Source of the DNA: Cyanophora paradoxa CCMP329
Taxonomy: Eukaryota > Plantae > Glaucophyta
Reading direction: 5' to 3'
DNA length: 64,000 nt
Assembly: GCA_004431415.1 (NCBI GenBank)
Contig: QPMI01000169.1
Span: 1-64,000, forward strand
The notes under the pieces were generated by a model. It saw only the letters and a list, made by a program, of their open reading frames with translations. It ran no database searches and was not told where the DNA came from. Each line of letters starts with the position of its first letter. Position 1 is the first letter of the stretch. Made by a program: the position numbers and the translations under genes. Below are positions 1 to 64,000 of this stretch, piece by piece.

Positions 1-3000
1 GGGCGAGCCGCGGGGCGCACCCGTACGAGATCGCGCAGGTGCTGGCGGCGGCGGTGCCAGGCGGGCTTGCGGGGCTGCATACGATGCTGGCGCACCCGGC
101 GTTCCGGCAGCTCTTCTCAGACCCCAACTTCCAGGCCCACTTCCTCCGCGCCCTCTCCGCCCAGGCCCTCGCCGCCCTCTGCGCCCAGGCCCCCGCTCCC
201 GCCGCCCCCAACGTCCAGCCCCCCCTCATGGTCTCCGCCGCCCTCCAGCACCAGGCCGCCGCCGCCGCTGCCGCCGCCGTCGCCCATCAGCAGCAGCAGG
301 CCGCGCAGCAGCAGCATGCCGCCGCCGCTGCCGCCGCTGCGGCACACCAGCAGCAGCAGCAGCAGCAGCAACAGATCGCGGCAGCTGCGGCTGCTGCTGC
401 GGCGGCGGCGGCTGTGGCATCGCATCAGCAGCGAGAGCAGCAGCGAGAGCAGCAGCAGCGAGAGCAGCAGCAGCGAGAGCAGCAGCAGCAGCAGCAGCAA
501 CAACAACAACAACAAAACCAGCTGGCGGCAGCGATGGCGGCTGCAGCAACGGCGATCCAGCAGCAGCTGTTCCTGCAGCAGGTGTCGGCGTGCGAGAGCG
601 CGGCGGGTCATGGCGCTGTGCAGGGCGGCGTGGTCTCGCCCCGCGCCACCGCCCCCTCGCCTCCGCCGCCCGCTGGCGCCCTCTCGCCCCCGGGGCTTGG
701 CTCGGGAGAGCGCGGCGGGGCGCACCGGGGCGGGCCCCTGCAGCGGATGCGAGCGATGTCGGACGCGGGGATCTCGCAGGGGGCGGTGGCGCCGCACGGG
801 ACGCCGGGGACGGCGTTGAGCTCGAATATGGGGAGCCTGGGCCCCGCGGCGGCCCCGCACGGGCTCTCGGCGCCCTCGACGCCGGGGACGCCCTCGTCGA
901 CGGCCTCGTCGCCCCTCACGGGGGCGATGCCCTCGCCGGCCCTCCCCCCGGCCCCCCAGACGCCCCAGATGGTCGCCGTCTCGCCCCTCATCTCCAGCTA
1001 CCTCGCCCAGCTCAGCCTCCTCGGCCTCCCCAACATCTCCGACCCCCGCCGCCTCCTCTCCACCCTCTCCATGCCCCCGCCCCCCACCAGGGCCCAGCTC
1101 GCCGCCGCCTCCAGCATCGCCGCCGCCGCCGCCGCCGCCGGCGCAGCCCCCCGCTCGCCCCTCGCCGCCCCCTCCGGGCAGCAGGCGCATGCGCAGGCCG
1201 CGGCGTTCGGCACGCCGCCGCAGCATGCGGCCGCCGCGGCGCAGGCGCAGCAAGCGCAGGCGCAGCAGGCGCAGGCGCAGGCGAAGTCTGGGGAGCCGGA
1301 GGCGGCCGTTGCGCCCGAGCGGGGTGCCGACGGCGAGGGCGAAGCTGGCGAGGAGGGCCCGAAGCCGCAAGCAGAGCCGGCGGAGCAGCGCGCCGAGCAA
1401 CCGGCGCCGGCTCCGATGGAGCTCGAGCCGGCGCGGCACGGCAGCAAGCGCTCGCACGCCGCCGCCGCCGCGGGGACCAGCCCCGGGCAGGCCTCCGAAT
1501 CCGCCCCCGGCTCCGCCGGCCCCGGCGCCTCTTCCGGGGGCGGCAAGCGGAGCCGCCCAGCGAGCCCGCTGGAGCTGGCGCCCCTGTCGACCTCGCAATC
1601 GGCGCTCCCGGCGCTCGACCTCCCGAGCCCGTCGCTCAGTGCGTGGCCATGGGGCGGGGCAGCCGGCGGGCGGGCACTGACCTGGGCGCGCGCGGCAGGC
1701 CCCTCGCAGCAGCTGGAGCTCTTTAAGCGGGAGCGCACGCTGAGCGAGGCGGAGGGCGCGCCGCTGCCCCCGAAGCGGCAGACGACGCCGCGTGCGGGGA
1801 CGGCCGGCTCCCGCACCGGCTCTCCCGTCATGCGCCCCAGCCGCAACTCCCCGACCTTGGTGCGGCGCCCCCCGCCCCGCCCCGCCCCGCGCCCCTCACC
1901 GGCCCCGCGCAGCGCATGCATAGCCACGCGCAAGGCGCCGGCCGGAGGCCAAGGGCGGGCGTCGCCGCGGCAGGGCGAGCGCGGGGCGCTCGGGGCGCCG
2001 TCGCCGGTGCCGGGGAGCCCGCTGGGTCGCCGGGTCGGCGGGGGACCCCTCGGCGCTGCAGTTCAACTCGAAGAACCACCTCATGTGGACCGACGAGCTC
2101 CACCTCCGCTTCCTCGCCGCCATCCACCAGCTCGGCGGCAAACGTCCGCCCCGCGCCCCGCCCCGCCCCGCCCCGCCCCGCCCCGCCCCTGCCGCTCAGG
2201 CCTGTGCGGCGGCGCAGTCTCGTGCCCGGCGAAGATCCTGAAGATCATGGACGTCCCCGGGCTCTCCCGCGAACACGTCTCCAGCCACCTCCAGGCCCGC
2301 CCCGCCCCGCCCCGCCCCGCCCGTCTCGGCCCGAGCTGACAGCGCCGGCGAGCAGAAGTACCGGACGCGGCTGCAGAGCGACGTGCAGGCGCGCATGGGC
2401 TCCAAGGGCGGCGGCTCGACGCCGCGCTCCCCGGCCGGACCCTCGGGCGAGGTGCGCCTCCCGCCCGCTCCACGCGGCGCCCCCGCCGCGCGTGACGGGT
2501 GGCAGGCCGCCTCGCCGGCCCTCGCCCCCGAGTCGGGCGACGAGGGCGGCGACGATGCCGGCGCCGGCTTCGGCGGCTCCGCCCCCTCCTTCCTCCCCGA
2601 CTTCTCCGGCTCCTTCCTCGCCCTGGAGTCCCCCTGGGGCGGGCCGGCCCCGCAGCTCTCCCCGACGCCCCTCAGCGAGGAGGGGAGCCCCGGGGGCGGC
2701 CCCCTGGGCAGCGCGCCGGGGGAGGCCTCGGGGCGGGGCGGCGACCCCTGGCCCTCGCTCCTCTCCTACTCGGCCCTCGGCTCCCGCCCGGCCAGCGCCG
2801 CCGCCCGCGAGGCGCCCCTCACGCCCCTCTCGCCCCTCGGCGGCGGCGAGGGCGAGGGCGAGGCCGAGGCCGAGGGCGAGGGCGAGGGCGAGGGGGAGGG
2901 GGCCGAGTCCGGCCCTCCGCCCCTCGGCGCGCCCCGCGAGGGCGCCACTGGGGGCGACATCACCGACGAGTGGTGGTCCTCCCTCGTCGGCGCCTCGGCC

Positions 3001-3009
3001 CGCATCTGA
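1..3009 (+). CDS. GARP/G2-like MYB (SHAQKYF-class) transcription factor with polyQ/polyA N-terminal region; 5' end lies outside the window
   Basis: Spliced domain NHLMWTDELHLRFLAAIHQLGGK-LSCPAKILKIMDVPGLSREHVSSHLQ-KYR. Introns 1860-1912 (GT), 2144-2217 (GT), 2295-2355 (GC-AG). Stop TGA 3007-3009. One apparent frameshift between about 1913 and 2056, probably a sequencing error. Confidence 0.85.
289..575 (+). repeat. (CAG/CAA)n and (GCN)n coding microsatellites (polyQ/polyA)
   Basis: Visible CAG, CAA and GCC/GCG runs within the GARP gene exon. Confidence 0.9.
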
Positions 3010-3218
3010 TCCCACCCACCCCGACCCGCTTTCCCCTCCACGCCCTTCGCCCTTCGCCCCTGTACTTTCTCGAGTGCTTTCGCAGCCCATCGCCGCCCCC
3101 CCTCTCTCGTATACTTTCTTGACGGCTCGCTAGAGCCGCTCAGCTTTCGGCGCTAGAGTTTAGGCCTTTCGTCGCGCTTTTGCGCGTACCCCGTGTGCGC
3201 CCCATGCAAGCCTCACCC

Positions 3219-3258
3219 ACTATGTCTTTTGACACGACCGACTATGTCTTTTGACACG
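3219..3258. repeat. 18-bp direct repeat ACTATGTCTTTTGACACG x2
   Basis: Copies at 3219-3236 and 3241-3258, at the edge of an AT-richer block. Confidence 0.8.
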
Positions 3259-3594
3259 TACCTTTCACCTGTCGATTTCTCTTTGCCCCCGATTTCCCCC
3301 TTTCATAACAACCGATCGTCGATTGTTTCGTAGTACCACGCGCTAGTTTTTCCACACGAACACTCAGTGAGTTTTTCTGTGCCGACTATAAATAACGTGG
3401 GAATCTTACAGATGTTATAGATAGTACCTGTAGCGGTTGCGGTTGAGCAGCTTCCATATTGATTGTCCAAAGAGTAATACATAAACAAATGTGGGATTCT
3501 TGTCCCCCTCAACAGGCCCAGTCCGAGCCGCAGGAGTCGGCCTCATACAAATGTGACCCCCCATGATAGCAGTGCCCCGGCTATTCATGGTCAC

Positions 3595-4647
3595 TGTTAT
3601 GGACGCGTTGCGACCCGGACCCAGCCGGAGTCGAACCAACGACTAAGGGGTGTCAAGGCGGCAGTTCTACCAATAGGCCATCTCGCGAGAGGCTAGTGAT
3701 TCCCCGAATCATCCCGGGTCCTCACACTGCACGCAACATCCCCCCCGCCACGGTGATCTCGACCCCGAGATCCTTCCGTGCGGTTCCATTGCTGCATTTC
3801 ACCTCACAACTCGCGATCTCAACCTCGGTCACATGCCGCACGTGACACCCACTTCACACAGCCGCAACTGCCGCTTTTTTCCGTGCGCGCAGTTTCTAGG
3901 CTCTTCGGCGGCCACCGATGCAGGTGCCGGGCTTATCGGGGTACCGCGATGCAGCGGCCCTCAGCCAGCGCTTCCTAGCGCCCCGCGTGGGATTCGAAGC
4001 CCGGTCTATCCCTCGTCGGGAGTCGAACCAGGTCCGTTAGCAGCCCCCATGTTATGGACGCGTTGCGACCCGGACCCAGCCGGAGTCGAACCAACGACTA
4101 AGGGGTGTCAAGGCGGCAGTTCTACCAATAGGCCATCTCGCGAGAGCTAGTGATTCCCCGAATCATCCCGGGTCCTCACACTGCACGCAACATCCCCCCC
4201 GCCACGGTGATCTCGACCCCGAGATCCTTCCGTGCGGTTCCATTGCTGCATTTCACCTCACAACTCGCGATCTCAACCTCGGTCACATGCCGCACGTGAC
4301 ACCCACTTCACACAGCCGCAACTGCCGCTTTTTTCCGTGCGCGCAGTTTCTAGGCTCTTCGGCGGCCACCGATGCAGGTGCCGGGCTTATCGGGGTACCG
4401 CGATGCAGCGGCCCTCAGCCAGCGCTTCCTAGCGCCCCGCGTGGGATTCGAAGCCCGGTCTATCCCTCGTCGGGAGTCGAACCAGGTCCGTTAGCAGCCC
4501 CCATGTTATGGACGCGTTGCGACCCGGACCCAGCCGGAGTCGAACCAACGACTAAGGGGTGTCAAGGCGGCAGTTCTACCAATAGGCCATCTCGCGAGAG
4601 GCTAGTGATTCCCCGAATCATCCCGGGTCCTCACACTGCACGCAACA
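3595..4647 (-). mobile_element. Tandem-array TRIM (non-autonomous miniature LTR retrotransposon): LTR-I-LTR-I-LTR
   Basis: LTRs 3595-3738, 4050-4192 (1-bp deletion) and 4504-4647, each TG...CA. 311-bp internal regions. On the minus strand the PBS TGGGGGCTGCT abuts the LTR (4039-4049, 4493-4503) and the [14 protein letters not shown] abuts the next LTR (3739-3749). 4-bp TSD TCAC at 3591-3594 and 4648-4651. Confidence 0.92.
3615..3687 (-). promoter_or_regulatory. tRNA-derived internal Pol III promoter (A box + B box) inside the TRIM LTR; present in every full LTR copy
   Basis: Minus strand: A box TGGCCTATTGG (3670-3680) and B box GGTTCGACTCC (3627-3637) at canonical class-I tRNA spacing. T-arm GTTGG-TTCGACT-CCGGC is intact; acceptor, D and anticodon stems are not paired. 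Confidence 0.75.
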
Positions 4648-5153
4648 TCACACTCATACAGTGAAAAACGAACTCTAGCTCTAGATCTGTACGTATACAT
4701 GTCCGACGGTCCGACGTTCTTGGGCAAACTTGAAAGAAAGTAAGTACCGTAGTACTCAGTACTGGGCCGCGGGGCCCGAAACTCGGGCCGCCCCTCATGA
4801 TCAGGGGCCGCCGGGCCGCCCCTCAGGGGCCTAGCTCAGCCCCCGCTCTTTCCTCCGGGCTGAGGGGCCGAGGCGGCGGGGCAGGGCGGGCGGGCGGGAG
4901 GGCCTGCTGGAGGTCCTAAGGAAGCTTTTAAGGCTTCACTCCGGCTGCATGCGCTCGCAGGTTCGCCCGGCAGCCGGGTTTGCAAACAGCAAACGCCTCC
5001 GAGGCTCGTGTGATCATTTGAAATGCAAAGCCGAGCTACAAAAACATGCAAACAGAATACAACAGAAACAGAATACAACGTACAGGAGAACAACCTAGAC
5101 GAATAACGACATAATCCGGCGAAGCAATGTATCTGCGGCGCAGACCGCCTGCG

Positions 5154-6373
5154 TCACTTCTTGCCCTTGCCCTTCGCGATCGCCGCTGCCTTTGGGGCCG
5201 CCTTGCCCTTAAGCTTGGGGGCCGCCTTCTTGGCCGCCGGCTTCTTAGCCGACGCCTTCGGCTTGGCCGCCGGCTTCTTAGCCGCGGCCTTCGGCTTGGC
5301 CGCCACCTTGCCCTTCCCTGCGCCCGCCCCCGTCAGAAACAGCGCACCCCACTGAGCTGTACCCCGCGCACCGGAGGCGGACGAGGCGCGGCTGGAGGCC
5401 TTGGAGGCGGCGCTGCCGCGGGCCTTCTTCGCGGTGGGCTCGCCGTCCGCGCCCGCCGCCTTCCGCTTCACCGCCGCCTTCGGCTTCGCGGGCGCAGCCT
5501 TTGGCTGGGCCGCGGCCTTGGGCTTGGCAGCCTTCTTCGGTGGCGCCTCCTCCACCTCGTCCTGCACGCGCAGTCGTTCAGCAAGGGAAGGCGAGTAGCG
5601 AAGGGTATGCACGACGGACCTCGTCGTCGTCGTCGGCTTCCTGCGAACGGAAGGGCGATCAGTTTGAGGACGGCAGCTGCAGCGGGTCGAGGTTACGAAG
5701 AAGCGCACAGAAGCGGACTTCTCGAAGGCCCAGCTGTGGCCTTCGAACCAGCTGCGGCGCACGAGAAGCTTGTGAAGACGGAAGCGGACGAGGCTCCCGG
5801 TTGGCAAGTCAACCTCCTCGTCTCCGTGCGCAACTACCAGCTCTTCATCGTAGTCTCGATGGCCCAGGACGGTCGCCTCGATGGCCCACTTGTCTGCTGG
5901 CTTCTCCTCGTCCTCGTCCTCGTCGATGGCCGTCAGCGTGAAGTGCTTCGTCGTCTTCACCTCACGCGGCTTGGGCAAGTAAGCTGAGCCGCCGCCGGAG
6001 CACACCGTCGACGTCTTGTTAGAGTTCGCGGACGGCGCGACGACACTCAGCTCGACGCGCGGCGGCTCGCCAAACCCCAGCATCACGAAGGGAAGCTGTG
6101 CGGCAGGAATATCCTTGTTCGGAGCGAACTCGAAACGCCCGTCGGCTGCGACCCCGACGTAGCGGTAGTCGATCGGGAAGCCGTCGTCGTCGTGCCCAGT
6201 GAGGATGTAGCATCGGAGCGAGGAGAGTTCGTCCAGATAGTCGTCCACCATCATAGCAGCGCGCAGGACGAACTTGCCCGTACGGATCTTCTTCGCCCAA
6301 GCCGGCTCTGCGCGTGCAATGATCAGGCGCGGGTCGGTAGGTGCACGGAGAGCGCGCCTTTGGGGGCCATCAT
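5154..6373 (-). CDS. Hypothetical protein: globular N-terminal domain plus Lys/Ala/Pro-rich histone-H1-like C-terminal tail
   Basis: MAPK|EPAWAKKIRTGKFVLRAAMMVDDY... (first intron GC-AG). C-terminus has KPKAAAKKPAAKPKASAKKPAAKK repeats. Stop at 5154. Confidence 0.65.
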
Positions 6374-6885
6374 TGCTGAGCTGGACGTGTTAAACGCGCT
6401 GTTATGAACGCGTTTGAGGCGCTCGCTTTGACTCGCCTACTACCTCAGTGAGCTTGCTTTGACTCTGGCTGACCCTACCGTACGTACCTGAGTCGTCCTG
6501 ACTCCTGACCAGTTGACGGGTATACGTACCCGTGGGTGCTGCAGCTGAGTATACTGAGCTCGGCCGATAGAGGCGCGGCCGATCGCGATGCGCATGCGCG
6601 CATGCGGCGCCAGCGTCAAACTTGTTGCAAGGGGGGTACGTATACCCCCTAGGCCTCCCTATGCATCGCTAGAGTTCCATATGCATCACGGCATGCCTGT
6701 GCACGTGCGCCTCCTCGCCCGGCTGCAGCTGAGGCCCGGCGGCCGCCGCGCAACTTGCAGCCCCGGCCCCGCATCCGCGGACGTCGACGCTTATCCGATC
6801 GCGATGATCCAATGATCATGATCCGCGGAGCTCGAGAAAGCTTTTAAGGTCGCGCAGGGCGGGCGGGCCCCTCCCCGGGCTATGG

Positions 6886-9188
6886 CTACAGGAGGGCGCG
6901 GGTGCGGCCGGCGGCGGCGCGGCGGGCGGCCGCCGAGGGGAGGGCGGCGTCGGCGGGGAGGCGGGGGGCGGGGTGGGAGGCGGGGCGGGCGGCGAGGGGC
7001 GCCGGGTAGGGGCGGGCGGGGTGGCCGAGGTAGACCTGCTGGGGGCGCACGATCTTCTGCTCGGGGTCGTCGAGGTGCTCGAGCCAGTGGGCGAGCCAGC
7101 CGGCCGTCCGCGGCACCGCGAAGAGCACCGTGAAGTACTCCGGCGGGAACCCCAGCGCCTTGTAGATGAGCCCTGCCCCGCCCCCGTCAGCGCCGCGCCG
7201 CTCGGCCCGGGCGGGGGCGGGCGGGCCGGAGTAGAAGTCGACGTTTGGGTAGAGCTTGCGCTCCACGAAGTAGGGGTCCGAGAGGGCCGTCTTCTCCAGG
7301 GCCTGCGCCACCTCCAGCAGGCCCTCCCGCCTGCCCGCCCCGGGGGGCCCCCGCCGCCCCTCAGCCCGCAGAGAAGAGCGGGGGCCGGGGCGCGGTCTGG
7401 GCCGGGCGGACCCAGTCACCGCGAACACCTCTTCGGCCGTCCGCCGCACGAGCCGCGCCCGTGGGTCGTAGTTCTGCGGCCGCGCTCAGCAGGAAAGAAG
7501 GAGGAGGGTGCGAGAGGGGGGGGGGGGGGGGGGGGGCGGGGCGGGGTGCCTTGTAGACGCGGTGGCCGAAGCCGTAGAGGAGGCGGCGCTTGGCCTTGAC
7601 GTCCTCCACGAAGCGCGGGACGGCCTCCACGCTCCCGATCTCCGCCAGCATTCGCAGCACCGCCTCGTTCGCGCCCCCGTGCAGCGGCCCGTACAGCGCC
7701 CCCACCGCCCCCTGCCCCCATTCAGCTGCCCGCCCCGCCGCCGGGGCCGGGGCCGGGCGCGCGCACGGCGGTGGCGGTGTAGACGTCGACGCCCGAGGAG
7801 GCGAGGTGCCTGCGGGGCCCTCGGCCAAGGCGGGGCGGCGGCGGGCGGGCGGGCGGGCCGCATGGCGGCGGTGGAGCAGTTGAGCTCGTGGTCGGCGTGG
7901 AGCATGAAGAGCACGTCTGCCCGCCCCGCCCCGTCGGCGTCGGGGCCGCGGGGCGGCGGGGGGGCGGCGGGGGGGAGGGGGTGGGGGGGGGGGGGGGAGG
8001 GGGGGGCACCGAGGGCGCGGGCGAGGACGGGGTGCGGCTCGTAGCCCGGGCCGGCGTCGGGCGGGCGGTCGAGCATCGCCAGGAAGTTCGCCGCGTAGTC
8101 CAGCGACGCGCTCGGCTGGTTCACGGGCCTGGCACGGCTCGCACACGGCGCGCGGGGCGGGGCGGGCGGGGCGGGGCGGGGCGGACCGGCCCTCGCGGAC
8201 GCGGAGGATGGCGGCGGCGAGGGTGGAGGCCTTGCCGAGGAGGCGGAAGGCCTGCCGCAAGCGCACGGCGGGGTCCCGGTAGACCTTCTCGCCCGCGACG
8301 GCGGGGTTGCCCTCCGGGTGGCACGCCCCGAGGGCCGCGACGGCCGAGGCGAGCATGCTCATCGGGTGCGCGTCGTGCCGGAACGTCCGCAGCAGCGCCA
8401 CCACGTTCTCCGGCACCGCCGCCTCCGCCGCCACCGCCGCACGGAACATCCCCAGCTGCTCCTGCACGCCCCGGCGTCGGCGCGAGGCCGCCCGTTGCGG
8501 GGCCCGGGGCGGCAGGGCGGGGCGGGGCGGGCACGGCGGTGGGGAGCTCGCCGAAGAAGAGGAGGAAGCTGCAGCTGGAGATCAGGGGGCAGGCCAGAAA
8601 AAGAAGGAAGAGACTCACGCCGTCTCCATGAACGTGCTCTTCTCCGCCAGCTCCTCGATCGCGTACCCTGCCCCCGCCCCCGCCCCGCCCCTCGGGACGC
8701 CGCGCCGCGCGCGCGCGGCCTCGCCGACGATCGGACCTCGGTACATGAGGATCCCCTTGTCACCGTCGATGTACGTGATCTTCGACTTGCACGATGCCGT
8801 GTTCATGTATCCTGCAGGGCGCGTGACCCGGTTGTGAAGCGTACGCGTGCGTTGGCCGCGCGCGCGTGGGGCGTCGCTTGCACACCGGGATCGAACATCC
8901 TGCGCAGAGAGCGGGATCGGCTGCGATCGGAAAGGAGCCGTTCGCTACGCGCGCCGCGCCGCGGGCGCACCGAAGTCCTGGACCGTCTTTCTCCGCCTTG
9001 AGCTTGCCGAGCTCCGCTCCGGCAATGACTCCATTGCGAATAGGGATTTCCACCGACTTTCCTGTGCGGTTGTCGACGACGGAGAGGGACTGCCTGAGGC
9101 GCGAATTCTAATGAGCTTCGCGTACAAGCAGATACAGAGCCCCGAGCGCTAAAGCAGGCACGCCGGAGACGTCCTCTAGCGTTTGCAT
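6886..9188 (-). CDS. Citrate synthase, type II-like, resembling the plant peroxisomal/glyoxysomal clade
   Basis: Spliced motifs [92 protein letters not shown]. About 12 introns. The start codon is uncertain (9188 or about 9312). Confidence 0.95.
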
Positions 9189-9425
9189 TCTCCCGAAGCC
9201 GGGCGCGCAACAGATCGGCCCCAGATCGGCCCCAGCACAGCTTGAGCCCCCTAGCCGCCCGAAAGGCGGGGCCCGAGCTGCGACGAGGGTGCGCGCACCG
9301 GCTGGTGCTCATTTCCACCGTGTGCCGATCACCTCCGAGCCGCCGGGGCTTTTGTATCTGGCGTCGACGCCGAGAAACACTGTACCCGCGACGTCGACGC
9401 AGGCTCACGCAGCGGTCTGTCAGCG

Positions 9426-11937
9426 ATGGAATCGAGCGAGGCGGGGCCGTCCTCGCCGCGAAGAGAGCTTCTGGAAGACAGAGGCGATGGTCTGACAGCA
9501 TCGGAGCCCGCGTACTCAGACGCCGACTCTGAGAATTTAGAAGAAGACCAGCGGCCGGCACACGGCGCAGCAGCTGGCGACGAAGAAGCAACAGGAGCCC
9601 AACATCCGGACGAAGGAGGCGGCACAGACGGTGCGCGGTTGTGTTTGCGCGTCGAGCCAAGCTTGCATGAAGTCACCCGCTGTAGGCCTGACAGAACACG
9701 ACGATGACGCCGAGTCGTACGTCGAAGCAAACAACGAGGAGCCAATGGATGAGGTCGAAGAGGAGCCCGCGCCTCCGCCGTACAACAGCGGGAACGACGA
9801 AGTGCGCCCGCCCTTGCCCGGGCGAACCGATGCCGGGGAGGCTCTCAGGATGCTCCTATAAGGTTGCGCCGCACACTAGATCTCTGATTCGCGGCCGCGC
9901 TGCAGCCGCAGGGCCACGCAGACCCCGACGAGGACGAGTTCCCGGACGACACGACGAAGGCGCAAGCAGCAGCAGGAAAGGACATCCAGGGGATACCGTG
10001 GGAGGGTCTTCTGTTCTCGCGCGTGCGGTATCGCGAGACGCGGCTGCGGCAGTACAAGAACTACGAGAACCTGCAGGCGAACCATGACCTCTACAGGAAT
10101 GTGCGCCGGCCGCCCGCCTTTGCCGAGACGGCGACGATGCGCTTCGATGGCTTTCGATGCTCATCGAGCGTGCGCTGCAGGACGTGACGCGCACGCGGCC
10201 CGATGGCAGCTTCTACGAGTTCCGGCACAACACGCGGCAGGTGCGGCCGAGCTCCCGGGGCTCCCGAGGCCGCAAGTCGGCCGGAGCGCCCATCGCCGTC
10301 GCCGCAGGTCCGATCGCACATCGTCCACTTCCAGCTGCGGAACCTCGTCTGGGCCACCTCCAAGCACGACGTGTACCTCATGTGTACGCGCCGGCCGCGC
10401 GCCCGCCGCGCCGCCACGCCCGACGCTGCGCGCGCGCCCCCGCAAGCAGACCAATACTCCATACTGCACTACAACCCCATCACGCGGAGGTCGAAGACGG
10501 TGCGGCGGGGCGGGGCGGGGCGAGGCGGGGCGGGGACGGTGGGGGGCGGCGACGTGAGGCGGGCGGGGCGGCAGGTGCTGAACCTCGGGGGAGGCCAGTG
10601 GGGCGTCGGGCGCGTGCAGATCTCCACCATGGTCGTCCGCGACAACGTGCGCCCCGCCGGCCCCGCCGGGGCGCCCCGGGGCGCGCCGGGGCGGGGCCGG
10701 GCGCGGCGCTGAGGGGCGTGGCGGTGGGGCCAGTTCCTGGTGGCCGGCGGCTTCCTCGGGGAGATGGTCATCAAGGACCTCGCCCGCGACGAGGTCGTGC
10801 GCCCGGCCCCCTCCCGCCCCCGCCCCCGCCCCGCGCCCCGCCGGCGCCCCGGGGCGCCCGACGCCGCGGCGGCAGACGTGGAGCACGAAGATCTCGCACG
10901 ACGAGAACGCCATCACGAACGCCATCGAGCTCTACCGAGCACCCGACGGCCGTCCGCCCGCCCCGCTCCCGCCGGCGAGAGGCGCCGCCTCAGGGGCGGG
11001 GCGCAGGGGTGCGGGTGGTGACGTCGAACAACGACTGCGTGGTGCGCATCTTCGACGCGGCGGCGTGCCAGCCCCTCCACTCCTTCCAGTTCCCCTGGGC
11101 CGTCAACGTGCGCCCACGCCCCGCCCCGCCCCGCCGCGGGGCCGGGGCCTCACGGGTGGGGCCAGCACACGACGGTCTCGCCGGACGGGCGGCTGCTCTG
11201 CGTCGTCGGCGACGACACGGACGGCATGATCGCCGACGCCTACACCGGGAAGCGTCCGCCCCGGCCCCGGCCCCGGCAGCGTCTCGCGAGGGGCGGGCGC
11301 CGAGGCTGACGGGGCCGGCGCGCCGGTCGCAGCGGTGGCGACGCTGAAGGGGCACATCGACTACAGCTTCGCGTCGGCGTGGCACCCGGACGGGCGGCTG
11401 GTGGCGACGGGGAACCAGGACACGACGACGCGGCTGTGGGACGTGCGCTACCCGAGCCGCTCGCTGGCGTGCCTGGAGGGCCGCATGGGCGCCATCCGCT
11501 CCCTCCGCTTCACCCCGGACGGCCGCTTCCTCGCCGCCGCCGAGCCCGCCGTCCGCCCCCGCCCCGCCCCGCCCCGCCCCGCCCGCCCCGCCCGCCCGCC
11601 CATGTGCCGCGCAGGACTTCGTGCACATCTACGACAGCGCCTCGGGCTACGTCCGCGAGCAGGAGATCGACGTCTTCGGCGCGCCCCCCCGCCGCCCCGC
11701 CCCGCGCGGAGCCGCGGGGCCGGGGCGACGGAGCGGCGCGGCGCAGGCGAGATCGCGGGGATCTCGTTCACGCCCGACGGCGGCTCCCTCTTCACCGGCA
11801 TCGCCGACCGCACCTACGGCCCGCCCCGCCCCGCCCCCAGCGCTACGCTCCCCGCGCTGACCCGCTCGGCGCCGGCAGGGAGCCTCCTGGAGTTCGAGCG
11901 CTGTGACCGGAGCCTCTTCCGCGACTGCCTCCTCTGA
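9426..11937 (+). CDS. WD40-repeat protein with acidic N-terminus (plant/fungal 'HFQLRNLVWATSKHDVY' family)
   Basis: IVHFQLRNLVWATSKHDVYLM, GHIDYSFASAWHPDG, ATGNQDTTTRLWD, GRMGAIRSLRFTPDG, AEPADFVHIYD, EIAGISFTPDG. Stop TGA 11935-11937. Confidence 0.9.
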
Positions 11938-12114
11938 GCGCCGCCCCGCCCCCTCCTCCGCCGCTTCTTCCCCCGCCGCCGCCCGCCGCCGCCCGCCGCC
12001 GCCCCCTGCACAGACATCTCGCCCCGCGCCCCGCTGTATCATACGCCCCCGCCAGCTCCGCTAGTCGAGCCTCCAGATGTGTAAGTAAAGATGTAAGAGG
12101 GAAGGAAGGCGTGT

Positions 12115-13570
12115 CTAGCTGCGGGGCCCCTTGGGGCGCCCCTTCTTCTCCTCCTCGTCCCCCTCGCCTTCCTCCTCCTCCTCGTCCTCCTCGACGTCCT
12201 CGAGGCGCTCGTCGGCCTCGTCGAGCTCGAGGTCGCCCGCCTCGCGCACCCCGGCGATCCGGAAGCGCGGCACCACGCTCTCCTCCCCCGCCCCCTCCTC
12301 CCCGGGCGGCGCCAGCGGCTGGGTGACGAGGCGGAGGATGCGGCGCTCGGGGCGGAAGCGCTCGGAGCCGGCGAGCAGGTCGGTCGTGCCCCGGCGGTAG
12401 AGCCCGAAGCGCTCCAGCGCCGACACCATCAGGTCGAACTCGAAGCGCACCCGCAGCCCCGGCCGCTTCATGATCTGCCCGCCCCCCCTCAGGGGCGCGG
12501 GGGCAGGGGGAGGGCAGGGGGCCGGCCTTGGAGTAGATGCCCATGATCTGGTAGAGGGGCGGGGGCCCGCCGTCGCGGTAGAGGCGCTCCACCGTGTCCA
12601 CGTCCTCCCGCCCCAGGCGGCAGTGGATGTGCAGGTAGTTCCCCTCGCCGTCCACGAAGGCCACGGGCATCTGCGGGGCGAGGGGCGGCTCGCTGGGGCG
12701 GGCGGGGGGCGGGGCGGGCGGGGCGGGGGCGGCACGGAGGAGCCGGGCTCGTCGCTGCCGTGGGCGAGGTCGGCCTCGACGATCGCGCGCCGCCGCAGCT
12801 CCACCACGTGCACCCCCCGCGTCTGCCCGCCAGCCTCGGCCTTGGGCGGGGCGCGGGGCGGGGGCCCTCGCGGGGGGCGGACCTCGGCGTGGACGTCGAG
12901 GAGCTGGCGGTCGGCGAGGGCGAGCTCGACGTGCGCCACCAGCTGGTCCGTCAGCATGTTCCGCAGCTCCCGGTCGTCCCCCTGCAGCCCCGGCATCCTG
13001 TAGTGGTCGAACAGCGCCCTGCCGCACCCTCAGCCGCCGACCGGGGCGCCCATAGGCACCGCCCGCCCCCTCGCGCGCGCGGCGCACTTATATGCGATCG
13101 CCCCGCCTTCCGAGACGTCGTCGTCGCTGCCGGTGCGTCGGCTCGGCGCCGCCGATGGCGCTCGCGCCATCGCGGGGGCCGGCGCACGCGATATTGAAGG
13201 TCCTAGAGAGATAAGCGGCGGTGACGCGCGGGAAGAGCGACCAGTGGAGCTCGTAAACGCGGTCCGCCTGCGGCGACGGTCAGGGCGCGCGAGAGAGCGG
13301 GCGGGCACGCGCTGGACAGCGCGCACCTTGTGAGGGTGAGGCATCGCGTCGAACCAGAACCTGCAGGAGAGCGGAGGAGTTATCAGCAGCCGCCGGCCGG
13401 TCGGGCAGCACGTCGCGGGAGGCGACCGACCGGTCTTGGTCGGCCCAGAGCAGATCCATGACCTCGGCGGGCGGCGGGTCGGCGGACGTCGACGCATACC
13501 GCCGTCCCACGCCGGCTACGTACGCGCAGCGCCGCGCCGGCTTGGTTAGCGCGCGTGCGAGGCGCAGCAT
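12115..13570 (-). CDS. Hypothetical protein, probable mitochondrial presequence, acidic C-terminus
   Basis: MLRLARALTKPARRCAYVAGVGRRYASTS (R-x-x cleavage-like). Coherent exons separated by typical short introns. Stop at 12115. Confidence 0.6.
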
Positions 13571-13734
13571 GGCTGCCCGCTGCGAGCCGCCAGAAGTCTT
13601 CTCTGCCCGTTTCTGAACTTCCGACAAGCCCGCTGAAGCCGCGTAGCGCTGATTGCGATGTCACGCCGATGTGACAGGCGGGGGTACGGCGGTTCGGTCT
13701 GATTCGTCGCCGGGCGGTTCGCAGCTCGGCTTTC

Positions 13735-16369
13735 ATGTTTGTTTCGACTTGCGCGGCTCCCGTAGGACGTAGTTTCTTCGCCAAGGCCGGAGCTATCTGC
13801 TCGGCGAAACCCGCGCAAGCGCGCACAGTCCTCCAGCGCTCACTCAGGCCTCGCGCCGTCTTCGGAGCGAGCAGCCGCTCCTCTTTCTTCGGCTCAGTTC
13901 GGCCTCTGCCCGTGTCGTTCATCCCCCGCTTCCTCACGAAGATGGCGGCGACCACCTCTGCGAAGGGTGACCTCACCCTCATCGAGACGGTGCGCGGGCG
14001 TCCCCGCAGCTCGTTCGAGCTCCTCGACGCGGCAGCTAACGGCGCGATCGCTTCCCGCCGCCCCTCGCCGCTCGCGCACAGATCGAGCACCGCGTCCTCG
14101 ACGCCCTCAAGAAGGCCTTCGGCGATGCCGTCAAGGACGCGAACCCGATGGTCACGCCGTCGTCCAAGCCCGAGTTCGGCGACTACCAGTGCAACGCCGC
14201 GATGCCGCTCTCCAAGTCGCTGAAGAAGCCGCCGCGCGCGATCGCGGAGGAGCTGGTGCGCGGGCGCCGCCGCGTGCAGCGAGGCGGGACGCTCGCTGAG
14301 GCGGCGGCGCAGATCAAGAACCTGGACGTGTCCGAGTTCTGCCTGGAGCCGACCATCGCCGGCCCGGGCTTCATCAACCTCACGCTCAAGGTGGAGTTCC
14401 TGCAGGACCGCATCCTCGGCATGCTCGTGCGCCCCGCCCGGGCCGCCGCCGCGCCGGAGCCGCGCCGACGCGCGCCGCCGCCAGCGCGACTCGGGCCTCG
14501 CTGTGCCCAAGGCGCCCGTGCCGAAGCGCGTCATCGTCGACTTCTCGTCGCCCAACATCGCCAAGGAGATGCACGTCGGGCACCTCCGGTGCGCGGGCGG
14601 GGCGGGGCCGGGGCGGGGCGAGGCGGCGGGGCGCTGAGGCGGGGTCCCCGCAGGTCGACGATCATCGGGGACTGCATCGCGCGCGTGCTCGAGTTCCGCG
14701 GGCACGACGTCCTCCGCCTCAACCACGTCGGCGACTGGGGCACCCAGTTCGGCATGCTCATCACCTATCTCCGCGAGGCCCGCCCCGCCCCGCCCCGCCC
14801 CGGCCTGGCGCCGGGGCGCGGCTGACGGGGGCGGGCAGGTGGCGCCGGCGGCGCTGACGACGGCGGACGCGGTGGACCTGGGCGACCTCGTCGAGTTCTA
14901 CAAGAAGGCCAAGGCGAGCCGCCCGGGGGGCCGCCGGGGCGGGGCGGGGCGGGGCGGGGGGGCTGAGGGGGGCGGCAGGTGCGCTTCGACGAGGACGACG
15001 ATTTCAAGGAGCGCTCGCGCAAGGAGGTCGTCCGCCTCCAGTCGGGCGACGCCGAGGCGCGCCACGCGTGGAACCTCCTCTGCGAGCAGTCCCGCCGCGA
15101 GTTCCTCAAGATCTACAAGCTGCTGGACATCCGCGTGGAGGAGCGGGGCGAGTCCTTCTACAACCCCATGCTCCACGACATCATCAAGGAGCTCGAGGAG
15201 AAGGGCCTCCTCGAGGAGGACCAGGGCGCCAAGGTCGTCTTCCTCGACGGCTACACCAACAAGGAGGGCAACCGCCAGCCCCTCATCGTCCAGAAGTCCG
15301 ACGGCGGCTTCATCTACGCCACCACGGACCTGGCGGCGGTGAAGCACCGGGCGCAGACGGAGAAGGCGGAGCGGATCCTCTACGTGACGGACGTGGGCCA
15401 GTCGACGCACTTCGCGCAGGTCTTCCAGGTCGCCCGCCGCGCCGGCCTCGTGCCCCCCGAGGTCGAGGTCGAGCACGTCCCCTTCGGCCTCGTCCAGGTC
15501 CGGCCCCCCCGCCCCCCTTCCCTGCCGCCCGCCCCCCTTCCCTGCCGCCAGCCCCTTGGGCCTAGCCCCCTGGCCCCGACGCCCCCGCCGTGCTACGTCT
15601 CTTGCACCCTCATGCCCCCTTCACGCCTCCCCCTCGCCCTCGGGCCGACGGCCTGGCCTCGGGGGCGCAGGGGGAGGGCGGGAAGAAGCTGAAGACGCGC
15701 GCCGGGGACACTGTGCGGCTGATCGACCTGCTGGAGGAGGCGGTGGAGCGCTCGAAGGAGGACCTGGAGAAGAAGATGGCGGAGGAGGGGCGCACCGAGG
15801 ACGCCGCCTTCGTCGAGGAGGTCTCCCGCGTCGTCGGCCTCTCCGCCGTCAAGTACGCCGACCTCTCGTGCAACCGCAACTCGAACTACATCTTCTCGTT
15901 CGACCGGATGCTCGCCCTCAACGGCAACACCGGGCCCTACATGCTCTACGCCTTCGTCCGCATCCAGGGCATCGCCCGCAAGGGCGGCGTCGACCTCGAC
16001 GCCCTCGCCGCCGACAGCGCGCCCCTTTGCTTGCTCCTCCCCCGCCCCCGGCCGGCCCTGACGCGGCGGCGCGGCCCCGCAGAGTCGCTGAAGATGGTGC
16101 TGGCGGACGAGGGGGAGCTGGCCCTGGCGCGCCACCTGGTCTCCCTCGCCGAGATCGTGGCGTCGGTGGAGAAGGAGCTGCTGCCGAACCGGCTGTGCGC
16201 CTACATCTTCGACCTCTCCTCCAAGTTCAACCAGTTCTACGACCGCTGCAACGTCCTCAACGCCGACGAGCCGACCCGCACCTCCCGCCTCCTCCTCTGC
16301 CACGCCACCGCCAAGACCATCAAGCTCGTCCTCGGCCTCCTCGGCATCGACACCCTCCAGCGCATGTAG
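13735..16369 (+). CDS. argS: Arginyl-tRNA synthetase with N-terminal transit peptide
   Basis: [92 protein letters not shown], ending LGIDTLQRM*. Confidence 0.97.
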
Positions 16370-16419
16370 CCGCCCCGGGCCCCCGCCCCCGTGTCGAACA
16401 TTCCCGTTTGCTGCTTTCC

Positions 16420-18684
16420 CTACACTTCCGAGATGCGCATGCGGCGCGGGGCCCTGGGGGCGGGCGGGGGCGGGGGCGGGGGCGGGGCCGGGGCCGGGGC
16501 GGCGGGGGATGGGGCGGGGCCTGCCCCAGGGCGAGGGCCCGCAGCGCCCCCAGGATCTCCTCGTCCGACGCCCCCGCCAGCGCACTCGCGTCCACCCCGG
16601 GGGCGCACGGCGGCGCCGGCGGCGCGGGTGCCGCGGCCGGCCGCTTCGGCGGGGAGGCGGGGAGGGGCCGCTGGCGGGGCCGCTGCGGGGAGGAGGGGCC
16701 GGCGGGGCAGGGCGGCGCGACGTCGGCGGGGGAGCGGATGGGGGCGGGGGCGGGGCGGTGGCTCCTGAGGGTGATGCGGAGCTCGGGGGGCCGGCCGGGG
16801 CCGGCGGGGCGGAACTCGGCCTCGGGCTCGTCGGCGGCCTCCGGGCCCGGCGGGGGCCCGCGAGGGGCAGCTCGAGGGTGTGCACGTCGCCGGCCGCGAC
16901 GAGGAGGGCGGCCGCCTCGTGCCCCCCCGGCCCCGCCCACGCCTCCAGGTACGCCTCCACCTCCCCCGCCCGCGCCACCCCGGGCAGCTCCACCCGGAGC
17001 CAGCTGCCGGCCGCCCCCAGCGGGCCCCACTCGAACGCCGGCGCCGCCCCGAGGCCGCGGGGCACGAGCGCGGGGGCGGCGTGGAGCCTGCGGTAGAAGA
17101 GGAGGTACGCGCAGCTGGCGAGGACGCGCTCCACCGGCGCCTCGCTCACGCGGGCGTCGTCGAAGCAGAGCCAGCGCGCCCCGCCCTCCGGCCGCACGTA
17201 CGCGTAGTAGTGCCTGCGGGGCGTCACGGGGGCGGGCGCGGGGCGCGAGGGGCGGGGCGGGGCGGACCCCGCCTGCACCGAGGGGCCCTCGTGGACGACG
17301 ACGGCTGCGGCGAGGCGCGAGTGAGGGGCCGGGCGGGAGACACGCGAAGAGCTTGCTTCTCTCCGTGCGGCAGGGGCGGGGCCGGGGACGGGGAGGCAGA
17401 CCGTAGAGCTGGTAGCGGGCGGGGCGGTGGTGGGAGGGGACGAGGAAGGGCGCCAGGTCGAGCTCCTCCTCGAAGGCGACGTGCCGCGACACCTGCGGTC
17501 ACGTCGGCCCCCGCCGCGCCCGCCCCTCCCGGGCCCCCGGCGCGCCGCACCTTGACGCCCCCGCTCGCGGCGAGCATGATGTGGAGGGGCGAGGCCCCCC
17601 GCCGCCGCATCGCCTCGGGGTCGAACGAGAAGCGCTTCAGGTGCAGCGTCAGCACCTGCGCGCGGCTCGCGGCGGCCCGGGCCGGGGCGGGGGACGCTGG
17701 CACGGGGCGGGGCGGGGCGGGGCGGGGCGGGCCTCCGGGGGCCGGAAGACGGCGTAGGACTTGCGGCTGCGGACGCGCTTCTCGCACTTCTCGCAGGTGT
17801 AGAGGCCGTGGGACTCGTCGAGCAGCTCCGGCGCCATGAAGTGACGCAGCGCCTCCGACACGCTGCGCCGCGAGCGTCGGGCGGGGCGGGGCGGGGCGGG
17901 GCGCGGGGAGGGCGCGCGGGGCGTGCCTGGAGATGCGGTCGTCGGAGACCTCGAGGGAGAGGTCGAGGGCGGCCTCCCAGGTGCGGGAGACGCGGCGGCA
18001 CTCCAGGCACGCCACCCGCGACTCCAGCACGCCCCCGAAGATCCGGTGCACCGCCGACGTCTCGGAGACGCGCATCGGGAGCTTCCGCGCGCCCATCGGC
18101 TCCCCGTCCCGCGCCAGCGCGTCCAGCAGCGCTCGCAGGAACTCCTGCGCCCCCGCGGCTCGGGCCTGGCGGCAGCGCACGCGCATGCGCGTGCGCGGAC
18201 GCATTCAACGGCGGCCCCTCACCTGCGCGTCCTCCTGGCGCCCCAGCTTTAGCGTCTACGAGCGAGTCAGTTGGGCCCGACTGCACCTCGACTGCAACAG
18301 ACCGACCTTCGCCAGCTTTGGCAAGTTGTGCATCAGTCCAGTCGGGCTCAGCGAAGACGCGCGCGAGCCCAGCGACAACTTGGACAGCTTGATGAGCTCG
18401 CATCTGCGCAAGCGACTTGAGGTCGAGATTGCAGCCGGCCGGGCTCATCGCTGCGCTTACACCGGACACCACTCCCTGCTGCAGCCGGAGTGTCCTCGCT
18501 CGCAATCGCCGCGCAGCCAGTTTGTCAGAGCGCGGGTGTGCAGGAGCGCTTGGAGGGAGGCATTCGCATAGCACGTCGCCCCAAGATTGGCCAGGCCGAC
18601 GCCGACATCGACAACGGGCGTGGAGACGAGGGCGCGGACCCGGTCGTACGGATAGAGCACCGCGAGCGGCGGGTCGAAGTCCAT
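16420..18684 (-). CDS. Ubiquitin-specific protease (peptidase C19, USP17/36/42-like) with C-terminal extension
   Basis: Cys box GLANLGATCYANASLQAL, QEDA-QEF, IFGGVLESRVACLEC, LTLHLKRF, YQLY, HEGPSVQAG-HYYAYVR, FDDARVS, AYLLFY. The 3' end is approximate because of frameshifts in the GC-rich exon. Confidence 0.85.
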
Positions 18685-19085
18685 TCTACGAGAATGGAGG
18701 CAGTGGCGCCGGCGTTCATGCGCCGCAGACACCGCTTTTCACGCTGCCGAGAAGCGCCAGCGAGCTCGGGCGTCTGCGAGGCGTATATACGTAGACGCCA
18801 GCGCGATTGTTGGAACCGCCGGGATCTGAACCCTCATCTCGGAGACGGCAAAAAGTGCCAGCATCGCCGTGGTGGGTCGAGATTACTTGGCGACACAAGT
18901 CCAAGAGCAAGCTTGAAGCCAAGCTGCCCCTCAGCAAGCCAGCAAGTCCAAGCCAGCAGCAACCACGCCAGGCCGGCGCGCCGTAGCGCTTGAGCCCAAG
19001 CATACGTTGGTAGTCGTGTGTGTCGCTTGTACAGTGGTAGAATCTGCCGGCTGTGCGCAGCCCGGAGGTAGCGCAGCCGGGTGCA

Positions 19086-19810
19086 ATGGGGCTCTTCGGC
19101 AAGTCAAAGAAGGCCGCGGGGTCTGAAGCAGATGTGGAGGCTCCGGCCTCGCCTGCAGAAGGTCCGCGTGCCGGGACACCATGTGCCAGCCCCCAGCTCC
19201 TGATCACAACCCATCCAGAATCAGTGCCGAGCGTGCCGGCGGCGAGGCTGATGGGGCGCGCGGCTTCGACGGCGGCGGGGGGCGCGCCGGCGGCAGGGGA
19301 GGGCGCGGAGAAGACGAAGAAGGCGGGGCGGCTGCGCTCTGCGCTGGCGTCGATGGTCGCGGTGCAGGAGGCGAAGCCCGAGGGGGCCGAGGCGGAGGCG
19401 GCGCCGGCCGAGGACCCGGAGGCGAAGAAGCGGGAAGAGGAGTTCCGCGCCAAAGTCAAGGAGGAGTTCGAGCGGATGATGAACTCGAGCGTCTTCAGGG
19501 TCGAGAAGCACTACGAAAAGGCCGTCGTGCGCCCCGCCCCGCCCCGCCCCGCACCGCCCCGCCCTCGCCCACCCGCCCTCCCCCGCCTCGGAGCGCTGAG
19601 GGGCGCCCCCCACGCGCGCAGGAAAGCATGGAGAAGCTAGTACAGGAGAAGCTGGCGGGGCGGGGGGCGGCCTCGGCCGCCCCCGCCCCGCCAGTCCCCG
19701 AGGGAGCCGTGCCCCCGGCGAGCGCCGCAGGGGCCATCCCCGCGGCCGCGGCCCCCCTCCCCTCGAACCGTGTCATCGGGGCCCGGCACTCCATCACGGC
19801 CAAAGTATAG
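19086..19810 (+). CDS. Small hypothetical protein, predicted N-myristoylated (MGLFGKSKK), with coiled-coil segment
   Basis: ATG 19086; REEEFRAKVKEEFERMMNSSVFRVEKHYEKAV|ESMEKLVQEKL; typical introns; stop 19808-19810. Confidence 0.6.
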
Positions 19811-20614
19811 CAGCATGTGCGAGCGTTCATGCGATCGCTCGTCTTCGGAAGGACCACAAGCTCAGCGGCTGAAGCTGGAGGGGCACGCGACTAGGCTACG
19901 GATGTGGCCCAGTGGGGCTTGCTACGGAGCCTGCGGTGCCCCTCAGGGCCCTCACGGCCTCCCTGCGCTACAGTGCACTGAGCTAGCGTAGCAAACTCAC
20001 TGAGCCACGTTGACGCGTACGTATACGCTGATACTGACGCGACACCGCGGGGCCGGTCGCGGCCTTCTGGGCTTGGAGACCAATACTAGAAATGAACACT
20101 ACGTATACTGAAGCCTCATGATCCGATGATCAGGCCCTGGGGCCTGCATAAATTACTTTGAAAAAAACAACCCAACTACGTATACGATACTACTATGATA
20201 CCGTACACGTACGCGCGCGTACGTACAACTTGCAATTGGCAAATTAAAGAAATAATACTAATAAAGCACCTTGGCAAAGTTGCCGTAAACTAGGCGACGA
20301 GCGCAGTGCGCTGCATCTATCTAGTGAACTGAAGCTAACAAAATGCAAGCATAGCTCGCATAAGTATTTGGGTACTACGGTAATGCTCACTGGCGCGAGA
20401 AAAATTCAACACGCCATTGAATACTACCGTAGTACGCCTGGCGATTAATGAATTCGAAGTGACGCGGCAAGCCTTGAAGTCTAGTACTGTACATGCAGTT
20501 GGAAGCTGAAATAGAGTCTTAAGCGCTCAGCGGCTAGCCGCTGCGCAGGGAAATTTTAATGAAGAGAAGCGGGCGGGACGCGTGGGCGTGTTGCGGCTCG
20601 GGATGCGGGGAAGC

Positions 20615-22220
20615 TCAGGCGGCGCGGGAGGCGGCGGCGTTGGCCTTGCGCTGCTTGTAGTGGACCTGGCACTGCATGTCGACCATGATGTCGCGCTTCG
20701 GCCCCCCGGTGCCCGAGAAGCAGAGCTCCTCGACCCAGGCCGTGTTCTGGCAGAGCGCCTTCTCCGCAATCTTCGCCTTCGTCGTCTCCCGGAAGAGCCC
20801 TGAGGGCGGCGGCGGCGTCGGGCGGGGCGAGGGACGGTGGGCGGGGCGGGGCGGGGCGGGGGCGCGGACCGACGAAGTGGTGCTTGCCGTTGATGACGAC
20901 GGGGAGGCTGACCGCCAGCTGCGCGTTGAAGAGCGTCCCGTCCGACCGCACCGCAGGCACCTCCCTGGCGCCCCCGGCCTCGGCCCCCGGCCCGGGCCGC
21001 CGCGCGGGGGAGAGGGCACCGGCCGAAGCCGATGACGGAGGGGAGGCGGGTCTCGATGTAGCGGTCCAGCGTCGCCTGGTGCGCCTTGCGGAACTGGGGC
21101 GGCATCAGCACCTCCACCCTGCCCCCGCCCCCCGAGTCGAGTCGGCCCCGGGGCGGGCCGGGGCGGGGGCCGGGTGGGGCGGGGGGCGGGGCGGACCGGC
21201 CGCCGACGGCCTCGGCCTCCTTGTAGCCGAACATGTTGCAGGCGTGGCGGTTGAAGGAGCGGATGACGCCGGTCTCGTCGATGATCACGACGGCCTCGCA
21301 CGAGGTGTCGATCAGCGCCGTCCGCTTCATCTCTGACCGCTGGATCGCCGCCTGCAGCCGCGTCCACTCGTCCGTCCTCTCCTGCAGCCGCCGGAAGAAG
21401 CACAGGTACGCTGCGGCCCGGCGTCGGACGGGGCGGGCCGCGGCAGCTGCAGCAGGGCTCGAGGGGGGGCACCTGGCGGGGCGGCGGGCCCCTCGGGGAG
21501 GACCTCGAACATCTCGAGCTCGAAGACCGGCTTCCCGAACACCCCCGTCCGCCCCGTCGCCTCTGCCCGCCCCGCCCCCTCAGCGGACCCCCACTCGCGC
21601 GCATGCAGGCCTAGGGGCGGGCGGCGGGGCGGGGCGGACCGGCGGCGTCGCCGTCAACGTTGAGCATGGCGAGGCACTTGAACTGCGCGAACTCCTGCAG
21701 CGCAGTCCCCTGCGCCACCTGCCCCGCCCCCCGCTCGCCCGCCGCCCGCGCCGGCGCGGGGGGCGCGAGGGCGCGCGGGGCGCCTGGCCGGGCGCACCTT
21801 GACCATGCGCGAGTCCTTGAAGAAGGTCACGCTCTCCGCGATGCTCCACAGCGTGGGCGCCGCGCCCTCGCCCTCGCCCTCCGCCCGGAAGTTGAGCGCC
21901 TCCGTGGCGAGCCGGTTCGCCTTGACGAGGTGGCCGTCGTTCGCGAGCAGCGCCGCCGCCTTGTCCGCGAAGCTGTCGACCTGCGCAGCGCCGCCGCCGG
22001 TGTCAAGGGGCGCGCCCGCTCCCGCCGGCACATGCACAGCGGCCGGCACCATGGCGGCAGCGTCCACGGGCACGACCTTCTTGGCCACGGAGATGCTGGG
22101 GTGGACCTTGTAGGAGGAGGCGCGCGGCTCGCCCTGCGACGCCGCCTTCGAGTTCCCCGAGTTGTTCGACCCGTTCGAGCCGCCTGAGCCCGGCCGCTTG
22201 CTGGATGCTGCCGCCCCCAT
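20615..22220 (-). CDS. PAS-domain protein (FixL-like PAS), N-terminal myristoylation motif
   Basis: MGAAASS start. AVVIIDETGVIRSFNRHACNMFGYKEAEAVG-RVEVLMPPQFRKAHQATLDRYIET...REVPAVRSDGTLFNAQLAVS. A second, degenerate PAS lies upstream (LLANDGHLVKANRLA). Confidence 0.8.
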
Positions 22221-22938
22221 CGCTGCCCCCGCCCCCCTCACGCTCTTCTCAGGACCTCGCTGGGAAATTCGCGCGCTCGGCCAGCGCGCTTCGCCGGTCT
22301 CGGTCTGTACGGGGGAGGCTGCGGAAGTCTCCTGATGGGTTGCGCGGTGCGCACGGCTGCGGCACCAGCTGCAGCTGGGCGTTGTTCAGAGGGCTGAGGC
22401 GAATTGCAATTGCGTGCTCGCGCGCTGGACTCTATTGGCAGCTGGGGAGCTTGCGAATGAAGGCTGCAATGTCACGTATGAACGTGAACTAAGGCTGGTG
22501 GAAGCGTGGCGCGCGTGTGTTTGCAGAGCGCGCGCGCGCCCGGACTGATGAACTTCAGCTAGCTTGCAGCTGGCCTTCAATTCGCTCTAGATAAACCACG
22601 TGCATATACTGCTATGAGCCAAAAGCGTTAAGTCGTGTTCGATCGAGGAGCCGGCTCAGCAAAGAGCCAGCTGCGGGGCCCGGGACCGGATCGGCAGGTG
22701 CTGAGTCACGGCCCTCGCGCCCTCCGAGCCGCGGGAGGCCGAGTCAACGAGTGGAGCAAGGCCTGCGGAGCCCAAGACGCCACCGTACGCCCCCGACGTA
22801 CGAGGCTGCTGCGCGGACCGAGACAAGATGCAACGGGGGGAACCGGCTGCAGAGGGGTACATCAGGCACAGCAGCGAGGCGCTTCAGAGTAGCTGCCGCT
22901 TTCGTTCCAGCGACTGAAGAATGCGCTGATCCTATCGA

Positions 22939-27015
<4,077 letters not shown>

Positions 27016-27314
27016 CCCGCAGTGCCCGCACCGCTCCCTACGGTCTGCTGCATTGCCACGCGCGCGGCGGCTACGAGGGCATCCAGAGGGGCGCCCGCGG
27101 CCTCGTCGGGCTCTTCCGCCCCCGCTTGGGCGCCGGGTCCTCCGAGGGCGGCGCCGGCCGCGCCGCCAGCGGCCCCCCCGCGCGCCGCGCGTTCGGCGGG
27201 CCCAGGCCGCCGTACTCGTCTGCGCGCACGGCGGTCAGAGGGGCGCTGGGCGCTCGCGCCAAGAGCCAAGCACCGAATGGGTTGAAGGAGGGGCCTGCCG
27301 AAGCAGGGGCAGCG

Positions 27315-29117
27315 TCAGCGCGGGCCGGCACGCCGGCGCGCTCGGAGGGGACGGGGCGCACCGAGGGGCTCGGCGGAGGGGCCGGAGGCGGACTGGGCGC
27401 GGCGGGAGAGGCCGGCGGAGGAGGCGGGGGCGGAGGTCTGGGCCTGGGCGGCGGACATGGCCCAGGCGGCCTCCTGGGCGGCGATGTCCTGCTGCCGCAG
27501 CGCCTGGGCCGCGGCGACGGGCTCCACGGAGGAGAGGAGCTCGTTGCCGCCGCCCTGCTGCCCGTACGTGTCCCGGCCCCACGCGTAGATCTTCCCCGCG
27601 TCCGTCACCGCCGCCGTGTGGCTGCCCCCGCACGCCACCCGCCGCATCTTCTTCCCCTTGAGCGCCTTCACGTGCCGCGGCTCCTTCTGCTTGCTCACCC
27701 CGAACCTGCCCCCCAGCTAAGGGACGCCGGCCGCGAGCCGCGCGCCGGGTGCGCGCGGGGCGCACCCGATGCCGTTCTGGCCGAGCTCGGAGCGGCCCCA
27801 GGCGTAGACCTCGCCGTCCTCCATGACGGCGACGGTGTGCATCGCGCCGCACGCCATCTGCCGGACCTGCTTGCCGTGCAGCGCCGAGACGAGCGTCGGC
27901 GTGTCGTGGTCCGCCAGCGTCCCCAGCCCGAGCTGCCCGTACATGTTCCGGCCCCATGCGTACACCTCCCCCTGGTCTGCGCCCCGCCCGAGCCGGGGCC
28001 TCAGCGGGGGCCGCCCCCGCGCAGCGCAGCGCCGCGGGCGGGGCCGGGCGCACAGGTGACGACGACGGTGTGGTCGGCGCCGCAGGCGACGTCGCGGACG
28101 CCCTTCTTGCGCAGCAGGCGGATCGGCTGCGGCGTCCGCTTCTCCCCGTCCGTCCCCAGGCCCAGCGCCCCGTACGTGCCCCGGCCCCACGCGTACAGCT
28201 CCCCCGTGTCTGCCCACGCCCCGGCTCGGCTCGGCGAAGGGCGGGGGGCGGGGGCGGGGTCGGGCGGGGGCGGGGCGCACCGGAGAGGGCCATGGAGTGG
28301 TTGTCGCCGCACGCGATCTGGGTGACGTTGATGCCCGAGAGGGCCTCCACCCGCCGCGGCAGCGCTTCGCCCTGCGCGCCCCCGTGCCCCAGCTGCCCGT
28401 AGTCGTTCGCCCCCCACGCGAAGACCTCCCCCACCGCTGCCGCCAGCCCTGTCGGCGCCGGCCGCGCGGGCCAGGCGGGGCGGGGCGGGCGGGGCGGACT
28501 GGTGAGGGCGATGGAGTGGAGGTCGCCGCAGGCGATCTGGCGGGTGCCCTTCCCCTTGAGGACCTCCACGTGCGCCGGGCTCTTCACGCGCGCCTCCCCG
28601 ACCCCGACCCCCAGCTGCCCCTGCTCGTTGTTCCCGAACGCGTACACCTCCCCGTTGTCTGCCCCGCCCCGGCCCCGTCGCACCGCGCCCCGCGGCGGGC
28701 GGCGGCGCGCGCACCGGCGAGGACGAGCGTGTGGGACGTGCCGCAGGCGACCATGCGGCTCTTGCGCTGCAGCGGCGGCGCCAGCAGCAGCCGCGGCACG
28801 CTCAGGTGCCGGAAGTCGTTGTGTCCCAGCTGCCCGGAGTCCCCGCGGCCCCACGAGTAGACATCCCCGTTCTCTGCGCTGCGCGGTGAGCCGAGCCTCG
28901 GCCGCCCCGCGCTGGGCGCTCGCCTGTGACCGCCACCGTGTGGTCGCAGCCGCAGGCGGCCGCCCGCAGCACGACGTCGTTCAGAGCCTCGATGAGCTTG
29001 GGCCAGAACTGTCCCGAGGCGCCATTGCGCATAGACGTGACGAGCGAGCCTGCCGGAGCCGGTGATGCGGGGCAGCGTTGAGTCAGGCAGGGAGAGATAG
29101 CCCGCACCCAGACTCAT
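27315..29117 (-). CDS. RCC1-repeat beta-propeller protein
   Basis: Repeated ACG-x-x-H(T/S) and VY(A/S)WG(R/A)-x-x-x-GQLG motifs, about 7 blades. Confidence 0.9.
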
Positions 29118-29414
29118 TGTTCTAGCATGCGTAGCTAACGACGGTGCAGCGCTAAATCGGGTCACCCTCCGCGCCGAGCGCCCACCGCACTCCCCTGGCT
29201 CTCTACGCTTATCGCTTCTGTACAGCTAGCGGAACCAAGGTAAGAGCGCCTCTGCTTGGTTCCTTCTTTGTGCTCGCTTTTGTGTTTGTGTATCCCCCTC
29301 CAACTCGTCCCCCTCCCCAGAGCTTCGTCCACCTTTCAACCGCAACCGCCGGCACGCCTGTGGAGTTCTCCAGCGTGCTTCGCACCCCTACAGATCGTAG
29401 GCGCTTTACGCGGG

Positions 29415-30656
29415 ATGCGGGCGCGACAGGCGCCTTCGAAGGCGCCGCTGTCGCTGGAGGAGTTGCGCAAGCGCGTCGAGGACGCCAAGTGCGCCTCTCT
29501 GCATCGTTTCAGTCGCGCGCTGAGCCTCGCCGGGCAGGGCCGAGGTCGAGTCGTGCGCGTTCTGGCTGGACCTGCGGCGTGCGCGCCCCTGCAGATGCGC
29601 TTAGCTGCCGGAAACTGATCGCCATGCGTTGCGCAGGGAAGCTGTGCGACGCCCTGCTTCCGGAGATCCTCGTAAACGTCGAGGCCACGCTGAGCCAGGC
29701 CCCGCCGGCCGGGCCGGCCGACGCGCCCTCGACGCCGGGCGTTGCTGCGGATGCGCCGGCGGCAGAGCCGGTGCTGGACGTCGTGTGCTACGGGATCGGC
29801 AGCTTCGCGCAGTCGCGGATCTCGCGGGACCAGCTCGCGCTGGCGCTCCTCCTCCGCGATCGCCTCGGCGTGCGCGGCGCGCGCCCCGCCCGCGGCCCCG
29901 CTGAGGGCGCGGCGCAGGTGGCGGCGTCGCTGGCGGTGTTCGACCCCGTGCTGGGCGCCGAGGAGCGAGCGCTCCTCGCCCAGCTCGGCTGCGAGGTCAT
30001 CCCCTCCAACGAGGTCCCGCGCGCCGCCCCGCCCTCGGCCCGCCTCGCGCGCCAACGAGGGGCGCAGGAGGGCCGGCGCGCCGCGCGGCGGGCGACGATC
30101 TTCTACATGCCGCACTGCCCGCGGCGGCTCTACAGCAACGTGCTGCGCGCCAACTGGGGCCCGGCGCTCGCCCGCATCCTCGTCATCGGCAACAGCTTCG
30201 GGCACTACGGGGAGCGGGCCGGGGAGAGCGAGCGGCGGGCGGGGCGGTCGTGCCTGCTGCGGGCGCTGCCGCACGCGGTGGAGGCGGGCGTGGAGGGCGC
30301 CGCGCTGCACGGCGCCGGCCTCGTCTTCAACGACACCGCCCTCCACGCCTTCCCCCCCGCCCCCGCCGCCCCGCCCTCGCCGCCCGCCTCGGCCCGCCCC
30401 CGCCCCCGCCCCCGACCCCGGCTGGTCCTACGTCAGCAGCGGCGCCGGCGGCAAGAAGAAGAGCCGCCGCGGGCGCTGGGCCGCCGTGCGGCTCGACACG
30501 GAGCCGGAGCCGGCGGGGGCCGCGGAGGGCGGGCAGGAGGCGGGGGCCGGGGAGTGGTGGGAGCGCGTGCGGCCGCCCCCGGAGGACGAGGAGCCCGCCG
30601 GCGGCCCCGACGACGAGCTCGTCCCCTCCGGCACCGGCGGCGAGCCCCAGCGATAG
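29415..30656 (+). CDS. SRR1: SRR1-domain protein (Sensitivity to Red light Reduced 1-like)
   Basis: VVCYGIGSF, QLALALLL, VFDPV, FYMPHCPRRLYSNVLRANW, VIGNSF, FNDTALHAF. The start is uncertain. Confidence 0.85.
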
Positions 30657-30731
30657 GCGCAGCGTGCTCGAGACAATTGACGATTACGATTACGATTACG
30701 AGGCCTATCTAGAGTGCGCCAGGCCGCGAAG

Positions 30732-31538
30732 CTACCCCCCCTTGGCGCCTGCGTTGCGCCAGAACTACAGCGCCCCAGTCAGGCTGGCCGGGGGCCGGGT
30801 GCCGGCGGAAACGGGGAGTGCTGGGCGCACCTGCGGGTCCTTGTTGAGCTTGTCGGTGAACTTCTGGTACCACTGCGCGGGGGTGTCGGTCCAAGCAGTG
30901 GCCGCCGGGGTGGGCGCGGGGAGGGATCGACCTGGTCGAGGGTGTTTGTCGGAACGTTGATGCGGTCCGACGCACCACTCGAGAAGCTCTCCAGAAACCT
31001 GGAAAAGATTCAGAAGGGGCCAGGTCGCCCAGAATAGTAAGCGAAGAGGGACCTGAACAGGTCGAATGCGACGAATTTGGCGAACTCCTGGTAGTCGTGG
31101 CGAGGGGGCAGGGGGGGCTGAACGCCGAGCTGCTCGATGCTGACGCCGAGCTGCAGGGAGCACTGGGCGCCGAGGGAGATCGCCCGGTCCCGCTGCGCGT
31201 CGCTGAACTTCATCTGCGGGCAGGGCGCCTCAGCGAGAGACGTACGCCTCCGACGGGCGCCGTACCTTCAGGACGGCGCTCGGCGTCTCGTTCGAGACGT
31301 GGCCAACATACGTCCAGTCCGCGTGAGGCGGGCCAAGCGCGACGTACAGTGCGGCGCAGAACAGGGGCCCAGGGAGCGGAACAGCGCCTGTGAGGAACAG
31401 CGTGATTGTGCAGTCCTCCCGAGAAAGGAGATCTTGCGCGGTCTCTACGCTGGCCAAGAACTTCGTGCCGTCACCGGGAGTGGCTGCGAAGACACCCGGA
31501 ATACGCCCAGGTATGCAGTAGCCAAGAGGACTCGCCAT
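30732..31538 (-). CDS. Hikeshi/OPI10 family (DUF775) Hsp70 nuclear import carrier
   Basis: LFLTGAVPLP, WTYVGHVSNETPSAVLK, QLGVSIE, QWYQKFTDKLNKDPQ|FW. Confidence 0.85.
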
Positions 31539-31975
31539 TTAAGCGCTGACGGAGCCCCGCGCTCGTGGAAAGTCACGTCAAGACGAACGGCCCGAATTCC
31601 GCAGGCCAGAGGCGCTGCAAATGTGATGCTAACAACGTTCTTTGCCCTTGCGCGCTTGGCGCACGCGCTGCAGAGTGCCGACGACCGAAGCTAACCAAGG
31701 TGCAAGATAACCAAGGTGCAGGCAGCTCGTCACCGCCGCAGAAACTGCCGGTGCTGCGTACGAGGCGATGTGTGGTGCGCGCGAGGTGCGGAAGCGCGAC
31801 TGGAAAGTTCGACACCTTTTTTCCGACAAAACGGGGTACGCGTCTCGAGGAGGCCAGCCAGCTGACAACGAGCGCGCCAGCCGTGTGCCGGTATCGATAC
31901 GGATATCGATAGCGCTCTAGCTGCGCGTAGCGCTGTAGCCGTGCGAGCTCGGGTCCCGAGCTGCGCCGTCCGGCG

Positions 31976-34006
31976 ATGAGCGAGCAGCAGTACACGCCCA
32001 TAAACGAAGCTGGCGATGAGGAGGCTGGCGCGGCGGCGCGTGCTCCGCGCCGGCCGGCCGCTGGAGCTCTTCCGCTCAGCGTGAAGCCGCCCGCAATGGG
32101 GCTTCTGATCGGCAGCGTCGTATTCGTCGCGTTGGCGCTTTGCGTTCTCACTGCCGCCATCGCGTACAGGAGCGGATTCAGTGCGCTCTCGCCCGCGCCC
32201 TTCCCGCCGCACTCTCACGCGCGTGGCAGAGGCGGGGGGCAAAGCCGAGCTGGCGCACGTAATCCAGAGCGGGGCCTTCTCGGCCTCGGGGTCTCCCGTG
32301 CCAGCCGGCGCCCGGCCTCGGAATGCGCGCCCCCTCGTCCCTTGACCCACGACGCGCGGGATGCGGGAGTGACGCGGGCGGCGGCAGGTGGTGCTGATGA
32401 TCCCGGACGGAACTGGCCCGGCGTCGTGGACGCTGGCGCGGGACGTGGCCCGGGCGCTGCGGCTGCGGGACGAGCTCTTCCTTGACGGCTCCCTCACGGG
32501 CGCCAGCCGCACCCGCTCGAACAACTCCCTTGTTACCGACAGCGCCGCCGGCGCCACCGCCTTCAGCTGCGCGCAAAAGACCCTCAACGGCGGTGCGCGC
32601 CCCCTTCATTCCCCTCCCCCGCCCCGCGCCGCGCCGAGGCGAGCCGCCGAGCGGGCGGAGGGCAGCGATCTCGGTGCTGCCGGACGGGCGGCGGTGCGGG
32701 ACGCTCTTCGAGGCGGCGCAGGCGAAGGGCATGGCCACCGGCATCGTCGTCACCACCCGCCTCACCCACGCCACCCCCGCCGTGCGCCCCGCCGCCCCGC
32801 CCGGGCCGCACCCCGCCCGCCCCGCCCCGCCCCGCCCCGCCGGCGCCGCGCACGCCGACGGTGGGGCAGTGCTTCGGGGCGCACGTGGCGGACCGGGACG
32901 AGGAGGAGGAGATCGCGTCGCAGTTGGCGACCTCCCGCATCGACCTCATGCTCGGCGGCGGCCGCCGCTTCTTCGAGCCCAAGCGCCCCGGCGCCCACGG
33001 CGGCCGCCGCGACGGCCGCGACCTCCCCGCCGAGATGAAGGCGGCGGGGTACAGCGTGCTGCGGGAGCGCGCGGCGCTGGACGCGCCCCTCTCGCTCCCC
33101 GCCGTGGGCCTCTTCGCGTGGGACCACATGGACTACGAGATCGACCGCCGCGTCCGCCCCGCCCCGCCCCGCCCCGCCCCGCTCCATCCCGCCCCGCGAG
33201 CGGCGCGCAGCCGGAGGAGCAGCCGTCGCTGCGGGAGATGACGGCGGCGGCGCTGGCGGCGCTGCGGACAGACGGCCGGCCCTTCATCCTCATGGTCGAG
33301 GGCTCCCGCGTCGGTCCGCGCCCCCTCGGCCCCGCCCCGAGCCGCCCGGGACCGACGCCGGGGGGGGGCAGACCACGCGGCGCACGCGAACGACGCGCAG
33401 GCGCACGCGCGGGACCTGCTCGCCTTCGACGAGGCGGCGGGGGCCGTGCTCGCCGACACGGCCCGCCACGGGGACACGCTCCTCGTCGCCGTCGCCGACC
33501 ACGAGTGCGGGGGCCTCACCCTCGGGCGCGACGGCCTCTACGCGTGGTACGCGGCGCCCGTCGCCACGGCCCGCGCCTCCAACGAGCGCCTCGCCTCCGA
33601 CCTCGCCGCCTCGAGCGGCGCCGGCCCGGGGCCCCTCGCCGCCCGCATCCGCGCCGCCCTCGACTGCCCCGACGGCCCCGCCCTCGCCGGCGCGGCGGCG
33701 GCGGCGACGGCGACTGGCGCGGCGAACGTGACGGCGCTGGAGCACCGCGTGGGGGCGCTCGTGAGCGGGCCGGCGCGGCTGGCGTGGACGAGCGGGGGCC
33801 ACACGGGGGTCGACGTGCACGTGCACAGCGCGGGGCCCGGCTCGGAGCGCTTCCGGGGCACGCTGGAGAACGCCGAGGTGGGGCGCCGCATCGCGGAGCT
33901 CCTCGGGCTCGACCTCGAGGCCGCCACCCGCCGCCTCGCCCCGCTCCCGCCCTTCCCCGCCTCCGCCTTCAAGCCCCCGCCCGACGCCCCCAACGCCCCC
34001 CAGTAG
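31976..34006 (+). CDS. Alkaline phosphatase (PhoA/Pho8 family), type II membrane anchor
   Basis: N-terminal TM helix; NVVLMIPDG, VTDSAAGATA (catalytic Ser), THATPA, MVEGSRVDHAAHAND, ADHECGG, HTGVDV. Confidence 0.93.
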
Positions 34007-34222
34007 CCTTCGCCTCCCCATCCCTCCACCCCCCTCCTCCCCTTGCCCTCTGGGCCAGCACCGGGCCCCACTTTTTCAAGGCTTCTTTTCTGTACTCGTA
34101 CCTGTAGTCACCAATCCTAGTTACCACATCAAATGGCTATCGGCTTTTCAGTAGTTCGCAGGTTACGGCTTGGCGCGGTTGAAATCGAGGGAAGAGAGCG
34201 GGGGGTCAGCGGGAGCGGGGGG

Positions 34223-37207
34223 TCAGCGGTAGGTGTAGGGGGGGCCGCCCAGGGGTGGCTCGGCGGGGCGGGCGGGGGCGGGGGCGGCGATGCGGAGGGC
34301 GGGGAAGAGGCCGCCGCCGGGCAGCAGCTTCCAGCTCGGCTTCCGCGCCCACGCCTTGACGTTCGCGTTCGGCCGCCGCGCGGGGAGCGAGTTGGGCGGC
34401 GCGATCGGCACGCCCCCGCCCGGCCACTCGCCCTCCTCCGCCGCGCCGCCGGCGGCCCCGGCGGGGAGGGCGCGGGCGAGTTGAGGGCGAGGCGGGGGCG
34501 GGACCGAGGGCGGCCTCGGGGGGCCGGCGTGGGCGAGGGCGGCGAGGGCGGCGGCGGCCTCGCGCTGGAGGCTCGCCTCGCGGCCGCCGTCGGCGAGGCG
34601 GGCGAGGCCGCGGGCGGGGCGCCGCGGCGTGGCGAGCCCCGCAACGTCCTCCCACCGCGAGGCCAGCGCCGCGGCCCGGGAGCGGGCGCCCCGGGGCCCC
34701 CAGCAGGGGGTCGTACAGCGGGCGCGCCGAGGGGAGGTCCCCTCCGACGCCCCCCGCCGCGAGAGGAGCACGCTCTCCTCGATGAAGCCGCGCTCGCGCG
34801 GGGCGAGGCGCGGGTCGAGGCGCACGAAGGCCGGCGCGTCGCCCCCGGCGAGGCGGCCGTGGGGCAGCTCGCGGGGCCGCGGGGCGGCGAGCCCCGTGGG
34901 GAGGCCCATCGTGGAGGGCCCGTGGATGGCGTGCGCCCCCGACGCCTCCCGCGGGGCGTGGAGCGGGGGCGGGGCGTGCGGCGCCGCCTCGTGGAACGCG
35001 GCCTCCGCGAAGGCGTGGGAGGGGCGGCGGGAGCCCTCGGGCGCCGCCGCCGGCACCGCCCCGACGGCAGCGCCGCCTCGAACGAGAACTGCGCGTGCGG
35101 CCGATCGGAGACGGGCGCGCAGGACGATGGGCGCGGCGGGCGGCGGGCGCACGGTGGCGGCGGCGAGGATGCGCGGGAGGCGGCCGGGAAGCTCGCCTGC
35201 GAGGCGCGGCGGGAGCTGGGGGGCAGCGGGTCCCGCGCCGCCCACAGCGGCCCCCGCTCCTGCCGCCGCGGCGACTTGGCCACCGCCTCGAGCGACGGCA
35301 GCCGCTCGATCGAGCGGGGCGCGGGGCGCGCTGGCTTCCGCGGGGCGGCAGCGGCGCGGGGAGGGAGCGGGCGGGGGCGGGCGGGGCTGCGGGGGCGGCG
35401 CCTGGGGAGGGGCTGCTGGGGGAGGACGACGGAGGGGCGGCGGCTGCGGGCGCGGCGCTTGCGCGTGGCCGCGAGGGCGGGGGCGGCGGGGGCGGCGGGG
35501 GCGGCCGGCTCGGACGGGGGCCGGGGCGCCTCGGGCTCCCCCGGCGCCGCCTCCTCCTCCTCCTCGCTCTCGCTCTCGGGGGGCGGCGCGGGGGCCTCCT
35601 CCCGCTTCGGGTTCACGATGGCGTCCACGCTGCCGCCCCCCCGGCGCTCGCCGCGCGAGCCCAAAGCGGGGCGGGGCGGAGCGCAGGGACGGACCTGATG
35701 CGGAGCTCCGCGAGGGACTCGGCGGCGTCGACGGCGGCGGCGGCGCGCTGGACGGCGTGCACGGCGGCCCCCACGTGGACGCTCTCGCTCTTGATCCCCG
35801 CCACCACGTTCCGCAGCAGCACCGCCGCCGTCTCGATCTCCCGCCCCGGGAAGCCCAGGTCCCCGCCCCGGCTGCTCCGGCTCATCACCGAGCGGCCTCC
35901 GCGCGACGCGTACCCCTCCTCGTCCACCTCCTCGTCGCTCTCGTGCACGCGCTCGTAGAGGCCTGCGCCGGCGTCACGCGGGGCGGGCGGCGGCGCCCCG
36001 CGGCGCGTGCGGCGGACCGCCGACGGTGGTGGCGCGGGAGAGGGCGCGCGAGACGTGGCTGCCCGCGGGGGAGAGCCGCCCGTCCTCGGGGGCGTCCACG
36101 CCGAGGAAGCGGAGGCCGCCCCACTGCGCCCCGCCCGAGGCCTCCAGCAGCCCCGCCACGCCCCCGCGGCCCGCGCTCCCGCCCCCGCCCCCGCCATCCG
36201 ACCCCTCGTCGGCGGAGCGGGCGGCGCGGGAGGGGGCGATGGAGGGCGGGGAGGAGCGCGGGGCGGGGAAGGCCGAGGCCCCCGTCTCGGGGCGCGCCGG
36301 CGGGAGCGTGTCCCGCACCGCCCCCTCCAGGCCCCGCACCAGCCGCGACAGCTGCCCCGCGCTCGGCCCCGCGGCGCGAGCGGGGCGGGCCGGGCAGCGG
36401 CGTCTCACGGAGACGAGGAGCAGGCGGGCCTCGGCGGTGAGGGCGCCGTGGTCCTCCGTGCCCGAGTCCAGCGCCGCCGTCACCTCGTCCCCGTGCTCCG
36501 TCCCCAGCCGCTCCGCCGCCGCCACCAGGTGCTCTGACCCCCGGCCCCCGCTCGGCCCCCCTCGCGTGCAAGGAAGGGGGGGGCCTTGGAGGGGGGCGCC
36601 GCACCCTCGGCCTTCTCGATCCCCGCGCGGACCTCCCGCAGCTTCACGTTCCCTGACTTCGCCAGCACTGCCCGCCCGCCCTCGCGGGTTAGCGGGAGCC
36701 GCGGCGCCCGCCTCCCTCCGGGCCCGCGGCCGGCACCCGCACCGGCGGCATTCTGGCTGAACCAGGTCTGGAGCCGGTCGATGGCGCCGCGCATGTTCTG
36801 CAGGTCTGCCCGGGCGCGTCAGCAGAGCCCGGAGCGGGCCCAGGGATGCATCGCCCGCACCCTCGTACGCCTTGCGGACGGCGGCCTCGCCGCGCAAGGC
36901 CGTTTCGCCGCGGGCGCTCGACTTGGGCCGCGAGCTCCTCGGGGTGCGCGAGGCGCCGCGCCCCCCCGCCAACGTCGACTGGGACTCGTGGTGCTGGATG
37001 AGGCGCTCCACGTGGCTCACCTGCTCCGTCTTCGTCTGGGGTCGCGCCGCAGTGTCCACCTCGATCCTGACCTGCGCGGCGCGGCATCCGATGATCCGCC
37101 GGGAAGCGCAGGAAAGTGGAGGGCGCCGCCGACCTGCTGAACCTTGGCCCGGATCCGCCCGAAACCTGCCGCCGTGGGCGCGTGCCCCGCCTCGGCCGCA
37201 TTGCCAT
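34223..37207 (-). CDS. Large low-complexity hypothetical protein with coiled-coil segments
   Basis: Coding-like exons (QVSHVERLIQHHESQ, NMRGAIDRLQTWFSQN, EHLVAAAERLG, ETAAVLLRNVVAGIKSE) with typical introns. Ends are approximate. Confidence 0.5.
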
Positions 37208-37780
37208 TGGTCTTCTCGGCCTCCGGCTTGCGCAGCACGAAACGCCTGCGCGACCCGAGCAGCTCCTCAAGCGAGTTTTGATCTCCTGTCATGGTGGCAG
37301 TCGAGACCGTGGCTTAGCTAAAGCGTCTTCCCGAACCAGCCGGGCGGCCGAACTGCACGGGGGCTAGCTGCCGGCATGTTCTACGACAAATTAAACGCTC
37401 AGCTATAGCAGGAGCTGTATGCAGCGGATCCGCCGGCGGACAGTGCGCACCCAGGTCCGGGTCCGCGTACCCGGGCTAAAGCGCAGCAATTTGGCTTTCC
37501 GTTACGCAAGCCGTGGCGGCCACCCCGAGGCTGCGCGCAGCTTGGCAAACACAAAGAAAATCCCGTAGACGCAATGCCCTAGGCTACCGAAGCTCCTCGG
37601 TTTCTTGCCGCGCCACGCCGCGCGTCGGTTAACCTTGCGAGGTCCAGCAGTGTGATCATTCTCAAAACATATAGAAGTTGATAGCCCCGCTCGGCAGCGA
37701 GTTCTGCGCTGCGTGCTCGCGAACCGCATACGTAGCAACAGTCACCGGCCCAGCTTTCACATTGACGGGCTGTTAAAAAG

Positions 37781-39867
37781 ATGTACACTGGCGCGTCCCC
37801 GTACCTTTCCGCGCCGGCCGACTTAAGGTGCGTTGCTCGGCTTGCTGATGTCGCCATCCTGCGGAATGCTCTCGGCCGCCCCGCCCTCGGCCTCATTAAC
37901 CCCATGCCGCAGCGCGCTCAGCGACCGGAAGCGGGAGCGCCCGTCGCTCGACCGCGCGAATACGACCGGGACCTCGTCCTTCGCGCGGCAGCGGGAGCGG
38001 GAGCAGGCGTTGGGCGAGGAGTTCCCCATCCTCGGGGACCTCTACAAGACCAAGAAGCTGCTGGCCAGCCTGCAGGGCTGGATCGCCGCCAACGCCGACG
38101 TCCTTGGTCTCAGCAGCGGCGCCAAGGTGCTGCAGCTCAAGGAGCTGCTCACGAAGGCCGAGGGCTTTCTCTGGGGTCCGCCCCTCCTGCGCGCGCGGGG
38201 CGCGCCGGGCGGAGCGGGCGCCGAGCGGGGGCGCGCGCAGAGGCGGCGGAGAAGCTGGGGGTGAGCGAGCACAACCCGGAGATCCAGCGGGTGGAGCCGA
38301 TGCCGACCTTCGACGAGTCCAACGCGCAGACGCTAGCCGTCGAAGTCCGCATGCTCCTATCCGAACAGGTCCGCCCCGCCCCGCCCGCCCCGCCCCGGCC
38401 CCGCCCTCCGCCCCGCCAAGACGGCCGCAGACGCGTCTGCTGCGGGCGATCATCGCCAAGGTGGAGCACGACGTCGAGGCCGACCACTCCGCCGTGCGCC
38501 CCCCGCGCCCCGCCCCCCGCGCCCCGCCCCCGGCGCCGACGCGGCGCCGACGCGGCGCAGGCGTCGCCGAAGACGCCGAGCCGGGGCCAGCGGGAGCACG
38601 GGCGCGGGCTGGCGGTGCCGCTGCTGCAGCAGAACCGGAGCAGCCGGCGGCGGGCGGGGATGCCGAAGCGCGCCATCGAGCAGGCCTTCCTCACCATGCA
38701 GCTCATGGCCGCCGCCGTCCGCAACGGTGCCCCCGCCCCGCCCCGCCCCCGCCCCGCGCGGCGCCCCGGCGAGGGCCGGCGAAGCTGACGGGGCCGGCGG
38801 CGGAGGGCAGAGCTGCACGTGGCGCCGATCGCGGCGCAGCGGGTGGCGGCGCAGGCGGCGCGGGAGATGGAGACGCGGATGTCGGACCTGCGCGCGAGCG
38901 TCAACGCCGTCCTCGCCCCGCCGCCCCGCCCCGCCCAGCCGCCCCTCGTCGTCGCCGTGGAGCCCGATCCCGAGCCCGAGGCGGCGGCGGGGCCCCCGGG
39001 CTCCCGCCCCGCCAGCGTGCGCCCCGGCAGCACCCGCGAGGCCCCCGCCCCCTCTCCCGCCGCGCCCCGCCGCCCCCGCCCGAGCCCGAGCCCGAGCCCG
39101 AGGAGGAGGAGGAGGAGGAGGCGTGGGGCGGGGAGGGGGAGGGGGAGGCCTCGGGCGGGGACGGCTGGGAGAGGTCGCCGGCGAAGAAGCGGGCGGCGCG
39201 GCGGCGGCAGGGTCCCATCGTCAAGATGCCATCCCGCTTCGTCTCCGGCGCCCGCCTGCTCGCCGCCCAGGGCGGCAAGCTCCCCGACTGGATGCACATG
39301 GAGGTTCGCAAGCCGCGGCCCCGGCCCCCGCCCCCGGCCCCGGCCCCGGCCCCCGCCCCGCCCCGCCCCCGCCTTCGCCCCGGTGCCGGCGCCGGCGCCT
39401 CGCGTCGCGGCCTCGGTGCCGCCGCCGGGCGTCAAGGCCTTCTCGCCGCGGGCCGTGCTCGGCGCCGACCGCCTCGCCCCGCTCGCCCTCGCCACGCCGC
39501 GCCGCTCCTACCAGCCCACCCCGCGCCGCGTCCTCGCGCCCCCGCTCCCGCCACGCACCCGCCCGCCCCGCACTACGAGCTCCCGAGGCCGGAGCCGGCG
39601 GCGGCGATGCCGGTGGCGGGGCCGGCGCGGGGGCGGCAGGCGGTGCCGATGTTCACGCTCTCGCCCGACGCGGTGCCGGAGCCGGTGCAGCGGCAGCTGC
39701 CCTCGTGGGTGACCCCGCGGGGGCCCCCGCTGCGGGCGCTGGGCGTGCCCCCGCCCCACCGCCTCGCCCACATGCCCGTCGCCGCCCTCGGGCCGGCCGT
39801 CGCGGGCAAGGGCGGCGGCCTCCTCCCCGCCATCCCGCCCCCGGGCTTCCGCCAGGCCTTCCACTAG
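37781..39867 (+). CDS. Hypothetical protein, helical N-terminal part and Pro-rich C-terminus
   Basis: EEFPILGDLYKTKKLLASLQGWIAANADVLG, QTLAVEVRMLLSEQ, AIEQAFLTMQLM. Stop TAG 39865-39867. The start is uncertain. Confidence 0.55.
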
Positions 39868-40103
39868 CTATAGCCCCCGAGGCCGCTTATTCACCTCTAT
39901 TTATTCGCGCCCCCTGCCCAGCTCTCCGCCCGCAGAGCTCTGTATTCCCGCATGCCCACCTGATCGCTCTGCTTCGCCCCCTTGCGTATTCGCTATCCCC
40001 GTGGCCATGCCGCAGTGCCCAGCTCGAGCTAGCTAGCTCCGAGGCTCCTCAGTGTGATTGAAATCGATTGAAGAATGAAGCGCCGTGGTGCGCGGGGCCA
40101 GGG

Positions 40104-42173
40104 CTAGCTGTCGAGGAAGATGGAGTTTGGGCGGACGGCGGTAGAGGCTTCGCGGGCCACCTCCTCCGCCCACCCCGCCGGCAGCGGCGGGTACCTGCCC
40201 CAAGCTGATCATTGAAGCCGCCGGCGGCGGGCGGGCGGGGCGGGGCGGGGCGGGCGCACTGGATGGAGTGGAGGGTGAGGCCGTGTGCGGGGGCGGAGGG
40301 CCCCCCGAGCGTGTCCCGGCAGTCCGCCTGCGCGCGCGGGGCGGGGGTGAGGAGGAGGGGGTGGCGGGTGAGGTGCGGGGGGACGGGCGGGCCTTGGAGA
40401 GGGAGGAGCGGAGGAGGCGGGCGGGCTCGTCGGGGGGCCGGCGCCCCCGGGCGACCTCGGCGGCGAGGCCGACCATGTTCCGCACCTGCCGGTACATGAA
40501 CCCTGCCCCCCAGCGCGCCACGGTCAGCGTCGGGCCGAGACCCCTCGCGCTCCGCTCGCCCGCACCGTTGCCCTCGACGTCGACGCGGAGGAGGGTGCCG
40601 GGCGGCTCGGCGGCCCCCGACCACCACTCCCCGACCTGCTCCGCCACGCCCCGCTCCTCCCGCACCACCTCGCACCGGAACACCGTCCGCACCGTCCCCG
40701 CCTTCGCCCACTTCTCCGTCCCCGGCACCAGCGGCGCCTTCCCCTCTGCCCCCCCCGCCCGGCCCTCAGGGGCAGCGGCGGGGGGCGGGGTGGAGCGCGG
40801 CGCACCGGCCGTGCGGTCGGGGATGGCCCCGCCGGACTTCAGGAGGGCGCGGTTGTCTGCACGCCCCGGCGGGCTGAGCGGGCGGGCGGGCAGGAGCGCT
40901 AGCGCAGTGGGGCGGGGACCGCGGTGGACGTTGGTGAAGGAGATGAAGTCGTGGGTGCCGACGTACTGCGCGCACGCAGCCTCGAAGAGCCCCGCGTCGA
41001 ACGACCGCCTGCGCCCGCCCCGCCCGCTGCCCGTCAGCGGCCGGCCGCCGGCAGGCCTCGGCAGCGCTCCGGGGCCGCGGCGCGCCAGTGCGGGTGCTGC
41101 CACGCGTAGAAGCGGTCGGCCGGCCGCAGGACTGGCCCCAGGAAGATCTGGTACCGGTACACTGACCCCCCGCGCCCCGTCAGCGCCCCGCCCGGGGGCC
41201 CGGGCCGGGTCGGGGCGGGAGGGGGCGCGCCCTTGCGCATGGCGCTGTACTGGGCGTGGAAGTTCATCGGCACCCGCTCCGCCGCGATCACCTTGATGTC
41301 CTGCGCGTTTAACCGCCCGCTCGCCCGCTCGCTCGCCCGGGGCGGGGCGGGGCGGGGCGGGGCGGGGCGGGGGCGCCGGCGGGAGGGTGTTGTTGATGGC
41401 GAGGCGGAAGCGGTCGGTGTTGAGGGGCCGGTGGTACAAGAAGTTCACCACCGAGCCGTTCGCGTGCACCCCGGAGTCCGTCCTGCCGCCCCGCCTCGCC
41501 GCGCGCGCGCCCGGCCTCGATGCGCGGGGCCGCGGGGCGCACCGGCCGGCGCCGACGAGCCAAAGGCTGCTCCCGAGCATCTTCTTCAGCGCTTTATCCA
41601 GCTCCTCTTGCACTGTGCGCAGGCTCGGCTGCGTCTGGAAGCCTTCGGCCGCAGGACCGTCGTCAGCGCGAGCTCCGGCGCGGCGTCTGCGCGAACGACG
41701 CACCCGCGAACTCGGTCCCATCGTATGCAACGACCATTCTGTAGTTGTGCGTGAACTTCTTGACTGCCTCCTCGTCCGGAGGCGGCCCTGCCGCCGCGCC
41801 CACGTCCAGATCTACGGTGCGCCCGTTTCGATCGCCCGGCGCGCGTCCTTTGGCGGTTAGATCTCGTACCTTCATCCATTGCCGCACGTGTCACGGTGAT
41901 CGCCTGTCGCCTCGGGGCGCTCGCCGGGCCGAGCCAGTGCTTCGAGCTCGACGCCGGTCGCCCGCAGAGGAACTGGAGCTGTGTGCGCGGCCTCTGAGCC
42001 GCGAAAGGGACGAAGCTATTGCCTCCCGTGCGTGAGCACGCAGCCACGTCCGCGCGCGTCGCCGGCCGGCGCTGGACCCTCGGCAACCTGCGCGACAATC
42101 GGCGGGGTCGCTTGGAAACGGCAGCGGCGCGGCACCTCAGCACTACGGGAACCGCAAACGCGCTCCGGCGCAT
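40104..42173 (-). CDS. truA: tRNA pseudouridine synthase TruA/Pus3 family, with organellar-type N-terminal extension
   Basis: VVAYDGTEFAGFQTQP, AGRTDSGVHANG (catalytic Asp), GTHDFISFT, GNGFMYRQVRNMVG, APAHGLTL. Confidence 0.92.
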
Positions 42174-42414
42174 TGGGCGCGATTGCCGGTCCAGCTGACT
42201 CAGGCGGCTACGCTATTTATTCAGGTGCACACGAACCGAAGCTAGCTTACGAGCGGGGCTGCTGAGGACGGTCAGAAAGGCCTCTTTAGGCCACCCACAG
42301 CCCGCAGAACGCACGTGAAGCTCTATCGGCAGTTGGCTATCGGCTGACTAGCGATGTATGTCGGGCCGTGGCAGGAGTTTACACTAGCCCGAATACTTCA
42401 GAAAGCAGCTAAAG

Positions 42415-43740
42415 ATGCAGCGCTACAGCAGCGGCATGCTGCGAACGACACCATCAGCGTGGCAGTGCGCCACCTTCCGCCCCAAGCGCTCTTTAGGCCC
42501 CGACTCCTGCCCTACTCGCCTCCAAACTGCTGAACCGCGCCTCTGCAGAGCGACCGGCCGCCGTCCGTGGCCTCCAGCAACCGGTCGTCGACGATCGTCG
42601 CTCGGCCTGTCACCGCGAACCCCGGCTCCCTCTCCAGCGTGCTGAATGTGCTGTTGCCGCCGGCTATCTCGGACATCTACAGGCACCGATCCGCCCCGTC
42701 GACGCTGCGCGGCCCGAAGAAGCGCGGGCCGCGTTCTGGAAAGGACGCGGCGAAGGCGCACATCGCGAAGCTGCGGGAGAACTGGCTGGGGAGCGACGGC
42801 GGCTCGACGATGGCGGCCTCGGAGTCGAGCCGCGCCTCGGAGGCCGGCTCCTCCTCCACCTACGCCTTGAGCCCGCACGGCGAGGGCCATGGCCAGCCCG
42901 GCAGCGGCGCCCTCCCGCCCCTGCCCCCGGCCGCCCTCCAGCACCAGCACATCTACGCCCACGCCTACCCGCACCCGCCGTACCCCCAGCCGCCGCCGCC
43001 GCAGCACTTCCCATCCGACCCGCGCGACCCGCCCCGCAACCTCTCCGCCGTCCTCTACGGGCAGCCGCCCGCCGGCGCCCCTCCCCTCGCCCCCGCCCCT
43101 CCCCCGTACCCGTACCCGTACCCCTACCCGGCCCCGCCCCACGCCCCGCCACCTCAGCACGGCCCCGCCCCTGGAGCACCCAACGCGCCGCCCGCCCCGC
43201 CCGCACACTATCCGTACCCCTACCCTTACCCTTACCCACCTCCGCCGTATCCCTACCCCTACCCAGCACCCCCTCCTGGAGCGAAGCATCCGCATCCTGT
43301 CTCGCCCGCGCCAGCGGCCCCCGCGCCGCAGGCTCCGTATCCGGTCGCGGCGCCTGCTCCCGCGCCCCCACCGGCGCCGGCCGTGCCGCCCTGGCAGCCG
43401 CTTGACCGCTCGCTGGGAGGTGCGCCGCGCTTGGCCTTGCTTCCGCGGCGCTCCTTTGACGCGGCGGCAGTTGTGGTGGAGGAGGCGGAGGGCGGGCGCC
43501 GCTCCCCGCCGAAGACGCCGCAGCGGGGCGCGCCGCGGGCCGGCCTGCTCGCGCCGCCCGCGCACCAGCGGCCGCCGGGCTCGTCGGGCGGCCGCTCCGT
43601 CGACGGCTCCGAGATGGAAGACGAGGTCGACCGGTGCGTCGCCCATCGCCTGCCCGCCCCCGCGGCTCTCCCTGGCGCGAGCCCGGCGGCGCAGGCTCGT
43701 CAGCTGGACCCGCGGCCTCGACATGCCCGACGACCTGTAA
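42415..43740 (+). CDS. Hypothetical Pro/Tyr-rich protein
   Basis: Long exon with (YP)n and polyPro; last exon ...EDEVDR|LVSWTRGLDMPDDL*. Confidence 0.55.
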
Positions 43741-43905
43741 CTAAGCGCCCCTCGTCGGCGGCGCGGCGGCCCCACGCCCTAGGGGTCGGCCCGCGCTCAG
43801 TCGAGCCTGCTGAATCGAATCTTGATCTGCAAACTGCACGCACAGGGATACAAAAACACGGAAGGAGGGGGGAACTGGGAAAGGGGCGGAAGCTTGAGGA
43901 GAGGG

Positions 43906-45897
43906 CTAGTAGATGCCCGGGAACATAATGTAGGGGACCTGCGGGCCGGGGGCTCGGGTCAGCAGAGCGTACGTGACGTGAGAGCGCGCGCGAAGCACGG
44001 CGGGCCTCCTTGCAGTACTGGTCCCAGACCTGCGCGGCGGTCAGGGCAGAAGCGGAGGGGCCGGGGGGTACAGAGGGCGCGCCTTGCCGTACTTCTCCTT
44101 GCAGCGCTTCTCGTCGCGCCAGTTGCGGTGGATGAGGAGCGTGAAGAGGTACATCGGGTACACGTACGGCTGCCGGCCGCCTCGCACGAGGGCGGGGCGG
44201 GGCCGGGGGGCGGGGGGCGGGGCGCGCCACCCAGGACTGGAGGCGGCAGGGGACGCTGTAGGAGACGGCCAGGATGACGTCCCCCGTGTAGTTCATGTGC
44301 CGCGCCACGCCTGCCGCGCCGCCCGCTCCGGTCCCGCCCGGGAGGCCGGCGGGGCGGGGCGGGCGGGGCGCGGACCCCAGAAGCCGGAGGCGAGGAGCTT
44401 GCCGCCGACGAGGCGGGGCTTGATGCCAAAGAAGGAGGCCTGCGGGGAGTGCTTGAAGCGGTGCTTCTGCGAGTTGCAGCCGCGGAAGATCACGTAGCCC
44501 GTCGCAAAGAGCCCTGCCATCGCCGCCATCTGCGGCCCCGACAGCCGCCCCGCCGCCGGGTCCACCAGGTACCACCCCTGCCCCAGGCATTCAGGGTCCG
44601 GTGTTGCGGGCCTGCCGCCCCGGCGCGGAGATTGGCGGGCGGGCGGGCCTGGATGCTGAACACGAAGGGGATGAACACGATGTCGCCCCACTGCGCCCTG
44701 GCGTGAGCGGGACGGGGCGCCGGGCACGCGCCGGGCGGCGGGCGGCGGCGGGCGCACGATGAGCATGAGGCCAAAGCTGAGGGGGTGCCGGGGGCGCGGG
44801 GGTCGGGGGCGGGGGCGGAGGGCGGGGCGGGGGCGGGCCGGCGCACTGCTCGGCGATGATGTCCCAGGTGGAGGTCATGTACGGCTCGAAGAAGAAGTAG
44901 TCCAGCGTGTACAGGAACGTGAAGCACTGCGGCGCCGCCCGCGTCGACACCGGCGCGACGCGGCGCCGGGGCGCGGGGGCGGCAGCAGGGGGCAGCGCAC
45001 CTGGTAGAGGATCATGGCGTTGGAGAGCTCGCCGTGCAGAGCGTACTGCTTGCTCGCGATTGACCAGTTGATCAGGATCCAAAGCATCATCGAGGGGCGG
45101 AGCCAGAAGAACTGCGGCGCGCCGGCGGTCAGCCCGGCGGCTGCGGCGCGGGGCGGCGCGAGAGGGGCGGCCCGGCCCGGCGCGCCTTCACGTCGATGCC
45201 GAAGAGTTCCGGGTTGAGCTCCACGCCGTTCCAGTAGTCCTCGAGCGCGTTGCCCCCGAGGAAGCCGTGCTTGCGCTGCGCATGCGACCGCCGCGGCTGA
45301 GACGAGGAGGCGGCCGCGCGAGAGGAGCGCACCTTGCCGGCGATGCACGCCTTGACGTAGAGCACAGTCGCAAGTCCGACGGCGGCCAGGTTCGCGACGA
45401 TGAGGAACTGCGTGTAGCGGTCGTGCAGCAGCGTCGGGTCCACGACGCCGTACTTCGAGGCGGCGGCCAGGGATGCCAATAGACAGAGGAAGAGTAGCAG
45501 GCCTGCGCGAAGTCGCAACATCAGGCTGCGCCCGCGCGCGCGGATCGGATGAGCGGGCTGCGGACCATTGCACTTGTAGTGCTTCCGCGTGCCGTCGGCC
45601 AGCAGCGTCCCTGGATAGGTCTTGCCAGGCAGAACGATGCCCATCAGCGCCAGTCCGACAACATAGAGCGCGAAGACCCCGAACTGCGGCAATCGTCACG
45701 CGCGCGCGCGCCAGCGCTGCGACGTGCGCGGCGCGCACATCATGCGCCGTCGGTAGAGGGATGCGCTTGAAGAACGCTGTCGCCACCTCGACCAACGTTG
45801 CGGTCGGCGGCGGATCCACAATTCGGACAAGCTCCCGGCTGGTGTAGTACGCTCCCGCGGCTATCGCCGGGACGCACTGCCACCGCGGGAGACCCAT
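43906..45897 (-). CDS. ERG24: Delta14-sterol reductase (ERG24/FACKEL; ERG4/ERG24 family)
   Basis: YKCNG, GVELNPELFGIDVKFFWLRP, YMTSTWDIIAE-FGLMLIWGDIVFIPFVFSIQGWYL, NSQKHRFK, LLASGFWGVARHMNYTGD, RDEKRCKEKYG, VPYIMFPGIY*. Confidence 0.93.
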
Positions 45898-46275
45898 TCT
45901 GTGTGTCGCGCTAGCCTGACTTCTAGATCTCGATCCCAAGCTGCCCAGCGCCGACCCCCAAGCCACCCGCGATCAAATCTGACCAAGTCGGTTTTCCTGT
46001 TCCCAATTTGGTTGGGAAATTTGGCCAGCACTTTTCTCACGCACGGTCGAGTTGCATAGAGCTAGCCTGGATGCTAGAACCTCCAAGAAACCAGCAAGTG
46101 ACAGTAACATTGGGAACCCGACAAGCATCCTCAAGCAGCGTGTGCACCCGTGCAAGGCGGATATAGAGTAGCTGCTTGTTTCGTTAAGCATCGAGAACAA
46201 GCTTCGAGGACCATCTAGTTACTCCGCTCCGGTTCGGGCCTCCCGCGAACCGGGGCTGTTGGGTCTAGCGACCGG

Positions 46276-46908
46276 TCATTTACAGCATCTCGACCTCGGC
46301 GATCTCCTGTGGATCGCGTTTGAGCGCTGGAAACAGAGGCAAGGAGAAAGAAAGCGAACCTCCGCCTCGAACGACATCTCGTCGACGTACTCCACGCAGG
46401 CGCCCTCCTCAGAGAAGAGCTGGGTCTCGGCTGCGGATAGGAAGGTAAAAACCAAGCGATGATAGAGACGTTTGAGCGAAGAAAAAAGCAAGGCACGAAC
46501 CATCGACCTGGTCGTAAGCCGGGACGAGGTTCGACACGAACGGGCAGTCCGGCTTCGGGGGCGGGACAAGCGGGGTCATGTCCGGCTTCGAGACAACGAC
46601 GCCGATCGAGTCGCTGTCAACGCAGTCGAAGGGGAGGGCCGAGTCTGGTCAAGTGAAGGGAATCGACGGTCAGCCGTCGGGTTTCGCAGAATTCGGTCAC
46701 GGAAATCTGTGCACCGTAGTCCTTCTCCCAGACGCCCGGCGCGGGCTTGGGGGGGATCTGGCAGTCGCCCGAGGTGCCGATAACGCCCAGAACGAAGCGG
46801 GTTGCGCCGGCCTGCGCAGCCGCCGCGGGTGAGCACGATTGCAACCGTTGACAAATGTAACGCCGGATGAACTGGGGTGTAACGGTCTCTAAAAGCGAGC
46901 ATAGGCAT
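46276..46908 (-). CDS. Possible small Cys-containing hypothetical protein
   Basis: Exon-like segments (FVLGVIGTSGDCQIPPKPAPGVWEKDYG, LPFDCVDSDSIGVVV, ETQLFSEEGACVEYVDEMSFEAE). No recognised family. Confidence 0.35.
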
Positions 46909-47563
46909 GAACTAGAGGGAAATTGAGATGCTATGCCGGCCAGCGAGGTCGGTTAGGGCGACCGTTAGTCGGCCCTAGTTCGCGGTTGGGCGTCCCGCGG
47001 TCGAATTCCGGCCTCCAAAAGCGTCCTACTACAATCCTGGCCTGCTTTGGAACTCACATCGAAGACCGAGAGGCGGTCGATGTCCGCGAGGCGGACCGAC
47101 GGGGTCGTCGAGGCCTGGGCGTCGCTGCACGGAATCATCACAAAATGCCATGAGAATCTCCGCTATGCTGCGAAACCGCACCTGATGGGGAGGGCGGCCA
47201 TCTTTTAGTGTCTTGGGCTTCTACGACTGGGTACCCAGCTGGATGAGGATGTACCCGTTTTGACGTAGCTCCGTACTAGCTCGAGTCGCCGGCAGCCATA
47301 CAGCCAGATCTCGAGTCCAAATCCTCCAGGCTCTCGGCTCTAGGCTCGCTGCAGCTCGCTGCGGTTGTCCCCCGCGCCCGCGGCCGTCTGTCACCGAAGC
47401 TACACCCGTCTCGCTCGACGCCCTGCCTTGTGGACGCACACCGCCGGAAGCTGAGGTCCGGGCGGCGCCGCGCTTGTACGAGCGGCCGTAGCTCGCGCGG
47501 CCGCTGCGGGCCGTGCTGTTCGCCGGCACGCGGACGAGCGCACGGCAAGGGCAAGCGGAGCGA

Positions 47564-49780
47564 ATGCAGCAACGACAAGCCAACGGGTCAGCCTCGCTTT
47601 TAGATCGGGACCAATTAAGGAGCGACGCCCGAGAGGCTCCTGGCAGTTCGAGTGAGTTGTGCTCTAGCTGCGCTCGTGCAGCGGTAATCGTCGTTGGCTT
47701 ATCGCGCGTTCAGAGACCGGCTTCGCAAACGATGAAGGCCTTGGGTCGGACGAGCCCCCGCTGCAACTGCCGCTCGGCGTGGCCTCGGCGACCTAGTGCG
47801 CACCCTTGTACCTGCTGTGCCTTCCTATGACTTAGCTCAGCGCTGAGCTTTCCTCCGCAGCGCCATATGCTTCGTTCAGGGGCTTTTCGCGGCAAGTCAC
47901 GTCGTCGTGCAGTACTTCAGTGCGAATTTCCAACGACGTGTAGTCCCTGCACCGCTGAACGCGTTGAGCAGTGAAGGACAACCTCGACCTGTCTCCGGTA
48001 CAAAATCAAGTCGTCACCTTCGTCTCCATTTGGCCGTGGGCCTTCAAGGTCGTCTACGGAGTGGTATCGGACTCGGTGCCGATTTTAGGTCTGTGATACC
48101 TGCATCCCTCTTTGCCCGTCTCCTCTCAACTTAGAGGGACAGGCTATCGAAGGGTACCGTACCTTATTGGAGCTGCCATACTAGCCTCCCTCTCTTGGGC
48201 ATCGCTAGCCGGTGTGGAGATTTTCGGGTTCGTCTTGTTTGTTGCTGTCCTCCTCAAGAGGACGTGAATGTTTCCCATGTCTCATTCCATACAGACGTTG
48301 TGCTCCATGTGGCGTGGCGTTGTGCACCTTGTGTATATCTATCGGGCTTGCTGTGATCGATGTTCAGTGTGACGCCTCTGTCGTGCAAAAGGTCAGGGAA
48401 TGGGAATTTTGTGGTGCATTCTCTGATCAATGAATTGTCCAGGTCCAGGAATTAAAAGGCGATGCCGTCTTCGCAGCCAGCATTCAGAGCAGAATGGCTA
48501 TGGCAAGAACTTGCGGCGAGGTTACAGGTGATTCTATCCCAATCTGTTTCTTAATTTCGCGTTCAATGTCCTTCCTTGCAGGCCTGTCAGGAGGCCCTTT
48601 CTTGTTCCAGTTGATTGGAGCTCATCGGTTCTTCATTGTCTCAGCAGCATGTGCTCTCTTGCACGTCGCTTCTGCACTCTTTCTTCAAGAGCAACCGGTG
48701 TGTGCTCTCCTGAAATTGGACATGGCTCCAGCTGCAAGCCACCAGGTTGACCTTAGCGCGACCCCCAGGTTGACCCTGCCATCAAATCTCTCTCACACCT
48801 TGGAAAAGGACGATTCAAAGCTGTGGCAGCAACACTGAAGGAGATGCGGCTATGGAAGCCCGCCCTCTTGGTTCTTATGATGGGCATGGCTCCTGCAGCA
48901 GGAACCGCCATCTTCTTCTTTTTAATCAACCAGCTGCTGTTTACCCCCTTTCAAATATCATTTGTTGCCATATACAAGTGTGCTCTGGTCCTACTGGCCT
49001 TCTTCCTCTACAGGCGGTTCCTCAGAACATCCAGCTTCAGACTCGTCTTTCTGCTTGCAGCGTTCACTGCTGCCATCCTTCGCTCGCTGCAGTTCATTGT
49101 GATTTCAAGGGTTCGCTTGCTTCTTTGCTGCTGATTCTCTGGAAGTGCTAATCGTACCCAGGTGAACGAAGGCATGTTGCCAGACTCGCTGTTCGTGATT
49201 GCTGACACTGGGACGTTGACGGGAAGTATGCAAATTGCACTCATGCCGATAATCAGCAGAGCCGCAGCAGGTCATTGTCCCCAGTCTCCAGCACCCCATA
49301 CATACATATGCTGACGTCCAGACAGGATGCCCTCGTGGCATTGAGGGCACTGTGATCTCTCTATTGTCCGCCACTGTGAACATCGCGAACATCCTCTCCG
49401 AGTTTTTCGGCATTGCCCTTTCAGAGGTCATCGGCATTGATGACAAGCCAACCTCGAAAAGTGTCTGGCTCCTGCTCTCTATCTCCATAATCACTAGTCT
49501 TCTCCCTACCGTACTTGTGAACTTCGAAACGTTCCAGCTTCCAGCCCTGGTTCCTGGTCCCGACCCGACACCCATGACCCCCCCTTCCCTTCGATCACTC
49601 CGGCACCTACGATCATTCTCTGAGCGGTCTGTGGCTATCGCTCTTTACGACTCTGGTCAGCCACCTCCACTCCCATCCCTTCCACTCCCATCCCTTCCAA
49701 CGGCAGAGTCTTCCAAGAGCAGTGAACATAGAACTAGGTGGCAGGCAGTGCAGGCAGGTAGTGGCTTTGTTGCCAGTTGA
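47564..49780 (+). CDS. Folate-biopterin transporter (BT1/FBT, MFS)
   Basis: Spliced YAICFVQG...QYFMKDNLDLSP, IWPWAFKVVYGVVSDS, GYRRVPYL, DVQCDASVV, CPRGIEGTVISLL. The start is approximate. Confidence 0.85.
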
Positions 49781-50021
49781 CCGAGATTGGCTGCTTGCTT
49801 TAGATCTGTGCGTATTGACAAATCATTCAAATGTCAGTGCTTTGATAGGGGCCCTGGTGCACCATTATATTGCACTGCAGCTTCGAATTCAAGCTTTAGG
49901 CTTCTAATTTCGAATTAAATTCTGGAGCTCTGCATACGGCCCTCAAGATGCCGCAGTGCCAAGAGACAAGCTCGCGCTAGCACTAGTACTAGCAAAGATG
50001 CGAGGCCTCTGTGCGTTGCTG

Positions 50022-51210
50022 TCACCTCTGCTTTTTGTTGGAGTCCTTCCCGCTCTTCCCGTCCTTGTAAGCAATCTGCTTGCCGCATCGCCCCACGTCA
50101 ATATTCGCTAGCAAATCGCCTGCAAAATGAAGCACCTTGAAGAACTTCATAAAAAGGAATATTAGGCCCACAACGTATGCCTCCACCACAGCGAGGGCCA
50201 GCAGGGCACTGCCGCAAGCAGGCTCAGTTCCAAGTACCGGTTCTCTTGGAATAAGGAGAGACGACGGTACCTTGTATCTTGCCGGAAACTCGCAAGGAAA
50301 AAGTATGGAACTGTGGCGCCAATCCCAGTGATGAACTGCGTGATCTGCACGAGAATGCGGAGTGTCAGAAATTCTCCGGCTCAATTACTGGATCGCCCTC
50401 CTTTCGCGCCCTCCCCACTGCAGAGCTGGAGCTCGCCCCGTTGCACCTGCAGCAGTGTGATGTACCGCTTCACGATGTTCGTCAGAACGACGAGGGGCTT
50501 CGGGAGGATTCCTCGCATGGCGGTCAACATGTAGTAGAGATACATGATCGTGTGAACGCCTGAGTTGTAGACCACGAAGACCCAATATCCTGTCGACCTG
50601 TATTTCACTCCAAGTCCCATAGTAATCACAGCTCCGATGTGGTGATACACCTGTTATCGATCAGCAAACCTTGCCAAGGTAACACGCTCAGCGGCTGACT
50701 AAGTATACGGACCTGCAAAGTATACGTGAAGCCGCCGCCCTTGCCTTGCAGGAGCAGGATCCACGTATCGAAGAACTCGTAGTATCTATCGGCGTTTGTA
50801 AAGCCGAACTCATGCGCACACCAGCGACACGCGGCGTACTTTGAGATATAGAAGACCCAAGCGAGGTAGGCCAGCTCAGAGTAATGCAGCAGATACGGGT
50901 GCGTGTAGATCTTGCTGGGCGCAGCGCACATAACCAGCATCGACCGGTAGAACGTCCTGCGCGATACCGACCAGCGTCACCGCGAATACGCAAGCGCTCG
51001 AGCTCCGTTATAATATGTGCAAGCGCACCAGCCAGAGTAGGCGCAGAGAGCAGCGTTATGAATAACGATAAGTGGTTTGAGGATTTTCGGCTCCCCCGCG
51101 TCGGCGCGCCGACGGCCGAGAAAAGTGTTGATCGACAGATACACCAAGCATCCCGCGGCCAGCTCCAGCCAAGTCACCTCTGGAATCGGATAGAGCGCCG
51201 CCTTTTCCAT
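50022..51210 (-). CDS. ELO/GNS1/SUR4 fatty-acid elongase with variant QxxHH box
   Basis: HNAAL, FYISK-YYEFFDT, LQ|VYHH (intron 50651-50712), NSGVHTIMYLYY, KRYITLLQ, C-terminal KKQR* ER-retrieval motif. Confidence 0.92.
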
Positions 51211-51695
51211 AACGCCCCTGTACCGCTGCTCTTGTCGCCCCCAGCTTGTGCGTGCCTGCGGCCGGAGCCGCCGGGCCAGGCTACGAGCACGAGGCTCTGC
51301 CGCTATATAGCGCACAGGATCAGCGCTACCCGTGCAGGACGTGTCGATGAACTGAACCGGTGGTGTTTGATGGTCGGCGAGTGTCTACCCCCCGTACAAG
51401 CCTGGCGGCCGCCGGGCCGACGATCAAGCCGCCCCGTCACCGGGCCTGTTAACGTCGCGCAGATCGCGGCGCGTTCGAGGCGCATGTTCAGCGCACCCCG
51501 AGCCGGCCTTCTAGAGAAGCCCTTGACCCTGAACTTGGCCCTGAACCTAGCGGCGGTCGCGCCCGACCTGGCTGAACAGCGGCCAGGCAGAGCAGCCGGA
51601 CAGGTTGATTGATGAAACGGGGGGGCGGAAGGTGGCGAAGGCGAGAGGGGACAGGGCAGGGCAGCGAGGAGGAGCGTCAGGGAGGGGTCGGACTG

Positions 51696-53832
51696 CTAGG
51701 ACCTGGCGGGGGGCGGGGCGCCGGCCGGTCGGTTGGAGGAGGGTTTCCTGGCTACGGAGCTCGACTTGCCGACGGTCCTCGCGGGGCCGCCCGGGCCCTG
51801 CGGCGTGTCCCCCCGCGTGCCCGTCTCGTTCTTGCGCAGGTAGCTGCGCCCCGCCCCCGTCAGCGTCGCCGGGGCGGGGGGACGGGACGGGCGCCGGTTT
51901 TGCTGGAGACGCACCCCATGATCTTCCGAAGCATCTCGTCGCCGACGCCGCAGCGGCCGAGGCCGAGGGCGCGCAACGTGCGGTTGGCGGCGAGGGCGTC
52001 GACGAGATGCGCTGCGCCGGCGTCGCCGATGGCGTTGCCGTCGAGGATGAGGGTCTGGAGGGTGGTGTTGCGGGCGGCGGCGGCGGCGAGGTGCTTGCAG
52101 CCGTCGGCGGTGATGCCGTTGTCGGCGAGGTCGAGGGAGAGGAGGCCGCCGAGCTGGGCGGAGGCGAGGAGCGGGGCGAGGTGCCGGCAGCCGTCGTCGG
52201 CGAGGCGGTTGGCCGCGAGGCGGAGCTCGCGGAGGGAGCCGGTGCCGGCCTCGACGAGGGCGGCGGCGCCCTCGGCCCCGAGCTCGTTGGCGGAGAGGTC
52301 CAGCGTCACCAGCGCCGTCGCCCCCTTCACGAAGAGCGACACGATGCGCGCCTTCGTCGCGTCCAGCCCCGCGTTGCAGAAGTTGATCTCCGACACCGTC
52401 CCGTTCCCTGCCGCCCCGCCTCGCCCCCGCCCTCGCCCGCTCCCTCGCGCGGGGGCGGGGGCGGGGCGGACGCTTGAGGGCGTCGACGACGGCGCGGAAG
52501 GCCTCCAGCGAGAAGCGGTTGCTCGAGCAGTCCAGCGACGTCACCGTCTTGCTCGCCTTCAGCACCTGCCCCGCCCCGCCCCGGGCGTGAGGGCGAGCGC
52601 GCGGGCCGGGCGGGCGGGGCGGGGCGGGGCGGGGGCGCGCCTCGGCGGCGATGTAGAATTCGTAGAGGGCCGAGCCTCGGTTCGAGAGGTCCATCCGGCA
52701 CTGGCCCGCCTCCGCTGCGCCGGCGTCGGCCCCGCCATGCGCGAGGGAGGGGCGGAGGGGCGGGGGGGACCCTTGGCGGGGGCGAAGGGGATGCCGTTGA
52801 AGGTCTGGAGGACGGGGTTGACCTTGTAGGTGGCGGCGAGGGACTTGCCCTGGGCCTCGGCGATGCGGTTGTCGCGCACGTCGAGCTCGGTGAGGGTGCG
52901 GTTGGCCTTGAGGACCTTGGCGATGCCGCCGAGGCCGACGTCGCCGAGGCCGTTGGCGCGGATGTCGAGCGAGGCGAGCGTCGTGCTCCGGGCGATGGCG
53001 TCCGAGAGGGAGAGGCAGCCGGCGTTGCCGACGTCGTTCGCGTAGAGGTTCAGCGACGTCAGCGCCGCGTTCGAGCGGAGCGCGTCCGCCAGGTCCCGCG
53101 CCCCCTGCGCCCCGATCTCGTTCACGCTCAGGTCCACGTGCTCCACCACCGCGTTGCTCGCCAGCAGGTCCCCCACGTACTTCGCCCCTGCGCCCCGCCT
53201 CAGCGCCCCGGCCCCCCGCGCGCGCGCAGCCGCCCTGCGCCCCGCACCCTCGTCGCCGATCTCGTTCGCCGACAGGTTGAGCCGCTTCCAGTGCTCGTTC
53301 TTCTTCCCCGCCGCCGCCAGCGCCCGCACGCCCGCGTCCTTGATCCGCTTCCCGGACAAGTCCAGCGCCGGTTCTTGGAAGCAGGTGTTGATGGCTGCGC
53401 GGCGCTAGGTTAGCAGAAAGCGCGTCGCGGGCGGGCGAGGCGGGACGGACCTATCTGCACGGCGAGGGACCCCATGGAGCGGATGGCCCCCGGCTTAATC
53501 TCGTCGCCGCCGCCGATGTGGAGCCCGCCCATCTCGGGTACGTCGTCGTCATCTTCTAGGACCTAAGCACGGCGCGGAGAGCGCCAGTCAGCGCCCGGGC
53601 CGAGACGGTGGAGGAGCTTGCAACAGAGAGCCGTTCAAGGGCAAGCGCCCTGGCTCGGCACACGGCGAGCCCCACACGCACTTCTTCCTCAAAGTTGTTA
53701 TCAAGGTCGCTGTCCTCGTCGATCCCGGGGCTTTCTGGCTGCACCTGTACCTGCGGCGCCTTGCCGCGCGCCTTGCCTGCGCCCGGGCTTCAGAGCTTTG
53801 CGTGGAGCATAGCAAAAGCGTCGCGCACTCAT
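51696..53832 (-). CDS. Ribonuclease-inhibitor-type LRR protein (NLRC3/CARMIL-like repeats)
   Basis: Repeated LxxLxLxxNxIGxxGAxxLAxAL units (LNLSANEIGDEG, LTSLNLYANDVG, LQTLILDGNAIGDAG). The start is uncertain. Confidence 0.85.
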
Positions 53833-54089
53833 GGCTGTGCCAGACGGGGGTCGAGGACGACCAACGGGCCGGAAGAGCCAGACACGGCGCCAACGGATGT
53901 AGCAACGGCAGAACTACAGGAAAAAACAACAGAGACCGCTTGGCTTGCCCAGGCTGGCGGGCTAGACTTCGCAACGACAAGACGTGTACCCCCCTATTCC
54001 AACTCATCCTCGAAGCACGAGCGAGATGACGAAGCCGAAAGCACTGGCGCCTCGGTGCGTACTTTTCGTGATGTCTGGCTTCGAGCGCT

Positions 54090-56452
54090 ATGCCCCGAGC
54101 CAATGGCACGCCTCATTCCCACAGCGCACATGCATCGGACGACGAAGCGGATGAGAACTTCGAGAGTGCCGAGGAAGACGCCGTGTCCAGCGCCTCGGAG
54201 GCGGGCGACGATGCCAAGCCAGCGGCGGACACGCAGGCGGGGGCGGCTGCTGAGGGTGCTGAGGCTCCGACAGAGGAGTCTGCCGGAAAAGACGCCCCCG
54301 AAGAGGCGGAGAAGCAAGCGGAGAAGCCAGAAGGACGCGGGCGTGGTCGCGGACGCGAGGAAGTCGACACCGCGGATCCGGCGAGAGTCCCCAGCGGCGG
54401 CGCCTTCTATCTCCACGACGACCGCTTCGACGAATCGGCCCCGGCTCGGTACGTGTCTTCGCGCCGCGTAGAGCGAAAGCGCGTTCCTTCATCTAATCTT
54501 GGCTTCTTCCAGGGGTCGTGGTGGCGGCCGTGGACGCGGGCGCGGCGGCGCCGGTGGCATTTGGGTACCGAAGGAAGAAAAGGTCGGTCATTCTTCCTTT
54601 TCCAGGGGCGATGGGCGCCGCTGACGCCGCCCGCAGTGGAAGCATGACAAGTTCGAGACGCTCGAGGCGAACGCGGAAGCAGGCCCGCTCGACCAGGGCG
54701 ACAACAGCTTCTTCTCCCGCGTGCGCACTCCGCACTTTGCTCGTCGTAGGCGCTCGCGTCCTCACGCGGACCTCAGCAGCGCGGCTACGGCCGGGGGAGG
54801 GGCCGGGGCGGTCGTGGGCGCGGGCGCGGGCGCGGGCGCGGCGGCGTGTACGTGCCGAGAGAAGGCGCTGAGCACGCGGAGCATTCCGGAGATGCCGTGG
54901 GCGAAGCGACGTCCTCGGCGCCCCAGGCCGAGACCGGCGAGCAGGCGGCGGCGGCCTCTGCTGACACCTCTGGCGCCGCCCCCGCCACCCGCGGCGGCCG
55001 TGGTGGGCGCGGGGTCGCGGGCGCGGGCGGGGCCGTGGCGCGGGCCGGCGGCGGAGCCAGGCCACGAGGCCGGCGGCGAACCTCAGGCGGCGAACAGCAG
55101 CCGCGCGGCGGAGGCCACTGCACCGGCAGCGCCGCACCCGCAGCGGGGCGCTCGCGGCGGGGCGCGCGGGCGCGGGCGCGGGAGGGGCGTGGCGCTTGGA
55201 GCGGAGGGGGCAGGGCCGCTGCCGGGCGGGGCGCTGCTGCCTTCGCCCACGTCCGTAAGCCCGGCGTCGGTCTCCCCGCCGCCCGTCCCCCTCGAGGCCA
55301 TTCACGGTTCGCCCGCCCACCGCGCAACCGGGGCGGGCCCGCGTGACGCCCGCGCAGCGCCGGCGTTCGTGCCGGGCCAGCTCCCCATGCAGTTCGTCCC
55401 AATGCCGTACGGCGCCTACCCCATGCAGGACTACGCCGCCGCCGTCACCGCCGCCGGCTTCCCCCCGTGCGCCCCCGCTCCGCTGCCGCCGCCGCCGCCG
55501 CAGCCGCCGGCTCACGCGGGGCAGGGTGTCGATGGGTACGACGTTCTACGGGGCGCCGGGGGCGCCCCTCTACACCCTCGCCGCCGACGGCTCCGCAGTC
55601 ATGGCGCGCCCCGCCCGCCCCGCCCCGCCCCGCCGACTCCCGCCCCTCTGAGGGCGGGGCAGATCCCCTTTTCCTTCCCGCCGGGCTCCATGCCGGGCCT
55701 CGTGCCCGCCGGCCCAGGCTCCCCCGTGCGCCCCCGCCCCCGCCCCCGCACCGCCCGCCCGCCGCCCTCACCCCGCCCCAGGTCCTCTCGGCGATGGCGA
55801 CGCCGCCCGAGGGGTCGCCCCCCGCCGCCCCCGCCGTCGCCATCGTGCCGCCCCGCGCGCCTCCAAGGCCGTCCCCATCGAGGCGCCGCAGGGGGCGCCG
55901 GCCGGCACGCCGCAGGCCTCGCGCTCCGGCAAGAGCCGCGTGGCGCAGCTGAGCGCCGGGACGCCCAAGGCGCCGCCGCCGTCGCCGGCGCCGGGCGGGG
56001 ACGCGACGCCGACGCTGGCGCGGCAGGCGGGGCGGGGGCGGCGCCCAGCGCCGAGGCCCTCTCTGAGGCCCTCGCCTCGGCCACCCGCGGCTCTCCCCGT
56101 CGCCTCCCCGTCCCCGTCCCCGCTCCCCGGCGCGCAGGCCCCGCCGAGGCCTCCCAGGCCCCGCCCCCGGCCCTCGGCGGCTCCCCGCCAAGCGCCGCGG
56201 CCGCGGCCGCGAGCCGGTCGTGGCGGCGGCGGACGGGGCGGCCCCCGTGCCGACGCGCATGCCCCACCGGCGCAACACGCAGGTGCGGGCCCCCCCTGGG
56301 GCCCCGAGGCGGCCCTCCCCTCGCCGCGCGCTGAGGGGCGGGGCGCGCAGGTGGACTTCGGGGAGGACGCGGCGGCGGCCCTCGCGGCGGCCCTCGCCGC
56401 CCAGATCGGGCCCGACGCCGACGACTCCAAGGAGCCCGAGGCCGACTCCTGA
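54090..56452 (+). CDS. CASC3: CASC3/Barentsz (Btz/MLN51) exon-junction-complex protein
   Basis: SELOR/Btz motifs DPARVPSGGAFYLHDDR and WKHDKFE, acidic N-terminus, RGG repeats. Confidence 0.8.
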
Positions 56453-56759
56453 GCCCGCCCGCCCCGCCACGCCCCGCCCCGCTTAGGCCGCAGACCCGCG
56501 GCGCAGTAAATTAAATAGCAAGTGCTCGTGCCCGAGGTCCCTCGAGATTGTTCGCAGCCCGGGGGTCGTTGATGTCTGCTTGCACGATGGGGTTCGGGCC
56601 CTCACTGCTTCAGAGTCCGGAGGTCGAAGCCCCCCGCGGGGAGCCCGGACGGCCCCCAGGCGTCCCGCCGGGCCAGCCCGGCCCCGGATTCGGAGCCCGC
56701 GGCCCCGCGGCCATGTCCTGAGTCCCGAGTCCGATCGCGAGTCCGACGGTCCTCAGCGG

Positions 56760-59460
56760 CGCCGGCCCTTGAAACTTTGAAAGCTTGGGCCCAGTCACTG
56801 ATCATGATCATGACTCGCGGCCATTATCATAGTATGGCACTGCAGCATGATCATCGGATCATGAGTGGCGCTCGGGCCCGGGGCCTGGCCGCCGGGCCCA
56901 TGGCCAGTGGGCCCGGGGCCTGCAGCGTGGCAGCGTGGCAGGCCGCCCATCATGGCATGCCGCAGTGCCAGCCGCCAGGCCTGCCAGGCTGCCAACTTGG
57001 CAAGTTAAACTTCCGACTCGGCGAGTTCGAAATGGCGGGGCATATGCATCAATTCAATGATTCCGAAGTTCATGCCGCTGTGCATATCACTGAGTCACAG
57101 TGCTCAGTAGTAGATTATCCCATGTTCCCCCTGGAAGAAAAAGCAGTTTAGTACTACGGCAGACTCAAACTGCCAGCATTTTAGGCACTGCGAACAGTCA
57201 AACTCACTGAGTGGAGTTCAATGCAAGGGTGGTCGAGCCTGGCTGCCAACAGTCGTGCCAGCATGTCTGGTAAGTGGGGAACTTGTGAATTGCAGGCCAA
57301 TGGAAGATTTGTCCATCTCATTGATATACTCAATGCGATATGCACTTGAAGGCTGCCAGTGCTGCCTTGACTCACTGTGGTCACTGAGATGGGTTCAACA
57401 GGACAAGGAAAAGTCACTGAGTGACGTGTGACTCTGTGACTTTTAGAAAAAACCAGTGGCAGCCGCTGCTCTTGCCAGTGAGCTTGGAAGTACGTGGCAG
57501 TAGGATCTGCCACAGAGTGGAGTTTCGAGGCTCAAATTGTGTATCCGGCTGTCATTTCAATGGAAAGTCCCTTTATCTTCTCTTTTTTTCTTTCTCGAAT
57601 GCTGTGGTGCACTTGACTGTTCAGTGCCGGTTCAGTTAAAACTTGAAACTTTGAGCATGAATTAGAAACACTTCTGCAGAAGCATGTTTTTGCAATTGAT
57701 CATGATGCCTGGGCCAAGCTTAAGCTTCTTATAACCAAGTGCTTCCTCTCAGCCAACATTAAACAACAATTGCAAGTACAAGCAAGTCACTGAGTGTTTT
57801 TTGAAGATTATCTTCTCAGAGTGTTGTTGTGAATGAAAATGTTCATTGGAATATCAATCTGAAGATTAATCCAAAGCATGCCTTCTGCTGTGCCTTATTT
57901 GCAATTGTTGCTTGTGTAATTATAATTATGATTCCGATATCATAGTATGATGATGACCGATCATGATGTCCAGGTCAAGCTTGACCATGATCGTGAACAA
58001 GTGTTCAACGGTGCAACGGTTTCCTCCCAGCCAACAGAAAACAAGAAGCACAACGAAGTGCTTTCAAGTTTTCCAAATCAAAACATCATATCAAACCTAA
58101 TGTTCATTTGTTCATTCTTTCTAGATAGTTATTTGTTATGGACGCGTTGCGACCCGGACCCAGCCGGAGTCGAACCAACGACTAAGGGGTGTCAAGGCGG
58201 CAGTTCTACCAATAGGCCATCTCGCGAGAGGCTAGTGATTCCCCGAATCATCCCGGGTCCTCACACTGCACGCAACATCCCCCCCGCCACGGTGATCTCG
58301 ACCCCGAGATCCTTCCGTGCGGTTCCATTGCTGCATTTCACCTCACAACTCGCGATCTCAACCTCGGTCACATGCCGCACGTGACACCCACTTCACACAG
58401 CCGCAACTGCCGCTTTTTTCCGTGCGCGCAGTTTCTAGGCTCTTCGGCGGCCACCGATGCAGGTGCCGGGCTTATCGGGGTACCGCGATGCAGCGGCCCT
58501 CAGCCAGCGCTTCCTAGCGCCCCGCGTGGGATTCGAAGCCCGGTCTATCCCTCGTCGGGAGTCGAACCAGGTCCGTTAGCAGCCCCCATGTTATGGACGC
58601 GTTGCGACCCGGACCCAGCCGGAGTCGAACCAACGACTAAGGGGTGTCAAGGCGGCAGTTCTACCAATAGGCCATCTCGCGAGAGGCTAGTGATTCCCCG
58701 AATCATCCCGGGTCCTCACACTGCACGCAACATGTTGCGTGCAGTGTGAGGAGTGTGTGTGTTGCGTTGCGGGGATCTCCTTAGTCGTTGGTTCGACTCC
58801 GGCTGGGTCCGGGTCGCAACGCGTCCATAACATGGGGGCTGCTGCGGGAATGCAGCAATGGAACCGCACGGAAGGATCTCGGGGTCGAGATCACCGTGGC
58901 GGGGGGGATGTTGCGTGCAGTGTGAGGACCCGGGATGATTCGGGGAATCACTAGCCTCTCGCGAGATGGCCTATTGGTAGAACTGCCGCCTTGACACCCC
59001 TTAGTCGTTGGTTCGACTCCGGCTGGGTCCGGGTCGCAACGCGTCCATAACATATTCAAATGATTAAGGTCATTAAATATTTCAAGTTTTATGAATAATT
59101 CTGGGGGGGTGCGGGGGGGCGGAGCCCCCCTGCTTGTATCATAGTATGGCACCGTGCATCATGGCATCATGATCACATGATCACTGAGTCATGATCATGA
59201 TCATGATCATCGACACCGTGGCACTGTGACATCATGCCATCTGCATGATGGCCCAGATGACTCAGTGACACGAAAATCAAAATTTAATGCACACTCAGTG
59301 ACTGACTCAGTGATCATGACGGACACAGCCTCACACAGGGCGGACACGCAAAGTAAGAATTAAGGCACACTGTACACGTGCATGCACGCACTGCTAGCTA
59401 GCCTAGCTATAGCCCTATAGCTCAGCGGCTAGCTATACTATAGCTAGTAGTACGTGGTAG
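56760..59460. repeat. AT-rich, CpG-poor degenerate repeat/transposon-relic block hosting the second TRIM insertion
   Basis: Abrupt drop in GC, TG/CA excess, many ATCATG/ACTGAGT palindromes, no credible ORF. Confidence 0.5.
58134..59052. mobile_element. Head-to-head TRIM dimer: full element (minus, 58134-58732) fused to an internally deleted element (plus, 58733-59052)
   Basis: LTRs at 58134-58277, 58589-58732, 58733-58832 (rearranged, 100 bp) and 58909-59052. PBS 58833-58851, PPT ending 58908. The whole composite is flanked by direct repeat TATT (58130-58133, 59053-59056). The full unit appears identical to the 3595 copy. Confidence 0.9.
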
Positions 59461-59888
59461 CACTATGACTCGAGGCTATGATACAACAATATTAATAGCA
59501 CTAGCTTATATTATTGGTGTTGTTGGCCCGCTCTGCTGTGCTGTGGCTGCCCAGCTGTGCTCCCAGCCCGTGCGCTACACGCGGGATTGCCCCGAGGGGT
59601 GGTGGGGCTGTATTGGGAGCCGTGGTGCGGTCCCGGAGGGTACAGCGAGACTACTGACTGGGGTACATGGTACGAGCGGCTCGACTCAGTGGAAACCAGG
59701 CTGGCAACACTTACTTGTACAGGATCCCAGCCGCAGCTGAGCAGCTGCAGCCAGCCGCGGCTGAACTAAGGTACAAGCCCCCTCCCTGGTCCGCGTCTCA
59801 GAGTCTCTGGCCTCTGGGCGTGGGCCCGGGGCCCCGGCGGGCCTCGGGCGGGGCGGCGCCTGCTGTCCTGGGCCCTGGGCCCTCGGGA

Positions 59889-62236
59889 TCAGGGCTGGGG
59901 CCGGAACTTGGCGGCGACGGCGCGGGCGATGGTCTGGAGCTGCATGTTGCTGGTGCCCTCGTAGATGCTCCCGATCTTGGCGTCGCGGTAGAACTTCTCG
60001 ACGGGGGCGGCGCGCGTGAAGCCCACGCCCCCGTGCATCTCCACGCACTGTGACGCCACCCGCTCCGCCACCTGCCCGCCCCGCCCCGCCCGCCCAGGTC
60101 AGATCAGGTCGGGTCGGCTCAGGTGAGCGCGATCCGAAGCGGGCCTGGCTGGAGAAGAGCTTGGCCATGGCGGCCTCCATGGCGAAGGGCCGCCCGGCCT
60201 CGCGCAGGCGGGCGGCGTTGTAGACCATCAGCCGCGCCGCCTCCAGCTCCGTCGCCAGCTGCGCGTACTGGAACTGCATCCCCTGCACGCCCCGTCAGGG
60301 GGGATGGGGGGAGGAGGGAGGGGGGTACAGACCTGGAAGTCGCCGACGGGGGAGCCGAACTGGCGCCGCTGCAACACGTACGGCAGCGTCGCGTCGAAGG
60401 CGCCCTGCCCCCGCCCCGCGCCCCCTCAGAGGGCAGGGTGGGGGGTGGGGGGTGGGAGGGGGGGGGGGAGTGGGGGTACGCGGGCCTGGGCGAGCCCGAC
60501 CATCTGGGCGCCGATGCCGATGCGGCCCTCGTTGAGCACGTCGATGGCGATCTTGTACCCCTGCGCGCGGCGGGGGGCCCCTCGGCGGGGCAGAAGGCGG
60601 AGGGCAGGGCGGGGGCGGGGCGGGCCCTGCCGAGCTCCCCGACGAGGGCCGCCTCGGGGACGCGCACGCCCTCCAGCGCCACCTCGCACGTCGAGCTCGC
60701 CCGGATCCCCAGCTGCCCCCCGCCCTCTCAGCGGCGCCTGCGGGGGCGACGCTCAGGCGGGCGGGGCGGGCCTTGTCCTCCTTGCGGCCGACGGTGAGGC
60801 CCGGCGCGCCCCGCTCCACCATGAACGCCGAGATGCCCCTGCCGCCCCCCAGCTCGACGCGAGGGGGCCAACGGAGGGGGGGAAGAATAGCGGGCCTGTA
60901 GCCGGCGCGGGGGTCGGCGTTGGCGAAGACGAGGAAGAGGCCGGCCTCCTCCGCGTTGCTGATCCAGCACTTGGTGCCCTCGAGCACGAAGCCGCCCCCG
61001 GGCTCCCGCCGCGCCGTCGTCCGCAGCGCGAAGGCGTCGCTCCCGCTGCCGGGCTCCGAGAGGCAGAAGCTCGCCACCGTGTCCCCCGCCAGCCGCGGCA
61101 GGTACGCCCGCTTCTGCTCCTCCGTCCCGTACCTGCGCCCCGCCCCGCCCCCGCTCGCAAGGCCTTCGAAGGCGCGCCCCCGAGCGACGCGGCGGCGTGC
61201 GGGGCGGGGCGGGGCGCACCGGAGGAGGACGGTGTTCTGGCGGGTGACGGGGCGCATGCGCACGGTCGGTGAGCGGCAGCGGGGCGGGGAGGCGGGGGCG
61301 GCGGGGCGGGGCACGACGAGGGTGTTCTGGATGTCGACGACAACGGCGACGGCGGGGTCGACCATCGCCAGCGCCTCCACCACGTGGCACGCCTGGATGA
61401 ACGACATCCCCGCGCCCCCGAGCTCCGCAGGCACCTGCCCCGCCCCGCCCGCCCCCCCGCGTCGCTGGAGGCACGCGGGGGCCCGCCCCGGGCGCGGGCC
61501 GCGGCGCCGGGCGCCCCGGGCACCTCGATGCCCATGTAGCCCTGCTCGAAGAGCTGCCGCAGCAGGCCGGCGTCCAGCTTCGATTCCCTGTCCATCTTCC
61601 TGCCCGCCCCTCCCCGTCAGCTCGCAAGCAAGCTAAGCGCCGGCTCGGCCCCGGGGGGCGCTCGGGCGCACTGCACGAGCGGGGCGACCTTCTCCTTTGC
61701 AAACTCCAGCACCATGTCCCGGATCTGAGCGCCGCCCGCCCCCGGCCCGTCGGCCCCAGACTCCCCGCGGCCGCGCCGGAGCCAGCGCGGCGGTGGGACG
61801 GGCGCGGGGACTCTTCAATGGCTAGTCTGGAAAACGCAGTGCTATTCCGTGGCTGCGGATGGCAAGCATGCGCCCCGAGGTTCCTGCGCGAACGAGCAAC
61901 TGCAACGGAGCTTGCCTCGAAATCGACGGACGTGTCAAAGTCGACGCCTGCGGCAATGTTTAGAGCAAGCTCGAGCCTTTGCACGCACGTACGCCGCCCG
62001 GCGCCTAGCCTGGCCGGGGGCAGTGAAAAATATATAGTGCCGCCGGGCGCACTGGCGACATTCGGGTGCTCCTGATGCGCGGCCGAGGATGTTGATGCCC
62101 GGCAGTGATGGATCGCAGCAGGTGGCGCGTGCGTCGCAGAGTGGCCCAGGAGGAGAGGTCCGCGCGCGCCGATCCTCGGGGGCAAAAACGGTCGGCGGCA
62201 TGATCTCAAAAGCGATGCACCGAGGCAAGCTTGCAT
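59889..62236 (-). CDS. Short/branched-chain acyl-CoA dehydrogenase, mitochondrial (ACADSB-like)
   Basis: [111 protein letters not shown]. Confidence 0.93.
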
Positions 62237-63042
62237 GGCGGCTGCGTTTGAGCGGGAGTTGAATGAACTTGAAGGCTAGTTGAAGCTGGAGGGGGGTACA
62301 CGCACAAGCCAGACAGCTATTCGGGTCCCACTCGAACGGGAGCAGCGCCATGGTGCGAGCGCGACGCCCCGCTTCCATCGTAGGTATCCATAGCTGACAC
62401 ATCCGCTACAGGCGGATCAAGTTCAGGTCCGTTCCGCCGCGGAGCCCGAGGGCACCGCTTGCCGGTTCCAATGAATGTGGATCGCGGGCGATACAAGTCC
62501 CAGGGATTGCTAGGCCAACACGCTGCCGCGGGGCGCTTCGTCACTTGAGCGAAGCGTCGGCCTCCGCATATAGGACTCTTTCAGCTTTCGCATGCCGGCT
62601 CGCTAGAATAACCAGACGACGTGTAATAGCGTCGCAGCGGCGCGCGGGCCATTGGCCTGGGACCTTAATAGCTGTCTTGCGTGCCCGCGCCTCTGACCTC
62701 ACCGTGTGCAGCCCGCCCAAAGAAACATATACCGCCTTAGCGAGTACTGCCCCAAAGTGAGTGCCCGCGCCGTGCTTTACCGTTCTCTTCACTGCCGTGC
62801 CGCTTCCGACCGCTCCTTCCCTCACTCGGCACTGTACTCGCAGAGTGACAAACTCTCATACAACGATGAGCACTGGCGGACGACGTGGTGGAGGCCAGAG
62901 CAGAGCATCACGCGGAAGCACCCGGATCCCATTGCCACGCGAGCGTCCAGGACCCCCTGGACCGCGACCCGCGTCCTCATGAGCCGGAGGTCGCACCCTC
63001 TGCCCCCTCGCTCGCTTTCGGAGCCTGACCGGCCCGCGCAGC

Positions 63043-63758
63043 ATGGAGCTGACCGCTAGCCGCAAGCTCCCCGTGCCCCTTTCGCCCGCCACCACGCTCA
63101 ACCCGAAGGAGACCCCCTACGGCCGCGGCACCGAGCGGTCAATGCGCGAGGTCCGACCCCGCCGCCTCGACCCTTGGCCGCCCCCTGAGCCCCGCGCAGG
63201 ATCCCCTCCGGATGGGCCGGACCGGGCAGGCAAGCTCGGACCCGGGGGACACCCCTTCCTTTCCTTTCCTTTTGCTTACGTGCGCGGGGGCAGTACATCG
63301 AGCGGGCGAACATGGCGTTCAAGCGGGGAGACTTCGCCGGCGCCGCGCGCGCCTTCACGCAGGCCATCGAGATCGACCCCGACGACCACTTCCTCTACTC
63401 CCGGTGCCCCCGCCCGCTCGCCTTCGCTTTCGCCTCCGCGCTGACCGACGGCGGCGGCGCGCAGGCGGGCGGCGTGCTTCGCGTCGCTGCGGGACTACGA
63501 GAGGGCCAAGCGGGACGCGGAGATCGTCCAGAAGCTCCGCCCCGACAACCACAAGGGGTCCGCCCCTGCCCCGCCCTGCCCGGCCCGGACCCCCGCCGGC
63601 CCTGGCCCGCCGCAGCGCGCGGGGGCCCGTCCCTGAGGGTGGGAATGCACAGGACGCTGTGCAAGAAGGCGATCCAGGACTTCGAGACGCGCTACGAGCG
63701 GGGCCTGCCGGGCTGGGAAACCTGCCACGAGACCCTCCTCCAGACCTTCCAGAAGTAG
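63043..63758 (+). CDS. Small TPR-repeat protein
   Basis: ANMAFKRGDFAGAARAFTQAIEIDPDDHFLYSRRAACFASLRDYERAKRDA...LRPDNHKG. May have upstream exons. Confidence 0.8.
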
Positions 63759-64000
63759 CCCCCGACCCGCCGGCCGGCGTGGCCCGCGGCGGCGCGGCGA
63801 GCTCTCCAGGGCCTGGGCTCTGCTGCTGTCGACGGGGCCCATCCCCTCTGCACGTGGGCCGCGAAACGGACCGCGATGCATGTAAGCAGAGCTGGACCGG
63901 GAGGTAGCGATGGGCCCCTGGCCCCAGGGTTTAGCTAGCCTTTTTCACAGGTAGATCAGTGCCAGGAAAGGTATACATATTGTAGCCAGGGGGCCCGCAG

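What the first reader, a model, noticed from the sequence alone, without database searches (positions are those of the whole stretch)
3595..4647. Miniature LTR retrotransposon whose LTR is built around a tRNA-derived Pol III promoter (a tRNA analogue of Cassandra)
Seen in sequence: a 144-bp TG..CA LTR, PBS, PPT, 4-bp TSD and no coding capacity. In element orientation the LTR reads TGGCCTATTGGTAGAAC T GCCGC CTTGACA CCCCT TAGTC GTTGG TTCGACT CCGGC, which maps onto tRNA positions 8-65 with A box, B box and T-arm intact while the other stems have decayed. The sense strand of the 455-bp unit has no TTT run at all, while the antisense strand has T6, as expected if Pol III must read through the element. 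From memory, the 3' half resembles tRNA-Tyr (CCTTAG(G)TCGYTGGTTCGANTCCGGC). Established: plant Cassandra TRIMs carry 5S-derived Pol III promoters in their LTRs, and I recall small-RNA-derived LTR families named Helenus and Ajax. Inference: this is an active SINE/LTR hybrid transcribed by Pol III and mobilised by a gypsy-like partner, possibly an independent origin in this algal lineage.
Basis: partly seen in the sequence, partly recalled or inferred. Interest (0 to 1): 0.85.

Follow-up and report, generated by a model that had tools for sequence, protein, structure and literature searches.

The report
Miniature LTR retrotransposon with tRNA-derived LTR
This is a small, non-coding, recently active LTR retrotransposon whose terminal repeats contain a decayed tRNA-Tyr copy that keeps both RNA polymerase III promoter boxes; this element type was named Helenus in 2024 but has not been reported from an alga like this one, and polymerase III use remains unproven.

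Summary
Window 3595-4647 (minus strand) is a tandem LTR-internal-LTR-internal-LTR array. The LTR is 144 bp (TG..CA). A PBS starting TGG and a polypurine tract abut the LTRs, the TSD is 4 bp (TCAC), and there is no coding capacity. An identical copy at 58134-59052 has its own 4-bp TSD.

The tRNA claim also holds, at sequence level only. The LTR's 3'-half motif retrieved tRNA-Tyr(GTA) genes almost exclusively from viral contigs. A tRNA-Tyr profile hits only the LTR copies in the window (E 3e-4). Exact A and B boxes lie 43 nt apart in the element's sense orientation. There is no cloverleaf: Rfam and ARAGORN both fail.

Polymerase III use is not shown. The "no T-run" argument is not significant in this 72% GC DNA. 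RNA-like contigs show the element is transcribed but give neither start nor strand.

The kind is already published: Helenus/TRIMp3 (Kojima 2024), found in fungi, animals and Selaginella. This would be a new, probably independent, tRNA-Tyr-derived lineage in an alga.

The scan noted the same idea on another piece of this genome (s1-509706).

Verdict: new member of a known kind, moderate interest.

The parts
3591..3594 (.). Target-site duplication TCAC (downstream side in element orientation)
   Evidence: the same 4 nt recur at 4648-4651.
3595..3738 (-). 3' LTR, 144 bp, TGTTG...ATAACA
   Evidence: 100% identical to 4504-4647 and to the LTRs at 58134-59052.
3616..3687 (-). tRNA-Tyr-like module of the 3' LTR (tRNA positions about 1-72). 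A box at 3670-3680, B box at 3627-3637. The T arm is intact; the other stems have decayed.
   Evidence: nhmmer tRNA-Tyr profile E 3e-4; local alignment about 70% identity; motif scans.
3739..4049 (-). Internal region, copy 2 (311 bp). [14 protein letters not shown] is the reverse complement of 3739-3749. PBS TGGGGGCTGCTA is the reverse complement of 4038-4049. A second exact B box lies at 4019-4029.
4050..4192 (-). Middle LTR (143 bp, one 1-nt deletion); tRNA-like module at 4071-4142
4193..4503 (-). Internal region, copy 1 (311 bp). PPT at 4193-4203, PBS at 4492-4503, internal B box at 4473-4483.
4504..4647 (-). 5' LTR, 144 bp; tRNA-like module at 4525-4596. A Pol III start would be expected near 4596-4606.
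   Evidence: The start position is inference only.
4648..4651 (.). Target-site duplication TCAC (upstream side)
58130..59056 (.). Second insertion of the same family: an inverted dimer. The minus-strand LTR-internal-LTR copy at 58134-58732 is joined head to head to a deleted plus-strand copy at 58733-59052. The whole is flanked by TSD TATT.

Best explanation
What it is (shown). This is a Helenus-type TRIM, a non-autonomous LTR retrotransposon of about 600 bp per LTR-internal-LTR monomer. Here it is present as a tandem LTR-int-LTR-int-LTR array on the minus strand. It encodes nothing.

How it moves (inferred from the anatomy). It is copied by the reverse transcriptase and integrase of an unidentified autonomous LTR element. 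Replication would be primed at a 12-nt PBS and at a polypurine tract. Insertion makes 4-bp target duplications.

The tRNA module (shown at sequence level). Each LTR contains, in sense orientation, a roughly 72-nt relic of a tRNA-Tyr with the length of the spliced, intron-less form. The cloverleaf is gone except for the T arm. The A box and the B box are still perfect matches to consensus at canonical spacing.

Activity (shown or roughly estimated). The family is young and active. All copies in the window are identical. There are roughly 75 LTR and 30 internal copies per genome by unitig depth. It is represented in RNA.

Transcription (inferred, about even odds). The retained A/B boxes most likely recruit TFIIIC and Pol III. 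Transcription would then start about 45-50 nt into the 5' LTR, read through the terminator-free element, and end at the first T run in the flank, as for SINEs. This would give an R-U5...U3-R template.
For: Structure:
- LTRs, PBS, PPT and TSD at two independent loci.
- No coding capacity.

tRNA origin:
- The LTR 3'-half motif found 57 loci in viral contigs, and ARAGORN called 54 of them tRNA-Tyr(GTA), nearly all with introns.
- A profile of those spliced tRNA-Tyr sequences hits only the LTR copies in the 64 kb (E 3e-4). The hit is a 54-nt ungapped alignment from the D loop to the acceptor.
- The local alignment covers tRNA positions 1/8-72 at about 70% identity and beats 2000 shuffles.

Promoter boxes:
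- Exact B boxes occur only in this family (10 found, 0.78 expected).
- A+B at correct spacing and orientation occurs only in the LTRs.
- Identity to tRNA-Tyr is 32 of 40 aligned positions in the box-bearing D and T regions, against 8 of 17 in the anticodon arm.

Activity and expression:
- In DNA run X8, unitig depth is 9.6 for the flank, 710-750 for the LTR and 278 for the internal region, with many different flanks.
- Three RNA-like runs cover the whole unit at depth 59-75 but leave 3508-3585 uncovered, so they are not genomic DNA.
- In X15 the U3 start of the LTR is joined only to the PPT. Transcripts there are therefore not read in from upstream flanks.

Precedent: Helenus/TRIMp3 and Cassandra (PMC10886601).
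Against: - No polymerase assignment is possible. All runs were contigs, with no starts or strands.
- The RNA runs may be poly(A)-selected; the library type is not on record.
- In X16 and X18, most coverage entering the LTR start comes from one 1.6-kb flanking contig (depth 44-50, against about 10 for the PPT junction). In X15, contigs of 282 and 1182 nt are joined to the U5 end. Both patterns fit co-transcription with host genes by Pol II.
- The element has no oligo-T terminator. At locus 1 the next T4 on the sense strand is 3078 nt away, and no RNA read-through into that flank is seen.
- The lack of T runs is not significant.
- The tRNA covariance model and ARAGORN do not recognise the module.
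- The tRNA-Tyr panel was fished with a motif taken from the LTR, so identity within that 23-nt stretch is partly circular.
- No divergent copies could be fetched to test whether the boxes are more conserved than the rest.
Confidence: 0.8

Rival explanations
1. This is an ordinary Pol II-transcribed TRIM, and the tRNA-Tyr relic in its LTR is a passenger. The relic could come from a SINE insertion or from a reverse-transcriptase template switch onto a packaged mature tRNA. The boxes look intact only because the capture is young, or because TFIIIC binding serves another role, such as a chromatin boundary, rather than transcription of the element.
For: - RNA-like contigs, plausibly from poly(A)+ libraries, hold the full unit including U3.
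- Long contigs of 282-1655 nt are continuous with either LTR edge.
- There is no oligo-T terminator anywhere in the element, and T4 runs are rare in the flanks.
- No read-through is seen at locus 1.
- The cloverleaf has decayed.
Against: - The two promoter boxes are perfect, correctly spaced and in sense orientation, while the acceptor and anticodon stems are gone.
- The same pattern is conserved across over 200 Helenus families and in Cassandra, for which Pol III transcripts are reported (PMC10886601).
- In X15 the LTR start is never joined to upstream flanks, so transcripts do begin inside the element.
Confidence: 0.42
2. This is not a retrotransposon. It is a local 455-bp tandem repeat (a mini-satellite), or a DNA transposon with terminal repeats, that happens to contain tRNA-like motifs.
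For: - Tandem Repeats Finder reports 2.3 copies of a 454-bp period.
- The second locus has 207-bp perfect inverted termini and a 4-bp TSD.
Against: - The repeat unit resolves into a TG..CA LTR plus an internal region. A TGG-starting PBS lies exactly at one LTR edge and a purine tract exactly at the other.
- Two loci 55 kb apart have different 4-bp TSDs.
- DNA contigs join the LTR edges to many different flanks, and the LTR-to-internal depth ratio is about 2.6, which fits solo LTRs.
- In direct orientation the termini share only TGTT/AACA.
Confidence: 0.03
3. The LTR carries a working tRNA gene, so the element spreads functional tRNA-Tyr copies.
For: Sequence similarity to tRNA-Tyr, with an intact T arm.
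Against: - The tRNA covariance model gives no match even at E 10 on the 144-nt LTR alone.
- ARAGORN calls it only at thresholds that give 119-268 false calls per 64 kb.
- The acceptor, D and anticodon stems do not pair, and the anticodon loop reads CTTGACA rather than holding GTA.
Confidence: 0.01

Closest known systems
Helenus (TRIMp3), Kojima 2024, Biology 13:119 (PMC10886601)
   Same: - Both are TRIMs of a few hundred bp, with LTRs of about 120-320 bp beginning with TG.
- Both have a tRNA-like sequence in the middle of the LTR that keeps box A (TRGCY..YGG) and box B (GGTTC) but usually does not encode a working tRNA.
- Both have a PBS, a PPT and TSDs of 4-5 bp.
- Both are often young and multicopy.
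   Different: - Helenus is reported only from fungi, six animal phyla and Selaginella (Table 1), not from any alga or protist.
- The published isotype resemblances are Thr, Ser, Ala, Pro, Val, Lys and His. Tyr does not occur in the supplementary files.
- The only sequence shared with published consensus sequences is the 11-nt B box.
- This module is more decayed and is not called by tRNA finders.
- The two fungal Helenus LTRs returned carry a T run after the tRNA-like part; here there is none.
Cassandra (plant TRIM with a 5S rRNA-derived Pol III promoter in its LTRs)
   Same: - Both are non-autonomous TRIMs with a small-RNA-gene relic in each LTR, in sense orientation.
- Both form tandem LTR-internal arrays (PMC7215508, title and abstract).
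- Pol III-promoted transcripts are reported for Cassandra (as cited in PMC10886601).
   Different: - The relic here is tRNA-type (type 2 promoter, boxes A and B), not 5S (type 1, boxes A, IE and C).
- There is no 5S match in the Rfam scan.
- The host lineage differs.
tRNA-derived SINEs (SINE2)
   Same: Both have a decayed tRNA head that keeps its A and B boxes as an internal promoter. Both would terminate in the flank at the first T run. Both are non-coding and mobilised in trans.
   Different: SINEs have no LTRs, PBS or PPT, end in a LINE-derived or A-rich tail, and are mobilised by LINE target-primed reverse transcription with variable TSDs. This element has LTR-type anatomy and 4-bp TSDs.
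Retrozymes (plant non-autonomous LTR elements with hammerhead ribozymes in the LTRs)
   Same: Both are small non-coding LTR elements with 4-bp TSDs, a PBS and a PPT. In both, the LTRs hold a functional RNA motif rather than a normal promoter.
   Different: The Rfam scan at E up to 10 finds no hammerhead or other ribozyme match in the element.

Membership tests
TRIM (terminal-repeat retrotransposon in miniature) | Short element (under about 1-1.3 kb) bounded by direct LTRs of about 100-300 bp with TG..CA ends | tested here: met
   The LTRs are 144 bp, TGTTG...ATAACA. A monomer is 599 bp and the tandem array 1053 bp.
TRIM (terminal-repeat retrotransposon in miniature) | PBS next to the 5' LTR and PPT next to the 3' LTR | tested here: met
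   TGGGGGCTGCTA follows the LTR end directly, and GGCGGGGGGGA precedes the LTR start directly, in every copy. The primer tRNA itself was not identified.
TRIM (terminal-repeat retrotransposon in miniature) | No gag/pol coding capacity | tested here: met
   The longest sense ATG ORF is 34 aa. The antisense 105-aa ORF has no homologue and no record.
TRIM (terminal-repeat retrotransposon in miniature) | Target-site duplication of 4-6 bp | tested here: met
   TCAC at locus 1 and TATT at locus 2.
Helenus | tRNA-derived sequence inside the LTR (in the original work, similarity to tRNA or SINE2 by sequence search) | tested here: met
   The tRNA-Tyr profile hits only the LTR copies (E 3e-4). The 3'-half motif retrieves tRNA-Tyr in 54 of 57 loci. 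The alignment is about 70% identical over about 65-70 nt. Caveat: the panel was virus-encoded tRNA-Tyr, not the host's own.
Helenus | Box A (TRGCY ... YGG) and box B (GGTTC) conserved | tested here: met
   TGGCC..TTGG and GGTTCGACTCC lie 43 nt apart on the sense strand.
Helenus | Boxes conserved across family members more than the rest of the LTR | tested here: inconclusive
   All copies in the window are identical. One diverged LTR seen only as a 30-nt contig end keeps ATGCCCTAATGGTAGA. No further copies could be fetched.
TRIMp3 (TRIM transcribed by RNA polymerase III) | Transcripts initiated by Pol III from the LTR's internal promoter | not testable with these tools
   Only assembled contigs of RNA-like runs were available. 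They show presence, not starts, strand or polymerase.
Cassandra | 5S rRNA-derived sequence in the LTR | tested here: not met
   No 5S rRNA match in the Rfam scan at E up to 10.
Retrozyme | Hammerhead ribozyme in each LTR | tested here: not met
   No hammerhead match in the Rfam scan at E up to 10.
Functional tRNA gene | Cloverleaf recognised by tRNA covariance or heuristic models | tested here: not met
   ARAGORN finds 0 genes at default settings. Rfam gives no tRNA hit. ARAGORN calls appear only at thresholds that also give 119-268 calls across the 64-kb window.

The most novel reading that the evidence does not exclude
This is a currently mobile, Pol III-driven LTR retroelement (TRIMp3) that arose independently in a glaucophyte-like alga. 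It would have arisen by capture of a mature, spliced tRNA-Tyr into a TRIM LTR. If so, it is the first such lineage outside fungi, animals and land plants. Because its copies are identical, expressed and sit in a culturable unicellular host, Pol III-dependent LTR retrotransposition could be tested directly.
Probability: 0.35. Interest if true: 0.6.

Novelty: new member of a known kind. Interest (0 to 1): 0.4.

Why it matters
TRIMs whose LTRs carry small-RNA-gene promoters blur the line between SINEs and LTR elements. Only Cassandra (5S-derived) has transcript evidence. For the tRNA-type Helenus, polymerase III use is inferred from sequence conservation alone.

A young, expressed, tRNA-Tyr-derived family in a distant algal lineage would matter in three ways:
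- It would extend the known range of this strategy and support repeated independent origin.
- It suggests an RNA-mediated capture route, because the module has the length of a spliced tRNA.
- It offers a tractable system for asking whether polymerase III can supply the template for LTR-type retrotransposition.

There is also a practical use. Recognising the family prevents these LTRs being mis-annotated as tRNA pseudogenes or as unknown repeats.

Tried and rejected
1. Structure-aware tRNA detection. ARAGORN at default settings found nothing. Rfam found no tRNA at E up to 10 on 1.7 kb or on the LTR alone. ARAGORN's relaxed thresholds call the LTR, but they also give 119-268 calls across the 64-kb window, so that result is meaningless.

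2. The fact is true but not significant.

3. Fishing for more copies.
- The antisense 105-aa ORF found no homologue and no exact record.
- An 18-nt degenerate A-box-region pattern in viral contigs gave 7 chance hits.
- The 20-nt LTR end in metagenome contigs gave 3 chance hits.
- Conservation across subfamilies therefore could not be measured.

4. Primer tRNA.
- The PBS complement was compared with 316 harvested virus-encoded tRNAs. The best match was 4 nt, to a tRNA-Pro, which is uninformative.
- A scan for a T arm followed by the matching acceptor strand gave 29 hits, none of them a tRNA.
- The likeness of the first 8 PBS bases to the murine-leukaemia-virus tRNA-Pro PBS is from memory only.

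5. Autonomous partner. There is no other occurrence of the PBS junction in the window, no other similarity to the unit, and no long ORF in the low-GC stretches.

6. A third B-box-like site, GCTTCGAATCC in the internal region, is not significant at one mismatch (32 found, 22.6 expected).

7. Host identity. The run search codes the organism. Another agent's note names Cyanophora paradoxa, and I did not verify this. The 2019 genome paper for that species reports LTRs at 1.77% of the genome and mentions no TRIM.

Full report
ANATOMY

The stretch 3595-4647 is a 455-bp unit repeated 2.3 times. It resolves into three 144-bp repeats and two identical 311-bp internal regions. The repeats lie at 3595-3738, 4050-4192 (one 1-nt deletion) and 4504-4647.

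The element reads on the minus strand:
- Each repeat reads TGTTG...ATAACA (TG..CA).
- Each is followed directly by TGGGGGCTGCTA, a PBS-like site.
- Each is preceded directly by GGCGGGGGGGA, a polypurine tract.
- The array is flanked by TCAC on both sides (3591-3594 and 4648-4651).
- The longest sense-strand ATG ORF is 34 aa.
- The two antisense ORFs (105 and 125 aa) are what a 62% GC repeat produces by chance. The 105-aa ORF has no homologue and no exact record in the protein collections.

A second insertion of the same family lies 55 kb away, at 58134-59052. It is 100% identical and has its own 4-bp duplication, TATT. Two independent TSD-flanked insertions, with PBS and PPT exactly at the repeat edges, establish an LTR-type, integrase-inserted, non-autonomous element, that is, a TRIM. 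The tandem LTR-int-LTR-int-LTR form is also known for Cassandra (PMC7215508).

IS THE LTR tRNA-DERIVED?

Structure-aware tools say no:
- ARAGORN finds no tRNA in the window.
- Rfam gives no tRNA match at E up to 10, either on 1.7 kb or on the 144-nt LTR alone.
- ARAGORN calls the LTR only at thresholds where it also makes 119-268 calls across the 64-kb window.

So there is no cloverleaf.

Sequence-level tests say yes:
- The exact B box GGTTCGANNCC occurs 10 times in the window, all inside this family, against 0.78 expected.
- An A box (TRGCNNANNGG) 25-45 nt upstream of a B box occurs only in the six LTR copies. Outside the family there are 13 A boxes and no B box in 124 kb of both strands.
- I scanned IMG/VR contigs with the LTR's 3'-half motif, leaving its mismatch positions free. 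This returned 57 loci, and ARAGORN called 54 of them tRNA-Tyr(GTA), almost all with an intron.
- A profile HMM of those tRNA-Tyr sequences with introns removed, run against the window, gives significant hits only on the LTR copies (E 3e-4). The hit is a 54-nt ungapped alignment from the D loop to the acceptor strand.
- A local alignment runs from tRNA position 1 or 8 to 72 at about 70% identity and beats 2000 shuffles.

One caveat applies. The panel was fished with a motif taken from the LTR, so identity within that 23-nt block is partly built in. Two things are independent of that: the motif is tRNA-Tyr-specific in an unrelated database, and the D-loop block ATTGGTAGA falls at exactly the right distance.

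Identity is uneven. It is 32 of 40 aligned positions in the box-bearing D and T regions, against 8 of 17 in the anticodon arm. The T stem still pairs, with two G-U pairs. The acceptor, D and anticodon stems do not.

The ungapped fit to the spliced tRNA leaves no room for the intron that nuclear tRNA-Tyr genes carry. That they carry one is established knowledge, and 53 of the 54 panel genes have one. This points to capture through an RNA intermediate, although later loss of an intron cannot be excluded. The 5' half taken alone is generic D-arm sequence and does not identify an isotype.

The module lies in the same orientation as PBS to PPT, from about 52 to 123 nt into the 144-nt LTR.

IS IT A Pol III PROMOTER?

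This is not shown.

It is true that the sense strand has no TTT and the antisense strand has T6. However, 48% of 455-nt windows of this DNA lack TTT, 78% lack TTTT, and 15% of dinucleotide shuffles of the unit itself lack TTT. T4 runs are simply rare here, about 49 per strand in 64 kb. At locus 1 the next sense-strand T4 is 3078 nt beyond the 3' LTR. At locus 2 the T4 runs lie 51 and 35 nt away.

The DNA run gives rough copy numbers:
- Unitig depth is 9.6 for the single-copy flank, 710-750 for the LTR and 278 for the internal region.
- That is roughly 75 LTR and 30 internal copies per genome, with several different flanks joined to the LTR edge.
- The excess of LTRs fits solo LTRs.

The RNA-like runs are genuinely RNA. 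The neighbouring gene's contig stops at 3496-3503, and 3508-3585 is uncovered in all three runs, while the DNA run covers it. These runs cover the whole unit at depth 59-75.

What the RNA junctions show:
- In X15 the first bases of the LTR are joined only to the PPT. Element RNA there is therefore not read in from upstream, and transcripts begin inside an LTR.
- In X16 and X18, most coverage entering the LTR start comes from one 1.6-kb flanking contig (depth 44-50, against about 10 for the PPT junction).
- In X15, contigs of 282 and 1182 nt are joined to the U5 end.
- No read-through is seen at locus 1.

These patterns fit co-transcription with host genes as well as they fit a terminator-less Pol III unit. 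Contigs give neither starts nor strands. I put functional Pol III initiation at about even odds. In favour are the selective survival of exactly the two promoter boxes and the published precedent. Against are the missing terminator and the long co-transcripts.

COMPARISON WITH KNOWN FAMILIES

Kojima (2024, PMC10886601) defined Helenus as TRIMs with a tRNA-derived sequence in the LTR, conserved TRGCY/YGG and GGTTC boxes, a PBS, a PPT and 4-5-bp TSDs. That paper proposed the umbrella term TRIMp3 and noted that only Cassandra has transcript evidence.

Every structural criterion is met here; see the membership table.

Helenus is listed from fungi, six animal phyla and Selaginella only. The paper's supplementary consensus sequences contain no Tyr-type entry and none of the LTR-specific motifs tested (the 14-nt T-arm segment, the variable-arm segment, the PBS); only the 11-nt B box recurs.

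The element is not Cassandra, because there is no 5S match. It is not a retrozyme, because there is no hammerhead match. It is not a SINE, because it has LTRs, a PBS and a PPT.

Another agent's note names the genome as Cyanophora paradoxa. I did not verify this. The 2019 genome paper for that alga describes LTR elements as 1.77% of the genome and mentions no TRIM.

The same idea was noted by the scan on another piece of this genome (s1-509706).

VERDICT

It is unproven on polymerase use and on the gypsy-like partner. The kind already has a name. This is a new, probably independently arisen, tRNA-Tyr-derived and currently active member of a known kind, in a lineage where none had been reported. 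Interest is moderate.

Noticed in passing
window 58130-59056: The same family occurs as an inverted dimer. A complete minus-strand copy (58134-58732) is joined head to head, U3 start to U3 start at 58732|58733, to a plus-strand deletion derivative. That derivative has LTR nt 1-20, 26 nt of GT-rich filler, LTR nt 91-144, the PBS, the last 60 nt of the internal region and a full 3' LTR. The whole is flanked by one 4-bp TSD, TATT, so both outer termini are U5 ends. It looks as if one fused cDNA was integrated.
   Followed up: partly
window 4019-4029, 4473-4483, 58558-58568 (minus strand): A second exact B box, GGTTCGACTCC, lies in the internal region 8 nt after the PBS. It shares a 12-mer with the LTR's B box but nothing else. 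A 12-mer shared within one 455-bp unit is unlikely by chance (own rough estimate, order 0.01; not computed by a tool). It could be an extra TFIIIC site or a small duplication; this is unexplained.
   Followed up: partly
other loci of the genome, seen through window 3594-3725: A variant LTR has 173 letters in place of 3624-3681, which is the tRNA-like core. It appears in RNA-like run X15 (depth 109) and in DNA run X8 (depth 17). Its visible end keeps ATGCCCTAATGGTAGA. A further RNA contig shows an LTR with 3643-3725 deleted. The full sequences could not be retrieved.
   Followed up: no
window 3300-3590: RNA-like contigs of the upstream plus-strand gene end at 3496-3503 in three runs. The element therefore sits about 95 nt beyond that gene's 3' end, between two convergent genes. 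The minus-strand ORF 5154-6254 has a lysine/alanine-rich tail.
   Followed up: no
window 1-2339 and 6886-8467: The flanking genes look ordinary. One is a glutamine-rich protein with a SHAQKYF/GARP-type Myb motif, on the plus strand. The other is an intron-split citrate-synthase-like gene on the minus strand. Both were judged by eye from ORF translations only.
   Followed up: no
whole window: Oligo-T runs of 4 or more are rare: 49 on the plus strand and 48 on the minus strand in 64 kb. Any argument from missing Pol III terminators therefore needs a genome-specific null model.
   Followed up: yes
L008-L064 (IMG/VR contigs): Fifty-four giant-virus or phage-like contigs carry a eukaryote-type tRNA-Tyr(GTA) gene. 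All but one have an intron of 12-32 nt after position 37-39. The exons are nearly identical across contigs.
   Followed up: partly
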